A program made the translations under genes and the position numbers. Positions 1 through 64,000 of a stretch of 64,000 bases of DNA are shown here, piece by piece. Where the stretch lies: positions 2,528,001 through 2,592,000 of the forward strand of contig OZ245817.1 of NCBI GenBank assembly GCA_965228475.1, written 5' to 3'. Within the stretch, counting starts at the first letter, position 1. Every line of letters starts with the position of its first letter. The notes beneath the pieces were generated by a model. It did not search any database and was not told the origin of the DNA. It was given only the letters and a program-made list of their open reading frames with translations. The stretch comes from Myxococcota bacterium (lineage in GTDB: Bacteria > Myxococcota_A > UBA9160 > JAFDDA01).

Positions 1-84
1 CGAGGCGGGGCGTGCGACGAAGCCGCCCATCGTGCCGCCTCCGGAAAGCGGGATCTCGACGCGTTCGGTCTGGACAGGGGCCAT
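1..84 (-). CDS. 5' part of a gene running off the window; probable dienelactone hydrolase family protein
   Basis: ATG at 84 with GGAGGA SD (88-93, minus strand). Reads MAPVQTERVEIPLSGGGTMGGFVARPAS, resembling DLH-family N-termini. Only 28 codons are visible. Confidence 0.5.
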   Translation of the reverse strand, partial: MAPVQTERVEIPLSGGGTMGGFVARPAS

Positions 85-199
85 GGGTCCTCCGTGAAAA
101 GGCGAAAGGGTCCGGGAGAGCGCGCGGCGCATCTCCCACGCCTGGGAACGTGCGCGGAACCGTGCGCCTCGTCAACTGCTCCGCAGCGCGGCCGCCGCG

Positions 200-1054
200 C
201 TAGCGGGCGCGGGCGAGGTGGTCGCGGAGTGCCCGCGTCCACTCGGACGGGTTCTCGAGCTGGGGTTGGTGCCCTGCGCTCGGGATCACTTCGTGGACCG
301 CGCCGGGAATGGCCCGCGCCAGCTCCTCCGCGGTCTCCACGAACGGCCCGTCCTCCTCGCCCACCATGACGAGCGTCGGGCAGGAAACGGCAGCGAGCCG
401 CTCGAGCCAATCGGGGTGCTCCGCGATGGCGCGTCCGAAGGGCTCGAGCGCGTAAGGGTCCATGCCGACCATGCGCTCGCGGCGCCACGCCCAGTAGCGC
501 TCGGAGCCCCACTCCTGCTCCCGGCGCCGGTCGGCGGCGCTGCGCGTCGGGTCGTCGTCGCCCCGGCTCCGCAGGATCTCCTGGAGCGCCTCGACCCCCT
601 GCTCGATCGCGATCTTCGCGCCCACGGCGAACATGTCCCCGTTCATCCAGTCCATGGCCCGGCCGGCCGTGTCCATCAGCACCAGGGAGGCGACGCGTTC
701 GGGATGGGCCAGCACCATGCGCTGCACGACGAAGCCGCCCATCGAGTGGCCGAGCAGGTCGAAGCGGTCGATGCCGAGGGCGTCGAGCCAGCCGACGAGG
801 TCCTCCGCCGCCGCGTCGAGCGTGTACGCGGCAGCGTTGCCCGCGTGGTAGCCGTCGCCGTGGCCCCGCAGCGCCGGCGCCAGGGTCCGGCCGAGATCCG
901 AGAGGTCTTCGAGGCACGGCGCGAAGTCCTTGCGCGAGCCCGTGAAGCCGTGGACCAGGACGAGCGGCCGCCCGCCCTCCCCTTCTTCATCCCAGACCAC
1001 GTGCACGTCGCCGACGTCGACCTGGTTCGTCTCGAAGTGATGTTCATGCTCCAT
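200..1054 (-). CDS. alpha/beta fold hydrolase (MenH/MhpC-like)
   Basis: LVLVHGFTGS oxyanion motif, GHSMGG nucleophile elbow, GEED acid, AGHQPQLE catalytic His. Confidence 0.9.
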   Translation of the reverse strand: MEHEHHFETNQVDVGDVHVVWDEEGEGGRPLVLVHGFTGSRKDFAPCLEDLSDLGRTLAPALRGHGDGYHAGNAAAYTLDAAAEDLVGWLDALGIDRFDLLGHSMGGFVVQRMVLAHPERVASLVLMDTAGRAMDWMNGDMFAVGAKIAIEQGVEALQEILRSRGDDDPTRSAADRRREQEWGSERYWAWRRERMVGMDPYALEPFGRAIAEHPDWLERLAAVSCPTLVMVGEEDGPFVETAEELARAIPGAVHEVIPSAGHQPQLENPSEWTRALRDHLARAR

Positions 1055-1067
1055 CGAACGAGGGCTC

Positions 1068-1643
1068 CTAGCCGTGCAGCCGCACGAAGGGCGTGCGCTT
1101 GGCGATCAGGTCCGCTTCCGCGGCGAGAATCTCCGAGAGCCGCTCGCGCACGGCCGCGGCCGGCGCCACGGTCTCGGCGAGGTCGACGTAGAGCCGGTGG
1201 TGCCGCGCCTCGCAGGCGAGCAGGCTCCGGTAGAAGGCCGCGAGCTCCGCATCGCCGCAGCGCTCCGCCAGGAGCTTGAAGCGTTCGCAGCTCCGCGCCT
1301 CGATCGTCGCGCAGCAAAGCAGGGTGTCGATGAGCTTCTCGGGCTCGTAGGTCCGCGCCTGGCCGAGCAGCGCCTTCGCGTAGGGGCTCGGCTTCTGCGC
1401 GCGGTAGGGGATGCCCCGCCGCTCGAGCAGAGCGAGGAGCTGCTCGAAGTGCTCGAGTTCCTCGCGTGCGACCTCGGAGAGCGGCACGAGCAGCGCCGTG
1501 CGGTCGGCGTAGCGGGAGATCAGCCCCATGGCCATGCCGGCCGCGCGTTTCTCGCAGTGGGCGTGGTCGAGCAGGAGTTCGGGCAGATCCGAGAGCGCGG
1601 TGTCGACCCACGCCGGGTCCGTCTGGGAAGCCAGCCTCAGCAT
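1068..1643 (-). CDS. miaE: tRNA-(ms2io6A)-hydroxylase MiaE (ferritin-like di-iron)
   Basis: MLRLASQTDPAWV...LLDHAHCEKRAA...AREELEHF...IEARSCERF...EARHH are the di-iron motifs typical of MiaE. True start at 1643, inside the longer ORF. Confidence 0.9.
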   Translation of the reverse strand: MLRLASQTDPAWVDTALSDLPELLLDHAHCEKRAAGMAMGLISRYADRTALLVPLSEVAREELEHFEQLLALLERRGIPYRAQKPSPYAKALLGQARTYEPEKLIDTLLCCATIEARSCERFKLLAERCGDAELAAFYRSLLACEARHHRLYVDLAETVAPAAAVRERLSEILAAEADLIAKRTPFVRLHG

Positions 1644-1727
1644 CGCGCGGAGTCTACCGAACGCCGCGCGACGCTCCGCAAGAGAGCGCGCCGGCCTCGT
1701 CGCAGCTCCGCGGGTTACACTGGCGCC

Positions 1728-2684
1728 ATGGAATATCGGAACCTCGGACGCAGCGGCCTGAAGGTCAGCTCCGTCTCGGTCGGCTCCTGGCTGACGTTCG
1801 GCTCGAGCGTGGAGGTCCGGGAGACGGCCCGCCTGATCGAGCAGGCCTACGACCTCGGCGTGAACTTCTTCGACACCGCGGACGTGTACGCACGCGGCAA
1901 GAGCGAGGAGGCCGTCGGGGCCGCCCTGCGCTCGATTCCCCGGCCCTACGTCGTGCTCGCCACCAAGTGCTTCTTCCCGATGTCCGAGAACCCGAACGAC
2001 CGCGGGCTCTCGCGCAAGCACATCGTCGAGAGCGTCGACGCCTCGCTCCGTCGGCTCGGCACCGACTACATCGACCTCCACCAGTGCCATCGCCCGGACC
2101 CCGAGACGCCGATCGACGAGACCGTGCGCGCCTACGAGGATCTGATCCGGGCCGGCAAGGTGCTCTACTGGGGCGTCTCGGAGTGGCGCTCCGCCCAGAT
2201 CGTCGACGCCTGCCGGTCGGCGGCGCTCCATGGCGCCTACGCCCCGATCTCGAATCAGCCCCAGTACAACCTGATCCGGCGCGGCATCGAGCGCGACGTC
2301 CTGCCGACCTGCGAGCGCGAGGGCCTCGGCCAGGTCGTCTTCAGCCCCCTCGCCCAGGGCGTGCTCTCGGGCAAGTACAGCGGCGGGAAGAAGCCGAGCG
2401 GGAGCCGAGCCGCGGACGAAGAACGCAACCAGTTCATGGACGACTTTCTCCGGGACGACGTCCTCTCGCGGGTCGACGCGCTCGGCCCGATCGCCGAGGC
2501 GTGCGGCCTCTCCCTGCCCCAGCTCGCCCTCGCCTGGTGCCTTCGCCAGCCCGGCGTCTCGAGCACCATCGTCGGCGTGACGAGCGAGAAGCAGCTGCGC
2601 GACAACGTCGCCGCGGCGGGCGTCACGATTTCGGAAGAATGCCTCGCACGGATCGAGGCGCTCTTCCCCGGGGCTGGCGTCTGA
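1728..2684 (+). CDS. aldo/keto reductase (Kv-beta/Tas-like)
   Basis: MEYRNLGRSGLKVS..GSWLTFG, FDTADVY, LATK, LGTDYIDLHQCH, FSPLAQGVL. Confidence 0.93.
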   Translation: MEYRNLGRSGLKVSSVSVGSWLTFGSSVEVRETARLIEQAYDLGVNFFDTADVYARGKSEEAVGAALRSIPRPYVVLATKCFFPMSENPNDRGLSRKHIVESVDASLRRLGTDYIDLHQCHRPDPETPIDETVRAYEDLIRAGKVLYWGVSEWRSAQIVDACRSAALHGAYAPISNQPQYNLIRRGIERDVLPTCEREGLGQVVFSPLAQGVLSGKYSGGKKPSGSRAADEERNQFMDDFLRDDVLSRVDALGPIAEACGLSLPQLALAWCLRQPGVSSTIVGVTSEKQLRDNVAAAGVTISEECLARIEALFPGAGV

Positions 2685-4165
2685 GCCGGACGCTCCGGGC
2701 CGACGCGGTCGTCGTGGGGACCGGCGCCGGCGGCGCACCGGCCGCGGCCGCGCTCGCCGAGGCCGGGCTCACCGTCGTGATGGTCGAATCTGGATCCCAC
2801 TGGACGTCGAAGGACTTCACCGGCGTCGAGGGCGACCTCTTCTTCCGCCTCGGACGCCTCGCCGCCACGCAAGACGGGAGCTTGAACCTCTACGCGGGCC
2901 ATTGCGTGGGCGGCTCGACCGTCGTGAACGACGCCCTGTGCTGGCGAACCCCGCCCGAGATCCTCGCCGAGTGGCGCGAACGCGACGGCCTCGCCGCCTT
3001 CGAGACCGAACGCTTCGCCCCCTTCCTCGACCGCGCCTGGGCCGACGTCCACGCGAGCCCGACCGCGCGGAGCCACATCAACCGGAACGCCCACGCCCTC
3101 GAGCGCGGCGCACGGGCCCTCGGCTGGGCGGCCGAGCCGATGCACCGCAACGTGCGCGGCTGCGCGAAGCTCGGCCTGTGCAACTTCGGCTGCCCCGCCA
3201 ACGCCAAGCAGTCGACGCTCCTCTCCCACGTCCCGCGCGCCCGCGCCGCGGGGGCCCGACTGCTCGCCGACACGCGGGTTCTCCGCGTCCTTTCCCAGGC
3301 CGGCCGAGCCCTCGGGGTCGCCGCCGAGCGGATCGACCCGAATACCGGCCAGGCTCTCGAGACGCTCGAGATCCACGCGCCGCTGGTCTGCCTCGCGGCC
3401 GGCGTCCTCGGCACGCCGCCGCTGCTCCTGCGAAGCGGCTTCGAGCGGGCCGGACGCGGCATCCAGTTCCACTCGAGCGTGCACGTGACCGCCCGCTTCG
3501 CCGAGCCGATCCACGGCTACTTCGGGCCGACCATGGCCTACGCCATCTCCGAATTTGCCGACGTGCTGGGCCGCGGCGGGCCGGGCTTCATGATCGAGAA
3601 CACCACCGTGCATCCCCTCGTGACGGCCCAGAACCTGCCGGCCTTCGGCGATGCCCACGAGGCGGCCATGGCCGCGCTCCCGCACCTCGCCAAGGCCGTC
3701 GTGGTGCTGCGCGATCGCGCCCGCGGGACCGTCTCCGTCGACGACGCGGGCGAAGGCCGCTTCGACCTCGCGCTGGTGAACGAAGACCTCTCGCGCATGG
3801 CCGAAGGGATGGTGGCGACCGCGCGCGCCTACCTTGCCGCCGGTGCGGAGGAGGTCTGGCTTCCCGTGGACGGCCTCGACCCCATCCGCAGCGAGGCGGA
3901 CCTCGCCCGCGTCGAGGGCCGGGTCTTCTCCCAGACCGAACTCTTCTCGCTCTACGCCGTCCATCTCTTCGGTGGCGCCTCGATGGCGCGAGGCGCCGCG
4001 GACGGGTTCTGCGACGAACGGGGCGAAGCCTTCGACCTGCCCGGCCTCTACGTGATGGACGCGGCGGGCCTGCCGGGCAACACCGGCGCGAACCCCCAGA
4101 TCACGGTCATGGCGAACGCCCTGCGGATCGCCGACGGCATCGTTCGGCGCGGAGCCGCCTCGTGA
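2681..4165 (+). CDS. GMC family FAD oxidoreductase
   Basis: DAVVVGTGAGG Rossmann motif, VGGSTVVN, GC-AKLGLCNFGC Cys cluster, HLFGG, GANPQITVMA. Start uncertain: CTG 2681 overlapping the upstream stop, or ATG 2639. Confidence 0.88.
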   Translation: MSRTLRADAVVVGTGAGGAPAAAALAEAGLTVVMVESGSHWTSKDFTGVEGDLFFRLGRLAATQDGSLNLYAGHCVGGSTVVNDALCWRTPPEILAEWRERDGLAAFETERFAPFLDRAWADVHASPTARSHINRNAHALERGARALGWAAEPMHRNVRGCAKLGLCNFGCPANAKQSTLLSHVPRARAAGARLLADTRVLRVLSQAGRALGVAAERIDPNTGQALETLEIHAPLVCLAAGVLGTPPLLLRSGFERAGRGIQFHSSVHVTARFAEPIHGYFGPTMAYAISEFADVLGRGGPGFMIENTTVHPLVTAQNLPAFGDAHEAAMAALPHLAKAVVVLRDRARGTVSVDDAGEGRFDLALVNEDLSRMAEGMVATARAYLAAGAEEVWLPVDGLDPIRSEADLARVEGRVFSQTELFSLYAVHLFGGASMARGAADGFCDERGEAFDLPGLYVMDAAGLPGNTGANPQITVMANALRIADGIVRRGAAS

Positions 4166-4764
4166 CGCCGCGCCGGGAACTCGAGCGCTCCCTCGCCCAG
4201 CTCGACCGCCGGGGCTTCCTCCGGCTCACGGGCGCCGTCGCCGCCGCGGGGCTTCTGCCCGCCGGGTGCTCGGCACCGGACCGGTTTGCCCCACCGCCGG
4301 ACCTCGACCTCCGGGTCCTCTCGCCGCGAACCTACGCCACGCTTTCGGCCGCGAGCGACCGCCTGCTCGGCGCCGAGGCCCGTGCGCGCGTCGAGGCCGC
4401 GGGCTTCGACCTCGCCGCCCGCGCCGACGCCCGCCTCGCCGAGACGCCGGCCCTGACCGGGCTCGTCCAGCAGGCCCTGCTCGCCCTCGAGTTCGGCGTC
4501 TGGCCCCTCGTCCCGAAACTCCGGCCGTTCTCGCGCCTCGACGCGCCGACGCGGGATGCCGTGCTCGGATCGCTGGCTCGCGGCCCCCTCGACCTCTCCC
4601 GAGCCCTCTTCCAGGGCGTCCGCAGCTTCACCTGGCTCGCGTATTACGGCGACACCGTCTCGCATGCGGCGATCCGCTACCCCGGCCCCTTCGGCGGGCC
4701 GGGCGCGCGGGTCGAGGACGCCATGACCTACGATCCGGACACCGCGACAGGAGAACCCTCTTGA
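4162..4764 (+). CDS. Tat-exported lipoprotein, gluconate 2-dehydrogenase subunit 3-like partner of the GMC enzyme
   Basis: GTGA overlap with the GMC stop; LDRRGFL twin-arginine motif, LPAGC lipobox, C-terminal FSRLD..R..L / AYYG...IRYPGP. Confidence 0.7.
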   Translation: MTPRRELERSLAQLDRRGFLRLTGAVAAAGLLPAGCSAPDRFAPPPDLDLRVLSPRTYATLSAASDRLLGAEARARVEAAGFDLAARADARLAETPALTGLVQQALLALEFGVWPLVPKLRPFSRLDAPTRDAVLGSLARGPLDLSRALFQGVRSFTWLAYYGDTVSHAAIRYPGPFGGPGARVEDAMTYDPDTATGEPS

Positions 4765-5420
4765 GCTTTCAGGTCGATTGCTACTGGTCCTTCCGAAGCC
4801 CCTACTCGTATCTCGCCACACCCCGGCTGCGGGCGCTGGCCGAGGAGCGCGGCGTCGACGTCCGCGTGCGCATCGTCCGCCCCCTGGCGATTCGCGACGG
4901 CAGCTTCTTCGCCAACGTGAACCCGCTCTGGCTGCCGTACCTCGCCCGCGACGTCCTGCGCCTGGCCGAGTTCCACGGCATGAAGATGGGCTTCCCGCGG
5001 CCGGACCCCGTCGTGCAGAAGCCCGAGAACGGCCGCATGGTGACGGACCCGAACCAGCCCTACATCCATCGTCTCTCCCGCCTGGGGCTGCTGGCTTCGG
5101 AGCGCGGCCACGGGCTCGCCTTCATCGACGAGGTCTCGCGGATCATCTGGGACGGAACGACCGAGAACTGGCACGAGGGCGACCATCTCGCGCGCGCGAG
5201 CGAGCGCGCCGGGCTCGACCTCGCCGAACTCGACGCCGCGGCCCGCGACGACGCGGCGCAGATCGACGCGAAGATCGAAGAGAACGAGCGCGCCCACGAA
5301 GCGGCCGGACACTGGGGCGTCCCCACGATGACCTACGAAGGCGAACCCTTCTTCGGCCAGGACCGCTTCGACGTGCTCGTGTGGCGGCTCGAACAGCGCG
5401 GCCTTCCGGCGGCCGGTTGA
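4761..5420 (+). CDS. 2-hydroxychromene-2-carboxylate isomerase / DsbA-family (GST kappa-like) protein
   Basis: TTGA overlap; YWSFRSPYSYL and GHWGVPTM..GEPFFGQDR. Confidence 0.88.
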   Translation: MSFQVDCYWSFRSPYSYLATPRLRALAEERGVDVRVRIVRPLAIRDGSFFANVNPLWLPYLARDVLRLAEFHGMKMGFPRPDPVVQKPENGRMVTDPNQPYIHRLSRLGLLASERGHGLAFIDEVSRIIWDGTTENWHEGDHLARASERAGLDLAELDAAARDDAAQIDAKIEENERAHEAAGHWGVPTMTYEGEPFFGQDRFDVLVWRLEQRGLPAAG

Positions 5421-5422
5421 CC

Positions 5423-6181
5423 ATGCGACTCCGACAGATCGCCCTCGCCGCCCACGTGCTCGAAGACGCGACCGACGCCTTCGAGGCCGTCCTCGGGATC
5501 GACGTCGCCTTCCAGGACCCCGGCGTCGCCGTGTTCGGCCTCGAGAACGCCGTCATGCCCCTCGGCCAGGAGTTCCTCGAGGTCGTCTGCCCGACCGCCG
5601 AGGCCGCGCCCGCGCGCCGCTACCTCGAACGCCGCGGTGGCGACTGCGGCTACATGGTCATGGTGCAGACGGAGGGCTGGGAGGCCGACCGCGCCCGCGC
5701 CGAGGCCCAGGGCATCCGCGTCGTCTGGGAGGCCGAGCTGCCCGACATCCGCGGCATGCACTTCCATCCGCGCGACACGGGCGGTGCGCTCCTCTCTCTC
5801 GACCAGCCCGACCCGCCGGAGTCCTGGCGGTGGGCCGGGAAGCGCTGGACCGAGCACGTGCGGACGGAGCGCGTGGTCGGCCTGCGCGGCGTCACGGTCG
5901 CCTGCCTCGAGCCCGGCGTCGTCGCCGCACGCTGGGGCGAGCTGCTCGACCTCACGCCCAGTGCGGGCGACGCCCTCCCGCGACTCGATCTCGAGGACAC
6001 CTTCATCGAGTTCTCGACGGCGGCCAGCGCCCCCGAAGAAGGCGTCGTCTGCGTCACGCTGCGCGTGCGGGACGCGGCCGCGATCCTCGCCGCCGCCCGG
6101 GAACGAGGGCTCCCAACGGACGACACGAGCTTCACCGCGACGGGAACCCGGTTCCGGCTCGAGGCCGAAGACGCCGCTTGA
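5423..6181 (+). CDS. VOC/glyoxalase-like protein
   Basis: MRLRQIALAA...DPGVAVFGLENAV...FLEVV...RRGGDCGYMV...HFHPRDTGG. Confidence 0.8.
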   Translation: MRLRQIALAAHVLEDATDAFEAVLGIDVAFQDPGVAVFGLENAVMPLGQEFLEVVCPTAEAAPARRYLERRGGDCGYMVMVQTEGWEADRARAEAQGIRVVWEAELPDIRGMHFHPRDTGGALLSLDQPDPPESWRWAGKRWTEHVRTERVVGLRGVTVACLEPGVVAARWGELLDLTPSAGDALPRLDLEDTFIEFSTAASAPEEGVVCVTLRVRDAAAILAAARERGLPTDDTSFTATGTRFRLEAEDAA

Positions 6182-6202
6182 AGACCGGCCGCGAACGCGG
6201 CC

Positions 6203-6604
6203 TCAGGGCTCGCGAATCTCGATCTCGATCTTCGCGACCTTGTTTCCGTAGGAGTCGCCCTGGTAGGCGGCGAAGGAGACCGGCAGGCTGTCGCCCTCCT
6301 CGAAGGGCTGCCCGTCGTAGAGGAACGAGTTCCGGTAGTCGAGCGTGGCGCGCGAGAGCGCCGTCCCGGCCGGGTCGTAGAGCGTGTAGACCATGTACCC
6401 GATCGGATCCTCGAGCCGGCGGGTCATGGTGGCCTCCCACTTCACGACCTTGCCGCCGATCACGACCTGCTCCCATTCCTCGAAGCGCACGATGTCCGCT
6501 CCCGCGCCCGTGACGACGACGTCCGGCATGTCCGCCGGCGCGCAGGCAGCGACGGACACCGCGAGGACCGTCGCGAGGGCCGCTCTCGACGACCGCAACG
6601 CCAT
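6203..6604 (-). CDS. hypothetical lipoprotein
   Basis: Signal peptide ending VAAC, small beta-rich mature domain; 2 nt downstream of the SPFH gene. Confidence 0.6.
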   Translation of the reverse strand: MALRSSRAALATVLAVSVAACAPADMPDVVVTGAGADIVRFEEWEQVVIGGKVVKWEATMTRRLEDPIGYMVYTLYDPAGTALSRATLDYRNSFLYDGQPFEEGDSLPVSFAAYQGDSYGNKVAKIEIEIREP

Positions 6605-6606
6605 GG

Positions 6607-7737
6607 CTAGCGCTCGGGCTCCGGCGGCGGCGGCGGGACCCGGTTGAAGAGCGCCGCGACCGAGGGCACCTCCTGCGCAGCCACCCAGGCCGGCATGCCG
6701 ACCGCCCAGACCAGCGTCGTCGGAAGCACGCGCCCGTTCACGACGGCTTCTGCGAGCTGGGCCGGAGACAGCGGCCCCGAGGCGGCGCCGTTTTCGACCA
6801 CGTGCCAGACGGTGACCGCGGGCGGCGGAGGCGGCGGGGCCGCCTGGGGTGCGGGACCGGCCGGCCCGGGCGTTCCGCCCTGCACGCCCGGCGTCATGTT
6901 CTGGGCGTAGGCCATGCCCATGCCCAGACCGACACCCGCGGCCGCGAGACCACCCGCCGGATTCTCGGCCGCCGAGGGGATGGCGGCGCCGAGCTGATAC
7001 TGCTGGAAGTTCGTGAGGTCCCCGACCACGTTCATGCCCGTCCGCGCATCGATGGCCTTCTCGACCTCCGGCGGGAGCGAGATGTTCACGATGTAGAGCT
7101 GCGGGATGTCGAGGCCGTACTCATCGTCGATCTTCGTGACGACGCGCTGGCGAAGCTCTTCCGAGAGCTCCTGGTAGTTCTCCGCCAGGTCGAGGGCGGC
7201 GATCTCCGCGCTCGCCACGAGCTCCGCGAAGGTGTGATTGATGATCGAGCGCAGGAGCTCGCTGATCTCGTCGGCCTCGAAGTTCGCGTCCGTCCCGACG
7301 AGCTCGCGCAGGAGCGCCCGAGGGTCCTGGGCCTTCAGCGTGTAGGTGCCGAAGGCGCGCAGGCGGATCGGCCCGAAGTCGATGTCGCGCATCATCACCG
7401 GGTTCGGCGTGCCCCACTTGAGGTCCGGGATCTGCCGGGTGCTGACGAAGTAGACCTCGGCCATGAAGGGGCTGTCGAAGCCGTACTTCCAGCCCTGGAG
7501 CGTCGAGAGGATCGGCAGGTTCTTCGTCTCGAGCCGGTACTGACCGGGCTCGAAGACGTCGGCGATCTGCCCCTGGCGGACGAAGATGGCCGCCTGGCCG
7601 GGCCGCACGATCAGCTGGGCGCCGTACTTGATCTGGTTGTGGTAGCGCGGGAAGCGCCACACCAGCGTGTGACGGCTGTCGTCCACCCATTCGATGATGT
7701 CGATCAGCTCGCCGCGAAGCTTGTCCATGAAACCCAT
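6607..7737 (-). CDS. SPFH-domain protein (YdjI / virion-core-like type) with C-terminal GYF_2-like domain
   Basis: MGFMDKLRGELIDIIEW..LVWRFPRYHNQIKYGAQLIVR, KWGTPNPVMMRD..FGPIRLRAFG, Pro-rich linker, WHVVENG..SGP..TLVWAVGMPAW. Confidence 0.88.
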   Translation of the reverse strand: MGFMDKLRGELIDIIEWVDDSRHTLVWRFPRYHNQIKYGAQLIVRPGQAAIFVRQGQIADVFEPGQYRLETKNLPILSTLQGWKYGFDSPFMAEVYFVSTRQIPDLKWGTPNPVMMRDIDFGPIRLRAFGTYTLKAQDPRALLRELVGTDANFEADEISELLRSIINHTFAELVASAEIAALDLAENYQELSEELRQRVVTKIDDEYGLDIPQLYIVNISLPPEVEKAIDARTGMNVVGDLTNFQQYQLGAAIPSAAENPAGGLAAAGVGLGMGMAYAQNMTPGVQGGTPGPAGPAPQAAPPPPPPAVTVWHVVENGAASGPLSPAQLAEAVVNGRVLPTTLVWAVGMPAWVAAQEVPSVAALFNRVPPPPPEPER

Positions 7738-7755
7738 CGGTTGCGTCTCCCTATC

Positions 7756-7779
7756 CCTGATTCGTCGCCTGATTCGTCG
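7756..7779. repeat. 2 x 12-bp tandem repeat CCTGATTCGTCG
   Basis: Exact copies at 7756-7767 and 7768-7779 in the intergenic spacer. Confidence 0.9.
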
Positions 7780-7802
7780 CGCCGGTGCGTCGAGCCCCCG
7801 CG

Positions 7803-8642
7803 CTAGTCGAGCAGTTCCCAGATCAATCCGAGCACGCTGCGGCCGAACAGGCCGCCTCCCCCTCGGCGTTCGTGGCTCCAGTCCATCTGGAAGTCCGGTC
7901 GCGGGCGCTGCGGCGGCGGCTCGAGGGCCGGCTCCGGCGGCACGCCGCCCTGTTCGAGGATGAAGCCCGCGATGGCCTCGAGTTCGTCCGCGTCGAGCCA
8001 CGTGCCGTGGTCGTGGCAGTGGTCGAGGATCACGCCGGAGCACTTCCGGTAGTTCTTCCGGTGCATGAAGGCTTCGCAGACGGGGCACTTCCGGTACCGG
8101 ACGCTCTGCCGGTACGGGTTCGCACCGGCTCTTCGCGGTGCGCGCCCGGGCAGCTCCCCTTCCTCGGCCTTGCGTACGGCATCGACGGCTCGGGCCACGA
8201 GCTGTTCGAAGCGGTCTCCCGCCACCCAGAGCCCGTTGCAGTTCGGACACTCGTTGGCCGGGATGTCGCCGACCTGGCGCGAGGGCATGAGCCCGCCGCA
8301 ATCCGGGCACGGAAGCTCGTGCTCGCCCGCGACGACCGGCTGGGGGTCGAAGCCGACCCCGCAGGCCGTACAGAAACGGGAATCTTCGGCATTGCGGGCG
8401 AAGCACTCGGGACAGAGCAGCGAGAGCGCGCCCTCGCGGACGACGGGCGCCGCGCAGTAGTCGCAGACCTCCGCGTCCTCGCCGAGTCCGGCGCCGCAGG
8501 AGCCGCAGCGCACGACCCGGGCATCGATCGGCGCATGGACCTCGTTCGCGACCTTCGCGCCGCACGGGCAGGAAAGCTCCGGATCCGTCACGTGCGTGAC
8601 GTCGAACTGGCGGTGGCACGTTCCGCAGGCGACCAGGCGCAA
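7803..8642 (-). CDS. multi-zinc-ribbon protein (double zinc ribbon plus two zf-TFIIB-like modules)
   Basis: Ten Cys/His pairs (CGTC, CPC, CGSC, CDYC, CPEC, CTAC, CPDC, CPNC, CPVC, CHDH); CPNCNGLW and CHDHGTWLDADEL are zf-TFIIB-type. TTG start at 8642 chosen for its GGGAGA SD. Confidence 0.8.
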   Translation of the reverse strand: MRLVACGTCHRQFDVTHVTDPELSCPCGAKVANEVHAPIDARVVRCGSCGAGLGEDAEVCDYCAAPVVREGALSLLCPECFARNAEDSRFCTACGVGFDPQPVVAGEHELPCPDCGGLMPSRQVGDIPANECPNCNGLWVAGDRFEQLVARAVDAVRKAEEGELPGRAPRRAGANPYRQSVRYRKCPVCEAFMHRKNYRKCSGVILDHCHDHGTWLDADELEAIAGFILEQGGVPPEPALEPPPQRPRPDFQMDWSHERRGGGGLFGRSVLGLIWELLD

Positions 8643-8710
8643 GTTGCGTCTCCCTGGAGGCGCACGGAGCACCCCCTCGGCCGGGCGCGTTCCGCCCGGC
8701 ACCGCCCCTT

Positions 8711-8738
8711 GCATCGGCCCCGCGCCCGACCCTCTTGA
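8711..8738 (-). promoter_or_regulatory. sigma28 (FliA)-like promoter for the zinc-ribbon/SPFH operon
   Basis: Minus strand TCAA-N16-GCCGATGC, versus consensus TAAA-N15-GCCGATAA. Confidence 0.45.
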
Positions 8739-8852
8739 CCACGCACCGGGCGGCAGGAAACCGGCAACTCCGTGGTAGGATCCGCGGTCTTTCGCGGGCC
8801 CTCGGCCCGCGCCCGAAGTGGCCCGCGATCGGAATGCTCAGGAAGGAGTGCC

Positions 8853-9935
8853 ATGAGACCCGCGGCTCGCAGCGCGGCGCGCATCACCCTCGCGGGCCTG
8901 GCCCTGCTGTCGACCGGCTGCCAGCTCGTCGGGCCGCGCACGGTCGACATCGGCCGGGTTCACTACAACACGGTCATCCAGCGCACCGGGAACGAGCAGA
9001 TGCTGCTCAACCTGGTCCGTCTGCGGTACAGCGACACGCCCTTCTTCCTTCAGGTGGCGAGCATCTCCACGGCCTTCGAGTTCAAGACCGGGGCGAACGT
9101 GGGCATCGGCGTGAGTCCCGGGACGTACCTGTTCGGCGGCGACGTCGAGCTCGCCGAACAGCCGACCGTCACGTACACGCCGCTCGAGGGCGAGCAGTTC
9201 GTGAAGAGCGTGCTCACCCCGATCGACCTCGCGACGGTGCTCCTGCTCTATCACTCCGGCTGGGCCATCGACCGGCTCCTGCGCATCACCGTCCAGGAGA
9301 TGAACGACGTCCCGAACGCGCCGAGCGCATCGGGCCCGACGCCCAAGACCGCGCCCGAGTACGAGACGTTCCTGGGCGTCGCCGAGGCCCTCCGAGAGCT
9401 CCAGTCGCGCGGCGACATCTCCCTGGCCGGCCGCGCCGGCCCGTCCGGCACCGAACTCCAGCTCACCTTGGAGCCCGACGCCGTCGGCAGCCCCGCTCAC
9501 CGGGCCTTCGCTTCGGGTCTCCGGCTCGATCCGGCCCTCGCCCAGTACCGTTTGGTGACGGACGCCGGCCTGCGGGAGCCGGATCAGATCTCGGTCGTCA
9601 CGCGCTCCCTGATGGCGTCCTTTTTCTACGTGTCGCAGGGCGTCGAGGTCCCGGAGGAGGACGAAACCGCCGGCCGGGTCAACACGACGCGCACGGCGGC
9701 CGGCGAGCGCTTCGACTGGAACTTCATCCAGGACGATCTTTTCCGGGTCCACCAGGCCGAGCACCTGCCGGACCAGGCGTCCGTGAGCACCCATTATCGG
9801 GAACGGTGGTTCTACATCGCCGACGCCGACCTCGAATCCGAATCTACATTCGCGTTGCTCATGCAGCTCTTCTCCCTCCAATCGGGAAACGTGCCCTCGA
9901 GCGCCCCCCTGCTGACCCTCCCGGTCAGCCGCTAG
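8853..9935 (+). CDS. conserved hypothetical lipoprotein
   Basis: AGGAG SD, LSTGC lipobox; QMLLNLVRLRY.DTPFFL and PTVTYTPLEG..F motifs look like a conserved uncharacterised family. Confidence 0.75.
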   Translation: MRPAARSAARITLAGLALLSTGCQLVGPRTVDIGRVHYNTVIQRTGNEQMLLNLVRLRYSDTPFFLQVASISTAFEFKTGANVGIGVSPGTYLFGGDVELAEQPTVTYTPLEGEQFVKSVLTPIDLATVLLLYHSGWAIDRLLRITVQEMNDVPNAPSASGPTPKTAPEYETFLGVAEALRELQSRGDISLAGRAGPSGTELQLTLEPDAVGSPAHRAFASGLRLDPALAQYRLVTDAGLREPDQISVVTRSLMASFFYVSQGVEVPEEDETAGRVNTTRTAAGERFDWNFIQDDLFRVHQAEHLPDQASVSTHYRERWFYIADADLESESTFALLMQLFSLQSGNVPSSAPLLTLPVSR

Positions 9936-9947
9936 CCGCCTCCCGTC

Positions 9948-10002
9948 CGCCACGACAGCGCCACGACAGGCGTTGACGCATCGGCCGCCAGACCTGTAAA
10001 AG
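9948..10002 (+). promoter_or_regulatory. 2 x 11-bp direct repeat (CGCCACGACAG) just upstream of a putative -35 (TTGACG, 9973-9978)
   Basis: Exact repeats at 9948-9958 and 9959-9969; the -10 match (TAAAAG, 9997-10002) is weak. Confidence 0.45.
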
Positions 10003-10083
10003 GAAAGGGCCGTCGGGGGCCTTTTGCCTCCTACTCAGCTTTTGCGCGGAAACCGACCGAGCTGTCCGGTTTAGGGGGATTGT

Positions 10084-11937
10084 ATGCGCGTGCCTCATCG
10101 ACCTCTGTTCATTGCTTTCGCTCTCGTTGCCATGCACTTTCAGATCGGTGTGGGCTGCGCAGAGCCGCTCACCATCAACGTGACCTCACCGAGCCACGGC
10201 GAGTTCTCGACCGCCAGCTCGATCACGATCACCGGGTCCGTGACGGGCGTGCAGCCGGCCAACGCCGCGCTGACCATCAACGGCTCGCCGGTGACGGTCG
10301 CCGGGAACTCGACCTTCTCCGCGAACGTCGCCCTCGATGGCAACATCGTGTTCAACCCGTTCCTGCTCGAACTCACGAACACCAACACGAACGTCACGAT
10401 CCGCGATCGGATCGTGGTGATCGCCGGTGAGTCGGTCGCGGACGGAGCCCTGTCCGAGGACAGCATCGCGCTGCGCCTGAACGACTCGGGCCTCGACTCC
10501 ATCGAAGGGGTCGTGAGCAGCCTGGTCAACTTCGACCTCGCCACGCTCCTCCCGGTCGGGACGGCGGTGATCAACGACTTCTGCGCGATCGACGGCGGCT
10601 TCCTCGGCTGCCTCGGCAGCGTGGACGTCGTGATCGCCAACCCGACGCCGAGCATCTCGGGCTTCTCGATCGACATCGACTCGCTGGTGAACGCCGCCGC
10701 GGGCGACGTCACGATCAACGACCTCGACGTCCGGGCGCAGATCAACGGCTCGGGCATCGCCCCGAGCTGCGGGCTCCGCCTCACCGCGAACTCGCTCGAC
10801 ATCCTCGGGGACTACACCCTCGAGCCCGACGCTCTTGGCGACGCGATCGACGTGAACCTCATCACGTCGCCGCCGGGCATCGTGTTCTCGGGCTTCAACA
10901 GCGAGTTCACGAGCGGCCTGTGCGACTTCCCGCTGATCGGCAGCCTGATTCAGCTGATCATCGGCGACGTCCAGCCGATCGTCGTGAACGGCCTCCGGGA
11001 CTTCCTGGACGATCCGGACGGGGCCGGCCCCGCGGACGCCCCGCTCGCGGAAGGCATCGAGACGGCTCTGGCCGAGATCTCGATCGCCGGCCCGATCGGC
11101 GAGGGCCTCGGCCTGAACCTCGAGGCGCCGCTGTTCGCCGTGGACGAGGACAACGCGGGCATCACCCTCGGGTCCGATGGCCGCATCACCTCGACGCCGT
11201 GCACCCCGCCGCCGAACGCGCCGGACCTGCTGGCTTCCCTGGCCGTGCCGGAGCCGTTCCCGAGCTTCGGGGCGCTCACGCCGGGCGGCCTGCCCTACGG
11301 CCTCGGCATCTGCGTCTCGACGGCGGCCTTCAACCAGCTGCTGAAGGCCGAGACCGAGTGCGGCCTGCTCCAGACCACGCTGACGGAGCTCGACCTCGAT
11401 GGGCCCGGCGGCAACCCGCCGCTGCCCATCACCGCAGCCGTCCTCGCGACGTTCATCCCCGAACTGGCCAACGCCGACCCGTCGACGCCCTTCGCGATCA
11501 ATCTGATCCCGACCCTGGCGCCGGCCCTGACCGGCAACCCGGGGCCTGCGGGTGAGATTGCCGAGCTCCGGCTTGGCGGTCTGGTCGTCGAGGTCGTCGA
11601 GACCATCGGAGGCCAGAAGATCATCGACGGTCAGGTCGACTTCCGCGCCGGCCTGGACTTCAGCTTCGACAGCCAGACCAGCGAGCTCGTGCCGACCATC
11701 GGCGCGGTGGGCGCCGGGGACATCAACGTCGACATCGTGAACAACACGGTGATGACGAACCCGACCCAGCTCGCCTTCATCCTGGAGATCCTGCTGCCGG
11801 GCCTGCTGCCCACCCTGGGCGACTCGCTCGGCTCGTTCCCGCTGCCGGAACTGCTGGGCCTCCAGATCCAGGGCGTGTCCGTCGAGCAGAACGGCGAGTT
11901 CGTCTCGCTCTTCGCCGACCTGGTCCCGACTCCCTAG
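10084..11937 (+). CDS. secreted/lipoprotein with N-terminal Ig-like domain and two BPI/LBP (TULIP)-like domains
   Basis: Signal ending GVGC; Ig-like ITITGSV..LTINGSPV; SIALRLNDSGLDSI, GSLIQLI, VSTAAFNQLL..CGLL and GSFPLPELLGLQIQGVSV..FVSLFADL mirror BPI landmarks. Confidence 0.7.
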   Translation: MRVPHRPLFIAFALVAMHFQIGVGCAEPLTINVTSPSHGEFSTASSITITGSVTGVQPANAALTINGSPVTVAGNSTFSANVALDGNIVFNPFLLELTNTNTNVTIRDRIVVIAGESVADGALSEDSIALRLNDSGLDSIEGVVSSLVNFDLATLLPVGTAVINDFCAIDGGFLGCLGSVDVVIANPTPSISGFSIDIDSLVNAAAGDVTINDLDVRAQINGSGIAPSCGLRLTANSLDILGDYTLEPDALGDAIDVNLITSPPGIVFSGFNSEFTSGLCDFPLIGSLIQLIIGDVQPIVVNGLRDFLDDPDGAGPADAPLAEGIETALAEISIAGPIGEGLGLNLEAPLFAVDEDNAGITLGSDGRITSTPCTPPPNAPDLLASLAVPEPFPSFGALTPGGLPYGLGICVSTAAFNQLLKAETECGLLQTTLTELDLDGPGGNPPLPITAAVLATFIPELANADPSTPFAINLIPTLAPALTGNPGPAGEIAELRLGGLVVEVVETIGGQKIIDGQVDFRAGLDFSFDSQTSELVPTIGAVGAGDINVDIVNNTVMTNPTQLAFILEILLPGLLPTLGDSLGSFPLPELLGLQIQGVSVEQNGEFVSLFADLVPTP

Positions 11938-11959
11938 GGGCCCGCGTCTCCGAGCCTGC

Positions 11960-12007
11960 GCCCCCGTGACGGGACGATCCCAGATCGTCCTCGTCACGGG
12001 GGCTTTC
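11960..12007 (+). terminator. intrinsic terminator-like hairpin
   Basis: GCCCCCGTGACGGGACGATC-CCA-GATCGTCCTCGTCACGGGGGC followed by TTTC. Confidence 0.75.
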
Positions 12008-12096
12008 TCGTTCTGGCCCGGCGGTTTCTGGTAGGATCCCGGGTGGCGAAGGGGCCACCGCCGCGCGTCCGACCGGGCGCCGGCCGGAAACCGCCC

Positions 12097-15000
12097 ATGC
12101 GCCTCCTCCTGCCCCTCCTGCTGACCCTGTTCGCTCTTCCCGCCCCGGCCCCCGCGGCGCCCGATTCGGGCGAGCTCGTCTATCTGAACGAAGGCAACCG
12201 CCTGCGGCGCTTCGACGTCGACACGCTCGGCCAGCGGCTTCCCGCCCAGGACGTCCTCGTCCAGCGCGAGGGGCCCGAGGGCCCGGGCGGAGGTGACGCC
12301 GGCGCGACCCCGAACGGGAACGACATCAACGGGATGATCTGCCCGTTCCCGGACGGAAGCGGGCGCTTCGTCGCCGGTGAGGACACGCACCAGCCGACGC
12401 CGCCCGCAGGCTGGGGGATCTACGCGCCCGACGGCTCTCTGGTCGGCAAGATGACCCCCACCTATCCGACCGTCTCCCCCGAGACCTTCGGCTGCGGGTT
12501 CAACTCCGAGGGCCTCCTCTTCACGACCTCGACCGGCGACCCGGGCATCGGCTTCGGGAACGGGCAGCTGATCCTCTGGTTTCCGCCCTACGAGGGCTTC
12601 CCCGGCCCCCCGGGCGCCTACCCGGAGACGAACGCCCGGAGCGAGAACTTCTGCGTCCTCGCCAACGACATCGGCACCGCCACGGGCGTCGCGATCGACG
12701 ACGACGACAACGTCTACGTCGCTTCGGGCGGACTGCTCCGCGTCCTGCGCTTCGCGCCGCCCTTCCCGACCGGGCTCGGCCCGGGCGAAGGCTGCGAAGG
12801 CACCGACCCCCAGGGCTCCCCGATGGCCGACGCCGTGAACCGCTCCATCGCCGTCCAGGGAAACCTGGCCTCGCTCTACAGCACGTTCACGGGCCTCGCG
12901 ATGGCACCGAACGGGAACCTCTACGCAGCGAGCATCATCAACGGGACGATCGGCGAGTTCCGGCTCGACACGGGCGACCCCTCCCAGGCCTCGACCTTCG
13001 TCCGTCACATCCTGCTGCCCACGGACCCGCCCTTCCCGTTCGAGACCGGCACGCCCCAGGGCCTCGCGGTGGGGGGCGACGGCAGCGTCTACTACGCCGA
13101 CATCGACCTCGTCGGCACCTTCCCGAACCTCGGCCCGGGGCCGGACGGAAAGCTCCGCCGGATCCGCTTCGACGGGAGCGGTGACCCGCTCCCGCCCGAA
13201 ACGATCCGGGACGGACTCGCCTTCCCGGACGGCGTGGCGGTCCTCCCGGGGCATCTGCCCTCGAAGGAGTGGCGCAGCTACGCGGGCGGTCCGGAGCGGC
13301 TCTTCCACAACCCCGACGAGTTCATCCTCGGCGCGGCCCAGGCCGGCTCGCTCGTGCAGCGCTGGCGCTTCGAGACCGACGCCATCATCACCGCTTCGCC
13401 CATCGTGGCGCGCCTCGACGTTCCCGGAGAGGGCCCGCAGTCGATCGCGTTCATCCAATCCTGGGACGGGAACGTCTACGCCGTGCGCGTGAAGGACGGG
13501 ACCGAACTCTGGCGGTTCGCCACGGAGCCCCAGCCCGGGGCGAACTTCCCGAACACCGGCTCCGCCCACGTCGAGAACGTCGACGGGCGCGAAACGGTCT
13601 TCATCGCCAGCGGACACCTGGCCTACGCCCTCGATGCGATCACCGGCGAGGAGATCTGGCGGTTCACGGCCGGCACGGGCTGCCGTGACGAGAACGGCGT
13701 GCCGCCCGGTGCGTGCACGATCGGAGGGGAGCGCAACGAGATCGAGACCTCGGCCATCGTCGCGGACGGGAAGGTCTACTTCGGGATGGACGTGAACGAC
13801 ACCGTGGGCGGCAAGGGCGGCTTCTTCGCCCTCGAGACGACCACCGGGCACCTCGCCTGGTTCTTCGACCTCGAGTCCGGGAAGACCTGCCGGCCCTTCC
13901 CGGGCGATGAGATCGACCAGTTCGACGCCTACCACGACGCCGCCGATCTGAACCTCCCGGCGGACTTCTTCAGTACGCGGCCGGGCTGCGACTTCCCGCG
14001 CAGCCAGACCGGCTGCGGCAACGTCTGGGCGACGCCCTCCTACGACGCGGGCCGCGACACCCTCTACGTCGCGGCGAGCAACTGCGACACGCGCACCGGG
14101 CCGGGGGACGACCCGCGAAAGCCCGACCCGCCGATGCCCCCCTTCGACCTCTCGGTCTTCGCGATCACGGCGCAGGGGACCCCGACCTGGCGCTACCGCT
14201 CCTACGCCGTCGACAACGAGGACTTCGCCTTCGGCGCCTCGCCGAACCTGTTCTCGATCGACGTGCCGGGCCTCGGCTCCGTCGACGTGCTCGGCATCGG
14301 GCAGAAGGACGGCCACTACCGGGTGCTTCCGCGCGACGGCGTGAACCCGCTGAGCGGGATCGACTGCACCGTGCTCGACGCCAACGGCGTCCCGGGCTGC
14401 GTCGACACCAACCTCGGCGGAGCCCCGTCCGAGCCGGCCGACTTCCCCGAGTTCCCCTTCTGGGACACCCAGGTCGTCCCCGGCGGCCGCGCCGGGGGCG
14501 TGATCCTCACCGCCGCCGCCAATCCGGTGGACCGGCGCATCGTCTTCAGCACGGCGCCGGGCTTCGACCCGCTGGCCCCTCAACAGCCGACGCTTCACAT
14601 CCTCGACATGGACACGGGCGACGTCGTGTGGGACGCGAGCCAGCTGCCCGTCCAGGACTCGGTCACCGAGAGCGCGAGCTTCGCACCGACGAGCACGGTC
14701 CCGGGCCTCGCCTTCTTCGGGACGGTGCCCTTCGACCTGCTCCGGGTGATCGCGACGGAAGACGACGACCCGCAGGAGGTCTTCGTCTATCCGCTTTCGG
14801 GCTTCCCGATCTCCGGAGCGGCCTCGGGCGCCATCGTCGTGGACGGCACCGTGCTCGTCGGTCACGGCATCGGCGTCCGCGGGAACCCCCAGGACCAGGG
14901 GACCCTGACCTCGAACATCCCCTCGGCCCTCGTGGCGCTGTGCGCCCCCGGCACGCCGGGCTGCGCGCCCTGCAACGACGGCATCGACAACGACCTGGAC

Positions 15001-16152
15001 GGCCTCGTGGATGGCGACGACTCCGGCTGTACCGGCCCCGGGGATCTGAGCGAGCGCCCCGATTGCATGGACGGCCTCGACAACGACCACGACGGCCTCG
15101 ATGACTGGCCGAGCGACCCCGGCTGCCGGAACCGCCTGCCGCGCTCCGTCGAGAGCCCCGCCTGCGACGACGGCATCGACAACGACGGCGACGGCGGGAT
15201 CGACCGCGACCCGGCGACCGGCGACCCCGACCTCCAGTGCGAGGCCGCCTGGGACGAGAGCGAAGGCGAGAGCAGCGGCCCGAGCTGCGGGCTCCTGGGC
15301 ATCGAAGCGCTGGCCGCGCTCCTCTGGCTCCGCCGGCCGCGTGGACGGCGCCGCGCAAGCGCCCGGCTCGTCGCGGGCGCGACGCTCGGACTGCTTGCGG
15401 CCGGGCTGCCGGCCGGCCTGGCCGGAGCGGCCCCCATCCCCGTGAGCGTCGGCGTGACGCTCGGAGTCGAGTTCCCGGGCGCGACCCTCTTCACCGGCCC
15501 GGAACAGTTCGGCACCGTCACCGTCGATGCCACGGCCCGGACGGTGTCCCTGCCGGCGGGGGTCCTCTCGCTCTCGGGCACGGTCGCCGGCCAGGTCGGC
15601 TTCACGCTCCGAAACCCGGCGGGTACGTTCCGGCCGGGCGGTGCCTCGGCGGGCACGTGCCCCGGGCCGCTCGGCGGCCAGGGCGCCTGCATCCTCGGCG
15701 CCGCCGTCGGAGGCGGCTTCGGCGGGACGCTGCCGCTCTCGGGCACGGTCCGGATCCTGTCCGCGTCGGCGTCGCTCCCGGCGACGGCCATCGGCGCGGC
15801 GCGGACCGCCTCGGCCGCGGGGAACGTCCTCCAGGGAGCGCCCTTCACGACCCGGACCGCGGCGGTCACGACCACGGCCAACGGTTTCTGGACCACCGCC
15901 CGCGGCAACCTTCCGGCAGGCTGGCTCACCGCTGCCGGCAACCCATCGGCACCGCCGGTCCAGAGCCTTCTTCTCGTGAGCCCGGTCCACGTCCAGCTCG
16001 CCGGGAGTGCATCCCCCGTGCCCGTTTTCGTGACCCTGTCGATTCGTGCGATACCCGAACCCGCCGCTGGGGCACTCATGCTGTGCGGCTGGCTCGCGCT
16101 CATGGCTAGCCTCCGGTGGCCGATGCTATGGTCCGCCGTTCTGCGAAGATGA
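12097..16152 (+). CDS. large surface (poly)protein: NHL/SMP-30-like propeller, PQQ-type propeller, Cys/Asp repeats, internal Cys-Gly anchor, internal signal peptide and PEP-CTERM domain
   Basis: Signal MRLLLPLLLTLFALPAPAPA; GLAMAPNGNLY and TPQGLAVGGDG blades; WRFETDAIITASPIV and GNVWATPSYD PQQ-type blades; CGLLGIEALAALLWLRRPRGRRR at 15286; IPEP at 16051. Alternative GTG start at 12043. Confidence 0.8.
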   Translation: MRLLLPLLLTLFALPAPAPAAPDSGELVYLNEGNRLRRFDVDTLGQRLPAQDVLVQREGPEGPGGGDAGATPNGNDINGMICPFPDGSGRFVAGEDTHQPTPPAGWGIYAPDGSLVGKMTPTYPTVSPETFGCGFNSEGLLFTTSTGDPGIGFGNGQLILWFPPYEGFPGPPGAYPETNARSENFCVLANDIGTATGVAIDDDDNVYVASGGLLRVLRFAPPFPTGLGPGEGCEGTDPQGSPMADAVNRSIAVQGNLASLYSTFTGLAMAPNGNLYAASIINGTIGEFRLDTGDPSQASTFVRHILLPTDPPFPFETGTPQGLAVGGDGSVYYADIDLVGTFPNLGPGPDGKLRRIRFDGSGDPLPPETIRDGLAFPDGVAVLPGHLPSKEWRSYAGGPERLFHNPDEFILGAAQAGSLVQRWRFETDAIITASPIVARLDVPGEGPQSIAFIQSWDGNVYAVRVKDGTELWRFATEPQPGANFPNTGSAHVENVDGRETVFIASGHLAYALDAITGEEIWRFTAGTGCRDENGVPPGACTIGGERNEIETSAIVADGKVYFGMDVNDTVGGKGGFFALETTTGHLAWFFDLESGKTCRPFPGDEIDQFDAYHDAADLNLPADFFSTRPGCDFPRSQTGCGNVWATPSYDAGRDTLYVAASNCDTRTGPGDDPRKPDPPMPPFDLSVFAITAQGTPTWRYRSYAVDNEDFAFGASPNLFSIDVPGLGSVDVLGIGQKDGHYRVLPRDGVNPLSGIDCTVLDANGVPGCVDTNLGGAPSEPADFPEFPFWDTQVVPGGRAGGVILTAAANPVDRRIVFSTAPGFDPLAPQQPTLHILDMDTGDVVWDASQLPVQDSVTESASFAPTSTVPGLAFFGTVPFDLLRVIATEDDDPQEVFVYPLSGFPISGAASGAIVVDGTVLVGHGIGVRGNPQDQGTLTSNIPSALVALCAPGTPGCAPCNDGIDNDLDGLVDGDDSGCTGPGDLSERPDCMDGLDNDHDGLDDWPSDPGCRNRLPRSVESPACDDGIDNDGDGGIDRDPATGDPDLQCEAAWDESEGESSGPSCGLLGIEALAALLWLRRPRGRRRASARLVAGATLGLLAAGLPAGLAGAAPIPVSVGVTLGVEFPGATLFTGPEQFGTVTVDATARTVSLPAGVLSLSGTVAGQVGFTLRNPAGTFRPGGASAGTCPGPLGGQGACILGAAVGGGFGGTLPLSGTVRILSASASLPATAIGAARTASAAGNVLQGAPFTTRTAAVTTTANGFWTTARGNLPAGWLTAAGNPSAPPVQSLLLVSPVHVQLAGSASPVPVFVTLSIRAIPEPAAGALMLCGWLALMASLRWPMLWSAVLRR
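14971..15240 (+). repeat. three Cys/Asp-rich coding repeats (CxDGxDNDxDGxxD), putatively Ca-binding
   Basis: CNDGIDNDLDGLVDGDDSGC, CMDGLDNDHDGLDDWPSDPGC, CDDGIDNDGDGGIDRD...DLQC. Confidence 0.85.
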
Positions 16153-16161
16153 GGGTCCGCG

Positions 16162-17985
16162 ATGAACATCCTGGGAATTTCCGCCTACTACCACGACAGT
16201 GCAGCCTGCCTGGTGCAGGACGGCCGCATCGTGGCAGCGGCCCAGGAGGAACGCTTCACCCGCAAGAAGCATGACGCGGAGTTCCCCGCCCATGCGATGC
16301 ACTACTGCCTCGAAGAAGCGGGGATCGGCGTCGAGGACCTCGACCTCGTCGCCTTCTACGACAAGCCGCTCCTGAAGTTCGAGCGCATCCTCGAGACCTA
16401 TCTTTCCTACACGCCGCGCGGCTTCAAGCTCTTCATGATGGGCTTGCCCGTCTGGCTGAAGCAGAAGCTCCATACCCCTCGCGAGCTCGACAAGGGCCTC
16501 GGGGGCAAGTACGACGGCCGCTACGTCTTTCTCGAGCACCACGAGTCCCACGCCGCGAGCGCTTTCTTCCCCTCCCCCTACGACGAGGCGGTCATCCTGA
16601 CCCTCGACGGCGTCGGCGAGTGGGACACGGGCAGCATCGCCGTCGGCCGCGGCAACAAGATCGAGATGCTCGAGGAGCTGAAGTTCCCCCACTCCCTCGG
16701 CCTGCTCTACTCCGCCTTCACCTACTTCACCGGCTTCCGGGTGAACAGCGGCGAGTACAAGCTCATGGGCCTGGCGCCCTACGGCGAGCCGATCTACGCC
16801 GACCGCATCCGGGACAACTGCCTCGACATGAAGGAGGACGGCTCCTTCCGCATGAACATGGACTACTTCGCCTACACGCGGAAAGACGTCATGACGTCGG
16901 AGAAGATGGACTCTCTCTTCGACGGCCCGCCGCGGACGGCCGAGACCGAGATCACCCAGCGCGAAATGGACATCGCGGCTTCGATCCAGGTCGTGACCGA
17001 AGAGATCATGCTGCGCATCGCGCGGCACGCCCACCGCAAGACGGGGATCGACAACCTCGTGATGGCCGGTGGCGTGGCGCTCAACTGCGTCGGCAACGGG
17101 AAGATCCTGCGCGAAGGCCCGTTCAAGAATCTCTGGATCCAGCCGGCCGCGGGCGACGCCGGCGGCGCGCTCGGCGCGGCCCTCTTCACCTGGCACCAGC
17201 TGCTCGACAACCCCCGCGACAACGGGGGCAAGGACTCCCAGACCGGATCCCTCCTCGGCCCCCAGGCCAAGGAAGCCGACATCCGCTCCTTCCTCGATTC
17301 GGCGGGCGCCGTCTACCAGCACTACGACGAGGAAGAGAAGCTCTGCGACGCCGTGGCCGAGCTCATCGCCACCGAGAACGTCGTCGGGCACATGGGCGGA
17401 CGCATGGAGTTCGGACCCCGCGCCCTCGGGAGCCGCTCCATCCTCGGCGATCCGCGCTCGCCGAAGATGCAGTCGGTGATGAACCTGAAGATCAAGTTCC
17501 GCGAGTCCTTCCGGCCCTTCGCTCCGGCCGTCCTCCAGGAGGACGTCCACGAGTGGTTCGACATGAAGCCCGGCCAGGAGAGCCCCTACATGCTCCTCGT
17601 CGCCCCGGTCCGCGAGGACAAGTGCAAGCCCGTCGACGACAGCAAGAGCGGGCTCGACAAGCTCAAGCAGGAGCGCTCGGTGCTGCCCGCGATCACCCAC
17701 GTCGACTACTCCGCGCGCGTGCAGACCGTCGACCCGGAACGCTACCCGCGCTTCTACGGCATCCTCAGCCGCTTCAAGGCCAAGACGGGCTGCGGCGTGA
17801 TGATCAACACCAGCTTCAACGTCCGCGGCGAGCCGATCGTCTGCACCCCGGCGGACGCCTACCGCTGCTTCATGGGCACCAACATGGACGCCCTGGTGAT
17901 CGAGAACTTCGTCCTGCGCAAAGAAGACCAGCCGGACGCCGACGTCGACCGCGAGGCCTACCTCGCGAAGTTCGACCTGGACTAG
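16162..17985 (+). CDS. O-carbamoyltransferase (NodU/CmcH/SxtI family)
   Basis: MNILGISAYYHDSAA..AAQEERFTRKKH, EHHESHAAS, DGVGE, GEYKLMGLAPYG, AGGVALNC, EFGPRALG, KFRESFRPFAP, NTSFNVRGEPIV. Confidence 0.95.
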   Translation: MNILGISAYYHDSAACLVQDGRIVAAAQEERFTRKKHDAEFPAHAMHYCLEEAGIGVEDLDLVAFYDKPLLKFERILETYLSYTPRGFKLFMMGLPVWLKQKLHTPRELDKGLGGKYDGRYVFLEHHESHAASAFFPSPYDEAVILTLDGVGEWDTGSIAVGRGNKIEMLEELKFPHSLGLLYSAFTYFTGFRVNSGEYKLMGLAPYGEPIYADRIRDNCLDMKEDGSFRMNMDYFAYTRKDVMTSEKMDSLFDGPPRTAETEITQREMDIAASIQVVTEEIMLRIARHAHRKTGIDNLVMAGGVALNCVGNGKILREGPFKNLWIQPAAGDAGGALGAALFTWHQLLDNPRDNGGKDSQTGSLLGPQAKEADIRSFLDSAGAVYQHYDEEEKLCDAVAELIATENVVGHMGGRMEFGPRALGSRSILGDPRSPKMQSVMNLKIKFRESFRPFAPAVLQEDVHEWFDMKPGQESPYMLLVAPVREDKCKPVDDSKSGLDKLKQERSVLPAITHVDYSARVQTVDPERYPRFYGILSRFKAKTGCGVMINTSFNVRGEPIVCTPADAYRCFMGTNMDALVIENFVLRKEDQPDADVDREAYLAKFDLD

Positions 17986-17988
17986 CCG

Positions 17989-18435
17989 ATGGCGAAGATG
18001 GTCGAAATCGATTGGAACCCGGATCCGGGAACCCTGCGCCAGTTCGGCTGGGTGGCTCTCGTGGGCTTCTCGCTGATCGCCCTTCTGGCGCACCAGGAGT
18101 GGCTGATCTTCGCTTTCGGCCTCGGCGATGCGCGAATGAAGGTGGTCGTGGGCCTGCTCGCCGTCGGCGCCCTCGCCGCCCTGATCGGCCTCGTCTACCC
18201 GAAGGCCAACAAGCCCCTCTTCATCGGCCTGACGCTCCTGGCCTTCCCGATCGGGTTCGTACTCTCGTACGTCATCATGATCACCCTGTTCTTCGTGATC
18301 ATCGCGCCGATCGGGATCCTCATGCGCCTCGCCGGACGGGATCCGATGGAGCGTGAGATCGACCCGAACGCCGAGAGCTATTGGACGCCGGCCAAACCCG
18401 CGCCGCCCAACAGCCGCTACTTCCGCCAGTTCTAG
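17989..18435 (+). CDS. SxtJ-family membrane protein
   Basis: LRQFG, several TM segments, PIG..MRLAGRDPM..SYW..RQF; follows the carbamoyltransferase. Confidence 0.85.
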   Translation: MAKMVEIDWNPDPGTLRQFGWVALVGFSLIALLAHQEWLIFAFGLGDARMKVVVGLLAVGALAALIGLVYPKANKPLFIGLTLLAFPIGFVLSYVIMITLFFVIIAPIGILMRLAGRDPMEREIDPNAESYWTPAKPAPPNSRYFRQF

Positions 18436-18476
18436 GGCACCACGCCCTCCCCAAACTTCCACTCCGGGAGCCCGAC

Positions 18477-18674
18477 ATGTCCGATCAAGACGCGAAAGAC
18501 TTCATCGCCGAAGCCAAGGAAGAGCGCAGCGGGCTCGTTGGCGAGTTCACCGACTTCCTGCGAGAGAACAAGAAGTGGTGGCTCGCGCCCATCATCGTCT
18601 CGATCCTGGCCCTGGGGGCTCTCGTGCTCCTCGGCGGGACGGCCGCGGCGCCCTTCATCTACACGCTCTTCTAG
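18477..18674 (+). CDS. DUF5989 / SxtK-like small membrane protein
   Basis: FLRENKKWWLAPII...AAPFIYTLF hallmark. Confidence 0.9.
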   Translation: MSDQDAKDFIAEAKEERSGLVGEFTDFLRENKKWWLAPIIVSILALGALVLLGGTAAAPFIYTLF

Positions 18675-18754
18675 AGCCGGTCTCAAAACTGTGAAGCGGG
18701 CTCGGCCCTCCTGGGCGGGCCGGACCCGCAGGAGATTTCTGAGACGGGCTCTAG
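18671..18754. mobile_element. MITE-like element: imperfect terminal inverted repeats bounded by CTAG
   Basis: CTAG-AGCCGGTCTCAAAA...TTTCTGAGACGGGCT-CTAG with an internal palindrome; no coding capacity. Confidence 0.5.
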
Positions 18755-18779
18755 CCGCGGGAGCGGCCCGGAAGGGCCG

Positions 18780-19427
18780 CTAGCGAGCTTCGTCCGGGAA
18801 GCAGGCGTCGCGCTGGTGCCGGTAGGCGGCGATCAGCCAGTCGCGCGTCTTTTCCCGGGCCACGGAGAGCTTGCCCGGCATGACGGGGCCCCCCGCGATC
18901 AGCAGCGTCAGCGGACGCGTGGCGTCGAGCACGAGTTCGGGAGCCCGCTTGAGCTGGGCCAGGCTCGGGTGCCGGACCGGCTCGCCTCCGAAGACGAACA
19001 GGTAGCTCGCGACGGCTCGGCGGCCGTTCGCGCGGTCGATGATGGTCTGGATCGGGAGCGTCTTGCCGTCGACCTCGACGTGTTCGACCTCCCGCTGCCC
19101 GGCCTCGAACTGCCCGAGCAGGATGCCCGGCGGACGCGTGTAGAGCCGGATCGCATCGAAGGAGCGCACCAGCGCTCCGCGCAGCTCGACGCCCCGCTCG
19201 CCGATGTCGATCTCCGCCTGGGTCCACTGGGGCACGTCCTCGTCGTACCTCTCGAGGCGTTCGGAAAAGGTCCGGGTGAACGGCAGGCCCTTGATCTCGA
19301 GCGCCCGCTCGGGGTCCTGGCAGTCATCGTGGCGGCGCACCTCGAAGCGTGCGACCGCCAGCGGCGCGAGCAGCACCCCGACCGCCACGAGAAGCCACGG
19401 CGCGTGGCGGCCCGACAGATGGATCAT
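18780..19427 (-). CDS. exosortase-associated EpsI-family protein
   Basis: ATGA overlap with the exosortase, single N-terminal TM, periplasmic domain with VASYLFVFGG. Confidence 0.6.
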   Translation of the reverse strand: MIHLSGRHAPWLLVAVGVLLAPLAVARFEVRRHDDCQDPERALEIKGLPFTRTFSERLERYDEDVPQWTQAEIDIGERGVELRGALVRSFDAIRLYTRPPGILLGQFEAGQREVEHVEVDGKTLPIQTIIDRANGRRAVASYLFVFGGEPVRHPSLAQLKRAPELVLDATRPLTLLIAGGPVMPGKLSVAREKTRDWLIAAYRHQRDACFPDEAR

Positions 19428-20530
19428 GCCAGGGCTTCGCGCAGGTTGTCGCGGTCCGACACCATGAACAGGACGAGCAGCACGAGCCAGAACGTCGCGA
19501 CGCCCGAGGCACCGTGGAACGCGGTGTCGAGCAGGTCCGAACCGAACCAGTGCGCCGCGACGACCAGCAGGAAGACCCGCAGCGTGTTGCAGAGCAGCGC
19601 CAGCGGCCACGCCGCCACCAGCAGCGCCAGGCGGCGCCAGTTCGAGCGCGCATAGCGAGCGAGGATCAAGGAGAGCCCGACCGCGGCGTAGAGGGTCGAG
19701 AAGCCGCTACAGGCGTCGGCGACCAGGAAGGTCTCCTTCGGCAGGACCAGGAGCGTGTCCTCGCGAAGCACGGGGATCCCCACGAACCGGATCATGGGCT
19801 CGACGAGCTGCGCCGTCCAGCTGCGCAGGAACAGGTGCGCGCCCATCATGTTCGGGATCGGGATCATGAACACGCCGAGCAGGAGCGGCATCGCGAGCAT
19901 CCGCGTTCGACGGATGCCGAGCAGCAGCAGCGAGAGCCCGGGCAGCAGAAAGACGAAGCCGACCGCAGCCAGGTACGCGGTCCGCAGCGCGAAGTCCGCC
20001 GAGGCCGCCAGCAGCGCGGGTACGACCAGCGCCAGGCCCCAGAGTGACCCCTCGGGCCGCTCGGGATGCGGATCTGCGCGCAGCGCGTTGGCCGCGAGGT
20101 AGGCCATCAGAAAGGGCATGAAGAGCCCGTGCCCGTTCTCCCAGATGTTCCCGGTCCACTTGTCGTAGAGGAAGACGAAGGTCGGCGCGAAGAAGACGAC
20201 CAGCAGCACCAGGGCCAACCAGACCATCGGCGAAATCGAGCGGGCTGGGACGCCGAAGATCGGTGCGTCCGCGGGCGTCTCCTCGACCGGGTCCCACCAC
20301 AGGCGCCACGCCGCCACGCCGATCGCCGTTCCCACGCCGGCGATCAGTTTCACCACGAGCTCCTGGGGCACGAAGGGACTGACGGCGATGGTCACGCCGG
20401 CGACGGCGGCGAGCACGAGAGTCCGGAGCGGTTCCTGGCGCAGCAAGGGACTCCCTGGGATGAAGGGCTCGGGCCGGGGACATCGGGAAACGCCGCCACG
20501 GCCCGACCCGGCCGCGCGGAGCTCGCGCAC
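19424..20530 (-). CDS. exosortase/archaeosortase family protein (EpsH-like)
   Basis: GHGLFMP, MIPIP, VLREDTLL, VADACSG (catalytic Cys), CNTLRV (Arg), FHG (His); multi-TM; start uncertain. Confidence 0.9.
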   Translation of the reverse strand: MRELRAAGSGRGGVSRCPRPEPFIPGSPLLRQEPLRTLVLAAVAGVTIAVSPFVPQELVVKLIAGVGTAIGVAAWRLWWDPVEETPADAPIFGVPARSISPMVWLALVLLVVFFAPTFVFLYDKWTGNIWENGHGLFMPFLMAYLAANALRADPHPERPEGSLWGLALVVPALLAASADFALRTAYLAAVGFVFLLPGLSLLLLGIRRTRMLAMPLLLGVFMIPIPNMMGAHLFLRSWTAQLVEPMIRFVGIPVLREDTLLVLPKETFLVADACSGFSTLYAAVGLSLILARYARSNWRRLALLVAAWPLALLCNTLRVFLLVVAAHWFGSDLLDTAFHGASGVATFWLVLLVLFMVSDRDNLREALA

Positions 20531-20832
20531 CCGGTGGGCGGCCGGTGGCCCAACCCGACGAGTGCACTTCCTCTGGTTTCGGAGGACGTTACAGCAAACC
20601 TGAGTCGCCGCTGCCGGGGCCGGGGCGGCGAAATCCCGGCGCGCAGGTCAGGCGGGCGCGGTATGCTGGCGTTGCGGCGCGAGCCACCGGAGCGCGCCGC
20701 ACCCCGACCGGGCCGGAGAAGCCCGGCCGCGGCCAGGAGGAGCGGAAATCCTGGTCAGGATCAGCCGGTTACGGGGTATGATTGCCGGCCACGGCCACGG
20801 CGACGACCGGGCCAAGCGAAGGAGAAGGCACG

Positions 20833-21150
20833 ATGACACGATTCCTGGCCCTGGCTGCCGCGTTGGCCCTCGTCGCGGGGACCGCGGTTGCGGACATGCA
20901 CGAGGGCGGTGAAGCCATGATGGAGGAGGCGCCCGCCTACCAGCTCGACACGGAGTTCGTGTGCGGCTCGGCCCTCGAATCCCAAGGCCACTACGCCGAC
21001 AACCTGATCACCTGGCTCCAAGGTCGCTGCCAGGACGGGTTCATCGGGGCGGACGTCTGCAAGGAAATCAACCACTACGTGGCCGCCTACAACGCTCAGG
21101 TCAAGGAACAGGTCGCGGCCTGCCACGAGAAGATCAAGAGCGGCGGCTGA
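20833..21150 (+). CDS. small secreted protein with four Cys
   Basis: AAGGAGAAGG SD, signal MTRFLALAAALALVAGTAVA, GC-rich third codon positions. Confidence 0.75.
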   Translation: MTRFLALAAALALVAGTAVADMHEGGEAMMEEAPAYQLDTEFVCGSALESQGHYADNLITWLQGRCQDGFIGADVCKEINHYVAAYNAQVKEQVAACHEKIKSGG

Positions 21151-21291
21151 TCGGTCCAGGCGAGGACGGCGCGAGGCCGTCCTTCGTCGATCCCGAGCCG
21201 GCCCGGCATCCGTCCGGCCGGCTCGGGGCGACCTCCCGCCCGCGTCTCTCCCCTGAGGCGCCACGGGCCCGCGTCGGGCCCCTCCCCCCGA

Positions 21292-22884
21292 TCAACGTAC
21301 GTAGCCGAGCGCTCGAAGCCGCTCGGTCATGGCGTCGTCGTCGACGCTCCTGCCTTCCGCAGCGGTCTCGGCGAGGCTCGGTAGATCCTCCGCCGGGACG
21401 ACCCGCACCGGATTCGCCGCCAGGTAGGCGGGCGCCAGCCACGCCTTCGGGAAGCGCCCCTCGAGATCGTCCGGGACCGGCTGGCCGGCCAGGTACGCAA
21501 TGAGCGAGGCGATGTCGAGGACGGAGATCCGCCCGCGTTCGGCGACGGCCTTCAAGGGCCCGCCCGCGGCGACGAAGACCGCGATCGGATGGTGGGTGCC
21601 ATCGAAGCGCTCGACGAAGGCGAGATCCCCGGCGCGGACCGGCTTTCCCGCGACGCGCAGGGTGGCGTCCGGGCCGAGCTCGGTCATGCGGCCGTCGTGG
21701 AAGCGGGCGATCACCCAGCCGTGGGCCGGCTCGTCGAACTCCGCGCCGAAGAAGCGGCGTGCCACGAAGCGCAGCCCGTACTGCTTCGCGCGCTCGAACC
21801 AGGAGCGCGCGGCCTCGGCCGGCCGCGGCGCTTCGTCGAGCTGCATCACCCGCATCAACGGAGCGCCCTCGGCGTCGGTGATGGATTCGTAGAAGGCGAC
21901 CACCCGGGCCTGGACCGCGTCGCGCGCAGCGAACGGGCCGGGGTGGATGCGCACGACGGAGATGCCCCACTCCCGGATCACCGTGAAGCCATCGCGGCTT
22001 TCGTCGAGACCCGCGGAGGCGAGGTACTCCTTCGCGCGGCCGACCCAGATCCCCTCGTCGCGTTCCGGGTCCGCCTGGAAGCCGTGGTCCGAAGCGATCA
22101 TCAGCACGTCCTCGGGGCCGAGGGCCGCCGCAATCTGCCCAAGGCCCGCATCGACCTGCCGCATCGCCTCGAAGAGCAGGCTCCCCTCGCGCGGCGCCGC
22201 GCGCCGGGGCCCGTCGCCGAAGTCCTCGGGGTACGCCTCCCGCCAGAAGCGGTGCGACGCGCGGTCGACGCCGTAGAGAATCGTGGCGGCGACCTCCGGC
22301 TCGAAGCGCTCGACCAGCCGCAGGAAGAGACCGGGCTTGCGCGCGAGTTCGTCGCGGATCTGGGCGACGGCCTCCTCACGGCTGAAGGCCGGCTCCGGGT
22401 AGTCGAAGCGCCAGGGTGCGACGCCGGCCTGCTCGAAGAGGTCCGGCGGGAAGACGCTCGGGTCGCGCCGCATCCACCCCGGTGCCGCGAACCCGCCCGG
22501 CAGGCTCGGCGGCGGCCAGCTCACGAGATACTCGAAGAGTCCGACGCGAACGCCCGCCGCTGCGAGGCGTTCGAACACCGTCGGCGTCTTCACGTCGAGG
22601 CGGGTCGCCAGGAAACCGCCGATGCCATGGGCCTCCGGCGAGCGGCCCGTGGCCACGCTCGTCCAGACCACGGGCGAGACCACCGGCTCGACCGTCTCGA
22701 GCTCCGCCGAGACGCCGCGGCGCAGGAGCGCGTCGAAGGCCGGCAGGTGCCCCTCGGCGCGCATCCCGTCGATCACCCGCCAGGAGGCGCCGTCGATTCC
22801 GACCAGCACGACCCGCGCCTCCGCCGCCGGCGGAACGAGGCCGAGCCAGAGGGACAGCATCGCGGCGCGGGCCACGCGACTCAT
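21292..22884 (-). CDS. alkaline phosphatase superfamily (nucleotide pyrophosphatase/phosphodiesterase-like) protein, exported
   Basis: VVLVGIDGA, SPVVWTSVATG, DRASHRFW, IASDHGF, C-terminal ERLRALGY. Confidence 0.88.
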   Translation of the reverse strand: MSRVARAAMLSLWLGLVPPAAEARVVLVGIDGASWRVIDGMRAEGHLPAFDALLRRGVSAELETVEPVVSPVVWTSVATGRSPEAHGIGGFLATRLDVKTPTVFERLAAAGVRVGLFEYLVSWPPPSLPGGFAAPGWMRRDPSVFPPDLFEQAGVAPWRFDYPEPAFSREEAVAQIRDELARKPGLFLRLVERFEPEVAATILYGVDRASHRFWREAYPEDFGDGPRRAAPREGSLLFEAMRQVDAGLGQIAAALGPEDVLMIASDHGFQADPERDEGIWVGRAKEYLASAGLDESRDGFTVIREWGISVVRIHPGPFAARDAVQARVVAFYESITDAEGAPLMRVMQLDEAPRPAEAARSWFERAKQYGLRFVARRFFGAEFDEPAHGWVIARFHDGRMTELGPDATLRVAGKPVRAGDLAFVERFDGTHHPIAVFVAAGGPLKAVAERGRISVLDIASLIAYLAGQPVPDDLEGRFPKAWLAPAYLAANPVRVVPAEDLPSLAETAAEGRSVDDDAMTERLRALGYVR

Positions 22885-24287
22885 GCGCCCTCCCCCGGCT
22901 TCGAGCGGGTGAAGAAGTAGGCGACGCCGCCGACGGCCACGGTCAGCAGGCCGAGCGAGGATTCGAGGGGCCGGGCCTCGAAGGCCCAGAACATCGTCCA
23001 GGTCGAGATCGCGAGGAAGAGCAGCGGCGGCAGCGGATAGGCCCAGACCCGGAAGGGCCGCGGCAGATCCGGCCGCCGGATGCGCAGCACGATCACGCTC
23101 GCGACCGCGAGACTCCCGAACAGACTCAGCGTGAACCCGGCGTACTGCATGATCTGGTCCACGGAGCCCGCCAGGATGATCGCGCTCGTCACCAGGCCCT
23201 GGAGGAGAAGCGAGCGCAGCGGGGTGCCGTCGGCCTGGGTCTGCGAGAGGAAGCCGAGCGCGGGTGTGTCGCGCCCGACGGCGTAGTAGACGCGCGGGCC
23301 CGCCAGGGTCATGGCCGAGGCCGAGGCGAGCAGCGAGACCGCGAGAACGAGGATCGTCGCCGTGACGCCGCCTTCGCCGAAGAGGCCCCGCGACGCGACG
23401 AGCCCGACCTCGACCTTGCCGGCCAGCTCGTCGACGGAAGCGCCGTAGAAGTAGACCGCGTTCAGGCCGAGGTAGAGCAGCATCACCGTGGCCGTCCCAA
23501 ACAGCAGCGCCCGCGGAAGCGTCCGCTGGGGCTCCCGCAGCTCGCCCGCGAGATAGGCCGCCGCGTTCCAGCCCGAGTAGCAGAACATCACGAAGATCAG
23601 CGAGGTCGCGAACGCCCCGAGCGCCGCGGTCCCCTCGGGCCGCGCGATCGTCTCCGATGCGCGGAACAGCCCCGCGGCGTCGCCGTCACCGACCGCCGCG
23701 GCGCCGAGCAGGATGCCGAGGATGCCCAGGACCTTCAGGGCGGTGAGGCCGTCGTTGATGCCGAGGCCCGCGCGCATGCGCAGTGCATGGGCGGCGATCA
23801 GCAGCCAGACGAGCCCGACGGCCAGCGTGTCGTTCAACCCGAGCGAACCGACGAGATCGGCGTCGGTCCCGAGCACGGGAAAGAAGTGGCTCCCGTAGCG
23901 GACGAGGCTCTCGAGCGCCGAGGCGATCGGCGCCGAGAAACCGGCCGTCAGCGAAACCAGCGCGCTCATGAACGCGAACGCCCCGCCGAAGGCCTCGCGC
24001 AGGTAGACGTACTCGCCGCCGGCGTGGGGCATGGCGGCGCCGAGCTCGCTGTAGGAGAGCGCGCCGCAGAGCGCGAGCACGCCGCCGAGGATCCACAGCC
24101 CGTAGATCCAGGTCGGGTCGCCGAGGGCCTGGGCCTGGAAGCCGGTCGTGGTGAAGATGCCTGCGCCGATCATGTTGGCGACGACGAGCGCGAAGGCCGA
24201 CCGCAGCGGGATGGAGCGCTTCTGCGCTGCGCCGGCCGCAGGCGCGCCCGAGCCCTGCCCTTGCGGGCCTGCCGGTGAATTGCTCAT
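22881..24287 (-). CDS. APC family amino acid permease
   Basis: ANMIGAGIF, YSELGAAMPHAGGEYVYL, YSGWNAAAYLAGE, RPFRVWAYP. Confidence 0.92.
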   Translation of the reverse strand: MSNSPAGPQGQGSGAPAAGAAQKRSIPLRSAFALVVANMIGAGIFTTTGFQAQALGDPTWIYGLWILGGVLALCGALSYSELGAAMPHAGGEYVYLREAFGGAFAFMSALVSLTAGFSAPIASALESLVRYGSHFFPVLGTDADLVGSLGLNDTLAVGLVWLLIAAHALRMRAGLGINDGLTALKVLGILGILLGAAAVGDGDAAGLFRASETIARPEGTAALGAFATSLIFVMFCYSGWNAAAYLAGELREPQRTLPRALLFGTATVMLLYLGLNAVYFYGASVDELAGKVEVGLVASRGLFGEGGVTATILVLAVSLLASASAMTLAGPRVYYAVGRDTPALGFLSQTQADGTPLRSLLLQGLVTSAIILAGSVDQIMQYAGFTLSLFGSLAVASVIVLRIRRPDLPRPFRVWAYPLPPLLFLAISTWTMFWAFEARPLESSLGLLTVAVGGVAYFFTRSKPGEGA

Positions 24288-24422
24288 GGGCGCCTCATCC
24301 CCCGATCCCGTGCACAAGTGGTACGCTGCCGCGCCGGCCGACGCCGCAGTCTAACCACCCCCCGCACGATCGAGGAGTCCCGATCCGATGAAGCCCTTCG
24401 CCGCCCCGGGAGCGTCGACCCG

Positions 24423-25154
24423 ATGAAGTCCTACGCCGCTCCGCTCGGGCTCGTCGCCGTGCTGCTCGCGGGTGCCAACGTCTACCAGTGGCAGACGGCC
24501 GCGTGGTCCTCGGACCGGACGATCGCCGACCGCTTCACCTACGTCTGGGCCAACCAGCCCGACACCTGGTACCAGAACACCTTCATGGGGATCCAGACCT
24601 GGCAGAATCCCCTCGACGTCTGGGTGACCCTCGAGATCATCTGGGACGTCAAGCCCGATGCCATCCTCGAGACCGGCACCTTCAAGGGCGGCAGCGCCCT
24701 GCTCTGGGCGATGTTCCTCGAGCACGCCAACCCGAACGGCCGGGTCGTGACGATCGACCTCCACCCCCAGGCCTTCGACGCGCGCCGCCGCAAGCTCGCC
24801 ATCGAACGCATCGACTTCCACTACGGGAGCAGCACCGACGAAGAGATCGTCGGCAAGGTCTACGAGCAGCTCGAGGGCCAGAAGGTGCTCGCGATCCTGG
24901 ATTCCTGGCACGCGAAGGATCACGTGCTCGGGGAGCTCCGGGCCTTCGCGGATCTGATCCCGGTCGGCAGCTACATCATCGTCCAGGACGGCGCCGTCTG
25001 CGGCCACCCGCTCGACGACGCCGAGCCCTGCCCCGGCCCCTACGAGGCCGTTGAGGCGTTCCTCGCCGAAGACGACCGCTACGTCCCGATCCGGGAGCAC
25101 GAGCGCCACCTGATGACCGCGAACCCCATGGGCTTCCTCAAGCGGGTGAAATGA
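24423..25154 (+). CDS. CmcI (cephalosporin hydroxylase)/rhamnosyl O-methyltransferase family protein with N-terminal TM
   Basis: FMGIQTWQNPLD..IIWDVKPDAILETGTFKGGS, ILDSWH..HVLGEL, SYIIVQDG, NPMGFLKR. Confidence 0.88.
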   Translation: MKSYAAPLGLVAVLLAGANVYQWQTAAWSSDRTIADRFTYVWANQPDTWYQNTFMGIQTWQNPLDVWVTLEIIWDVKPDAILETGTFKGGSALLWAMFLEHANPNGRVVTIDLHPQAFDARRRKLAIERIDFHYGSSTDEEIVGKVYEQLEGQKVLAILDSWHAKDHVLGELRAFADLIPVGSYIIVQDGAVCGHPLDDAEPCPGPYEAVEAFLAEDDRYVPIREHERHLMTANPMGFLKRVK

Positions 25155-25789
25155 CGGGAGCAGCCTCCGAGAGGCGGCGGAAGCCGACGGGCGACACGCG
25201 GGAGCGCATCCTCGAGGTCGCCGAGGAGCTGGTGGCCCGGCACGGCATGGAAGGCCTGCGGCTGAAGGACGTGGCCGAGCGCGTCGGGATCCAGCCGCCC
25301 TCGGTCTTCGCCCACTTCGGCGGGCGCGAGGCGATCGGCGACGCCGTCGCCCACCGCGTGCTGTCCCGGATCGCCGAAGCGCTCGGCGCCGAACTCTCCC
25401 GGCCGGACTCCCCCGAGCGGCGCCTGCGCGCGGGCGTCCGCACCGTCGCCGAGCACCTCTACGATCACCCCGGTCACACGCGGCTGATCCTGCGCGACCT
25501 CGCCCGCACGCGGACCGGCGACGAACTCTCCCTCTGGTCGCCGGAGGTCGTCCGCCTCGTCGACCAGGTCGATGCCCTGCTCGCGGAGGGCGCCCGCGAA
25601 GGAGCCTTCCGCGAGGTTCCAACGACCTCGTTCTTCCCCATGATCGAGGGCGCCATCGTCGCGATGATCGGCTGGGCAGGCTTCCAGGAGGACGGCCGCC
25701 CCTCGACGTCCGCCTCCCGCGCACAGATCGTCGAACGCGTCGAAGACCTCGCCTGGAGCTACGTCCGGCCGGTAGCCGCGCCGAGCTAG
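25151..25789 (+). CDS. TetR/AcrR family transcriptional regulator
   Basis: TRERILEVAEELVARHG..LKDVAERVGIQPPSVFAHF HTH. Confidence 0.9.
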   Translation: MTGAASERRRKPTGDTRERILEVAEELVARHGMEGLRLKDVAERVGIQPPSVFAHFGGREAIGDAVAHRVLSRIAEALGAELSRPDSPERRLRAGVRTVAEHLYDHPGHTRLILRDLARTRTGDELSLWSPEVVRLVDQVDALLAEGAREGAFREVPTTSFFPMIEGAIVAMIGWAGFQEDGRPSTSASRAQIVERVEDLAWSYVRPVAAPS

Positions 25790-26367
25790 ATCTCCGCGCG
25801 CTGCGCCTCGGGCCCCCAGGCCTGGAAGACGCGCTCGGCGTAGCGGCGCGGGATCGGATGCCCGCGGCGCAGGAGCCGCGCCACGCGGGTCGGGCCGGCG
25901 TTGTAGGCCGCGAGCGCCACCTGCACGTCGCCGAAGCGATCGATCAGCTCCTCCAGGTAGCGCACGCCGAGGCGCACGTTCTGGACCGGGTCATAGAGGG
26001 TTTCGGGCCCCTGCCACGGGATGCCGTGGTCGAGGGCCAGGTGGAGGCCGGTGTTCGGGAGGAGCTGCATGAGGCCCCGGGCGCCGGCGTGGGAGCGCGC
26101 GCGGATCCGGCCGCCGCTCTCGACCTCGATCACGGCCAGGACCATGGCCGGGGAGAGCCCGGCCCGCTCGGCTTCGTCCACGACGGCCGGGACGAGGCGG
26201 GCCAGGTCGCGATCGGTCAGGCCCGTCGTGCGGGCCTCGAAGTACTCGCGGACCGCGGCCTCGGGATTGCGCTCGAGGGCCGTCGCTCCCGGCATCTCGG
26301 CCGGAACCCAGTGCACCGAGGTGAGCACCAGGCTCACCGCGAACAGCAGCGCGTAGCGTCCACGCAT
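25786..26367 (-). CDS. lytic transglycosylase (SLT domain)
   Basis: AVIEVESGG, SHAGARGLMQL, NVRLGVRYL, ALAAYNAGP. Confidence 0.92.
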   Translation of the reverse strand: MRGRYALLFAVSLVLTSVHWVPAEMPGATALERNPEAAVREYFEARTTGLTDRDLARLVPAVVDEAERAGLSPAMVLAVIEVESGGRIRARSHAGARGLMQLLPNTGLHLALDHGIPWQGPETLYDPVQNVRLGVRYLEELIDRFGDVQVALAAYNAGPTRVARLLRRGHPIPRRYAERVFQAWGPEAQRAEI

Positions 26368-26728
26368 CTTGGACTCCTCGGGCTCCCGCCTCGAGCCGGA
26401 CCCTGCAGCGAAGCCGCAGGCTCGGCTCTCGATGGGTGCCCTCGACGCCCCTTCGGGCATCGCGGCGTTCCGTCCTGGGATTGTACCCGCCTCGGGGCTC
26501 CCGGTTTCAACCCCGGGGGCCCTGGCCGGGCGGTTTCGTCCCAGGGGGCGGCCTGGGCCCGCCCTCACGGATCTTCACGGCCGATCATCCAGGGCCCTTG
26601 ACCGCCTCGGTCACAGAGTGCCCCCGCGGGGACTCTCGTGGAAGCCGGGGCGGGCCTGCCGCGAATCTTCTGCACGTTTCGCGCTGGCCGACCGATCGGT
26701 AAGCTGGGCGCGCGCCCTGGAGCCCCGC

Positions 26729-28213
26729 ATGGCAACCGAACCCGTCGACAGCGCCGTTCTCGAGACCGCCCCCCTCGCCCCCGGCGAGCTCTTCCGCATC
26801 TGGTCGAAGCACCTGACCTCGCTCTTCCTCCCCGGCCTGAGCCTCGCCTTCGTCCTGACCGGCCCGCACGCGTGGTGGGTCGCGATCCTCTTCGTGCTCC
26901 CGACCGTCTTCATGCACCACGTCGACTGCTCGCTGAAAGTCGAGCGTCGGCAGCCGTCGCGAAGCGTTCCGGCCTGGCCCTTCGACGCGCTCGTCTACGT
27001 GCTGGCGGGGCTGCAGGTCTGGGTGATCGTCGAACTCGTCCGCATGTTCGCCGCCGGCCAGGGCATCTTCTCGGTCGACATGGTGATGACGTTCCTCGTC
27101 GTCGGCGGGAGCAGCGGTTTCTCCATCATCACCGCCCACGAGCTGATCCACCGCCCGCGCAAGTGGGAGCAGCAGATCGGGCGGCTCCTGCTCTCCCTCG
27201 TGCTCTACGAGCACTTCTACACCGAGCACCTGCGCGGCCATCACGTGCGCGTCGGCACCGCCGACGACCCGGCCACCGCGCGCTTCGGCGAGCGCTACGA
27301 GCCCTTCTTCCGGCGCACCGTGCCGGCCCAGTTCAGGAGCGCCTGGCGCCTCGAGACCCGGCGCCTCGGCGACGAGAACATGTCGCTCTTCGACGCCCGC
27401 CAGCTCGGCAACCGCGTCCTCCACGGCCTCGTCTTCGAGTGGGGGCTCGCCCTCGCGGTCCTCGGCTTCTTCGGCATCGCGGCCTTCGTGGCCTTCGTGG
27501 TGCAGGCTTTCATGGCGGTCCGCCTGCTCGAGGCCGTGAACTACTTCGAGCACTGGGGCCTCCAGCGCCGGGGCAACCGCGTCGCCCCCGTCGACTCCTG
27601 GGACACCCACGGCTGGTTCACCTACTACGGCCTCGTCGGACTCTCGCGCCACGCGGACCACCACGCCTATCCGATCCGCCCCTACCAGAAGCTCCGCGTC
27701 TGGGAGGAGGCCCCGGTCCTCCCTTACGGCTACGTCGGCACCGTCGACCAGGTCATGGCGAAGAACGACGAGTTCATGGAGACGGCGACGGTCGAGCTCG
27801 GGCGCCGCCGCCTCGGGCCGTTCTTCGAGGAGGGCGCCGAGCCGCTCTCGAAGGAAGCGTCCCTCGCGCGCCTCGCGGAGGCGGCGGAGGCCGAAGGCGG
27901 CGAGACGACCTACGGGCCGATCAGCGCGCTGCGCGCCTTCTTCGGATGGTTCCGTTCGCCCGCACGCATCGCCGGCCTCGTCATCGGCATGGCCTTGCTC
28001 TCGGCGGGCCTCGTGTACCTCGAGACCGGCGCGGCCGCGATGGGCCTCGGCGCGCGGGCGCTGCTCCACCTGTGGATCTTCGCGTCGGTTGCGGTGTTCA
28101 TCTTCATCGGGCACCAACTGAACGTGAGGACCGAGCACGAGTCCTTCTCCTGGAGCGTGGCCATGGCCGTGCTCGCCGTACTCGGTACGGCTTCGGGAGC
28201 CCTCATCGGCTGA
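26729..28213 (+). CDS. AlkB-like alkane 1-monooxygenase / membrane di-iron oxygenase with C-terminal TM extension
   Basis: AHELIH, EHLRGHH, NYFEHWGL and LSRHADHH histidine boxes; DPATARFGE. Confidence 0.85.
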   Translation: MATEPVDSAVLETAPLAPGELFRIWSKHLTSLFLPGLSLAFVLTGPHAWWVAILFVLPTVFMHHVDCSLKVERRQPSRSVPAWPFDALVYVLAGLQVWVIVELVRMFAAGQGIFSVDMVMTFLVVGGSSGFSIITAHELIHRPRKWEQQIGRLLLSLVLYEHFYTEHLRGHHVRVGTADDPATARFGERYEPFFRRTVPAQFRSAWRLETRRLGDENMSLFDARQLGNRVLHGLVFEWGLALAVLGFFGIAAFVAFVVQAFMAVRLLEAVNYFEHWGLQRRGNRVAPVDSWDTHGWFTYYGLVGLSRHADHHAYPIRPYQKLRVWEEAPVLPYGYVGTVDQVMAKNDEFMETATVELGRRRLGPFFEEGAEPLSKEASLARLAEAAEAEGGETTYGPISALRAFFGWFRSPARIAGLVIGMALLSAGLVYLETGAAAMGLGARALLHLWIFASVAVFIFIGHQLNVRTEHESFSWSVAMAVLAVLGTASGALIG

Positions 28214-28259
28214 GGCGCGGGCGTGTCCGAACGAGGCACTCCCGGCACGGGAGGCCCGG

Positions 28260-28727
28260 ATGGCCTGGAAGAACTGGCGCAAGGAAGTGCCGGACGTCGC
28301 CGTCGACTTCACCTGCTTCGACGTCAAGCGCCGCACGACCGGCCAGAAGCACGTCCTCTTCCGCCTGGTCGACCCGCTCGTCGTCACGCGCCACGACACC
28401 GGCGAGACGCTCGAGCTCGCGCCGGGCTTCCTGAGCGACGGCTCGAGCGTCCCCGGCGCGCTCTGGGGCGCCCTCCACGCCGATCCGGCGGACCTGCTCG
28501 TTCCCGGCTTCGCCCACGACTACGCCTACCGGAAGAAGGCCGTCTGGCGGAAACCCGGCGGCGCGACGCGCGAGATCGACCGCTACCAGGCCGACCTCCT
28601 CCACATCGCCGTGTGCCGACGCCTACGCATCCGGAAGTCCGACCAGGAGAAGATCTTCTTCGCCCTGCGGGTGGCCGGCGGCTTCTCCTATCGCAACCGG
28701 AAGATCGGCTGGGACGGCACGGGCTAG
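28260..28727 (+). CDS. DUF1353 domain protein
   Basis: PGFLSDGSSVP...AHDYAY...R.QADLL...ALRVAG. Confidence 0.8.
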   Translation: MAWKNWRKEVPDVAVDFTCFDVKRRTTGQKHVLFRLVDPLVVTRHDTGETLELAPGFLSDGSSVPGALWGALHADPADLLVPGFAHDYAYRKKAVWRKPGGATREIDRYQADLLHIAVCRRLRIRKSDQEKIFFALRVAGGFSYRNRKIGWDGTG

Positions 28728-28783
28728 CGCCAGGCCGACGCGCCGCTTGCGCCCGCTGCACCCGCGCTCGTAGGATCGAGCGC

Positions 28784-31006
28784 ATGAAACGATCGTCTCG
28801 GGTGCTGTACGGCCTCTTCGTTCTGATCGCGGCGCTCGCGAGCGGTTGCGGCGGTGAGCGCACCGCGGGCGAGATCACGGGGGAACCCCGTCCGCCCGAG
28901 GCGGTGGCGGCGGCCGCCGCCGCCCAGGCGCAGGCTCGCGAAGCACTCGCGCTGCGCTCGGCCTCTGCTCCCGCCGAGAAGGCGATCCTCTTCGGCGACC
29001 TCCACGTCCACACGACCTGGTCCTTCGACGCCTTCCTCTATTCGCTGCCCGTCACCGGCGGCGAGGGTGCCTACCCGCCCGCGGACGCCTGCGACTTCGC
29101 GCGCCACTGCTCGGCCCTCGACTTCTACGCCCTCACCGACCACGCCGAGAACCTGACGCCCGCGCACTGGGCCGCGGAGAAGGAGAGCGTGCGCCAGTGC
29201 AACGCGCGCGCGGGCAACCCGGAGGATCCGGACCTCGTCGCCTTCACCGGCTTCGAGTGGACCCAGGTCGGCTTGACGCCCGAGACCCACTGGGGCCACA
29301 AGAACGTGATCTTCCCGGGCACCGGCGAAGACGAACTCCCAGCGCGGCCGATCGGCTCCGTCGACGGGGAAGGCGGCCTCGTCTCGGGCTTCGAACCCAT
29401 CGGCGGCCTGCGCTGGATCGACCCGCTCGGATTCGGGGAGTACGCGGACTTCCTGTGGCTTCTCGACGAGCTCGCCGCCCAGCCGCGCTGCGAGAAGGGC
29501 GTCGATACCCGCTCGCTCCCCACCGAGTGCATGGAGTCGGCCACGACGCCCGCGGCGCTCTTCGAGAAGCTCGACCAGTGGGGCTTCGATGCCCTCGTCA
29601 TCCCCCACGGCACGGCCTGGGGGACGTACACGCCGCCCGGCACGACGATCGACAAGCACCTCACGGCCGAGCAGCACGACCCCGAGCGGCAGGGCCTCGT
29701 CGAGATCATGTCCGGGCACGGGAACTCGGAGGAGTACCGCCCCTGGAACTCCGTCGAAACGGGTCCGGACGGCGCACCGATCTGCCCCGAGCCGAGCGCG
29801 GACTTCCTGCCCTGCTGCTGGCGCGCGGGCCAGATCATGCGCGAGCGCTGCGGCGACCTCCCCGAGGCCGAGTGCGAGGCGCGCGTGGAGCTCGCCCAGC
29901 AGCTCACGCTCGCGGCGAACGTCTCGCATCAGCTCGTGTTCCCGGACACCCGCGCCGAAGACTGGCTCGACTGCGACCAGTGCCGCGACTGCTTCAAGCC
30001 CGCCTTCGGCCTGCGCCCGAAGGAGACGGTCCAGTACGCGATGGCGCTCTCGAACCCCGAGGCCACCGACGAGAACGGAGACCCGCTGCGCTTCCGGTTC
30101 GGCTTCCTCTCCTCGAGCGACAACCACTCCGCGCGGCCGGGAACCGGCTACAAGCAGTACGAACGGCGCCGCATGACCGACGCGCGCGGCGTGCGCTCGG
30201 CGTTCTACGAGAGCCTCGTCCGCCCCGAGCCGGACGTCGACCCCCAGGTGCCCCAGCCCGTCGAGGTCCGCGGCGGCCTGACCGACCGCGATACCGAGCG
30301 GGTGCAGAGCTACTTCTACACGGGCGGCCTGGTCGCCCTGCACAGCGAGGGGCGCAGCCGCGAAGCGATCTGGCGCGCGCTCAAGGCCCGCGAGGTCTAC
30401 GGCACGAGCGGCCCGCGCATCCTGCTCTGGTTCGACCTGCTGAACGGCCCCGGCGGCCCGGCCCCCATGGGCAGCGAGCACGACTTCGCGGGGATCCCGC
30501 TCTTCGAGGTGCGCGCCCTCGGCGCCTTCGAACAGAAGCCCGGCTGCCCGGAGTCCGCGACGTCGGCCCTTCCCGCCGACCGCATCGAACGCCTCTGCCG
30601 CGGCGAGTGCCACAACCCGAGCGACACGCGCCACCCGATCGTCGCCCTCGAGATCATCCGCATCCGGCCCCAGGTGCACGCGGGTGAGGACGTCGGTGAG
30701 CTCATCGAAGACCCGTGGAAGCGCATCGCCTGCGAGCCGACGCCCGAAGGCTGCGTCGCCCGCTTCGAGGACGCCGAGTACCCGACCCTCGGCCGCGACG
30801 TCCTCTACTACGCCCGCGCCATCCAGGAAGAGACCCCGGCCATCAACGGCGCCCAGCTGCGCACCACCTTCGACGAAGCCGGCAACGCCCTCGCCACCGA
30901 CCCGTGTTACGGCGACTACCGCACCGACTTCGGCGAGAACTGCCTCGCACCCGTCTCCGAGCGCGCCTGGTCCTCGCCGATCTTCCTGAACGCGAAAGCC
31001 CGCTGA
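28784..31006 (+). CDS. DUF3604 domain lipoprotein (PHP-like metallo fold)
   Basis: LASGC lipobox; FGDLHVHTTWSFDA, DFYALTDHAE, GFEWT, HKNVIF, SSDNHSARPG, YGTSGPRI, ERAWSSPIF. Confidence 0.88.
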   Translation: MKRSSRVLYGLFVLIAALASGCGGERTAGEITGEPRPPEAVAAAAAAQAQAREALALRSASAPAEKAILFGDLHVHTTWSFDAFLYSLPVTGGEGAYPPADACDFARHCSALDFYALTDHAENLTPAHWAAEKESVRQCNARAGNPEDPDLVAFTGFEWTQVGLTPETHWGHKNVIFPGTGEDELPARPIGSVDGEGGLVSGFEPIGGLRWIDPLGFGEYADFLWLLDELAAQPRCEKGVDTRSLPTECMESATTPAALFEKLDQWGFDALVIPHGTAWGTYTPPGTTIDKHLTAEQHDPERQGLVEIMSGHGNSEEYRPWNSVETGPDGAPICPEPSADFLPCCWRAGQIMRERCGDLPEAECEARVELAQQLTLAANVSHQLVFPDTRAEDWLDCDQCRDCFKPAFGLRPKETVQYAMALSNPEATDENGDPLRFRFGFLSSSDNHSARPGTGYKQYERRRMTDARGVRSAFYESLVRPEPDVDPQVPQPVEVRGGLTDRDTERVQSYFYTGGLVALHSEGRSREAIWRALKAREVYGTSGPRILLWFDLLNGPGGPAPMGSEHDFAGIPLFEVRALGAFEQKPGCPESATSALPADRIERLCRGECHNPSDTRHPIVALEIIRIRPQVHAGEDVGELIEDPWKRIACEPTPEGCVARFEDAEYPTLGRDVLYYARAIQEETPAINGAQLRTTFDEAGNALATDPCYGDYRTDFGENCLAPVSERAWSSPIFLNAKAR

Positions 31007-31038
31007 GACCGCCCGCACCCCCGGCCCAAGGAGCCCCC

Positions 31039-31869
31039 GTGCCCGATTCCGATGCCTACGAAACCCTCGACGTCCGCGTCGAGGACCACCTGTGCTGGCT
31101 GACCCTCGACCGGCCCGAGTCGCTCAACGCGATGAGCCGCCAGCTCGTGACGGACCTGCGGGACTTCCTCGCGCGGCTCCCCGAGCGGCGCGACATCCGC
31201 GTCGTGCTGCTACGTGGCGCCGGGCGTGCCTTTTGCGCGGGTCTCGACCTCAAGGAAGCATCCGCCGCTCCCTCGGGCGCCGAGGCGGGCGAATCGGGCA
31301 CGAACCGCGTCGGGGCCGGCCTGCGCGCGCAGCGGCGCATCTCGGAACTCGTGATCGCCATGCGGCGCGCGCCGCAGCCCTTCATCGCGTGCGTCCACGG
31401 GGCGGCCAGCGGAGGCGGCTTCGCCCTCGCGCTCGCCTCGGACGTCCGCATCGCCGGCGAATCCGCACGAATGAACGCCGCCTTCATCCGCATCGGCCTG
31501 TCCGCCTGCGACATCGGCGTGAGCTACTTCCTGCCGCGCCTGGTCGGCGCCTCCCTGGCTTCCGAGCTCCTGCTGACGGGGAAGTTCATCGGCGCCGAGC
31601 GGGCCCTCGCCCGCGGCCTCGTTTCCGACGTGGTGCCGGACGACGAACTCGACGCCGCGGGCGAAACGCTCGCGCGAGAAATCCTGCGCAACTCACCCCT
31701 GGGCGTGAAGCTCACCAAGGAAGCCCTCGGCATGAGCCTCGACGCGGGCAGCCTCGAGCAGGTCATCGCCATGGAAGACCGCAACCAGATGCTCTGCGTC
31801 CAGTCACCCGACGTCATCGAAGGAATGAAGGCGTTCCTGGAGAAGCGGACGCCGAGCTACACGGACTGA
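31039..31869 (+). CDS. enoyl-CoA hydratase/isomerase family protein
   Basis: AAGGAG SD plus GTG; TLDRPESLNA, AFCAGLDL, GAASGGG, AFLEKR. Confidence 0.92.
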   Translation: MPDSDAYETLDVRVEDHLCWLTLDRPESLNAMSRQLVTDLRDFLARLPERRDIRVVLLRGAGRAFCAGLDLKEASAAPSGAEAGESGTNRVGAGLRAQRRISELVIAMRRAPQPFIACVHGAASGGGFALALASDVRIAGESARMNAAFIRIGLSACDIGVSYFLPRLVGASLASELLLTGKFIGAERALARGLVSDVVPDDELDAAGETLAREILRNSPLGVKLTKEALGMSLDAGSLEQVIAMEDRNQMLCVQSPDVIEGMKAFLEKRTPSYTD

Positions 31870-31917
31870 AGGCTACGTCGATGGAGGGGGTGGGATCGCC
31901 AAAGGACGGAGCGAAAG

Positions 31918-31993
31918 TGGTGACCCCAACGGGGTTCGAACCCGTGTTACCGCCTTGAAAGGGCGGAGTCCTAGGCCTCTAGACGATGGGGTC
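31918..31993 (-). tRNA. tRNA-Glu (anticodon UUC), CCA encoded
   Basis: GACCCCATCGTCTAGAGGCCTAGGACTCCGCCCTTTCAAGGCGGTAACACGGGTTCGAACCCCGTTGGGGTCACCA; acceptor stem, anticodon arm CCGCC-CTTTCAA-GGCGG, TTCGAA T-loop. Confidence 0.97.
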
Positions 31994-32031
31994 ACGGCGG
32001 CGGAGTATGGCGGATCCGTGGGCCGGCCGCC

Positions 32032-32757
32032 CTACCCCTTCCGGGACTTCCTGGGCCTCGCGGCGGCTTCCTGCTCGGCGGCCTTCGCCCGCTTCGCCTC
32101 GGCGGCGCGCAGGTCGAGGTGGCGCCACATGTACCAGCTCCCGACGCTCCGGAAGGGCCGCCAGGGCTCGGCGATCGCCTCCATGGTCTCGGGCTTCGGC
32201 AGCTCCGCGAGGCCGTAGAGGTCCTGCATGCCCTTGCGAACGCCGTAGTCGCCCGTGGGCAGGACGTCCGGCCGGCCGAGGCAGAACATGAGGGTCATGT
32301 GGGCGGTCCATTCGCCGATGCCGCGGACCTGGATGAGGTTCTCGACGATCGCGTCGTCGTCCATGTACGGAAAGCGGCGGGGCCGGACGTCGCCGTCGCG
32401 GACGGCGCAGGCCACGGCCTTCATGGCGGCACTCTTCTGGCGCGAGAGGCCCGCCTTGCGCAGGCGCGGGTCGCGCGTGGCGAGGAGCTCCTCCGGCTCC
32501 GGGTAGCGCCCGCCGTAGAGGGCCACGAAACGGCCTTCGATGGTCTTCGCGGCGGCACCCGCGAGCTGCTGGAAGAGGATCGAGCGCAGCAGCGAGCGAT
32601 ACGGCGCGCCGGTCGGCCGGATCACGGGCGGGCCGTAGGCGCGCACCACGCCCCGGAGCTTCGCGTCGCGGCGCGGCAGCAGGCGATGCGCCCGGGCGAG
32701 CTGCGCCGCATCGAGGCGGACGGGGCGAGTGGACCGAGGGGTGGCTGCGGAAGGCAT
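32032..32757 (-). CDS. DNA-3-methyladenine glycosylase II (AlkA/HhH-GPD family)
   Basis: SILFQQLAGAAA, AGLSRQK, VRGIGEWTA HhH, RPDVLPTGDYGVR, WRPFRS. Confidence 0.9.
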   Translation of the reverse strand: MPSAATPRSTRPVRLDAAQLARAHRLLPRRDAKLRGVVRAYGPPVIRPTGAPYRSLLRSILFQQLAGAAAKTIEGRFVALYGGRYPEPEELLATRDPRLRKAGLSRQKSAAMKAVACAVRDGDVRPRRFPYMDDDAIVENLIQVRGIGEWTAHMTLMFCLGRPDVLPTGDYGVRKGMQDLYGLAELPKPETMEAIAEPWRPFRSVGSWYMWRHLDLRAAEAKRAKAAEQEAAARPRKSRKG

Positions 32758-32837
32758 GCATGCGCACGCTAGCGCAGGCCTGCCGCAGGCCACGTGCACG
32801 GTGCTCTCCGCACGCAGCAAGGGTATTCTCCCGAGCC

Positions 32838-34001
32838 ATGGAGCGCCCGGTCGAAGTCTCGTTCGTGATGCCGTGCCTGAACGAGGCCGAGACCCTCGCG
32901 GATTGCATCCGCGCGGCGAAGGGCTGCATCGAACGCCACGGCCTTTCCGCCGAGATCGTCATCGCCGACAACGGCAGCACCGACGGCTCCCAGGACATCG
33001 CCCGCAGCGAAGGCGCGCGGGTCGTCGACATCGAGGAGCGCGGCTACGGCGCGGCGCTGCTCGGCGGCTTCGAGGCGGCCCACGGCGAGTTCCTCATCAT
33101 GGGCGACGCCGACATGAGCTACGACTTCGGCGAAGCGTTCCCGATGGTCGAAGCCATGCGCGCAGGGGCCGACGTCGTGATGGGCTCGCGCTTCCGCGGC
33201 CGCATCGAGCCGGGCGCCATGCCCTTCCTCCACAAGTACCTCGGAAACCCCGTGCTCTCCTTCCTCGGGCGCTTCCTCTTCCGCATCGAGATCTCGGACT
33301 TCCACTGCGGCCTGCGCGGCTTCACGAAGAAGGCCTTCCACGCGATGAACCTCCGCACGAGCGGCATGGAGCTCGCGAGCGAGATCGTCGTGAAGGCGGC
33401 CACGGGGAAGATGCGCATCGCGGAAGTCCCGGTGACGCTCCGCCCCGACGGCCGCTCCCGCGCCCCGCACCTGCGCACGTGGCGCGACGGCTGGCGGCAC
33501 CTGCGCTTCCTCCTCACGCTCTCGCCGCGCTACACGCTCTTCGTCCCCGGGAGCGTCCTGCTCCTGCTCGGCGGAGCCCTGCTCGCGGCGGTGGCGCCCG
33601 GCCCGCTCTCCGTGGGCTCGGTGGTCCTCGACGTCCATACGATGCTCGTCGGGAGCCTGCTCGTGATCACGGGCTATCAGGCCATCACCACCGCCTTCGC
33701 GGCACGCATCTTCGCGCTGGAAGAGGAGATCGGGCCGCCGGCGCCCTGGCTCGAAAAGAGCTTCTCGATCTTCACGCTCGAGCGCGGAATCGTCGGCGGG
33801 CTGCTGCTCGCGCTCCTCGGCGTCGGCATCATCGGGCGCCTGATCGCGCACTGGGCCTCCCTCGACTTCGGGCCCCTCGACGCCTCGGCGACCCTCCGCC
33901 CCATGGTCTTCGGCGCGACCTTCGTCGCCCTCGGCATCCAGACCCTCCTCATGTCGTTCCTCTACAGCATGATGGGGATCAAGCGGAGACGATCCCGCTA
34001 G
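32838..34001 (+). CDS. GT2 glycosyltransferase (DPM1/polyprenol-phosphate sugar synthase-like) with C-terminal TMs
   Basis: VMPCLNEAE, DNGSTDGS, GYGAAL, MGDAD, SDFHCGLRGF, HLRTWRDGWRHL. Confidence 0.92.
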   Translation: MERPVEVSFVMPCLNEAETLADCIRAAKGCIERHGLSAEIVIADNGSTDGSQDIARSEGARVVDIEERGYGAALLGGFEAAHGEFLIMGDADMSYDFGEAFPMVEAMRAGADVVMGSRFRGRIEPGAMPFLHKYLGNPVLSFLGRFLFRIEISDFHCGLRGFTKKAFHAMNLRTSGMELASEIVVKAATGKMRIAEVPVTLRPDGRSRAPHLRTWRDGWRHLRFLLTLSPRYTLFVPGSVLLLLGGALLAAVAPGPLSVGSVVLDVHTMLVGSLLVITGYQAITTAFAARIFALEEEIGPPAPWLEKSFSIFTLERGIVGGLLLALLGVGIIGRLIAHWASLDFGPLDASATLRPMVFGATFVALGIQTLLMSFLYSMMGIKRRRSR

Positions 34002-34022
34002 ATGACGCCGGGCTCCCGCTAG

Positions 34023-34577
34023 ATGCGCACCATCGACCACATCCTTTCGCGCTGGCGGATCGGCAAGGCCGCCGCCTGGACGCGCCCGGGCGACCGGCTC
34101 CTCGACGTCGGATGCTACGACGGAAGCCTGATCCGCGAGGTGCGCCCACGCATCGCGAGCGCGGTTGGCATCGACGCCGTGGCCGAGCCGAGCGATGCGG
34201 GCGACGGCGTGCGCATCGTGCGAGGCCACTTCCCCGAAGACCTCTCCGAGCCCGACGGGAGCTTCGACTGCATCACGGCCCTCGCGGTGCTCGAGCACGT
34301 GACGGACCCGCCGGCCTTCGCCGCCGCCTGCCATCGCCTGCTCTCCCCCGGCGGCCGGGTCGTGCTGACGGTTCCCCACCCGCGCGTCGACGGCATCGTC
34401 GACACCCTGATCGCCCTGCGCCTCGCCGACGGCATGGACTTCGAAGAGCACCACGGGTTCGACGTCGGCCGTACACGCCCCATCTTCGAGGAGGCAGGGT
34501 TCAGGCTGCGGGCCGAGCGCGCCTTCCAGCTCGGCCTGAACCGGCTCTTCGTGTTCGAGAAGCCGGGGCCCGCCTAG
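34023..34577 (+). CDS. class I SAM-dependent methyltransferase
   Basis: LLDVGCYDG, FDCITALAVLEHV, LSPGGRVVLTVP. Confidence 0.9.
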   Translation: MRTIDHILSRWRIGKAAAWTRPGDRLLDVGCYDGSLIREVRPRIASAVGIDAVAEPSDAGDGVRIVRGHFPEDLSEPDGSFDCITALAVLEHVTDPPAFAAACHRLLSPGGRVVLTVPHPRVDGIVDTLIALRLADGMDFEEHHGFDVGRTRPIFEEAGFRLRAERAFQLGLNRLFVFEKPGPA

Positions 34578-36823
34578 GGCCGCCGCAGGTCGGGGCCGGC
34601 GAGCTCGCTCCCGGCCCGGACGGCGCGCTCGGAAACCGAGAGCGATCCACTCCCGCCGCGCGCTCCCACGAGCGTGAAGTCTCCCTCGCCCTGCACCGCG
34701 CTTCCCGGCGTGGCCTCCGTCGAGTACGGCAGCACGAAGACGTAGCGGCCCTCTCCGTCGGCTTCGGCCACCGCGCGGTAGCGGTGCCGCCGACCCTGGG
34801 CCGTTCGCAGGACGAGGCTCGCTTCGACGCGCTCCCCCGGCGCGGCAAAGCCCACGACCCGCGCCCCCGCGACGATCTCCCAGATCCCGAGGGCGAAGCC
34901 CGGGGGCTCCGCAGCGAATTCGAGCGCGCGGCCGCTGCGCTGGTGCCAGAGCAGCCGATGATGCGAGAGCGCCGGCACGGCGGGTGCGAGTGCATCGGCC
35001 GGCCATGCCGTCCCGAAAGCGAAGGCCAGCCGGTGCGCGAGGGTGCCCTCCGGGTACGCGGCGGTGCGGCCGGCGCCGTGGCGGTCCGCCATCACGTAGC
35101 GGACGCCGAGCGCCTCGAGCATCGCGACGGCCTCCGCCTCGTCCCGCGCCGCGAAGTAGCGTTCGGCCGCGTCGTAGTTCGCGCGCCCGCCGTAGACGCC
35201 GAAGTTGTCCTGGATGAGCGGCCGGCGCGCGCGGTAGCGCAGCATGTGGCCCGCGTCCCAGCTCGAGAGCACGGCGTACTCCGGCAGGACCTCGGGATCG
35301 AACCAGCCGGAGGTCGGCGGGGAGTTCGCACCGAGCCACCGCGAGCCGGCATCGACGAGGCGGTTGCGAACGCCGTGCGGCCCGCCGCGGGCGACCGCCG
35401 GGTCCGCGTGGGCGCGCGCGTGGCCCTGCCAGCGTTCGAGATGGAGCGCCAGGAGGCCGTCGGCGAGGAGCAGCAGGAAGACGGCCGCGAAAGCGCCTGC
35501 CGCGATGCGGCGCCCCGTGCCCCAGCGCCGCCAGGCCGCTGCGACGAGGGGCGCCGTCTCGTAGAAGAGCCATCCCCAGACCAGCACGTAGAAGATGGAG
35601 AAGCTGTTCCCGAAGCGGCGCTGCAAGCTCGTCAGGACGAAGAAGAGGAGGCTCATCCCGAGCAGGACGAAGCGGTCTGCGGACGCGCCCGTCCGCACGC
35701 TCCGCCAGGCGAGCCAGGCCCAGGCGAAGGGGAAGAGGAAGGCCAGGATCGTCAGGCGGGAGACGATGAGGTCCGGGGAGAACGGGCGCAGCTCGCGGAC
35801 CTCGTGCTGGAAGGCCTCCTCCTTGGAGAACCATCCGGCCCCGGTCGCGACGACGTCCGAGAGGCCGGGGATCACGAGAAAGGCCGCCGCAAGCGCCACG
35901 ACCCCGGCGGCGACGGCGGCACCGATCCGCCGGCCGCGCGTGGCCCCGAGACCGGTTCCGAACGCGAGCGCCGCCACCCCGAGCACCCCGGCCGCGACCG
36001 CGAAGAAGGCCGGCTGGAAGTTCGAGAGCACCCACGGGCTCCACGGTCCGAACTCCGGCCACGCCTGCCCCCACCCGAACGGCGCGAGGACGACCGCGGC
36101 CACCGCGTTCGCGAGGGCCAGCCACCGGGCCCGGGCGCGCGCATCCTCCGCGCGCTCCGCGAGCAAGGCGTACAGCACGAGCAGGCCGTCGAAGGCACCG
36201 ACGTGGATCAGCGCTCCCGGCCACAGCAGCAGCAGCGCCGCGAAGAGCCCCCCGAGACCGAAGGCGCTCGCCAGCCCCGGTGCACCCGCCCGCGATGCGG
36301 AAGCGAGCGCGACGCCCGTCAGAGCGACCGCCCCGAGCGCAACGGCGACGTGGTGGTCGAGCTGCCCGGCCTGGGAGTGCAGCAGGTGGACGGGCAGGAC
36401 GGCGAGGAGCCCCCCGGCCAGCCACCCGGCCCCCGGCGAGAAGTGCCGCCGTCCGACCCACGCGACGCCGACCACGGCCAGGGCGCCGAGCACCGCCGGC
36501 ACGCGCGCGGCGACGTGTTCGACGGCCGTCTCGTCGCCCTCGGGCGCCACGGCGCGGGCCAGCGCCGCGATGCTCCAGTCGAAGGCCGGCGGCCAGACGA
36601 TGTGCCCGCCGTGCGGGTAGTTCACGTAGCGGTCGAAGTCGAGGACGTCGGGAAAGCGCTCCACCGAGTAGGCGATGCGGCGCATGTGGTAGTAGGGATC
36701 GCCGCCGGCGGTGAAGTGCACGCCGTCGGGCTGGAGGACGAGGACCTCGGACTGCGCGCGCAGGCTCCACGCGGCGGCGAAGAGCACGAGGAAACCGAGA
36801 GCGACGAGGAGCGGGCGTCTCAT
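34574..36823 (-). CDS. STT3/AglB/PglB-family oligosaccharyltransferase (AglB-like)
   Basis: DPYYHMRRI, FDRYVNYPHG..IVWPP, LDHHVA, many TMs, QRRFG, SWDAGH (WWDYG equivalent), QDNFG, C-terminal beta domain ending LPYST. Confidence 0.85.
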   Translation of the reverse strand: MRRPLLVALGFLVLFAAAWSLRAQSEVLVLQPDGVHFTAGGDPYYHMRRIAYSVERFPDVLDFDRYVNYPHGGHIVWPPAFDWSIAALARAVAPEGDETAVEHVAARVPAVLGALAVVGVAWVGRRHFSPGAGWLAGGLLAVLPVHLLHSQAGQLDHHVAVALGAVALTGVALASASRAGAPGLASAFGLGGLFAALLLLWPGALIHVGAFDGLLVLYALLAERAEDARARARWLALANAVAAVVLAPFGWGQAWPEFGPWSPWVLSNFQPAFFAVAAGVLGVAALAFGTGLGATRGRRIGAAVAAGVVALAAAFLVIPGLSDVVATGAGWFSKEEAFQHEVRELRPFSPDLIVSRLTILAFLFPFAWAWLAWRSVRTGASADRFVLLGMSLLFFVLTSLQRRFGNSFSIFYVLVWGWLFYETAPLVAAAWRRWGTGRRIAAGAFAAVFLLLLADGLLALHLERWQGHARAHADPAVARGGPHGVRNRLVDAGSRWLGANSPPTSGWFDPEVLPEYAVLSSWDAGHMLRYRARRPLIQDNFGVYGGRANYDAAERYFAARDEAEAVAMLEALGVRYVMADRHGAGRTAAYPEGTLAHRLAFAFGTAWPADALAPAVPALSHHRLLWHQRSGRALEFAAEPPGFALGIWEIVAGARVVGFAAPGERVEASLVLRTAQGRRHRYRAVAEADGEGRYVFVLPYSTEATPGSAVQGEGDFTLVGARGGSGSLSVSERAVRAGSELAGPDLRRP

Positions 36824-36906
36824 TGCGGGCGTCCGAGCCTATCAGCCGGGGCCGAGCGCGGAAACCGTGCGCAGCGGCCCTCGGGCGGCCTGCTAGCCTC
36901 CCCTCC

Positions 36907-37833
36907 ATGGCCGAACACGACCCCATCCTGATCGAGCGAGCACGGAACCTCTGGACGAGCTTCGGGCGCAAGTTCCCCGCCATCGAGAAGTCGACCCAGA
37001 TCGGCTGGCCCGAGACGCGCTTCGACCAGATCGGCGGTCTCGCGGGCCCGAAGGACGAGGTCCTGACCTTCGCCTGCGCCGCCACCAGCCCCGACGTCTA
37101 CGGCCGCTGGGGAACCTTCCCGCCCTCGGGCCTGCTGCTCATCGGCGCACGCGGCACCGGCAAGCAGATGCTCGCCGAGGCGCTCGCCGAACAGGCCGGC
37201 ACCGGCTTCCTGAAGATCCGCATCCCGACGCTCGTGATGGAGACCCTGCGCCACGGCGGCAAGGTCGGGGAGATGACCGAAGGCTGGAGCCAGACGCTCT
37301 CGGAGCTGCCGCCGGTCACGGTCTTCTTCGGCGAGCTCGAGTTCTACCAGGCCCACGAGTTCGGTTCCCAGCGCGATGACCTCCCGATCGGCCCGGTCAT
37401 GGACTTCCTGCTCGACCTCGTCGACCGCACCGTGGCGGTCGAGCACGCCCTGACCGTCGGCTCGACGAGCTACCCGGACACGCTCCGGCCGGCTTTCCTG
37501 AGCGACCGGCGCTTCGAACGCGTCGTCGAGGTGAACCCGGTCTTCCCGGGCGACGTCGTCGAGTCCCTGCGCATCCACGCCGAATCGGCCAGCAAGCGGG
37601 CGGGCCGGCCGCTGTTCGAAGAGGTCGACTGGCTCGAGGTCGTCCGGCCCTACGCCGATCATTCCATCGCCGAGTGGGTTCGGATCCTGCACGGCGTGCT
37701 GCGCCGCAAGGCGCGCTGCGAGGCGGCCGGCGAAGCCGTGACGCCCGTCGTGACCGAGGACCTGGTCAGCGAAGCCGCCCGCGTCCAGGGCACCAAGAAG
37801 CGCTTGAGCTACGGCGAGGGGACCTACCTCTAG
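36907..37833 (+). CDS. AAA+ (PAN/Cdc48-like) protein with degenerate catalytic motifs
   Basis: FDQIGGL, PPSGLLLIGARGTGKQ (Walker A-like), VFFGE (Walker B position), STSYPDTLRPAFLSDRRFER (SRH-like). Confidence 0.8.
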   Translation: MAEHDPILIERARNLWTSFGRKFPAIEKSTQIGWPETRFDQIGGLAGPKDEVLTFACAATSPDVYGRWGTFPPSGLLLIGARGTGKQMLAEALAEQAGTGFLKIRIPTLVMETLRHGGKVGEMTEGWSQTLSELPPVTVFFGELEFYQAHEFGSQRDDLPIGPVMDFLLDLVDRTVAVEHALTVGSTSYPDTLRPAFLSDRRFERVVEVNPVFPGDVVESLRIHAESASKRAGRPLFEEVDWLEVVRPYADHSIAEWVRILHGVLRRKARCEAAGEAVTPVVTEDLVSEAARVQGTKKRLSYGEGTYL

Positions 37834-37852
37834 GCCGGTCCGCCTCCGCGGG

Positions 37853-39904
37853 TCAGTCCGCCCGGAAGCGCCCGACCTCCTGCTCGAGGGTGCGCGAACG
37901 CGTGGAGAGGCTCTCCACCATGCGCTTCATCTCTTCGGCCTTGCGCCCGCTCTCGATCTTCACGTCGCGGAAGACGGCGAGCGCTTCGTTGATGGTCTCG
38001 GCGCTCTTGCTCTGGGCCTGGGTCGCGGCGGCGATCTGATTCACCATCGCCGTGACGTTCTCGACCGAGTTCGTGATGAGCTTGCTCTCGCGGCTCTGCT
38101 CGGAGGTGCTGCGCTTGACCTCCTGGCCGAGCTGACGCATCGCCTCGACGGCGCGCGTGATCTCGCTGCTCGCCCGGTCCTGCTCGTGGATCGACGTGTT
38201 GATGTGCTTCACGATCTCGCGCACCTGCTGCATGGCGTCGTCCACCTGCTGGATGTCCTTCGCCTGCTGCTGGTTCGCCTGGACGATCTCTCCGACCATC
38301 TGGGTCGAGAGGCGCGAGCTCCCGATGATCTCCTGGAGGAGCTTGCCGGCCTTCTCGGAGAGGCCGACCCCGCGCTCCACGGTGGTGGAGCCCTCGGCCA
38401 TGGCCGCCACGGCGTTGCCCGTCTCGGCCTGGACGTTCTGGATCAGGGCGGCGATCTCGCGGGTGGAGAGCGCCGTCTTGTCGGCGAGGCTCTTCACCTG
38501 CTCGGCGACCACCGCGAAGGCCTTGCCGTGCTCGCCGGCCTGGGACGCGATGATGGCGGCGTTGAGCGAGAGCAGGTTCGTCTGCTCCGCGATGCCGTCG
38601 ATCACCTTCACGATCTCGCCGATCGATTCCGAACGCTCCGCGAGACTGCCGACGACGTTCTCGATCGCGCCGAACTGTTCGCGGATCTCGCGCATGCCGG
38701 TGATGGTCTCGCTCACCGCGCGCATGCCCTCCTCGGCTTCGGCCGCGGCCTTGTCCGAGAGTTCCTGGCTGTGGGAGGCGTTGCTCTCGACCTGCTGGAC
38801 CGACGTGTTCAGCTCGTGGACCGAGGCCGTCGTCGAATCCGTCGCCTCGTTCAGGACGTCGACGCTGCGCGCGACCTCCTTGATGCTCTGGGTCATCTCG
38901 ACCACGGAGGACGAGGTCATCTCGATCGATTCCGAGAGGCCGTCCATGTTGGTCGCGATCTCGTTGACCGCGAGGTCCATCTGCACGATCGAGCCCGAGG
39001 TCTCGTTGGCCGATTCCGCGAGCCGCTCGGAGTTCTTGCTGACCTCCTTGATCGACTGGGTCACGGACACCACCGAGTCTCCGGCCTCGTCGACGGCCTG
39101 CTCCTGGCGCTGGCCTTCGACGATCATCTCGCGGCTGGCGGACTCGAGACCGTCGGTCACGAGCCGCACCGAGGCCGTGTTCTCGTGGACCTCGCCGATC
39201 AGCTTCCGGAGCCCTTCGGCCATGCCGTTGAAGGCCCGCGAGAGCGTTCCGATCTCGTCGTTGCCGTCGAAGTCCACCCGGATGCGCAGGTCGCCCCCGG
39301 CCACCGCTTCGGCGCTCTCGGCCAGATTGGCCAGCGGAACGGTGATCGCCCGCTGCAGGCGGTTCCCCAGCCCGATCGCGACCAGCGCCGCGAAGAGCGC
39401 CGTTGCCAGGCCGAGCATCAGGTAGGCATTGCGGCGCTCCGCAAGGTGGGAGATGTCGCTGGCGAGGTAGATCGTCCCGACGCGCTCGCCGTAGCTGACG
39501 ACGTCGCGGAACATGCGCAGCGCGTCGGACCCGAACTCGGAGCCCGAAGCCTGCGGCGCCGGCGGACGGAAACCCTCGGAGCCCTCCCGCCGCGAGTAGG
39601 TCGCGAAGACCTGGCCGTCCGGCGTGTAGATGGCCGCCTCGAGGATGCGCGGCTCCTTGCTCAGCGCGAAGAGGGTCTCCCGCGCGGCTTCCGGATCGTT
39701 GAAGGCGAGCGCCGCGGTCGAGTTGGTCCCGATGATCTCGGCCAGGGTCCCGGTGTCGTGGACCATCTTCTGTTCGTAGGTGACCCGTTCGTAGGTCATG
39801 AAGCCGCCGACGGCGATCGCGAGCGCCGTGAGCGACGTCACGAGCACGTTCAGCGTGAGCTTCTGTCGGATCGAGAGTTCGCCAAAAGATCGCATGGTGA
39901 TCAT
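37853..39904 (-). CDS. methyl-accepting chemotaxis protein with CHASE8-type sensor and HAMP domain
   Basis: TM1, NSTAALAFNDPEAARETL, TM2, HAMP (PLANLAESAEAVAGGDL..NDEIGTLSRAFN), IAEQTNLLSLNAAIIASQAGEHGKAFAVVA. Confidence 0.93.
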   Translation of the reverse strand: MITMRSFGELSIRQKLTLNVLVTSLTALAIAVGGFMTYERVTYEQKMVHDTGTLAEIIGTNSTAALAFNDPEAARETLFALSKEPRILEAAIYTPDGQVFATYSRREGSEGFRPPAPQASGSEFGSDALRMFRDVVSYGERVGTIYLASDISHLAERRNAYLMLGLATALFAALVAIGLGNRLQRAITVPLANLAESAEAVAGGDLRIRVDFDGNDEIGTLSRAFNGMAEGLRKLIGEVHENTASVRLVTDGLESASREMIVEGQRQEQAVDEAGDSVVSVTQSIKEVSKNSERLAESANETSGSIVQMDLAVNEIATNMDGLSESIEMTSSSVVEMTQSIKEVARSVDVLNEATDSTTASVHELNTSVQQVESNASHSQELSDKAAAEAEEGMRAVSETITGMREIREQFGAIENVVGSLAERSESIGEIVKVIDGIAEQTNLLSLNAAIIASQAGEHGKAFAVVAEQVKSLADKTALSTREIAALIQNVQAETGNAVAAMAEGSTTVERGVGLSEKAGKLLQEIIGSSRLSTQMVGEIVQANQQQAKDIQQVDDAMQQVREIVKHINTSIHEQDRASSEITRAVEAMRQLGQEVKRSTSEQSRESKLITNSVENVTAMVNQIAAATQAQSKSAETINEALAVFRDVKIESGRKAEEMKRMVESLSTRSRTLEQEVGRFRAD

Positions 39905-40425
39905 CCGCCCTCGACGATGGTGGCGAGCCGGAGCAGCTGGGAGCTGATCTTGAGCCCCGCCTTCTTGGCTGCCCGCTCGTTGATCTCGAACCGGATCTTC
40001 TTGTCCGATTCGACGAAGTTGATCATGCCGCCGCGCTTCGCGAAGCGTTCGAGGTCCGCGACGAGCAGGACGGGCGAGCCCGAGAGGCTGCTCAGGATCG
40101 TGTCGACCGAGCCGCTCTCCGAGCGGCTCACGAAGAGGATCGAACAGCCGCCCGCCGCCGAGACGCTGCCGATCCGGCGCGTCTTGACCGCACGTTTCCC
40201 GACGGATCGGCCGGCGACGGTCTCGTCGAGCGTCGACCCGAAGGGGTCGTCACCGAGCACGCAGATTTCGAGGTCGCCCTTGGCGTCGGGCCACTCGACG
40301 AACTTGCCGAAGTTCAGCAGGAAGGCCGCCTTTACCTGGTACTCGGAGACGGCCGAGACGGCCGGCGCCAGCCAGAAGAGCGACGACAGGACTGCGCCCG
40401 CCAGAACTCTGTGCGCAACTTTCAC
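39901..40425 (-). CDS. YfiR family (DUF4154) periplasmic protein
   Basis: Signal peptide, EYQVKAAFLLNFGKFVEWP, ICVLGDDPFG, GGMINF..KIRFEIN..AGLKISSQLLRLA; ATGA overlap with the MCP. Confidence 0.92.
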   Translation of the reverse strand: MKVAHRVLAGAVLSSLFWLAPAVSAVSEYQVKAAFLLNFGKFVEWPDAKGDLEICVLGDDPFGSTLDETVAGRSVGKRAVKTRRIGSVSAAGGCSILFVSRSESGSVDTILSSLSGSPVLLVADLERFAKRGGMINFVESDKKIRFEINERAAKKAGLKISSQLLRLATIVEGG

Positions 40426-40475
40426 TCGTTCCCCCCGCGCGGTCCCGCCGATCGGGGCCGGGTGGCCCTGCTGAA

Positions 40476-40502
40476 ACATCGGCAGAAGATCCCCCCTCTT
40501 GA
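40476..40502 (-). promoter_or_regulatory. sigma28 (FliA)-like promoter for yfiR-MCP
   Basis: Minus strand TCAA-N15-GCCGATGT, 50 nt upstream of the yfiR start. Confidence 0.65.
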
Positions 40503-40713
40503 GCGCAGCCTCCGTGGAAGACCACGGCCCCTCCGGAGAAAACCCTGGACGAGGCTGACGGGACGCCGGTCCCTTCCTCGGCGTGCCCGGCGCTCGGCGC
40601 CGCCGGTTTTGCGCTCGACGCGCGGGCCCGTTGCGTCGAAGTTTGGGGTTGGAAAGCCCCGAGGCCGGACCTATTCTGCCCGGTCGCCGAGGGGCGACCG
40701 GAGGTTCCCTCGC

Positions 40714-43125
40714 ATGCTCGCCCACCGCGCCCGCCCGACGGCCCTCGCCCTCGCCACCGCGCTCTCGCTCACGATGGCGCTCGGGTGCACCCCGGCCATC
40801 GACGCCCAGCTCGCCGAGGCGCAGTCCCTCGTCGCGGAAGGGCAGCCGCTCGCCGCCCTGCCCTTGCTCGAACGCGTGCTCGAGCGACGGCCGGCCGACG
40901 GCGCCGCGAACCTGCTGCTCGGCCAGGTCCTGATCCAGGTCGGCCGCATGCGACCCGCGGCGGCACCGCTCGCCAAGGCCATGGAGAGCGAACGCTATGC
41001 CGTTCCCGCTGGCCTGCTGCTCGCCTCGGCGCAGCTTGGCGAAGGCCGGCCGGCCGAGGCCCTCGCGACCGTCGACCAGGTGCTCGCCTCCCATCCGGAC
41101 CAGCCGGCCGCGCTGCGCATCCGTGCGACGGCAAGGCTCCAGGCCGGCGACGCCGAGGCGGCGCTCGCCGACGCCCAACGTCTGATCGAGGTCGCCCCGG
41201 ACGATGCCCAGGGCCCGCTGCTGCTCGGCACGGCCCTCAGCCGGCTCGGCCGCCTCGACGAAGCCGAGCAGATCCTGGGCGAGCGCGAACGCGCCGCCCG
41301 CGAAGCCGGCGGCGCCGGCCATGCCCACCTGTGTTCCGCCTTCGCGACCTTCCTCGCCGCCGGCAGGCAGGACCTCGCGCGCGCCGAAGAAACCTGGCTC
41401 CGCTGCCTCGAGACCAACCCCGCGGACGCCATGGTGCTCCAGGGCGCGACGCGCTTCTTCGACCAGCGGGGGCAGGGCCAGCGCAGCGTCGAAATCCTCC
41501 GCCGCGCCGTCGAAGCCGCCCCGGACGCTCTCGGCATCCGCCTCGGCCTGGCGACGCGGCTCTCCGCGGCGGGCGACGCGGCCGAAGCCGACGCCCTGCT
41601 CGCCGAGTTCGCCGAGAGCTCGCGAGCGCCCCAGGCCTGGCAGGCCCTGGCGCTCTTCCGCGGCGAGCGCGGGGACACCGCCGGCGCGCGGGACGCCGTC
41701 GAACGCGGCCTCGAGGCACCGGGCGAAATGGCGGACGCCCTGCGCTTCCTGCACGCGGGCTTCCTGATCGAGCTCGGCGAAGCCGACGCCGCCGAAACCG
41801 TGATCGCGGCGATCGAAACGCCGGACCTCGCGGACCTGACGACCGCTCGCCTGCAGCTGATCCGCGGCCAGGCCGCCGCGGCCCTCGACACCCTCGAAGG
41901 GATCACGGCGCGGAGCCCGACCGACGTCCGCGCCCACTACCTCGCCGGCATCGCTTCGCAGACCCTCGGCCAGGTGGACCCCGCGCTGCGCTCCTTCGAG
42001 ACGGCGACGGAGCTCGAGCCGGCCACCACGGACGCCGCCATCGCCGCCGCCCGCCTGAACGCAGCCCTCGGGAACCACGCCCAGGCCATCGAGATGGCCC
42101 AGCGGCACCGCGCCTCGCGCCGCACGGCCCATCCCGAGACTTACCGGCTCGAAGCCCGTTCGCGCATCGCCTCGGGTCAGCCCGCCGCCGCCGTCGCGCT
42201 CCTCGAGCGGGAACTCGAGCGCGGCCCCGGAAGCGCGGACCCGACGCTCTGGCTCCTCCTCTGCGACGGCCTCGAGGCCTCGGGCGGTGCCGACGCCGCC
42301 CTCGCCCGCCTGGAACGCGAACGCCGGAACGGCCTCGACCTCACGGACCCGGCCCGGCTGCCGATCCTCGAGCGCTACGGCTGGCTCTCGGTCCGCACCG
42401 GGCAGCCGGACCGCGCCGCCAAGGCCCTCGCCGAGGCCGCCGCGCGCAGCCCCGAGTCCGTCCCGCTGACCGTGCTCGAAGGCGTCTTCGCGGCCGCCAC
42501 CGGCGACCCCGAAAAGGCCGACGCCGCCTTCCGCCGCGCCGCCGAACGCGCTCCGGAGGACCCCCTGGCCCTCGCCCACCTCGGCCGCTGGCTCGCCGGC
42601 CACGGCGAAGCGGAGGCCGGTCTCGCGCTCCTCGAGAAGGCCGAGACGATCGCGCCCGGGCAACACGAGGCGGCCTTCCACTCGGCGCGCATCCTCACCG
42701 CCCTCGGCCGCAGCGACGACGCCGAGGCCCGCCTGCGCGCCGTGGTCACCCGCGACCCCTTCCACGCCGGTGCAGCGAACGACCTCGCCTGGCTCCTCGC
42801 GGAGGAGCGCCGGGACCTCGAGTTCGCCCTCACCCTCGCGCGGCGCGCCGTCCGGCTCCAGCCCGGCGACGCCACCCTCGACACCCTCGGCTGGGTGCTG
42901 CTCCAGTCGGACCAGCTCGATGCCGCGCTCGCCACCTTCGAAGAGGCGATCACGCTCGCGCCGGGCAACCCCTCCTACCGCTACCGCCTGGGCAGCACGC
43001 TCGAGCGGCTCGGCCGGGTCGAGGAGGCGCGCAAGGCCTACGAGCAGGCCCTGAACGAGCCGTCCTCCCCGGTGGCCGAGGACGCCCGGAGCGCCCTCGC
43101 ACGGCTCTCGGAAGGGGCCGGCTGA
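40714..43125 (+). CDS. TPR-repeat lipoprotein (PrsT-like)
   Basis: GGAGG SD, MALGC lipobox, many TPRs, C-terminal AANDLAWLLAE...LDTLGWVL...YRYRLG. Confidence 0.85.
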   Translation: MLAHRARPTALALATALSLTMALGCTPAIDAQLAEAQSLVAEGQPLAALPLLERVLERRPADGAANLLLGQVLIQVGRMRPAAAPLAKAMESERYAVPAGLLLASAQLGEGRPAEALATVDQVLASHPDQPAALRIRATARLQAGDAEAALADAQRLIEVAPDDAQGPLLLGTALSRLGRLDEAEQILGERERAAREAGGAGHAHLCSAFATFLAAGRQDLARAEETWLRCLETNPADAMVLQGATRFFDQRGQGQRSVEILRRAVEAAPDALGIRLGLATRLSAAGDAAEADALLAEFAESSRAPQAWQALALFRGERGDTAGARDAVERGLEAPGEMADALRFLHAGFLIELGEADAAETVIAAIETPDLADLTTARLQLIRGQAAAALDTLEGITARSPTDVRAHYLAGIASQTLGQVDPALRSFETATELEPATTDAAIAAARLNAALGNHAQAIEMAQRHRASRRTAHPETYRLEARSRIASGQPAAAVALLERELERGPGSADPTLWLLLCDGLEASGGADAALARLERERRNGLDLTDPARLPILERYGWLSVRTGQPDRAAKALAEAAARSPESVPLTVLEGVFAAATGDPEKADAAFRRAAERAPEDPLALAHLGRWLAGHGEAEAGLALLEKAETIAPGQHEAAFHSARILTALGRSDDAEARLRAVVTRDPFHAGAANDLAWLLAEERRDLEFALTLARRAVRLQPGDATLDTLGWVLLQSDQLDAALATFEEAITLAPGNPSYRYRLGSTLERLGRVEEARKAYEQALNEPSSPVAEDARSALARLSEGAG

Positions 43126-43266
43126 GCGGCCGCCCCGGGCTCGGCTGCCCCTCGCGAGCTGCCTTCCTCCTGCGACCGCTTGCCACCCGCGACCGCTTTC
43201 CACCTGCGACCCGTTTCGTCGTAGAATCGGCCTGCGGGCGCCCGCCGCGTCCGCAGGAGGCTTCCG

Positions 43267-46152
43267 ATGCGTCACGCTTCAGTCCGTTTTCACGTCGCCC
43301 TGCTCTGCGCCGTCCTCGCCGGCTCGCTCCAGACGGGCGCCGGCTGCAACGAGAACCCGCGCCCGGCGGTCGGGAGCCAGCTCTTCACGAGCCCCCAGAC
43401 CAACCCCATCGCGCTCTCGAGCGACGGCCAGGTCGTCTACGTGGCGAACACCACGGCCGGCAACGTGACCCTGATCGATGCCAACCCGCCCCACGCCCGG
43501 CTCGGCGTGATCCGCGTCGGCATGGACCCGGTCGGCATCGCCGTCAAGCCGAAGGCGCTCCCGACGGACGACGAGATCCTGCTCGTCACGAACCACATCT
43601 CGGACACGATCTCCGTCGTGAACGTGAACCTCGGCCAGGTCGTGCAGACCCTCCAGGAGCTCGACGGCAACGACGTCAGCCAGACCGACGAGCCCGTCGG
43701 CGTGGCCTTCGACGGGCCGACCCGCGCCTTCGTCACTCTCGACCACCCGAACCAGGTGATCGGCATCGAGTTCGACGGCTCGGGCAACGCCACGATCTCC
43801 GAGGACCGCGCCACCCTCACCGCCCAGGCACCGCGGGCCATCGCCGTCTCGAACGGCCGTGTGTACGTGGCGGCCTTCGAGTCCGGGAACCAGAGCGAGT
43901 TCACCTCCTGCGGCGCGGGCGGCGGCCCGCCCTACGACCCGAACGGCAACGGCGGCGAGGGCACGGGCTGCGAGTTCCCGCTCAACTTCACCAACCTGCT
44001 CGCCTTCGCGACGAACCCGAACATCGGCGGCGAGGTCGTCCACAACGGCCTCCTCCCGGACCGGGACCTGTTCGTCTACGACGCGCTCGACTTCTTCGAC
44101 GCCAACGGCTCGAGCCAGGCCGTCACGCCCGACGACGTGGTCGAGGGGCTCGGCACGCTGCTCTACGGCGCGACGGCGGTCGGCGACACGCTCTACCTCA
44201 CGAACACCGACGCGCGGAACAAGCTCGACGGACTCAGCGCCCTCGGCAACCGGATGTTCGAGAACCGGCTCGCGATCGTCTCCTGCCCGGGCGGGAGCTG
44301 TGGCGCGCCGAGCCTCGTCGACCTCGAATCCGGCGGGGCGAACCCCTTCGGCGTGCCCGTCCCGACGCCCTACGGCATCCGCGCGGCCGACGACGGACTC
44401 GTGCTCGTCGCGAGCGTCGCCGGCTCCGACGGCGAGCCGGCGGACCTCGGCGACCCGAGCACCGTCAACGTGGACATTCCCGGCCTCGTGACGCTCGACG
44501 CGGCCGGGAACGTCCTCGGCCACGTCCAGACCGGAGCGATTCCCCAGGGCGTCGCCCTGCGCTCGGACGGCGGCGGCGCCGCCGAGACCGCCTACGTCCT
44601 GAACACGGTCGATTCGACGCTCTCCGTGGTGGACGTCTCGAACCCGGCCGCGCCCACGGTCACCGCCACGGTCTCCGCCGGCTTCGACCCGACGCCCGCC
44701 GTCGTCCGCGAGGGCCGCATCGCCTTCAGCTCGGCGCGGGCCTCGACCGGCGGCACGTTCTCCTGCGAGTCCTGCCACCCGAGCGGCAACATCGATCAGA
44801 TCGCCTGGACCATCAATTCGGACCTCGGGCCCCAGGATTCCTGCGGCGGCTCCATCGCCTGCCCCGAGCCGCGGTCGACCATGCCGATCCGCGGCCTGCG
44901 CGACACCCTCCCGCTGCACTGGGTCGGAAACCTCGCCGACCCGTTCCCGGGCGTCGGCGTCGGCGGCCCGGAAGATCCGGTCGCACCGGACTGCGACCTC
45001 CTCGTCGACGGCGAGACCGGCTGCATCCGCCACCTCGTGAACGCGAGCCTCTCGGGCGTCATGTGCGACCAGAGCGGCGGCTGCGCGAACGGCCCCTCGG
45101 GCCTCGCCGGCGCGCTCACCGACACCGAACGCGACGCCATGGCCGAGTTCCTGGCAGCGGTCGCCTTCCCGCCCGGCCCGGCGCGGCGGGTCGACGACGT
45201 CCTCTCCGCCTCCGCGGACGCCGGCGTCGACGACTTCTTCCTCGACAACGGCGGCCTCGGCGGGATGGTCGGCGCCTTCGCGGCAACGTGTTCGAGCGAC
45301 GAAGGCGGGTGCCACGCCCTGCCCCTCACGGTCTCGACGAACTCGGCGGTGGTCGGCGGCTTTGACGCGCCTTCGATCCGCGGCCTCTGGGACCGCCACA
45401 TCACCTTCTCGAACGGCTTCACGAGCTCCCAGGACCACCTGCTCGAGCAGGGCTTCGACCCGGCCCCGGGCGGCATGAGCGAGCTCGGCTCGCTCTCGGC
45501 GACCTTCCCCAGCCTGTTCACGATCGCCTACGGCGTGCCCGTCACGAACATCTGGGCGCTGATCAACGAGATGAGCGTCGGACTCCCGGGCGCCACGGGC
45601 CGCCAGCTCGACCTGACGCCCACCAACTCGGGCGACGCCACGGTCGGGAGCCGGCTCGCCCAGATCGAAGCCGTCGCCGGTGAGGGCCGCGTCACGGCCA
45701 CCGCTGAGGGCCTCGGCGTCAGCTACCACTACGAGCCGACGGCGAGCGCCTGGCGCCCGACCCAGGGCCCCGACGTCAGCGGCACGGACCTGCGGAACCT
45801 CGCGGTGACCAACGGCCGGACGATCCTGGTGACGGCGCGCCTGCCCGAGGGCATGTCGATCGGCGGCGCGGACCGGCAGCCCCTGCTCTCGGCGGACGAC
45901 CGGCCGAACGTCACGGGCGGGAGCCCGTCGATGGTCGTGATCGAACAGTACGTCGACCCGGCGGCCACGATCCTGGTCGACGGCGTCCTCTGCGGCGGCT
46001 GCTCCCTGGCCCTCGGCGGCGGGAACGCGACCATCACGTTCTCGCCCCTGCCGAGCAACGGGCTCCACGTGGTGCAGGTCCACAACCCGAACAGCTACGC
46101 GAGCAACGAGTTCCCGTTCTGCGTCAACGGAGGCTGCAACACCGGCTTCTAG
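43267..46152 (+). CDS. YVTN-type beta-propeller plus cytochrome c (peroxidase/MauG-like) lipoprotein
   Basis: AGGAGG SD, GAGC lipobox, PIALSSDGQVVYVANT, VGMDPVGIAV, SCESCHP, PRSTMPIRGL..PLHW, CSSDEGGCH, FDAPSIRGLWD. Confidence 0.8.
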   Translation: MRHASVRFHVALLCAVLAGSLQTGAGCNENPRPAVGSQLFTSPQTNPIALSSDGQVVYVANTTAGNVTLIDANPPHARLGVIRVGMDPVGIAVKPKALPTDDEILLVTNHISDTISVVNVNLGQVVQTLQELDGNDVSQTDEPVGVAFDGPTRAFVTLDHPNQVIGIEFDGSGNATISEDRATLTAQAPRAIAVSNGRVYVAAFESGNQSEFTSCGAGGGPPYDPNGNGGEGTGCEFPLNFTNLLAFATNPNIGGEVVHNGLLPDRDLFVYDALDFFDANGSSQAVTPDDVVEGLGTLLYGATAVGDTLYLTNTDARNKLDGLSALGNRMFENRLAIVSCPGGSCGAPSLVDLESGGANPFGVPVPTPYGIRAADDGLVLVASVAGSDGEPADLGDPSTVNVDIPGLVTLDAAGNVLGHVQTGAIPQGVALRSDGGGAAETAYVLNTVDSTLSVVDVSNPAAPTVTATVSAGFDPTPAVVREGRIAFSSARASTGGTFSCESCHPSGNIDQIAWTINSDLGPQDSCGGSIACPEPRSTMPIRGLRDTLPLHWVGNLADPFPGVGVGGPEDPVAPDCDLLVDGETGCIRHLVNASLSGVMCDQSGGCANGPSGLAGALTDTERDAMAEFLAAVAFPPGPARRVDDVLSASADAGVDDFFLDNGGLGGMVGAFAATCSSDEGGCHALPLTVSTNSAVVGGFDAPSIRGLWDRHITFSNGFTSSQDHLLEQGFDPAPGGMSELGSLSATFPSLFTIAYGVPVTNIWALINEMSVGLPGATGRQLDLTPTNSGDATVGSRLAQIEAVAGEGRVTATAEGLGVSYHYEPTASAWRPTQGPDVSGTDLRNLAVTNGRTILVTARLPEGMSIGGADRQPLLSADDRPNVTGGSPSMVVIEQYVDPAATILVDGVLCGGCSLALGGGNATITFSPLPSNGLHVVQVHNPNSYASNEFPFCVNGGCNTGF

Positions 46153-46173
46153 CGAGGCGGAGGGCGGGCGCGC

Positions 46174-47121
46174 CTAGTGCTCGTGCTTCCAGCCCTGGGC
46201 GAGCTCCATCATCCCGCGGAAGAGTTCGCCGGTGTCGAACTCGGCGTCCCAGGGCTCGCCTGCGAACTCCCGATAGGCGCGGGCGACGTTGAAGTAGAGC
46301 CGCTCGGGTTCGGTCCAGTCCGCGTAGGGTCCGAGGTCGATCTTCTTGGCCGCCTCGAGTGCGGTCAGGCCCGCCTCCCGGAAGCGCTCGCTCTCGTTCC
46401 GCACGTACTCGAGGTAGGCCTTCATCTCCTTCGGCCCCTCGTCTCCGCACAGGGGCCCGTGTCCGGGCACGATGGTCTCGGCACCGAGCTCGACGATCGT
46501 GTCGAGCGCCCGGCCCCACTGGGCGAAGGTCCCCTCCCAGCCGATCGGCGTGCACAGGCGGAAGAGCACGTCCCCCGCGAAGACCACGCCTTCCTCGGGC
46601 AGGTGGACGATCACGTCTCCGGCCGTATGGGCGGGCCCGACGTAGAGGATCCGGGCCGCGACCCCGTCGAGATCGAGGTCGAGCCGGTCCTCGACGACCG
46701 TGGTCGGGGGCGTGAGCGCGATGCCCGTGAAGTCCCAGTCCGCGAGCCGCCGCGCCAGGGAGGCCGCGCCGGGCGGTGCGTCGGGCCGCGCGGCGAGGCC
46801 CTTCAGGGCCTGGAGCCCCTCGGGCGAGCCGTCCGCCTCGAAGCGGTCGCGGCACTCGCGGTGGCCGATGATCTCGGCACCCTCGAAGAGCTGGTTCCCC
46901 CAGCAGTGGTCGCCGTTGTGGTGGGTGTTCACGACCCTGCGCGCCGGGCCCGGCCAGACTCCGGCGTAGGTCTCGATCAGGCGACGGGTGTGCGGGAGGT
47001 CCCAGAACGTGTCGACGACGAGCCCTCCCCCGCGGTTCACGAGGCCGGAGTTGCTATAACCCAGGCCGCGATCCTCTTGGAGGCACGCGTAGACGTCTCG
47101 CGCGAGAGGTCGAAGCTCCAT
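46174..47121 (-). CDS. MBL-fold metallo-hydrolase (cyclase-like)
   Basis: SNSGLV, VVDT, THHNGDHCWGN, AHTAGD, FAGD, VPGHG. Confidence 0.9.
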   Translation of the reverse strand: MELRPLARDVYACLQEDRGLGYSNSGLVNRGGGLVVDTFWDLPHTRRLIETYAGVWPGPARRVVNTHHNGDHCWGNQLFEGAEIIGHRECRDRFEADGSPEGLQALKGLAARPDAPPGAASLARRLADWDFTGIALTPPTTVVEDRLDLDLDGVAARILYVGPAHTAGDVIVHLPEEGVVFAGDVLFRLCTPIGWEGTFAQWGRALDTIVELGAETIVPGHGPLCGDEGPKEMKAYLEYVRNESERFREAGLTALEAAKKIDLGPYADWTEPERLYFNVARAYREFAGEPWDAEFDTGELFRGMMELAQGWKHEH

Positions 47122-47191
47122 GGGGACATCCTAGACCGACCGCGCCGCCCACGGACCGCCAAATGCGCACGGAGTGCGCACAGGAAACGGA

Positions 47192-48334
47192 ATGAAGCCC
47201 GCCGACCGACCGCTGAACCCGAACTTCTCCTCCGGCCCCTGCGCCAAGCGCCCGGGCTGGTCCCTCGACGCCCTCTCGGACGCGTGCCTCGGCCGCTCCC
47301 ACCGCGGCAAGCCCGGCAAGGCCAAGCTCGCCGAGGCCATCGAACGCCAGCGCGAGATCCTCGGCATCCCCGCGGACTGGCGCGTCGGCATCGTCCCCGG
47401 CTCGGACACCGGCGCCTTCGAGATGGCGATGTGGTCGCTGCTCGGGCCGCGCGGGGTCGACGTGCTCGCCTGGGAGAGCTTCGGCAAAGGCTGGGCGACG
47501 GATGCCACGAAGCAGCTCCCGCTCGACTCCCCGCGCGTCCTCGAAGCGGACTACGGCCAGCTGCCGGACCTCGGCAGCGTCGATTTCTCGCGCGACGTGC
47601 TCTTCACCTGGAACGGCACGACCTCGGGCGTCTGCGTCCCGGACGGCGACTGGATCCCGGCGGACCGCACGGGCCTCACGCTCTGCGATGCGACCTCGGC
47701 GGTGTTCGCCATGGACCTGCCCTGGGAGAAGCTCGATGCGGTGACGTGGTCCTGGCAGAAGGTGCTCGGGGGCGAGGCCGCCCACGGCATGCTCGTGCTC
47801 TCGCCGCGCGCCGTCGAGCGGCTCGAGACCTACACGCCGCCATGGCCGATGCCGAAGATCTTCCGCCTGACCAAGGGCGGAAAGCTGATCGACGGCATCT
47901 TCACCGGCGCGACGATCAACACGCCGTCGCTCCTGTGCGTGGAAGACGCCCTCGACGCCCTGCGCTGGGTCGAGTCCATCGGCGGCCGCGCGGCCGCCGA
48001 GAAGCGCTCGCGCGAGAACCTCGCGGTGCTCGAACGCTGGGTCGCGCAAACGCCCTGGGTCGATTTCCTCGCCGGCGACCCGGCCACGCGCTCGCGCACG
48101 TCGGTCTGCTTCACGATCGCGGACCCGGAGTGCAAGGACCCGGCGGAAGCCGCGAAGGCCGTGAAGACCCTGCTCGAGCAGGAAGGCGTCGCCTTCGACA
48201 TCGGCGCCTACCGCGACGCCCCGCCCGGCCTGCGCATCTGGTGCGGCGCGACGGTCGAGGCCCGAGACCTCGAGGCCCTCACGCCGTGGCTCGACTGGGC
48301 CTACGCAGAAGCCAAGACCCAGCTTCAGGGCTAG
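47192..48334 (+). CDS. serC: phosphoserine aminotransferase, Methanosarcina/alphaproteobacterial type
   Basis: [71 protein letters not shown]. Confidence 0.93.
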
Positions 48335-48337
48335 CCG

Positions 48338-50263
48338 CTAAGCCGTTGGTTCGGTGTCGTTTTCCGGATCGGCGCCGGAGGCGGCGACGGGCTCCTCGCC
48401 GGGGGCCCAGCCGATCCGCGCGAGCGCCGTCAGCGCGTCGTTCGCCTCGGGCTTGTGGAGCGCCACCAGGGCGCCGTCGCCCATGCGCGGCGCGACGCCG
48501 GCGTGCATGACCTGCCAGGCGTTGCCGCGGCGCAGCGCGAGGATCACGTAGGGGTCGACCTCGCGCGGGCTGCGCAGACCTTCGGCATCGGCCGCCGAGG
48601 GGGGCTCCGTGCCTTCGGGCAGGCCGACCCAGTGGAAGTCCCGGATCTCGGCGCTCGCGTGGCGGAAGCGCACGTTCCAGCGCTCGACGTCCTTCGGCCC
48701 GTCGAAGAGCATGTGCGTCCCCTGCTTCTCGAGCAGCGAGGGCGTCATGCCCGCGGTCACCCGGTTGATGGCCGCGAAGGTGTTCGGCACGCCGAAGTCC
48801 TCGCGGGCCTCCCGGGCGAACAGGCTGTTCACCTCGTCGTTGGCCGTGAGGCCGACCACCGCCTTGGCCTGACCGAGCCTCGCCCGCGCGAGCACGGTGG
48901 CCTGGAGTGCGTTGCCGAACACGACGGGGAAGTTCTCGTCCTGGGCTGCACGGCAGTGGCCGGGGTTCGAGTCCACGAAGCCGACCGGGACCGTCTCGTC
49001 CCGGAGCGCCTTGCCGAAGGCGATCCCGAAATCCTCGGCGCCGAGGATCACGACACCGTCCCGCGGCGGCGCCCGCACCGCGAGGATGCGCGCCACCAGC
49101 GGCGCCGTCGTGCCCTGGGCGAGTACCGTCACCGCGATCGTCAGGAAGACCAGGGCCCGGAGCTGGGCTCCGCCCTCCGCCCCGTTGGCCTCGAGCGCCG
49201 CCGCGAAGATCGAGGCGATCGCCGCGGCCACGATGCCTCGGGGCGCCATCCACGAGAGGAACGCCCGCTCCCGCAAGGTCAGCTCGGTCCCGAGCGTCGA
49301 GACCGCCACGCACAGCGGGCGCACGAGGAAGACGAGCGCACCGACGGTCCACAGGCCCGGCCAGCCGAGGGCCATGACGTCGGCCACGCGCACGTCGGCG
49401 GCGAGCAGGACGAACAGCAGCGCGATCAACGCGAGGGTCAGGTGGTCGTTGAACTCGCGCAGCTCCCGCGCGACGCCGGCGCCCGAGTTGCCGACCACCA
49501 CGCCGGCCAGGGTCACGGCGAGGATGCCGCTCTCGGGCACCTGGGCGTCGCAGAGCGCCGAGAGCGCGAGGACCAGGCCGAGCGTCACGACGTTCTCGAG
49601 CCCTTCGGGCACGAGGCGCGGTACGCGCAGGAGGAGCGCCAGGAAGCCGCCGCCGAGCAGCCCCGCCGCCGCGCCGAAGGCCAGGCGCTCGGCCAGGTGC
49701 GTCAGGCCGACCGAGAGGATCCCGCTCGCGCCGGCCTCGAGCACGACCGTCAGGGCGACCGCGGCGACGATCGCGCCGATCGGGTCGATCAGGACGCCTT
49801 CGGCCTCGAGCACCGTGGCAACGCGCGGCGAGAGCCGGACGTTCTGGAGGATCGGGCGCACCACCGTGGGGCCGGTCACGATGACGAGGGTCCCGAACAG
49901 GATCGACTGCCCCCAGGACCAGCCCATCCAGGTGTGTGCCGCGAGCGTGCCGCCCGCCGCCGTCACGACCGCCCCCGTCGTCACGAGCATGCGGATCGAG
50001 CGGGCCTCGCGCCGCAGGCGGCGGATCTCGAGGTTCATGGCGCCCTCGAAGAGGATCACCGCGACGGCCAGGGTCACGAGGCCGACGAGCCCCTCGCCGA
50101 GCAGCTCGGGCTTGATCCAGCCGAGGCCGTCGGGGCCGAGGGCCACGCCGGTCGCCAGGAGCGGGACGATGCTCGGAAGCCGGAGATGCCGCGCCAGCGC
50201 CTGGGCGATGACGCCGGCACCGAGCGCCAGGGCGATGACGAAGGTCGGGCCGAGCTCGTGCAC
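48338..50263 (-). CDS. CPA1 cation:proton antiporter (NhaP-like) with TrkA-N/RCK domain
   Basis: AVILFEG, VTGPTVV, EGVLIDPIG, APRGIVAA, C-terminal NAD-binding-like domain. Confidence 0.9.
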   Translation of the reverse strand: MHELGPTFVIALALGAGVIAQALARHLRLPSIVPLLATGVALGPDGLGWIKPELLGEGLVGLVTLAVAVILFEGAMNLEIRRLRREARSIRMLVTTGAVVTAAGGTLAAHTWMGWSWGQSILFGTLVIVTGPTVVRPILQNVRLSPRVATVLEAEGVLIDPIGAIVAAVALTVVLEAGASGILSVGLTHLAERLAFGAAAGLLGGGFLALLLRVPRLVPEGLENVVTLGLVLALSALCDAQVPESGILAVTLAGVVVGNSGAGVARELREFNDHLTLALIALLFVLLAADVRVADVMALGWPGLWTVGALVFLVRPLCVAVSTLGTELTLRERAFLSWMAPRGIVAAAIASIFAAALEANGAEGGAQLRALVFLTIAVTVLAQGTTAPLVARILAVRAPPRDGVVILGAEDFGIAFGKALRDETVPVGFVDSNPGHCRAAQDENFPVVFGNALQATVLARARLGQAKAVVGLTANDEVNSLFAREAREDFGVPNTFAAINRVTAGMTPSLLEKQGTHMLFDGPKDVERWNVRFRHASAEIRDFHWVGLPEGTEPPSAADAEGLRSPREVDPYVILALRRGNAWQVMHAGVAPRMGDGALVALHKPEANDALTALARIGWAPGEEPVAASGADPENDTEPTA

Positions 50264-50346
50264 CGGGAGACGCTAAGCAACCCTCCGCGGCTTGACCAGC
50301 GCGGAAGACGATTCCCGCGACCCCGCCGGGCGGGTTTCGGCCCGCC

Positions 50347-50934
50347 CTAGCTCGAGAGCTTCTCCTCGAGGAAGTCGAGGCGGTCGTTGCCGAAGAACAT
50401 CTCGCCCTCGACGTAGAAGGTCGGCGCCCCGAAGGCGCCCCGCTCGACCGCTTCCTCGGCGTTGGCCTTGAGCTGGTTCTTCACGTCCTCCTCGCCGATC
50501 CGCGCGAGGATCCCGTCCGCATCGAGACCGGCCGAGCGCAGGACGTTTCCGAGCACCTCGGCGTCGCCGACGTTCTGCTCTTCCTGCCACATGGCGCGGA
50601 ACATCGCCGCGTGGAAGTCCGGGAAGACGCCCTGCTCGAGGGCCACCAGGGCCGCTCGCATGGGCTTCACGGTCATCACCGGGAAGTGCGGGTTGAACTT
50701 GATCTCGACGCCGTAGCGCTGACACCAGCGGGCGATGTCCACGAACATGTACTTGCCCTTGGCGGGCACCGTGGCCGGCGGGCTGTTCCCCGAGGCCTGC
50801 ATCACGCCCCCGAGGAAGAACGGGCGGTAGACGAGCTCCGCCCCGGTGCGTGCGACGAGCGCCGGCACCTGGCTGTCGGCCAGGTACGAGAAGGGACTCA
50901 CGTAGTCGAAGAAGTACTCGAGTTTCTTGCCCAT
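50347..50934 (-). CDS. 2-hydroxychromene-2-carboxylate isomerase / DsbA family
   Basis: YFFDYVSPFSYLA, PFFLGG, GAFGAPTF..FFGNDR; GAGGAG SD. Confidence 0.9.
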   Translation of the reverse strand: MGKKLEYFFDYVSPFSYLADSQVPALVARTGAELVYRPFFLGGVMQASGNSPPATVPAKGKYMFVDIARWCQRYGVEIKFNPHFPVMTVKPMRAALVALEQGVFPDFHAAMFRAMWQEEQNVGDAEVLGNVLRSAGLDADGILARIGEEDVKNQLKANAEEAVERGAFGAPTFYVEGEMFFGNDRLDFLEEKLSS

Positions 50935-50942
50935 GGTGCTCC

Positions 50943-53297
50943 TCAGCTCCCGGCCGCACGCAGGCGGCACGGGACGTAGCGGTGGTGGGGAATGCCGGTG
51001 AAGGGGTCGCGGTCCGCGGCGTCGGTCAGCTCGTTCAGGTTCAGGCCGTCGACGGCGACGTCGCCGGAAGCGCTCGAGTGGACCATGCCGAAGCCGTTCG
51101 GCACCCAGACGTGGCCGCGCCGCAGCTTCGCGTCGAGGGCCAGCGGCAGCTCTGCAGCACCCCGGCGCGTCTCGAGGACGACTTCCTCGCCGGCGTCGAG
51201 GCCGAGCTGGGCCGCGTCGTCCGGGTGGACGCTCACGGTGCAGTGCGGCCCGCGGCCCTTGCGCCAGTTCGGGTCGCGCTGGATCAGGTTCGCCGTCCAG
51301 CGCGTGCGCAGACCGGCGGCCAGGACGAAGGGATACTCCGGGTCCTCTTCGAGGCTCGCGTCGAGGGCGCGGCCGATCTCGGGCATCACGGCCTCGGGTG
51401 CGAGGCGGATCTTGCCGTCGCTGTGGCCCACGTGGTCCGAGAGCGCGTCCTCCTCGTTGGCCCGGGCGATCGCGACGCCCTCGGGGTGCTCGAGGATGCG
51501 CCGGAAGAGTTCGTTCCCTATGGCGAAGGGGTTCTCGTCCGCGAAGTCCGGGCCGAGCTCCCGCAGGACGCTCTCGCGCCGCATCATCGCGTTCAGGTGG
51601 CACTGGGCCCAGATCCCGGCCAGGGCCGGAGAAGGCAGGTGCGGCCCGACGGTCCGGTAGGCCCAGAAGATCATCGCGTTCTCGCCCGCCTCGGCGGACT
51701 TCTCACGCGCCGTCGCGAGCCAGCGCATGGCGGCAGCCGGATCCTCGGTGGCGGTCTTGCCGAGTTCGAAGAGCTCCTCGGCGGGCTCGCCGAAGAGGTC
51801 GAGGGCCGAAACCAGCCGCGCGTAGATCTCCGGCTCGGGCAGCGCCTCGGGCGGCCCCGCGACGACCGGCGGCCGCACCTGGACGTGCACCTCCGGCCAG
51901 CCCTTCGGGAAGAGCGCCATCTCCCACTTCTCGTAGCCGACCGGGGTCGGCAGCACGTAGTCGGCCAGGCGCGCGGTCTCGGTCATGGCCGGGTCGATCA
52001 CCACCACGAGGTCGAGCTTCGCGAAGGCCTCGCGCCAGCGCGGCGCATCGGAGAAGGAGAGCAGCGGGTTCGAGCCCTCGACGACGACCGCCCGGATGCG
52101 TTCGGGGTGGTCGATCATCACCTCTTCCGGGAACAGGTTCGGCGAGAACATGCCGGCGTTGCCGAGCGCGCGGATGGCGGGGATGCCCGAAACGAGGGCC
52201 CGCTCGGGCTCGCTCACGCGCTCCGGGTCCACCACCGGCGGCGCGATCGTCTCCATGAAGATCGATCCGCCCTTGCGGCCCGCATTGCCCGTGACGACCG
52301 CGAGCAGGTGGATCAGGTAGGAGTTGAGCGTCGAGAAGCGGGTCATCTCGACGCCGAGGTCGAAGAGCACGCCCGCGCCGTCCGCCGCGGCGAACTCGCG
52401 CGCCGTCGCCAGCAGGGCCTCGGGCTCGATCTCGCAGCGCTCGGCCATGGCCGCCGGATCCACGCCGGCCAGCGCTTCGCGGACGTCCTCGAAGCCGACG
52501 CAGCGCTCGGCCACGAAGGCCTCGTCGTGCCAGCCGTTCTGGACGATCGCCGCGAGCATCCCGAGCAGCAGATAGACGTCGCTCCCGGGCGGAACCCGCA
52601 GGTGGCGATCGGCCGCGCGGGTGGTCTCGGTCTCGCGCGGGTCCACCGCCACGAGGATGCGCTCCGGATCGTCGGCGTACTGCTTGAAGAACTCGTTCGC
52701 GGCGTGCCCCCGGTTGCTGATCCGCGGGTTCGTGCCCATGACGAGCAGGTACTTCACGTGCTTCTGGTCGACGTGGAAGAACGTCGCCGGGGAGCTGCCG
52801 AACATCCAGCCCTCGACGAGCGGGTGCTGGGTCTTCTCCTGGGCCAGCGCGTTGAACCAGCGCTTCGAGCCCATCCCGCGCAGCCAGCCGAGCCCGTAGG
52901 GGCCGTCCATGTGGTTGCCCTGGCCGCCGATGCCGACGAGCGAGAAGGCCCGCCCACCGCTCTCGGCATGGATCTCGCGCATCTTCTCCGCGATCCCGGC
53001 GATCGCCTCGTCCCAGGAGACGCGCTCGAAGGTGCCGTCGGGCCGCCGGCGGAGCGGGTGCTGGGTGCGCTCCTCGTGCTCGACGTACTTCGCGATCGTG
53101 AAGCCCTTGTTGCAGATGTAGCCGTGGGTGATCGGGTTCGACTCGTCGGCGCGGACCTTGGTGATCCGGTTCCCCGCGACGTCGACGCGGACGCCGCAGT
53201 TGTGACTGCACAGCACGCAGACGGTGGCGAGGTTCTCGCCCTCGCTCGGAATGGGCTCTCGGGAAACGGACGGGGGAACGCTCTGGGCAGGCATCAT
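50943..53297 (-). CDS. molybdopterin-dependent oxidoreductase (DMSO reductase family)
   Basis: CVLCSHNCG..GYICNKG Fe-S motif, GTNPRISN, VDPRETET, ETARLADYVLP, C-terminal VHPDDA..NELT. Confidence 0.9.
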   Translation of the reverse strand: MMPAQSVPPSVSREPIPSEGENLATVCVLCSHNCGVRVDVAGNRITKVRADESNPITHGYICNKGFTIAKYVEHEERTQHPLRRRPDGTFERVSWDEAIAGIAEKMREIHAESGGRAFSLVGIGGQGNHMDGPYGLGWLRGMGSKRWFNALAQEKTQHPLVEGWMFGSSPATFFHVDQKHVKYLLVMGTNPRISNRGHAANEFFKQYADDPERILVAVDPRETETTRAADRHLRVPPGSDVYLLLGMLAAIVQNGWHDEAFVAERCVGFEDVREALAGVDPAAMAERCEIEPEALLATAREFAAADGAGVLFDLGVEMTRFSTLNSYLIHLLAVVTGNAGRKGGSIFMETIAPPVVDPERVSEPERALVSGIPAIRALGNAGMFSPNLFPEEVMIDHPERIRAVVVEGSNPLLSFSDAPRWREAFAKLDLVVVIDPAMTETARLADYVLPTPVGYEKWEMALFPKGWPEVHVQVRPPVVAGPPEALPEPEIYARLVSALDLFGEPAEELFELGKTATEDPAAAMRWLATAREKSAEAGENAMIFWAYRTVGPHLPSPALAGIWAQCHLNAMMRRESVLRELGPDFADENPFAIGNELFRRILEHPEGVAIARANEEDALSDHVGHSDGKIRLAPEAVMPEIGRALDASLEEDPEYPFVLAAGLRTRWTANLIQRDPNWRKGRGPHCTVSVHPDDAAQLGLDAGEEVVLETRRGAAELPLALDAKLRRGHVWVPNGFGMVHSSASGDVAVDGLNLNELTDAADRDPFTGIPHHRYVPCRLRAAGS

Positions 53298-53815
53298 CGA
53301 TCCTCCTCGGGCGCGGTGGCTCGCTCGCGATCGCGGGTGGGGAAACGGTCGGGAAAACCTCGGGCGCGGAGTGCCGGGCCGGGGCGCGGCTCGACACCGC
53401 GGGGATCGAGCGGCTCGCGGCACTCGGAGCAGACGACGGTGGGCGTCGTCTCGTGGCCGCAGGCCCGGTGGTGGAGCTCGAGGGGCTTGCCCTCGTCGCC
53501 GGATTGCCAGCGGTCGCCCCAGCGCAGCAGGGAGATCATCACCGGGTAGAGATCCCTGCCCTTCTCGGTGAGCCGGTACTCGTAGCGGCGCGGGCGGTCC
53601 CGGTAGGGGACGCGCTCGAGCACGCCGGCGTCGACGAGCTTCCGCAGGCGGTCGGTCAGGACGTGGGGCGTCGGGCCGAGCTGGCGCTGGAAGTCGTCGA
53701 AGCGCCGCGTCCCGAGGAAGCAATCGCGCAGGATCATGAGCGTCCAACGGTCCCCGACGATCGCCAGGGTCCGGGCGATCGAGCAGGTCATCTCGCCGAT
53801 CTCGTTCCAGCGCAT
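53294..53815 (-). CDS. HxlR family winged-HTH regulator
   Basis: CSIARTLAIVGDRWTLMILR..RRFDDFQ..YEYRLTEKGRDL..WGD. Confidence 0.92.
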   Translation of the reverse strand: MRWNEIGEMTCSIARTLAIVGDRWTLMILRDCFLGTRRFDDFQRQLGPTPHVLTDRLRKLVDAGVLERVPYRDRPRRYEYRLTEKGRDLYPVMISLLRWGDRWQSGDEGKPLELHHRACGHETTPTVVCSECREPLDPRGVEPRPGPALRARGFPDRFPTRDRERATAPEEDR

Positions 53816-53820
53816 GGCGG

Positions 53821-53852
53821 GATAGTAACTTCCTTTTTGGAAGTAATCTATC
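53821..53852. promoter_or_regulatory. palindromic operator between the divergent hxlR and ECH operons
   Basis: GATAG-TA-ACTTCC-TTTTT-GGAAGT-AAT-CTATC, AT-rich, overlapping the hxlR -10 (TACTAT). Confidence 0.65.
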
Positions 53853-53898
53853 GGAAAGAGGCCGGAGGCCGTAGAATCGGCCCTCCCAAGGAGGCCCC

Positions 53899-54693
53899 GT
53901 GAGCGAAGAAGTCCTGCTCGAATCCGAAGGCGCCGTCGCCACCCTCACGCTGAACCGGCCGGACCGCCTGAACGCGATCTCCGTCCCGATGCTCGACGAG
54001 CTCGCCCGCCAGCTCGTGGAGCTCGACCGGGACCCCGCGGTCCGGGTGATCGTGCTGACCGGCGCCGGGCGGGGCTTCTGCGCCGGTCTCGACCTCCAGG
54101 ACGCGACCTCGGGCTCCGGCATCGGCAGCCCGGGCGGTGCCAAGTTCCCCCCGACCCTCGACCTCCGGGAAGCCCCGCCGACCGTCCTCCACGCCCTCGA
54201 CACGCCGACGATCTGCGCGCTGAACGGCGGCGCCGCCGGCTACGGCATGGACCTCGCGCTCGGCTGCGACATCCGGATCGCCAGCGAGAAGGCGAAGCTC
54301 GCCGCGGCCTTCACGCGGCGCGGCGTCGTGCCCGAGAGCGGCGGGACCTGGCTCCTCCCGCGGCTCGTCGGCTGGGCCAAGGCGGCGGAGATCATCTTCA
54401 CCGGCCGGACCCTCGATGCGCCGGCCTGCCTCGAGCTCGGCCTCGTGAACCAGGTCGTCCCCCAGGAGCTCCTGATGAAGGAGACGATGTCCCTCGCCCA
54501 GGAGATCGCCGAGAACGCGCCCCTGGCCGTGCAGGCCTCGAAGCGCATGATGCGCATGGCGCAGAACGAGACCTTCGACGAGCACGTCCACCACGTCTAC
54601 CTGCAGCTGATCCCGCTCTTCCAGACGAAGGACTTCCGCGAGGGACTGAAATCGTTCCTCGAGAAGCGCAAGCCGGACTTCGAGGGGCGCTAG
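53899..54693 (+). CDS. enoyl-CoA hydratase/isomerase family protein
   Basis: AAGGAGG SD; TLNRPDRLNA, GFCAGLDL, GAAGYG, PESGG, SFLEKR. Confidence 0.92.
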   Translation: MSEEVLLESEGAVATLTLNRPDRLNAISVPMLDELARQLVELDRDPAVRVIVLTGAGRGFCAGLDLQDATSGSGIGSPGGAKFPPTLDLREAPPTVLHALDTPTICALNGGAAGYGMDLALGCDIRIASEKAKLAAAFTRRGVVPESGGTWLLPRLVGWAKAAEIIFTGRTLDAPACLELGLVNQVVPQELLMKETMSLAQEIAENAPLAVQASKRMMRMAQNETFDEHVHHVYLQLIPLFQTKDFREGLKSFLEKRKPDFEGR

Positions 54694-55475
54694 TGGCCCT
54701 CGAAACCTTCAGCCAGGAGACCTTGGAGTTCGAGGGCGCCGCACGGACCGTCTACCGCGGCGGCTCCGGGCCGGCGATCGTGGTCATGCCGGAGATCCCG
54801 GGCATCACGCCCGAGGTGGCGGGCTTCGCGAAACGGCTCGTCGATGCGGGCTTCTCGATCTACCTGGCCGACCTCTTCGGGACGCCCGGCAAGCCCCTCT
54901 CCGTGCCCTACGCGCTCGGACAGATCGCCCGCGCCTGCGTGAGCCGCGAGTTCTCGGTGCTCGCCGCCCACGAGGCGAGCCCGGTCACGGACTGGCTGCG
55001 CGCCCTCTGCCGCCACGCCCATGCGGAACAGGGCGGCAAGGGCGTCGGCGCGATCGGCATGTGCATCACCGGGAACTTCGCCCTCGCGCTGATGGTCGAC
55101 GAAGCCGTCATGGCGCCGGTGCTCTCGCAGCCCTCCCTGCCCTTCGGCCTCGGCAAGGAGCGCCGAGCGGCGCTCCACGTCTCGGACGCCCAGCTCGAGA
55201 CGATCCGCACGCGCGCGCGCAACGGCTGCCCGGTGCTCGGCATGCGCTTCACCCACGACCCGATGTGCCCCGGCGAGCGCTTCGAGACGCTGCGCCAGGA
55301 GCTCGGGCCCGAAGGCTTCGAGGGGATCGAGATCGATTCGGGGCCGGGCAACCCGCACGGGATCCCGCGCATCGCGCACTCGGTCGTCACCAACGACCTC
55401 GTCGACGAGGCCGGCCACCCGACGCGGGAGGCCCTCGACCGGGTGCTCGCCTTCTTCGGGAGTCAGCTTCGCTGA
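54693..55475 (+). CDS. dienelactone hydrolase family protein
   Basis: MPEIPGITP, GAIGMCITG (Cys nucleophile), AHSVVT. Confidence 0.88.
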   Translation: MALETFSQETLEFEGAARTVYRGGSGPAIVVMPEIPGITPEVAGFAKRLVDAGFSIYLADLFGTPGKPLSVPYALGQIARACVSREFSVLAAHEASPVTDWLRALCRHAHAEQGGKGVGAIGMCITGNFALALMVDEAVMAPVLSQPSLPFGLGKERRAALHVSDAQLETIRTRARNGCPVLGMRFTHDPMCPGERFETLRQELGPEGFEGIEIDSGPGNPHGIPRIAHSVVTNDLVDEAGHPTREALDRVLAFFGSQLR

Positions 55476-55499
55476 GGGCCTGGCGCCGCCCCGGGCGCT

Positions 55500-55721
55500 C
55501 TAGTCGGCGTAGGAGGGTTCGTCGTCCCGCAGCGGCATGACGATCCACAGGATCAGGTAGACGATGATCCCCGGGAACGCGACGGACAGGACCGAGACCA
55601 GGACGAACAGCAGGCGCGTGAGGCCCGGGCTCCAGCCGAGCCAGTCGGCGAGCCCACCACAGACGCCCGCGAGCATGCGGTGCTCACGCGAGCGCAACAG
55701 TCCCTTCCGGGGTTCGGCCAT
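55500..55721 (-). CDS. PspC domain protein
   Basis: LLRSREHRMLAGVCGGLA..YLILWIVMP; GGAGGAG SD. Confidence 0.92.
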   Translation of the reverse strand: MAEPRKGLLRSREHRMLAGVCGGLADWLGWSPGLTRLLFVLVSVLSVAFPGIIVYLILWIVMPLRDDEPSYAD

Positions 55722-55810
55722 CGGATCTCCTCCAAGCAGGTCGTTCGGAGGATAGTACGCAGGGGGGCCCTCTCGGGTTCACGCCCGGAGGGAAAATTCT
55801 CTGGGGGCTC

Positions 55811-56353
55811 CTAGGCCCCTTCCCGGCTCGTGGTGATGTTCCCGCCGACCTCGGGCGGCAGGTTCATGACCTCCCGCGGAAAGTGGTCCACCAGGAACTG
55901 CACCACGTCGCGAACCGAGACGATCGCCACCGGGTGGCCGGCCTCGTTCACGACCGGGACGTGCCGGAAGCCCCCCACCGCCATCCGGTTGAGCACGAAG
56001 GCCACGCTCGTGCCGGCAAGCAGGGTGTCCGGGTTTCGCGTCATCACCTCGGCCAGCGGCAGGGTCGCCGGGTTCCGGCCGCGGTCGATGATGCGGTAGA
56101 GGACGTCCCGTTCGGTGAAGATGCCCACGAGGGGGCTCTCGTTGCCGCCCCCGTCCGTGATGAGCACGCAGCCGCGGTGCTCCTTCTGCATGGCATGCAT
56201 GGCTTCGCTCACGAACTGGTTCCGCGAGAAGACGATCGGCTCGTGCGTGGGCAGGACGCTCAGCGGCTGCTTCAGAATCGAGGCATCGAAGGAACGCTCG
56301 GAGCGGGCTCGGTCTGACGATCGCGTCGGTCGGTCGGTCATTTCGCCCCCCAT
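55811..56353 (-). CDS. CBS domain pair protein
   Basis: LVGIFTERDVL, EVMTRNP, GGFRHVPVV, IVSVRDVV; start may be 56341. Confidence 0.9.
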   Translation of the reverse strand: MGGEMTDRPTRSSDRARSERSFDASILKQPLSVLPTHEPIVFSRNQFVSEAMHAMQKEHRGCVLITDGGGNESPLVGIFTERDVLYRIIDRGRNPATLPLAEVMTRNPDTLLAGTSVAFVLNRMAVGGFRHVPVVNEAGHPVAIVSVRDVVQFLVDHFPREVMNLPPEVGGNITTSREGA

Positions 56354-56549
56354 CGTGGTTCGCTCGCCTGGATGATCCTCCGTCCGCCAAGGCCGGGGAG
56401 ACGTCCCCAGAAGGGCCCTGGAAGGCCCCACGGCCCTCGACGGCAGGCAGCCATTTTACGCCCGAGGGCCTCGTCCTGTCCACACGGACCCGCAGGCGCT
56501 CAACCTAGAGCCCCGTTTCGCCGTTGAAAACCGCGGAGACGGATTCCGC

Positions 56550-58397
56550 ATGAACCTCTACCTACTGCTCCCGCTGTTCGCCTGCCTCGCCTCGGCGATG
56601 CTGACGGTCGGGATGCTCCAGCGCGACGGGACCCACCGCGCGAACCGCATCGCCGCGGCGCTCACCTTCGGCGCGATGTTCTGGTCCCTGTGCGAAGTCC
56701 TCTGGGCGACCACGACGGACCCGGAGCTCGCCCTGCGCCTCGTGCGGATCTCCTCGGCCGGCTGGGTCGCGATGGGCCCGCTCGGGCTCCACCTCTTCCT
56801 CGAACTGACCGGAGCCACCTCGCATCGCCGCGCGGTCGGCTACCTCTACGCCACTTCCGCCGTTTTCCTCGCGATCACCCTCACGACGGACTGGATGCAC
56901 ACCGGCGTCACGCCGACGGCCTGGGGGTTCGGGTACGAGTTCGGCCCGGCCTACCCCGCCTTCTGGTGCTTTACCGTCGCATGCCTCGTGTTCGGGCTCT
57001 CCCGCGCCGTGCGCCACCTGCGAACCGCGGACTCGCCCGCGGAGCGCTCCCAGGCCACCTGGATCATCGTCGGCGTGACCGTTCCGCTCTGCACGGCCTC
57101 GATCACCGACGGCATCCTCCCGCTCCTCGGGATCCAGGTGCCCCGCCTCGGGACGGCCTCCTTCGCCTTCCTCGGCGGCACCATCCTGTGGAGCTTCTAT
57201 CGCTACGGCTACACGTTGCTCGCCCCCGGCCACTTCGCCCGGGAGATCCTCGCGACCCAGAGCGACGGCGTAGCGCTGCTCTGGCTCGACGGCCGGGTGC
57301 GCTGGGCGAACCCCGGCCTCGCGCGTCTCGTCGGGCGCTCGGTCGCCGTCCTCGAGGGGATGGACATGTCCGCGCGGCTCCCCGGAGTCCCCCTCGACGC
57401 GGGCACCCCCGTCGATGCCCTCGAGTGCGACCTCGTGCAGGACACCGAGGACGTGGCCGCGGTCTCCGCCTCGACCTCGGTCCTGCGGGACAAGCAGGGC
57501 CTGCCGCTCGGCCTGGTGCTCGTGCTCCGCGACCTCCGGGAGGTCGCGGCCCTTCGCTCGCGCCTCGTCACCTCGGGCCGCCTCGCCGCCGTCGGCGAGC
57601 TCGCGGCGGGCGTCGCCCACGAGATCAACAACCCGATCGCCTACGTCCGTGCGAACCTCGGCCTCCTCGGCGACGTGCTCGACAAGCTCGACGGTCCGAG
57701 CGACGCGGACGATCGCAGCGCGCCCCTCGCGGAAGGCCGGGAACTCCTCGAGGAATCGCTCGACGGCGTGGATCGCGTCGCGAACATCGTGCGCGACATC
57801 CGCGGCTTCGCCCACCAGGGTGCCGGTCGCCACGAAGAGATCGACCTCAACGCCTTGCTCGACTCCGTCGTGCGCGTGGCCACGCCCCACCTGAAAGAGG
57901 TCCGGATCGAACGCCGCTTCGAAGCCGGGCTCACCGTCGAAGCCTCCGCCCCAGAGCTCCAGCAGGTGTTCCTGAACCTCGTGGTGAACGCCGCGCAGGC
58001 CCTCCCGGAGGCGGGAACGATCCAGCTCGCCACGGAACGCGACGGCGAGTGGATCATCGCGTCGGTCGAAGACGATGGCGGGGGGATCGCCCCGGAGATC
58101 GTCGAGCGGATCTTCGACCCGTTCTTCACGACCAAGCCCGTCGGCGAAGGCTGTGGACTCGGCCTCGCCATCGCCTACCAGATCGTGCGCAAGCACGACG
58201 GCGACCTGCAGGTCCGCTCAAACCCGGGCGAAGGAACGCGCTTCAGCGTCCGCCTCCCGGCGGGCGCACCCCAGCGCGACGGCGAAACCTCACCCGGTCA
58301 CGAGTCCGAGGGCTCGCCCGGCGGACGGCCCTCGAGCAGCACCTCCGTGAGCCAGGGGTCGAGCTTCACGCCGGGGGCCGCGCGCAAGGGCTCGTAG
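56550..58397 (+). CDS. sensor histidine kinase (7TM N-terminus, PAS-like, HisKA, HATPase)
   Basis: About seven hydrophobic segments, GVAHEINNP, QVFLNLVVNA, EDDGGGI, FDPFFTTK, GCGLGL. Confidence 0.92.
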   Translation: MNLYLLLPLFACLASAMLTVGMLQRDGTHRANRIAAALTFGAMFWSLCEVLWATTTDPELALRLVRISSAGWVAMGPLGLHLFLELTGATSHRRAVGYLYATSAVFLAITLTTDWMHTGVTPTAWGFGYEFGPAYPAFWCFTVACLVFGLSRAVRHLRTADSPAERSQATWIIVGVTVPLCTASITDGILPLLGIQVPRLGTASFAFLGGTILWSFYRYGYTLLAPGHFAREILATQSDGVALLWLDGRVRWANPGLARLVGRSVAVLEGMDMSARLPGVPLDAGTPVDALECDLVQDTEDVAAVSASTSVLRDKQGLPLGLVLVLRDLREVAALRSRLVTSGRLAAVGELAAGVAHEINNPIAYVRANLGLLGDVLDKLDGPSDADDRSAPLAEGRELLEESLDGVDRVANIVRDIRGFAHQGAGRHEEIDLNALLDSVVRVATPHLKEVRIERRFEAGLTVEASAPELQQVFLNLVVNAAQALPEAGTIQLATERDGEWIIASVEDDGGGIAPEIVERIFDPFFTTKPVGEGCGLGLAIAYQIVRKHDGDLQVRSNPGEGTRFSVRLPAGAPQRDGETSPGHESEGSPGGRPSSSTSVSQGSSFTPGAARKGS

Positions 58398-60067
58398 CCC
58401 TCTTCCCGCAGGGCCTCCGCGAAGGTCCCGACGGCGCCATCGGTGATGCCGAACCCGCGCAGCGCCTGGGCGACCAGATCGATCGTGCTCTCGAACTCCT
58501 CGGCCACGATCCCGCTCGCGCCGGCTTCGTAGAGCGCATCGGCTTCACCGATGTAGCGGGTCCGGGCGAGCACGCGGACGTTCGGCGTCATGCCCCGGAT
58601 CGTCCCGACGACGTTTCGCGTCGCGTGGGAGTCCGTCGTGGCGACGACCACGAGCCGAGCGTTCTCGACGCCGACCCGCTCGAGCAGCGGACGACGGGTC
58701 GCGTCGCCGAACACCACGGGGTGACCGTCCTCGCTGGCCTGCCGCACGGTACGCGCGTTCGAATCGATGGCGACGTGTTCGATGCCGATCGCCTCCAGCA
58801 CGCGCGCGAGCGCCTGCCCGGCCAGGCCGTAGCCGATGATCACGACGTGCCCGCCCCGGCGCGGCGAACCGGCCCGCTCACGCGGCGCGATCCGGTCCGA
58901 GCCGCGCGCCAGCCAGCCCGCCACGCTCGGCGCGGCCTGCATGAGGAACGGGGTCGCCACCAGCGTGAGCACCGAGCCCGCGAGGAAGATCTGTTCGACG
59001 CGCGCATCGAGCAGCCCGGCCGTTCCTGCAGCCGCCGCCAGCACGAAGGAGAACTCCCCGGTCTGGGCGAGGGTCAGGCCGGAGAGCACCCCCACCCGCA
59101 CGCCGAGCCGGAGGAGCAGCGTCACGAGCAGCATGACGAGCCCGGCCTTCAAGACCACGACGCCCGCGACGTACCCGAGGACCTCCGCCGCGTTGGCGAC
59201 GGCCGCGCCCGGGTCGAAGAGCATCCCGACCGCGGTGAAGAAGAGCCCGAGCAGAACGCCCCGGAGCGTCACGACCTCGGCGAACAGGGCATGGGCGTAG
59301 CGCGAGGTCGCCGTCACGAGGCCGGCGACGAAGGCGCCCACGGCGAGGGTCAGCCCCGCCTGCTCGGCCAGCCACGCGGAGCCGAGCACGAGCAGGAGCG
59401 CGACGAGGCTGAACAGGTCGCGGGAGGGCTGCTGCGCCACCCGGTCGAGCGTGGCGGGGAGGACGAACCAGGCGACGGCCACGAAGCCCACCAGCGCCAG
59501 GCCCGCGCGCCCGAGCTCGAGCATGAAGGCCGACGGCGCCGCCGCGGCATCGCTCGCGAGAAGCGGCACGGCCAGCAGGAACGGCACGATGCACAGGTCC
59601 TGGAAGAGCAGGATTCCCACCGAGACCTGGCCGTGGGGCGCGTCGATCGAGCCCTGCTCCGAGAGCAGCCGGATCACGAGCGCCGTACTCGACATCGCGA
59701 CGAGGGCCCCGAGGACGAGCGCCGTCTCCCCGCGCATGCCGAGCGCACTCGCCGCGCCGGCGACGGCCGCGACGGTCAGCGCGACCTGGAGCCCGCCCGC
59801 GAGGAACGTCTCCTTCCAGAGGCCGCGCAGACGGTCCACCGGAAGCTCGAGCCCGATCTCGAACAGGAGGAAGACGACCCCGAACTCGGCGAGCGCCCGG
59901 ACGCGCTCCGGGTCCGAGACCAGGCCGAGGCCGCCGGGCCCGACGAGAGTTCCCGTCAGCAGGAAGCCCGCCACCGAGGGCAGGCCGAGGCGCTCGAAGA
60001 CCGCGACGCCCACGGCCGCGACCGCCACCAGCAGCAGAAGCTGGGAGAGCAGCTCCCCTTCGTGCAA
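58298..60067 (-). CDS. CPA2 (Kef-type) cation:proton antiporter with KTN domain
   Basis: AEFGVVFLLFEIGLE, SSTALV, LLFQDL, AQTGEFSFV, GHVVIIGYG, FGDAT. Confidence 0.92.
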   Translation of the reverse strand: MHEGELLSQLLLLVAVAAVGVAVFERLGLPSVAGFLLTGTLVGPGGLGLVSDPERVRALAEFGVVFLLFEIGLELPVDRLRGLWKETFLAGGLQVALTVAAVAGAASALGMRGETALVLGALVAMSSTALVIRLLSEQGSIDAPHGQVSVGILLFQDLCIVPFLLAVPLLASDAAAAPSAFMLELGRAGLALVGFVAVAWFVLPATLDRVAQQPSRDLFSLVALLLVLGSAWLAEQAGLTLAVGAFVAGLVTATSRYAHALFAEVVTLRGVLLGLFFTAVGMLFDPGAAVANAAEVLGYVAGVVVLKAGLVMLLVTLLLRLGVRVGVLSGLTLAQTGEFSFVLAAAAGTAGLLDARVEQIFLAGSVLTLVATPFLMQAAPSVAGWLARGSDRIAPRERAGSPRRGGHVVIIGYGLAGQALARVLEAIGIEHVAIDSNARTVRQASEDGHPVVFGDATRRPLLERVGVENARLVVVATTDSHATRNVVGTIRGMTPNVRVLARTRYIGEADALYEAGASGIVAEEFESTIDLVAQALRGFGITDGAVGTFAEALREEGYEPLRAAPGVKLDPWLTEVLLEGRPPGEPSDS

Positions 60068-60124
60068 CGCGACCCCCTCTCGCGACGCCGTGGACCGTGC
60101 CGCGCCGCCCGGCGCGCGAGATGA

Positions 60125-61168
60125 CTACCAGCGGGTGATGTCGCCGTGGCTGTCGGCCACGGGGACGGAACGCATCCAGAGCTGCGAGGCCCACCAGGAC
60201 TCGTTCTCGCGGTACCAGGCGACGGTCCGCGCGAGGCCCTCTTCCAAACCGATGCTCGCTTCGAAGCCGAGCTGCTGGCTCGCCTTCTTCGTGCCGGCCC
60301 GGTGGAGCGCGACCTGGCCCGGGCGATCGGGGCCGTGGACCACGCGCGAAGCGCTTCCCTCGGTCAGGGCGAGCACCCGCTCGGCCAGCGTCATCACGTC
60401 CGCCGCGACGCCGGTCCCGACGTTGAAGACCTCGCCCCGGACGTCGGCGATCGGCGCCGCGAGCACCCGCTCGACGGCATCGCAGGTGTCGTCCACGTAG
60501 ACCCAATCGCGGGCGGCGCGGCCGTCGCCGTGCACCGTCAGCGGCTCGCCGCGCAGCGCGCTCGTCACGAAGCGGGGGATCAGCTTCTCGAGGTGCTGGC
60601 CCGGGCCGTAGTTGTTGAAGGGGCGGAGGATCACCGTCGGCAGGTCGTAGGTATGGGCGAAGGACGAGACCAGCCGGTCGGCCCCGCACTTGGCCGCCGC
60701 GTAGGGCGTGCGCGGATCGAGCGGATGGCTCTCGTCCATGGGGTCGACGATGGCGCTCCCGTAGACCTCCGAGGAGGAGACGTGGACGAAGCGGTCGAGG
60801 CGTTCGCGGTGGCGGACGAGCTGGGCCGTCAGCGTCTGGGTGCCGAGCACGTCGGTCTCGAAGAAGATCAGGTTGTCCGAGATGCTGCGCGGAACGTGGG
60901 TCTCGGCGGCGAAGTGGACGACGGCGTCCGAGCGCGAAACCAGCGCGTCGACCAGGACCGGGCTGCGCACGCTTCCGTGCACGAACTCGAGACGCCCCGT
61001 CGCCGCTGCGGCCGTGAGCCCTTCGAGCCGGCCGGCGTAGGTGAGCGCGTCGAGCACGATGATCCGGTCTTCGGCGTGGTTCTCGAGGTAGCGCGTGACG
61101 AAACGCGAGCCGATGAAACCCGCTCCGCCGGTCACCAGCAGTGTGCGCCCCGATGTCGACTCGCTCAT
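60125..61168 (-). CDS. dTDP-glucose 4,6-dehydratase-like extended SDR
   Basis: LVTGGAGFIGS, DALTYAG, HFAAETHV, SSSEVYG, YAAAK, NNYGPGQH.EKLIP, RDWVYV. Confidence 0.9.
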   Translation of the reverse strand: MSESTSGRTLLVTGGAGFIGSRFVTRYLENHAEDRIIVLDALTYAGRLEGLTAAAATGRLEFVHGSVRSPVLVDALVSRSDAVVHFAAETHVPRSISDNLIFFETDVLGTQTLTAQLVRHRERLDRFVHVSSSEVYGSAIVDPMDESHPLDPRTPYAAAKCGADRLVSSFAHTYDLPTVILRPFNNYGPGQHLEKLIPRFVTSALRGEPLTVHGDGRAARDWVYVDDTCDAVERVLAAPIADVRGEVFNVGTGVAADVMTLAERVLALTEGSASRVVHGPDRPGQVALHRAGTKKASQQLGFEASIGLEEGLARTVAWYRENESWWASQLWMRSVPVADSHGDITRW

Positions 61169-62133
61169 CTTCGCCCTGACTCCGTGCCGGCCCTCTCGGG
61201 GGCTCGCATCCCACCCGCTCCCGCAGCGGCCGTCACCTCCTCGAGGGCGTTGGCGTATCCGCTGCCGTCGGCCAGACGCCAATCTTCGCAATTCGCGCAC
61301 GGCCCCGCATCGGCGAAGCGGCCCTCCTTGTGGGCTCGCCGGCGCCGTTCGAGTTCGGCTCCGCGCCAGATCGCCTCGATCGTGGCGTCCGGATCCTCGG
61401 CGAGGCTCCCGAGCGGGGCCGCAGCGTCCCAGTCGGCGCCGCACATCGTGACGGTTCCGTCCTGGAGCACCATCAGGGATTCGAAGAGCCAGCGGCACGG
61501 CGGCCGGGCGTTTCCCAGCGGAGGCCGTGCCTCCGCAATGGCGCCGCCGAACGGCGCGGGGGCGATCGTCATGACGAAGTCTTCGCTCCCGAGATCGGCG
61601 CGCCAGCCTCCCACCAGTTCCGCCAGGCGCGCTTCGACCTCGGGGGTGCGCATGAACTGGATCGAGGTGACCGGCTTGCGCAGGCCCCGCTCCCGCTTGC
61701 GGGCGAGGAAGGCCCGGACGTTGCGATCGACGCGCTCGAAGTGGTCACGCCCGCGCATCTCGCGGTAACCGGCGCGGTCGTCGGCATCGAGAGAGCACTC
61801 GAGCCGGTCGAGGCCGCTCTCGAGGAGCGCATCCACCACCGGGCCGCGCAGGGAGACCCCGTTGGTCGAGAGCCCGACCGACGCCACCCCGGCTTCCTTG
61901 GCCGTCCGGACCATCCCGACGAGGCCCCGGTGAAGGAGCGGCTCCCCGAGGAAATGCAGCCAGAGCGAGGTGTCGTGCTGCGCGCACTCCCGCGCCACGC
62001 GGGCGAAGAGCTCCGGGTCCATGAAGCCGAGCGGGCGCGTGAAGCCCTGCCGCGGACACAGCCGACACCGCTGGTTGCAGTGGTTCGTCGGCTCGACGTT
62101 GATCCGGCGCGGGAAGGGCAAGGGAGTGGACAC
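61165..62133 (-). CDS. radical SAM protein with SPASM/twitch domain
   Basis: CNQRCRLC, GEPLLH, STNG, C-terminal CRWL..DGTVTMCGAD..CANC; GTG start 62133 (alternative ATG 62151). Confidence 0.9.
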   Translation of the reverse strand: MSTPLPFPRRINVEPTNHCNQRCRLCPRQGFTRPLGFMDPELFARVARECAQHDTSLWLHFLGEPLLHRGLVGMVRTAKEAGVASVGLSTNGVSLRGPVVDALLESGLDRLECSLDADDRAGYREMRGRDHFERVDRNVRAFLARKRERGLRKPVTSIQFMRTPEVEARLAELVGGWRADLGSEDFVMTIAPAPFGGAIAEARPPLGNARPPCRWLFESLMVLQDGTVTMCGADWDAAAPLGSLAEDPDATIEAIWRGAELERRRRAHKEGRFADAGPCANCEDWRLADGSGYANALEEVTAAAGAGGMRAPERAGTESGRR

Positions 62134-62230
62134 GGCGCCCGATGGTATCATCGCCGGGACGGCGCCGAATGAGCGGCAAGACTCGCACGAGGAATCGCCG
62201 CGCAAGCGGCAACCCGTGCGCAGGAGAACG

Positions 62231-63385
62231 ATGCCGGCGGACCTGATCGACCTGCTGGCCGGCGCGCGCTCGTCGCCGGTCCCCCTCGGGCGCTTCGACC
62301 ACGACGGCATCCGCTGGCGGGCGACCGAGGCCGGGACGTCGGCCGTGCGCGGGTTCTCGGGCTGGCAGGATCTCGCCTCGAATCCGGCCTTTCACCCGCT
62401 GCGCAAGGGGAGCAAGCGGGTCGTCCTGCGCGGGTCCCTACCCGGCGGCCCGGACGTGGTCGTGAAGTCCTCGAGGACGACCTCGCTGCACCTCCATCTG
62501 CTCCACTGGGTCGGACCGACCCGCGAGGGGCGGGAATGGTCCCACCATCTCGACGCCGCCCATCAGGGCCTCCCCGTCGTCGAAGCCCTCGCGCTCGGCC
62601 ACCGCCATCGCTTCGGAACGCCGGTCGAGGGTTTCCTCGTCACCGAGTACTGGCCCCACGATGCGACCCTCGGCGCGCTCGACCGAGCGAGCCTCGCACC
62701 GACGCTGCGATCCCTCGGAGCGGTCGTCGCACGGATGCACGCGGCCGGGCTGCTGCACGGTGACCTGCACCCGGACAACGTGCTCGTCCGTGGCGCGCGC
62801 CCCGCCGAGGCGGGACAGCTGCGCATCGTCGATTGGAAGCACGTCGTGCGCCGACGGAAGCCGGGCGAGGACGCCCTGGCCGAGCAGCTGGCGAAGATCG
62901 TCTGGCAGTTCCGCGCCGCCTCGGTCTTCCGGGGCGGAGGCGATGCGGCGGAGGCCGCATTCTTCGAGGGCTACTTCGCCAACCGGGACCTTCCGGCGCT
63001 GCGCGAGGGGATCGACCGGGCCGTCGCGCGCGCCGGCGCCCGGCGTGCCGACCGGGCGGAGACCCGCTGCGTCGAGACCAACTCGACCTTCCTGCAGGAA
63101 GAGGGACCGGGCTGGCGGCGCATCACGCGGCGCGATCATCGTCCGCGCCTTCCGGCGTCGCTGCTCGCCGCCGAAGGACCGGAGGGCCTCCCGGAGAAGG
63201 CCGAGGCGGAGATCGCCGGCGAGCCGCCCCTGCGCGCCCGCCGCATCGAAGGCACCGAACCCGGGGACACCCTCGCCCCCTGGCGCGCGGCCAATCGCGA
63301 GCACGCCCTCGGCAACGCCCCACTCCCGCTCGCCTGGCTGGAGCGCAGCGAAGGCGGCGGCTGGTTGATCTCGCTGGCCGAATGA
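62231..63385 (+). CDS. lipopolysaccharide kinase (Kdo/WaaP/InaA family)
   Basis: AGGAG SD; VVVK, REW, FLVTE, MHAAGLLHGDLHPDNVLV, IVDW. Confidence 0.8.
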   Translation: MPADLIDLLAGARSSPVPLGRFDHDGIRWRATEAGTSAVRGFSGWQDLASNPAFHPLRKGSKRVVLRGSLPGGPDVVVKSSRTTSLHLHLLHWVGPTREGREWSHHLDAAHQGLPVVEALALGHRHRFGTPVEGFLVTEYWPHDATLGALDRASLAPTLRSLGAVVARMHAAGLLHGDLHPDNVLVRGARPAEAGQLRIVDWKHVVRRRKPGEDALAEQLAKIVWQFRAASVFRGGGDAAEAAFFEGYFANRDLPALREGIDRAVARAGARRADRAETRCVETNSTFLQEEGPGWRRITRRDHRPRLPASLLAAEGPEGLPEKAEAEIAGEPPLRARRIEGTEPGDTLAPWRAANREHALGNAPLPLAWLERSEGGGWLISLAE

Positions 63386-63422
63386 GGCCCGGCGGGCGAT
63401 CCTACCGCCCAAGGAGGCCGCC

Positions 63423-64000
63423 ATGACGACGACGAACTCGTACCTCGCAGGCAACTTCGGTCCGGTTCCCGACGAGCTGACCGCCCTCGACCTCGAGGTG
63501 ACCGGCCAGGTCCCGGAGCAGCTCGAGGGCCGCCTCCTGCGCATCGGCCCGAACCCGATCGACGCCGACCCGTCGAACTACCACTGGTTCACCGGCAACG
63601 GCATGGTCCACGGGGTCCGTCTGCGCGGCGGCCGCGCCGAGTGGTATCGGCGGCGCTTCGTGCGCGACGACGAGATCGTCGCGGCGAAGGGCGGCCCGGC
63701 CGTCCCGGGCCCCCAGCACGCCGACATCGGCGGCGGCATCGTAAACACGAACGTGATCGGCTTCGCCGGCAAGACCTTCGCCCTGGTCGAAGCGGGCAAC
63801 GTCCCGGTCGAGCTCGACTACGAGCTCGAGACCGTCACCCGCACGGACTTCGGCGGCACGCTCCCCGGCTCCTTCACCGCCCACCCCAAGGTCGACCCGA
63901 AGACCGGCGAGCTCCACGCCCTCACCTACTTCTTCGGCTGGGACTTCGTGCAGTACGTCGTGGTCGGAACCGACGGCCGCGTGCGCAAGACGGTGAACGT
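63423..64000 (+). CDS. carotenoid cleavage oxygenase / lignostilbene dioxygenase family (5' part, runs off the window)
   Basis: AAGGAGG SD; MTTTNSYLAGNFGPV..LEVTGQVPEQLEG..RIGPNP..YHWFTGNGMVHG..NTNVI..FTAHPKVDP. Confidence 0.92.
   Translation, partial: MTTTNSYLAGNFGPVPDELTALDLEVTGQVPEQLEGRLLRIGPNPIDADPSNYHWFTGNGMVHGVRLRGGRAEWYRRRFVRDDEIVAAKGGPAVPGPQHADIGGGIVNTNVIGFAGKTFALVEAGNVPVELDYELETVTRTDFGGTLPGSFTAHPKVDPKTGELHALTYFFGWDFVQYVVVGTDGRVRKTVN

Follow-up and report, generated by a model that had tools for sequence, protein, structure and literature searches.

The window analyzed here, a 64,000-nucleotide stretch of a Myxococcota bacterium genome (GCA_965228475.1 OZ245817.1:2528001-2592000), carries a gene that profile searches identify as a bacterial sequence relative of human BPI and LBP. 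Its 617-residue product, P0001 (ORF 10084-11937, + strand), almost certainly adopts the BPI-like double-TULIP fold, to judge from its structural model, and very probably binds lipid. The BPI-related part is the C-terminal 490 residues. P0001 is probably a lipid-anchored envelope protein, and we put at about 0.5 the probability that it takes up hydrophobic lipids from the surroundings and passes them on to the membrane or an uptake system of its own cell. Bacterial double-TULIP proteins are already known (TipA, DUF4403); the present one belongs to a large unnamed family with a sequence link to BPI. The gene and its parts are laid out as follows.

10073..10079 (+): purine-rich, ribosome-binding-like stretch, read directly from the sequence 5' of the ATG
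10084..11937 (+): gene for the BPI-like double-TULIP predicted lipoprotein P0001; ORF with 533 homologues
10084..10158 (+): signal peptide, residues 1-24, plus Cys25, the predicted lipidation site; family conservation, Gly at -3 making the box atypical
10165..10428 (+): Ig-like beta-sandwich spacer, residues 28-115
10453..11103 (+): N-terminal TULIP barrel, about residues 124-340
10582..10611 (+): hairpin with a putative Cys167-Cys176 disulfide; Phe173 at a conserved hydrophobic position
10768..10923 (+): Cys229 and Cys280, putative family-specific N-barrel disulfide, not that of BPI
11011..11037 (+): D-P-D-G-x-G-P-x-D loop interrupting a long N-barrel helix; conserved, putative calcium site
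11104..11931 (+): central sheet and C-terminal TULIP barrel, about residues 341-616; PF02886 match and BPI alignment
11960..12013 (+): intrinsic-terminator-like hairpin and T-run, from folding energy against shuffles

The hairpin 3' of the stop codon (20 pairs, -54.1 kcal/mol, z -7.1, 0 of 200 shuffles as stable) has no second copy in the genome and is the likely end of the P0001 transcript; a sigma-70 scan gave no promoter-like site. An antisense ORF of 1934 aa (10186-15990) without a Pfam match was taken as a shadow frame. P0001 matched no family in NCBIfam, and a plasmid collection gave no match.

The P0001 model comprises two tubular helix-and-meander domains and a joining central sheet, the pseudodimeric TULIP arrangement of BPI, and its tandem barrels match BPI across 436-441 residues, at 13-16% identity and an rmsd of about 6 A to BPI-type structures. 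The preliminary description of this gene had expected exactly such tandem barrels and a profile-level match to the BPI superfamily, and both were found. Single-sequence phmmer of P0001 against PDB sequences did not find BPI (best E 0.93), so that the resemblance required profile and structure tests. BPI was the top PDB match of the first-round profile A1, at a marginal E of 0.044 over BPI 272-449, and again of A3, at a still marginal 0.0075. A3 holds the 70 TULIP-only rows left when PF02886-chosen rows are taken out of A2, a profile that reached LBP at E 5.8e-11 and was discarded as circular, 3 of its 73 rows having been chosen with PF02886. A3 was searched across 301 genomes of the phylum, and distant matches were picked by this bacterial profile alone, then fetched; the resulting second-round profile, A5, has 86 rows without near-duplicates, 33 of the 70 A3 rows and 53 new ones. 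After these two HMMER rounds on bacterial sequences only, the significant PDB matches of A5 were confined to BPI 2-453 (E 8e-21) and mouse LBP (E 6e-19); the next match stood at E 0.87, and CETP, P47, OrfX and YceB were unmatched in the same search. The top score among 1806 reversed or shuffled members was 18.1 bits, against 77.8 for BPI. A5 thereby gives a BPI-type link by conventional tools over more than 450 aa; conventional sequence links also define the CETP/BPI family, which has been placed in the last eukaryotic ancestor (PMC5507252).

At the level of sequence profiles, the chain of homology from P0001 to BPI is transitive. A long-stalk subfamily of 21 proteins is recovered completely by the close-family profile, each at E<=5e-8, the close-family and long-stalk profiles align at 99.96% over 451 columns, and the long-stalk profile by itself matches BPI at 1e-8; the N-barrel profile of the close family, A4, used alone left BPI unmatched. 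In Pfam, P0001 matches LBP_BPI_CETP_C (PF02886) at residues 411-613 with E 0.013 and 15.4 bits, against a gathering cut-off of 23. PF02886 is found in 13 of 73 members at E<=0.1 and above cut-off in 0 of 301 phylum genomes, and the N-terminal counterpart PF01273 is unmatched at E<=0.1 in P0001 and in the 73 members. A Glucodextran_B match at 31-85 (E 3.3e-5, below cut-off) falls within the Ig-like sandwich, residues 28-115, as the preliminary description had claimed when it placed an Ig-like domain after the signal. Its further claim, of four BPI landmarks in the same order as in the human protein, also proved real: the motifs lie at residues 127-140, 285-293, 408-433 and 575-614, and the profile aligns BPI 2-453. 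We nevertheless class P0001 as a BPI-like double TULIP and not as BPI/LBP proper, because it fails the Pfam cut-offs and lacks the BPI disulfide and the cationic half.

Charge and cysteines set the family apart. Mature P0001 has 70 D+E and 11 K+R, a K+R share below that of 99.9% of proteins longer than 300 aa in its genome; the N-barrel has 32 D+E against 4 K+R and is net-negative in 70 of 70 aligned family members; the preliminary description had already noted the strong acidity, unlike cationic BPI. The N-half of BPI has two Lys/Arg-rich hairpins, which presumably form its LPS-binding tip. A5 aligns one of them with the Cys167-Cys176 hairpin and the other with the loop that precedes Cys229, where P0001-family members have conserved hydrophobic residues instead (position 173 is hydrophobic in 100% of A1). 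The N-half of BPI is the bactericidal, LPS-binding part, and killing depends on its cationic character (PMC6293271). Given the acidic surface of P0001, a neutral or zwitterionic cargo, or binding bridged by cations, is more plausible than a BPI-type attack on LPS. The family has Cys columns at 167, 176, 229, 280, 373 and 426, and across 70 rows their co-occurrence suggests three disulfides: 167/176 (both in 47, neither in 22, a single one in 1), 229/280 (both in 63, single in 7, with C229 in 70 of 70) and 373/426 (both in 41, neither in 22, the first only in 7). In BPI/LBP proper a disulfide links elements 5 and 6 of the N-barrel (PMC5507252); its counterpart is absent here, the BPI cysteines aligning with non-Cys positions in both registers obtained. 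D310, D312, G315 and D318 are conserved in 100% of A1 within a D-P-D-G-x-G-P-x-D loop, opposite a gap in BPI, and this loop is a possible calcium site.

Export of P0001 is indicated by an N-terminal signal peptide, from sequence pattern and conservation, and lipidation at Cys25 is likely on the same grounds. Of 108 family N-termini, 107 have a Cys behind the hydrophobic signal, and the consensus there is L-G-x-x-C. The lipobox of the preliminary description is atypical: the conserved Cys is there and the broad PROSITE-type lipoprotein pattern fits P0001 and 63 of 102 members; the canonical box [LVI][ASTVI][GAS]C fits 9 of 107 members and excludes P0001, which has Gly at -3. Gly at -3 occurs in 33 of 125 lipoprotein-like N-termini of the host genome, against 23 canonical ones; the L-G-x-x-C signal, commoner there than the canonical box, is possibly a lineage-specific lipobox. 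The same genome has 3 Lgt and 2 LspA matches, and LpxC is present. Acidimicrobiia members have canonical lipoboxes by eye. Many relatives carry long N-terminal extensions before the TULIP module, and the distant Myxococcota members include long-stalk, giant and C-terminally tagged forms. Their tails are rich in Cys, hydrophobic residues and Arg; 2 of 13 tagged-looking distant members scanned match MYXO-CTERM, weakly and both under cut-off. The MYXO-CTERM tag sorts proteins to the surface (PMC11980579).

We found 533 homologues at E<=0.001 among 7994 candidates, and 1823 homologue cluster representatives, some of them reached via the Ig domain only. Close relatives are mostly labelled as Myxococcota or Deltaproteobacteria MAGs, and no eukaryotic source names occur among the homologue matches listed. 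With A1, a relative was found in 39 of 151 genomes of the P0001 class, which may be UBA9160; with A3, scoring at most five candidates per genome, in 161 of 301 genomes of the phylum, Myxococcota by record titles. Beyond the phylum, relatives occur in 25 of 81 genomes of the class of a Binatia carrier. The Acidimicrobiia class of one carrier yielded 2 of 151, namely the query genome itself and one weak match, and the phylum of that carrier 1 of 201, again the query genome, a search that doubles as a specificity control. NCBI labels of Klebsiella, Spirochaetales and Halioglobus, and the Ilumatobacteraceae label of locus L015, were dropped as range evidence, being in conflict with synteny or tree position. 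With L015 left out, as its synteny matches Myxococcota loci, 18 of 80 relative loci are labelled Acidimicrobiia or Actinomycetota. The 7 Acidimicrobiia loci in a quick, midpoint-rooted tree form one clade (SH-aLRT 100) within a Myxococcota group (97-99), for which a single transfer into Acidimicrobiia is the simplest reading. Neither LpxC nor Omp85 was detected in 4 of 4 Acidimicrobiia carrier genomes tested, of unstated completeness, a Binatia control being positive for both, and in such carriers the family protein would therefore face the outside.

Clade members from Acidimicrobiia share a 240-aa C-terminal domain with a paralogue of the host genome (L002:9493-10227, and loci L065-L084), all-beta, with the conserved motif E-W-R-H-R and without a Pfam match. 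When folded as a check for a TipB-like adaptor, the L002 domain was all-beta, and its best match, Bdellovibrio Bd1399, was weak (E 1e-6, TM 0.34, rmsd 10.6); it could be a fused adaptor or a ligand-binding domain.

The host genome (one 5.0-Mb contig, 96% complete) has 11 family members, and a congeneric genome (89% complete) has one. Six of the 11 paralogues lie in three head-to-head pairs on contig C1:

1016700-1020963: pair at locus L003
1528555-1532822: pair at locus L004
4200995-4205345: pair at locus L005

Every pair combines an alpha-clade gene (clade support 100) with a beta-clade gene (98), so duplication likely acted on the pair as a whole. The pairs are absent from the congeneric genome, and the three beta-type paralogues were unmatched in one metagenome scan, a weak search with two patterns only. 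Eight of the ten extra copies sit in 10-kb intervals at or below the 17th GC percentile, and the P0001 gene at the 42nd. A TetR gene lies beside 3 of 8 paralogue loci, against about 4% of genes; we gave this little weight, as the P0001 gene has no TetR beside it and two of the three TetRs are homologues that were carried along with the duplicated pair. Those homologous TetR genes adjoin two of the three head-to-head pairs. Behind one paralogue a co-oriented gene encodes a GINT1-like beta-propeller and PKD protein (L001:10026-12608, +), which a fatty-acid desaturase and a TetR gene adjoin, and right after the L003 pair lies a large RHS-repeat protein with SpvB-like and FG-GAP domains (L003:12265-18933, +), truncated where the locus ends.

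Across the window and 80 loci, neighbour clusters recur among close relatives only, and no family-wide partner gene or small conserved neighbour was found. In the congeneric locus L009 the wider synteny is kept and the P0001 gene stands at the same place, and both immediate neighbours are missing, so that the upstream gene (8853-9935) and the downstream gene (12097-16152) were rejected as obligate partners. The former (+) encodes a 360-aa predicted lipoprotein without Pfam or NCBIfam match, the latter (+) a secreted protein of 1351 aa that combines a PQQ-like beta-propeller with an acidic double-disulfide repeat. Farther out, and kept in L009, are a likely surface-polysaccharide modification cluster at 16162-20416 (genes for a carbamoyltransferase, an SxtJ-like membrane protein and a membrane peptide of 65 aa, oriented convergently to an exosortase gene and its partner) and, at 6607-8642 (-), an SPFH/Band 7 protein that also has a GYF_2 domain and lies downstream of one with several zinc ribbons. 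The sole operon-like context seen for the family is in Binatia-like loci (L026, L043-L045, L048, L049), where 1200-aa members with a 600-aa N-terminal extension are embedded in a conserved series of genes for large secreted proteins (clusters C5, C9, C6, C26).

The host has many enzymes of lipid degradation. By a heuristic gene call in which each cluster was named from one scanned representative, its largest protein clusters are SDRs (63), acyl-CoA dehydrogenases (51), enoyl-CoA hydratases (44) and AMP-binding enzymes (35), followed by luciferase-like monooxygenases (26), P450s (25) and thiolases (14). A FadL-family search of this genome was unmatched, and DUF1302 gave 6 matches. Binatota have been described as degraders of alkanes and fatty acids (PMC8262859).

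On the reading we prefer, P0001 would be exported, lipidated at Cys25 and sorted to the outer membrane; its surface exposure in this diderm is suggested by analogy with relatives. In BPI the termini lie in the central sheet (PMC6791001). Both ends of the P0001 module are placed there in the same way, so one Ig domain is predicted to hold the module by its waist and leave both barrel tips free. The disulfide-stapled, hydrophobic tip loops of the N-barrel, in place of the cationic loops of BPI, may dip into a lipid surface and let acyl chains enter the barrels, and the cargo could feed the large beta-oxidation apparatus of the host. Following the reasoning of PMC6791001, the Ig spacer is not long enough to span a periplasm that measures 20 nm or more, and where a cell has a single membrane, bridging is excluded as its role. 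A lipid capture or transfer protein at the envelope, as first proposed for this gene, fits the predicted anatomy, the distribution and the host genome. Several observations stand against a capture role: the gene shares no conserved operon with genes of uptake or catabolism, neighbours recurring among close relatives only; lipid-catabolic genomes of the same class often do without the gene, 39 of 151 carrying it; and few Acidimicrobiia have it (2 of 151, one of them the query genome), so that it is not a general part of that lifestyle.

Other roles were weighed against the same evidence. Rather unlikely in our estimate is that P0001, as an outer-membrane lipoprotein, faces the periplasm, where it would move or buffer lipids belonging to the cell itself, or clear toxic hydrophobic molecules, with a hand-off to another transporter as proposed for DUF4403 and YceB. 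Such a protein would suit the lipoprotein signal, in which Asp is not among the common +2 residues, the diderm host (LpxC), the model put forward in PMC6791001 and the retention of the gene at the same place in the congeneric genome; it sits poorly with members in genomes without detectable outer-membrane markers, with the patchy presence in the class (39 of 151), with the lack of a conserved partner gene and with the long stalks and MYXO-CTERM-like tails of relatives. Another alternative is a surface receptor or adhesin whose barrels bind lipid for recognition of droplets, particles or cells without net transfer, the paralogues differing in specificity. The 11 divergent paralogues of the host genome, the PKD, repeat and beta-sandwich domains fused in some of them, the head-to-head pairs and an Ig spacer that resembles adhesin repeats speak for this role, which we consider quite improbable all the same, since most carriers have just one copy of the core gene, no gene for a signalling partner is linked to it, and the tip loops are conserved, not variable, in the close family.

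Least probable to us is a predation factor that strips or disrupts prey membranes in the manner of TipA or BPI. TipA is induced in invasion and disrupts bilayers (bioRxiv 10.1101/2025.09.09.675085), and the wider family occurs in 161 of 301 genomes of a phylum to which predators belong. The acidic N-barrel argues otherwise, as killing by BPI needs a cationic N-half (PMC6293271), and so do the predicted anchoring of P0001, which would not be released, the lack of a conserved small adaptor gene beside it, and the occurrence of the close subfamily in Binatia and Acidimicrobiia. The possible predation role raised in the preliminary description hence finds no support for the P0001 subfamily, which is acidic, predicted to be anchored, without a TipB-like neighbour and present in those two groups. 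Binatia and Acidimicrobiia are not known to be predators. The Binatota paper (PMC8262859) does not mention predation.

Envelope lipid capture would make P0001 a candidate for the surface step of lipid uptake in uncultured lipid-degrading lineages, namely its own class, Binatia and some Acidimicrobiia, the host genome having no FadL match. As an acidic, anchored BPI relative, it is a natural control for LPS binding by BPI and LBP. If the family were the eukaryotic source, the two-barrel extracellular lipid carrier would have begun as a bacterial surface scavenger, and the host genome would have radiated a BPI-like repertoire of 11. We regard as tentative, and on balance unlikely, the idea that eukaryotic BPI/LBP/CETP/PLTP have their bacterial sister group or source in the Myxococcota-centred family, a surface lipid-scavenging lipoprotein having passed to the eukaryote stem, where the anchor was lost and a cationic LPS-binding tip gained later. 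A 186-member, mostly Bacteroidota cluster in the ESM Atlas, with PF02886 on 57% of members, may lie closer to eukaryotes. Transfer to the eukaryote stem has already been proposed for myxobacterial sterol synthesis. The direction of descent is reserved here, as it is for the myxobacterial sterol genes (PMC10202945).

Published bacterial TULIPs are too divergent to fix a common origin with the eukaryotic ones, the best link in Levine 2019 being one by HHsearch, at 63% over 167 residues (PMC6791001). For the P0001 family, present in about half of the sampled phylum genomes, two rounds of plain HMMER are enough to reach BPI and LBP end to end, which brings a rooted BPI-family tree within reach and makes the question of the origin of that family directly testable. 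The surprise is limited, as TipA is solved and the Bacteroidota cluster of the ESM Atlas carries PF02886. Our literature search, in which subscription journals were thinly covered, found no paper describing the family; the TipA homologue lists (bioRxiv 10.1101/2025.09.09.675085, Fig. EV1/EV2) may include members.

Several known systems resemble P0001 in part. YceB/DUF1439 and P47/OrfX have the TULIP fold in common with it. DUF4403 (PF14356) has been predicted to be a full-length pseudodimeric TULIP lipoprotein of diderm bacteria, tied to BPI by the HHsearch link alone and built with a linker of 20-25 aa (PMC6791001), where P0001 has an Ig domain; PF14356 was unmatched in P0001, in 73 members and in the genome. 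TipA (Bd2538, with TipB, Bd2539) is a solved bacterial BPI-like double TULIP that co-purifies with phospholipids. It is released into the prey, forms homodimers by way of a hairpin and shares an operon with its adaptor; the same paper notes fused double TULIPs elsewhere (bioRxiv 10.1101/2025.09.09.675085). TipA was not among the PDB matches of P0001 or its profiles in any of the sequence or structure searches. P0001 is set apart from TipA, as described, by its predicted anchor, its Ig spacer and the lack of a conserved adaptor gene, no TipB-like operonic beta-sandwich adaptor being found across the window and 80 loci and the terminator-like hairpin following right after the gene. Compared with BPI, LBP and CETP (PDB 1ewf, 1bp1, 4m4d, 2obd; PF01273 and PF02886), P0001 stays below the Pfam cut-offs and adds a predicted lipid anchor and an Ig spacer to a strongly acidic module with three other co-varying Cys pairs and a D-P-D-G loop.

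Follow-up and report, generated by a model that had tools for sequence, protein, structure and literature searches.

The window (the whole stretch of 64,000 nucleotides analysed here) contains at 12097–16152 of its forward strand a single open frame of 1351 amino acids. The encoded chain begins with a signal peptide, two beta-propellers, acidic repeats and a Cys sorting tag (unit 1), which are followed by a second signal lacking a start codon, a beta-barrel domain (unit 2) and a PEP-CTERM tag. An earlier note on this DNA had described the frame as uninterrupted and had assigned positions to the Cys (15286), the end of the A-x-A site (15429) and IPEP (16051); the frame and these landmarks were confirmed, the A-x-A being an A-G-A, with the Arg cluster at 15331 and APIP from 15430 onwards. 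A canonical start is absent at the junction of the two units, as claimed: no in-frame ATG, GTG or TTG occurs there before 15442. The features of the locus are compiled in Table 1.

Table 1. Features of the fusion gene and its neighbours in the window.
Feature	Position	Strand	Basis or remark
N-terminal signal peptide, unit 1	12097..12156	+	By eye; homologues start with comparable hydrophobic N-termini
First beta-propeller, NHL/SGL/ScyE-like	12160..13260	+	Weak matches: NF033206 E 1e-6, PF01436 E 5e-4
Second beta-propeller, PQQ/BamB-type	13264..14955	+	PF01011 54.5 bits, PF13360 42.5 bits
Acidic double-disulfide repeats (n = 3)	14959..15264	+	NF033662 50.3 bits (cut-off 41)
Cys sorting tag inside the chain (CGLLGIE, then a short helix)	15286..15330	+	Belongs to the C-terminal CG-L-G-x-E tags of this genome
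Arg cluster	15331..15354	+	Putative cytoplasmic tail of tag 1 and n-region of signal 2
Second signal peptide without start codon (h-region, A-x-A)	15355..15429	+	Hydropathy; A-x-A aligned with stand-alone paralogues
Domain of unit 2 (type A), predicted as an independent beta-barrel containing a Cys pair	15430..16050	+	AlphaFold2
Terminal PEP-CTERM tag, atypical long tail	16051..16152	+	IPEP-helix-RR; aligned with PEP tags of paralogues
DNA element TGCTAnnnT, likely extended -10 promoter	16124..16132	+	Conserved at the DNA level in L088 and L089
Carbamoyltransferase gene, NodU/CmcH family	16162..17985	+	PF02543/PF16861
Exosortase gene, one of two in the genome	19424..20530	-	PF09721 171.7 bits, TIGR02602

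As far as contigs can show, an assembly artefact at the junction is ruled out. Contigs of the runs X1 and X2, which are possibly the source, cover 14600–16600 with zero differences. A contig of run X5 stems from a separate study and differs in 55 of 2001 letters; it covers the junction, and its sole gap (16159) is located outside the ORF. The frame is intact in a strain contig of about 97% identity, where the changes listed for unit 2 comprise 17 synonymous and 4 non-synonymous ones.

The looser codon bias reported for the 3' end applies to the last 52 codons, where GC3 drops, but not to the rest of unit 2. Over unit 2, GC3 is 0.90–0.93, which contradicts a decaying second half. A possible promoter had been proposed for the tail. 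Its conservation at the DNA level and the fact that it contains the one CTA among 119 Leu codons speak for this element, whereas a sigma-70 scan found no promoter at this position. The odd 3' tail of the ORF likely reflects an overlapping promoter of the carbamoyltransferase gene, which is located downstream of the fusion in L089 too. The nearby exosortase named in the earlier note was clearly recovered (Table 1).

Domains, sorting tags and the internal signal

Of the two propellers claimed for unit 1, the second was confirmed by PF01011 and PF13360; its sequence matches in the PDB are designed propellers and 3hxj and nothing else. The first one is indicated by weak NHL/SGL/ScyE matches alone; it exists on its own in relatives.

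The internal Cys tag belongs to a family with the motif CG-L-G-x-E, which has 22 terminal copies in the source genome and was detected in 32 of 40 relatives. Cys, both Gly residues and Glu are invariant in all 21 aligned tags. A weakness had been seen in the Glu of the first hydrophobic segment, but this residue is a signature of the family. The helix of the window tag (helix 1) comprises 15 residues from the Cys to the first Arg, compared to 14–18 in terminal tags. In a leave-one-out analysis, the window tag scored lowest (11.8 bits versus 16.8–44.0 bits for the 22 terminal tags). The likeness to MYXO-CTERM that had been proposed for this tag holds for the layout of Cys motif, helix and Arg-rich tail, but not for family membership. 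The models TIGR03901 and TIGR03382 do not match the window tag; TIGR03901 matches 4 of 21 CG-L-G-x-E tags with a best E of 2.5, and CG tags are absent among the 24 matches to the MYXO-CTERM models. Membership was rejected because the tag does not reach the curated cut-off and no cognate myxosortase does so either: the best match to NF040914 in the genome reaches 27.1 bits (36.5 bits on the isolated domain) at a cut-off of 100. The tag is thus a lineage-specific CGLGxE tag that is not catalogued by NCBIfam models.

The internal signal, the features of which were judged by rules and by eye, has a basic n-region, an uncharged h-region and an A-x-A at the boundary of the mature domain. Corresponding elements are found in all 18 fused proteins: 5–13 Arg/Lys residues separate the two hydrophobic stretches, and the second h-region is accompanied by an A-x-A. 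From the Arg cluster to this h-region, a Met occurs in only one of the 18. In the comparison of 16 junctions, 15 have A-x-A and one has G-x-A. The position of the A-x-A matches that in five stand-alone paralogues, which have their own Met signal, and that in stand-alone homologues of the P0122–P0130 type. Percent identity of the junctions was discarded as a measure, because it is inflated by the A/L/R composition.

The AlphaFold2 model of unit 2 has a pLDDT of 85.6 and a pTM of 0.84. VIA-align yielded a weak YceI/lipocalin-like match (Z 7.1, rmsd 3.9, 129 aligned residues) that is tied with OmpW-type barrels, and a search of the ESM Atlas gave no usable match. The source genome encodes the five stand-alone paralogues of this domain mentioned above; no related loci were found in metagenomes with the single unit 2 protein as query, nor in genome contigs with A5. 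The terminal PEP tag of the window scores 10.6 bits with TIGR02595 (cut-off 16) and has no PF07589 match, and the orthologues P0007 and P0008 exceed the PF07589 cut-off.

Recurrence and history of the fusion

The succession of Cys tag, Arg cluster, signal, domain and PEP-CTERM recurs in 15 of the 119 homologues of unit 1, and both halves have stand-alone exported homologues. Four of these fusions contain the second unit type of the window (type A; 37–56% identity) and 11 an unrelated one (type B); an additional type A fusion is located in L089. In P0065 and P0106, a PEP/PAP-type tag replaces the internal Cys tag at the same place, so the sorting-signal layout was retained despite the change of motif. 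Repeat 2 of the acidic repeats contains a GCRNRL motif that accompanies the type A second unit: its six carriers among 120 proteins are P0006 and all five type A fusions. A complex prediction for the acidic repeats (with three Ca) and unit 2 of the window gave a score of 0.00, which is evidence neither way.

Unfused relatives exist: 49 of the 119 homologues terminate at the Cys tag, and P0005 and P0006 are unfused close relatives. The fusion is dispensable. It is also specific to the family of unit 1, as none of the best-scoring 60 Cys tags of relatives runs into a signal. Fusion by stop-loss requires little mutation: among 114 terminal tags, four would acquire a similar layout by reading through a single stop. 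A four-sequence junction profile was run over 40 relatives and matched mostly terminal PEP tags. The 30 loci and 20 stretches examined contained two trimmed PEP-signal junctions and three untrimmed Cys-tag read-throughs.

In G017, the two genes are separate and 14 nt apart, the second one having an AGGAG and an ATG. P0046 is a fusion that retains a linker and the Met. These sequences form an evolutionary series from separate genes (G017) via a Met-keeping fusion (P0046) to the trimmed Met-less junction of the rest. P0004/L088 contains an in-frame TTG/ATG within helix 1, one of them with GAGG upstream. Type B fusions belong to one clade of 14 proteins, 13 of which are fused (SH-aLRT 99 in a 50-row tree), with P0096 as unfused member inside; type A fusions are not monophyletic on unit 1 (AU p 9e-5). 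The suspicion of a recent accidental fusion was dispelled, because the layout recurs in homologues and the strain keeps the frame. A recent accident with decay is ruled out by the codon usage of unit 2 and the junctions of the homologues.

The type B second unit has no Pfam match. Its model (pLDDT 80.7) displays a predicted cohesin fold: the top Foldseek matches are all cohesins (E 4e-6, TM 0.67), and the ESM Atlas assigns a cohesin cluster (0.88), which is a lead only. A dockerin-like module (PF00404 E 2.7e-4; 21.5 versus 22.9 bits) is present in 13 of 13 type B fusions, in none of four type A fusions and in 27 of 102 other homologues. According to these predictions, a pairing of cohesin and dockerin-like module is a possible reason for the fusion in the sister clade. 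Known cohesin-dockerin pairs, cellulosomal and non-cellulosomal, resemble type B in that unit 2 has the cohesin fold and unit 1 the dockerin-like module; they differ in that one PEP-CTERM-anchored chain encodes both in type B. This comparison pertains to type B and not to the protein of the window.

Proposed processing and rival explanations

The gene is an old, conserved fusion of two genes for exported proteins, and its product is likely a polyprotein processed at the membrane. The polyprotein interpretation, already advanced in the earlier note, is well supported by the conservation, by the place of the A-x-A site and by the existence of stand-alone homologues for either half. Because each half keeps an export signal and a different anchoring tag, the chain is likely cleaved in the cell to yield two surface proteins. 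Sec would export unit 1, and the helix of the Cys tag would act as a stop-transfer segment. The Arg cluster, remaining in the cytoplasm, would double as n-region for signal 2. Export would be restarted by this signal, and the cut by signal peptidase I would follow A-G-A. The Cys tag would be processed by an enzyme that is probably of the CPBP family, and the PEP tag by exosortase. A single translation start would give rise to two envelope proteins, each with its own anchor, and a likely benefit would be the co-production of partners, as with the dockerin-like module and the predicted cohesin in the sister clade.

The source genome contains two exosortase genes above the cut-off, three matches to signal peptidase I above the cut-off and a GspD (T2SS) gene. 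Among its six CPBP genes, the best candidate is not singled out by its phylogenetic profile, as it occurs in 39 of 40 relatives including all eight without tag matches. Four genes of the source genome have a PEP-signal-PEP arrangement. Tentatively, some Myxococcota may possess a general, previously undescribed code for envelope polyproteins, consisting of signal, cargo, sorting tag, Arg cluster, signal, cargo and sorting tag. Interchangeable tags of different sortase systems, CGLGxE included, would be chained, and a cargo would be made 1:1 with its own docking anchor (dockerin and cohesin in clade B; RNRL repeat and beta-barrel in the window).

A rather unlikely alternative is that the exported chain stays uncut at the second signal. 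The hairpin would then be a two-pass tether, and the product a polytopic protein or, after a cut at the Cys tag, a unit 2 tethered at both ends. The short helix 1, which is the lowest-scoring of its family, would fit this explanation, as would the search for a cognate sortase, which found none above the cut-off. However, 15 of 16 diverged junctions have preserved the A-x-A at the edge of the domain, and a passive tether would hardly be expected to exchange its tag for a different sorting tag, as happened in two homologues.

It is improbable that the fusion is a nearly neutral read-through of tandem genes, gained and lost by drift and conferring no advantage; such a protein could be processed and is compatible with cleavage. 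Clade B has remained fused in 13 of 14 members with terminal branches of 0.1–0.5 changes per site, 17 of 18 junctions are trimmed and Met-less, partner-like modules co-occur, and none of the 60 other Cys tags is fused. These findings speak against drift; in its favour are the unfused close relatives, the non-monophyly of type A, the four terminal tags one stop-loss from the layout and the untrimmed fusions with Met and SD in G008.

Highly improbable is an internal initiation of unit 2, which would make the polyprotein two overlapping in-frame genes. P0046 keeps its Met, L088 has the TTG/ATG in helix 1, and in the window a GGAG is located about 14 nt upstream of the GTG at 15442. However, a product starting from this GTG would stay unexported, since the codon is located after the signal. 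Upstream of the predicted cleavage site, canonical starts are absent from the window gene and L089, and none of the three near-cognate codons at the junction (CTG/ATC) has an SD-like motif. Furthermore, unit 1 has no stop, and translation would still cross the junction.

Known systems and significance

Bacteria are generally regarded as having few natural polyproteins. In viral envelope polyproteins such as flavivirus prM-E, a stop-transfer helix and a basic loop precede an internal signal that is cut by signal peptidase. The Bradyrhizobium FbcH cytochrome b-c1 precursor has the same layout of an anchor-plus-signal hairpin and a signal peptidase cut. In contrast to both, each predicted product of the window gene has a sortase-type tag, and the two tags would address unrelated bacterial enzymes.

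Guo, Haft and Wall (2025, PMC11980579) explain the internal MYXO-CTERM of MXAN_5598 of Myxococcus xanthus by a gene fusion and propose that it is processed; that paper also cites earlier work on internally functioning sorting tags (its refs 45, 46). The common element is a C-terminal-type Cys tag in mid-protein. The C-terminal part of MXAN_5598 is an OM beta-barrel/OmpA, and the passages covered describe no second signal or sorting tag. In the window gene, by contrast, the second unit brings its own signal and ends in a PEP-CTERM that a different enzyme would process, and the Cys tag fails TIGR03901. In the literature covered, this remark was the only one on an internal MYXO-CTERM that was found.

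MYXO-, JDVT-, Synerg- and CGP-CTERM tags, which are linked to CPBP myxosortases, are described as C-termini of many unrelated exported proteins (Haft, bioRxiv 10.1101/2023.06.07.544157). They share with the window tag the invariant Cys, the helix and the Arg cluster; the window tag differs in its CG-L-G-x-E motif with invariant Glu, in its short helix, and in that the models and Mrt stay below cut-off. Substrates of the PEP-CTERM/exosortase system, as outlined by Haft et al. 2006 (PMC1569441), likewise have a signal peptide, a small uncharacterised domain, a PEP-helix-basic tail and an exosortase nearby, but unit 2 of the window gene lacks a separate start codon and has an internal signal. Literature searches for PEP-CTERM polyproteins and for bacterial internal signals cut by signal peptidase found nothing relevant, and no paper was found on an internal PEP-CTERM or on cohesin, dockerin and PEP-CTERM combined.

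If the chain is cut as predicted, the "C-terminal" tags of two unrelated sortase systems would work serially in one chain, one Arg cluster would serve two signals, and annotation pipelines would count two-protein genes as one. With the window gene, a ready substrate is at hand on which the enzyme of the CGLGxE tag could be sought and exosortase studied biochemically, and the layout of the gene would be a natural design for the stoichiometric surface display of partner proteins.

The two-unit reading frame and its recurrence

The open frame at 12097-16152 encodes 1351 residues, and every landmark that the earlier note had placed along it was found at its coordinate. The genome (G000) is a single contig of 5.0 Mb with a G+C content of 70%. 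Between 14600 and 16600, contigs of two sequencing runs, which are possibly the source of the assembly, showed zero differences. A contig from a different study differed in 55 of 2001 bases and had a single gap, at 16159 and hence outside the ORF, which speaks against an assembly error. Among the listed differences inside the ORF (28 further rows lie outside this count), unit 2 (15430-16050) had 17 synonymous and 4 non-synonymous ones, and the junction had one Ser/Gly change; GC3 is 0.90-0.98 up to the last 52 codons. With intact contigs, these changes and a steady GC3, the fusion is real. The same data place its second half under purifying selection in the fused frame.

A protein search gave 307 matches, of which 120 were listed, including the window protein and covering lengths of 743-2365 only. 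The junction recurs: in 15 of the 119 listed homologues, a Cys tag and an Arg cluster are followed by a second signal, a domain and a PEP-type tag. Another 49 stop at the Cys tag, and 55 have other tails. Two of these 55 (P0065 and P0106) are also fused, with a PEP/PAP-type tag replacing the Cys tag. Some homologues are labelled Myxococcota by their source records. Four listed homologues (type A, 37-56% identity) share the second unit of the window protein, and locus L089 supplies a fifth fusion of this kind; thirteen (type B) carry an unrelated second unit. As a control, the 60 Cys tags that score best among relatives were inspected, and none runs on into a signal; the fusion is thus a feature of this family and not common read-through.

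Elsewhere, both halves are ordinary stand-alone proteins. Twenty-two genes of G000 end in the Cys tag, and unit 2 occurs alone in five paralogues, each with Met, signal and PEP-CTERM. Representatives gave nine further matches to unit 2; two of these are partial, and most are separate proteins that bring their own signal. Unit 2 alone is predicted as a beta-barrel with confidence (pLDDT 85.6); its matches to YceI/lipocalin-like folds are only weak (Z 7.1).

The two sorting tags

The 22 genes encode a C-terminal C-G-L-G-x-E tag, with a short helix and then arginines behind it; such tags were detected in 32 of 40 relatives. The Cys, both Gly and the Glu are invariant in 21 of 21 aligned tags. The Glu, previously a worry in the first hydrophobic stretch, is therefore a signature of the tag. 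The layout of Cys, helix and Arg agrees with the proposed MYXO-CTERM-like anchor, but neither MYXO-CTERM nor other catalogued tag models score on these tags, and no myxosortase candidate in G000 exceeds the model cut-off. When each tag was scored leave-one-out, that of the window protein came last in its family (11.8 versus 16.8-44.0 bits). The nearest candidate enzyme is a single-copy CPBP protease (C1:3377044-3377703, minus strand; locus L084) with the best, albeit sub-threshold, myxosortase-core score. Because it is kept in 39 of 40 relatives whether or not tags match there, it is only a lead. Acidic double-disulfide repeats lie just upstream in 13 of 25 tag-profile matches in G000, three of the 25 being probably spurious.

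The PEP-CTERM tag of the window protein has a long tail and reaches 10.6 bits against a cut-off of 16; more distant orthologues have normal PEP tails above the PF07589 cut-off. Within this tail, TGGCCGATGCTAnnnT is conserved as nucleotide sequence across the window, L088 and L089; it contains the sole CTA among the 119 Leu codons of the ORF. A carbamoyltransferase gene lies downstream of it in the window and L089. An overlapping, putative extended -10 element likely lies behind the long, low-scoring tail, in line with the promoter suspected there earlier. A terminator-like hairpin (11987-12003) follows the gene upstream of the ORF.

Coordinates of features in the window, elsewhere in its genome (G000) and in G017
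Feature	Location	Strand or note
Exported protein, possible lipobox, Ig-like N-terminal domain, long acidic C-terminal region	window 10084-11937	+
Carbamoyltransferase + SxtJ-like gene (PF19588), directly 3' of ORF	window 16162-18435	+
Example of CGLGxE tag gene family (22 genes)	G000 C1:963820-963903	
PEP-signal-PEP gene 1	G000 C1:1532823-1533959	+
PEP-signal-PEP gene 2	G000 C1:1689878-1691428	-
PEP-signal-PEP gene 3	G000 C1:3336426-3338255	+
PEP-signal-PEP gene 4	G000 C1:4197019-4198845	-
Dockerin-like module + adjoining cohesin-fold PEP-CTERM gene	L008:4330-5144 (G017)	Myxococcota-type genome

Origins of the fusion and possible pairing of its units

In genome G017, the unit 1 gene stops at the Cys tag and a separate type B gene with AGGAG and ATG follows 14 nt on. 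P0046 is an in-frame fusion that retains linker and Met; the other fusions are trimmed to 42-60 residues between the Cys and the predicted cleavage site. A tree of the second propeller was calculated from 50 of the 120 rows, and a FastTree of all 120 was concordant. In the 50-row tree, the type B proteins group with one unfused member in a single clade of 14 (SH-aLRT 99). Monophyly of type A is rejected (AU p 9e-5), and the unfused P0005 and P0006 are close to the window protein. The phylogeny thus implies at least two origins of the fusion or a mobile C-terminal cassette, and indicates that the fusion can be lost.

Read-through of one stop would yield a similar layout for 4 of 114 terminal tags in G000. 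The loci L061 and L063 (genome G008) and L067 (G038) together supply subtilase-like genes whose Cys tag is read through into PEP-CTERM genes that retain linker and Met, one trimmed PEP-signal-PEP fusion and one fusion of a PEP-signal unit to a domain that carries no tag. The one-stop cases and the untrimmed read-throughs in G008 mark stop-loss as an easy first step. Four other genes of G000 have the order signal, domain, PEP tag, Arg, second signal, domain, PEP tag. Unit 1 orthologues in L017 (G031), L009 and L011-L013 finish differently, either with a helix-Arg tail of IPTL-like type or with a C-terminal domain that lacks a tag; the module at this end is thus freely exchanged.

The type B unit has a predicted cohesin fold (pLDDT 80.7), and all listed Foldseek matches are cohesins (best E 3.7e-6). 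A dockerin-like module, whose profile was built from 11 of the 13 type B proteins, directly precedes the tag in all 13; 27 of 102 unfused homologues have it too, and none of four type A proteins does. The G017 module matches PF00404 with E 2.7e-4, slightly below the cut-off. Type A proteins have in common a set of three acidic double-disulfide repeats that includes a GCRNRL motif; of the 120 proteins, just 6 have it, namely the five type A fusions and P0006. Sequences and models suggest that each chain may couple a cargo to a docking anchor of its own, which might explain the fusion. A literature search for cohesin, dockerin and PEP-CTERM together found no paper.

Proposed processing and relation to known systems

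Unit 1 would be exported by Sec, the Cys-tag helix acting as stop-transfer and the Arg cluster staying on the cytoplasmic side. The second h-region would restart export, SPase I would cut after A-x-A, and the tags would be processed by a putative Cys-tag enzyme and an exosortase, respectively. We infer this route, cleavage and topology alike; G000 encodes SPase I, two exosortases and a T2SS secretin. The window protein could instead be an uncut hairpin tether. All 18 fused proteins, the window protein counted, have a second uncharged hydrophobic stretch and then A-x-A; at the domain boundary, chosen by eye in alignments, 15 of 16 read A-x-A and one G-x-A, and the sites of stand-alone unit 2 homologues align with the internal A-G-A/APIP. 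The fusion might also be neutral and tolerated. Internal initiation is a less likely source of unit 2; among the 18 fused proteins only P0046 has a Met between Arg cluster and second hydrophobic stretch. Processing of the polyprotein is the likely reading.

Guo, Haft and Wall describe one internal MYXO-CTERM protein, MXAN_5598, for which they hold gene fusion responsible and propose processing (PMC11980579). The consulted passages of that article describe neither a second signal nor a second tag for it. A literature search for chained tags of two sorting systems found no description. Viral anchor-signal hairpins and the FbcH precursor offer analogies.

The window protein is a real, conserved and probably processed bacterial polyprotein and a variant of known sorting systems. 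What it contributes to these is a chain with two different tag systems, junctions at which one tag is exchanged for another, a series from separate genes to trimmed fusion and, for type B, a predicted cohesin/dockerin pairing.
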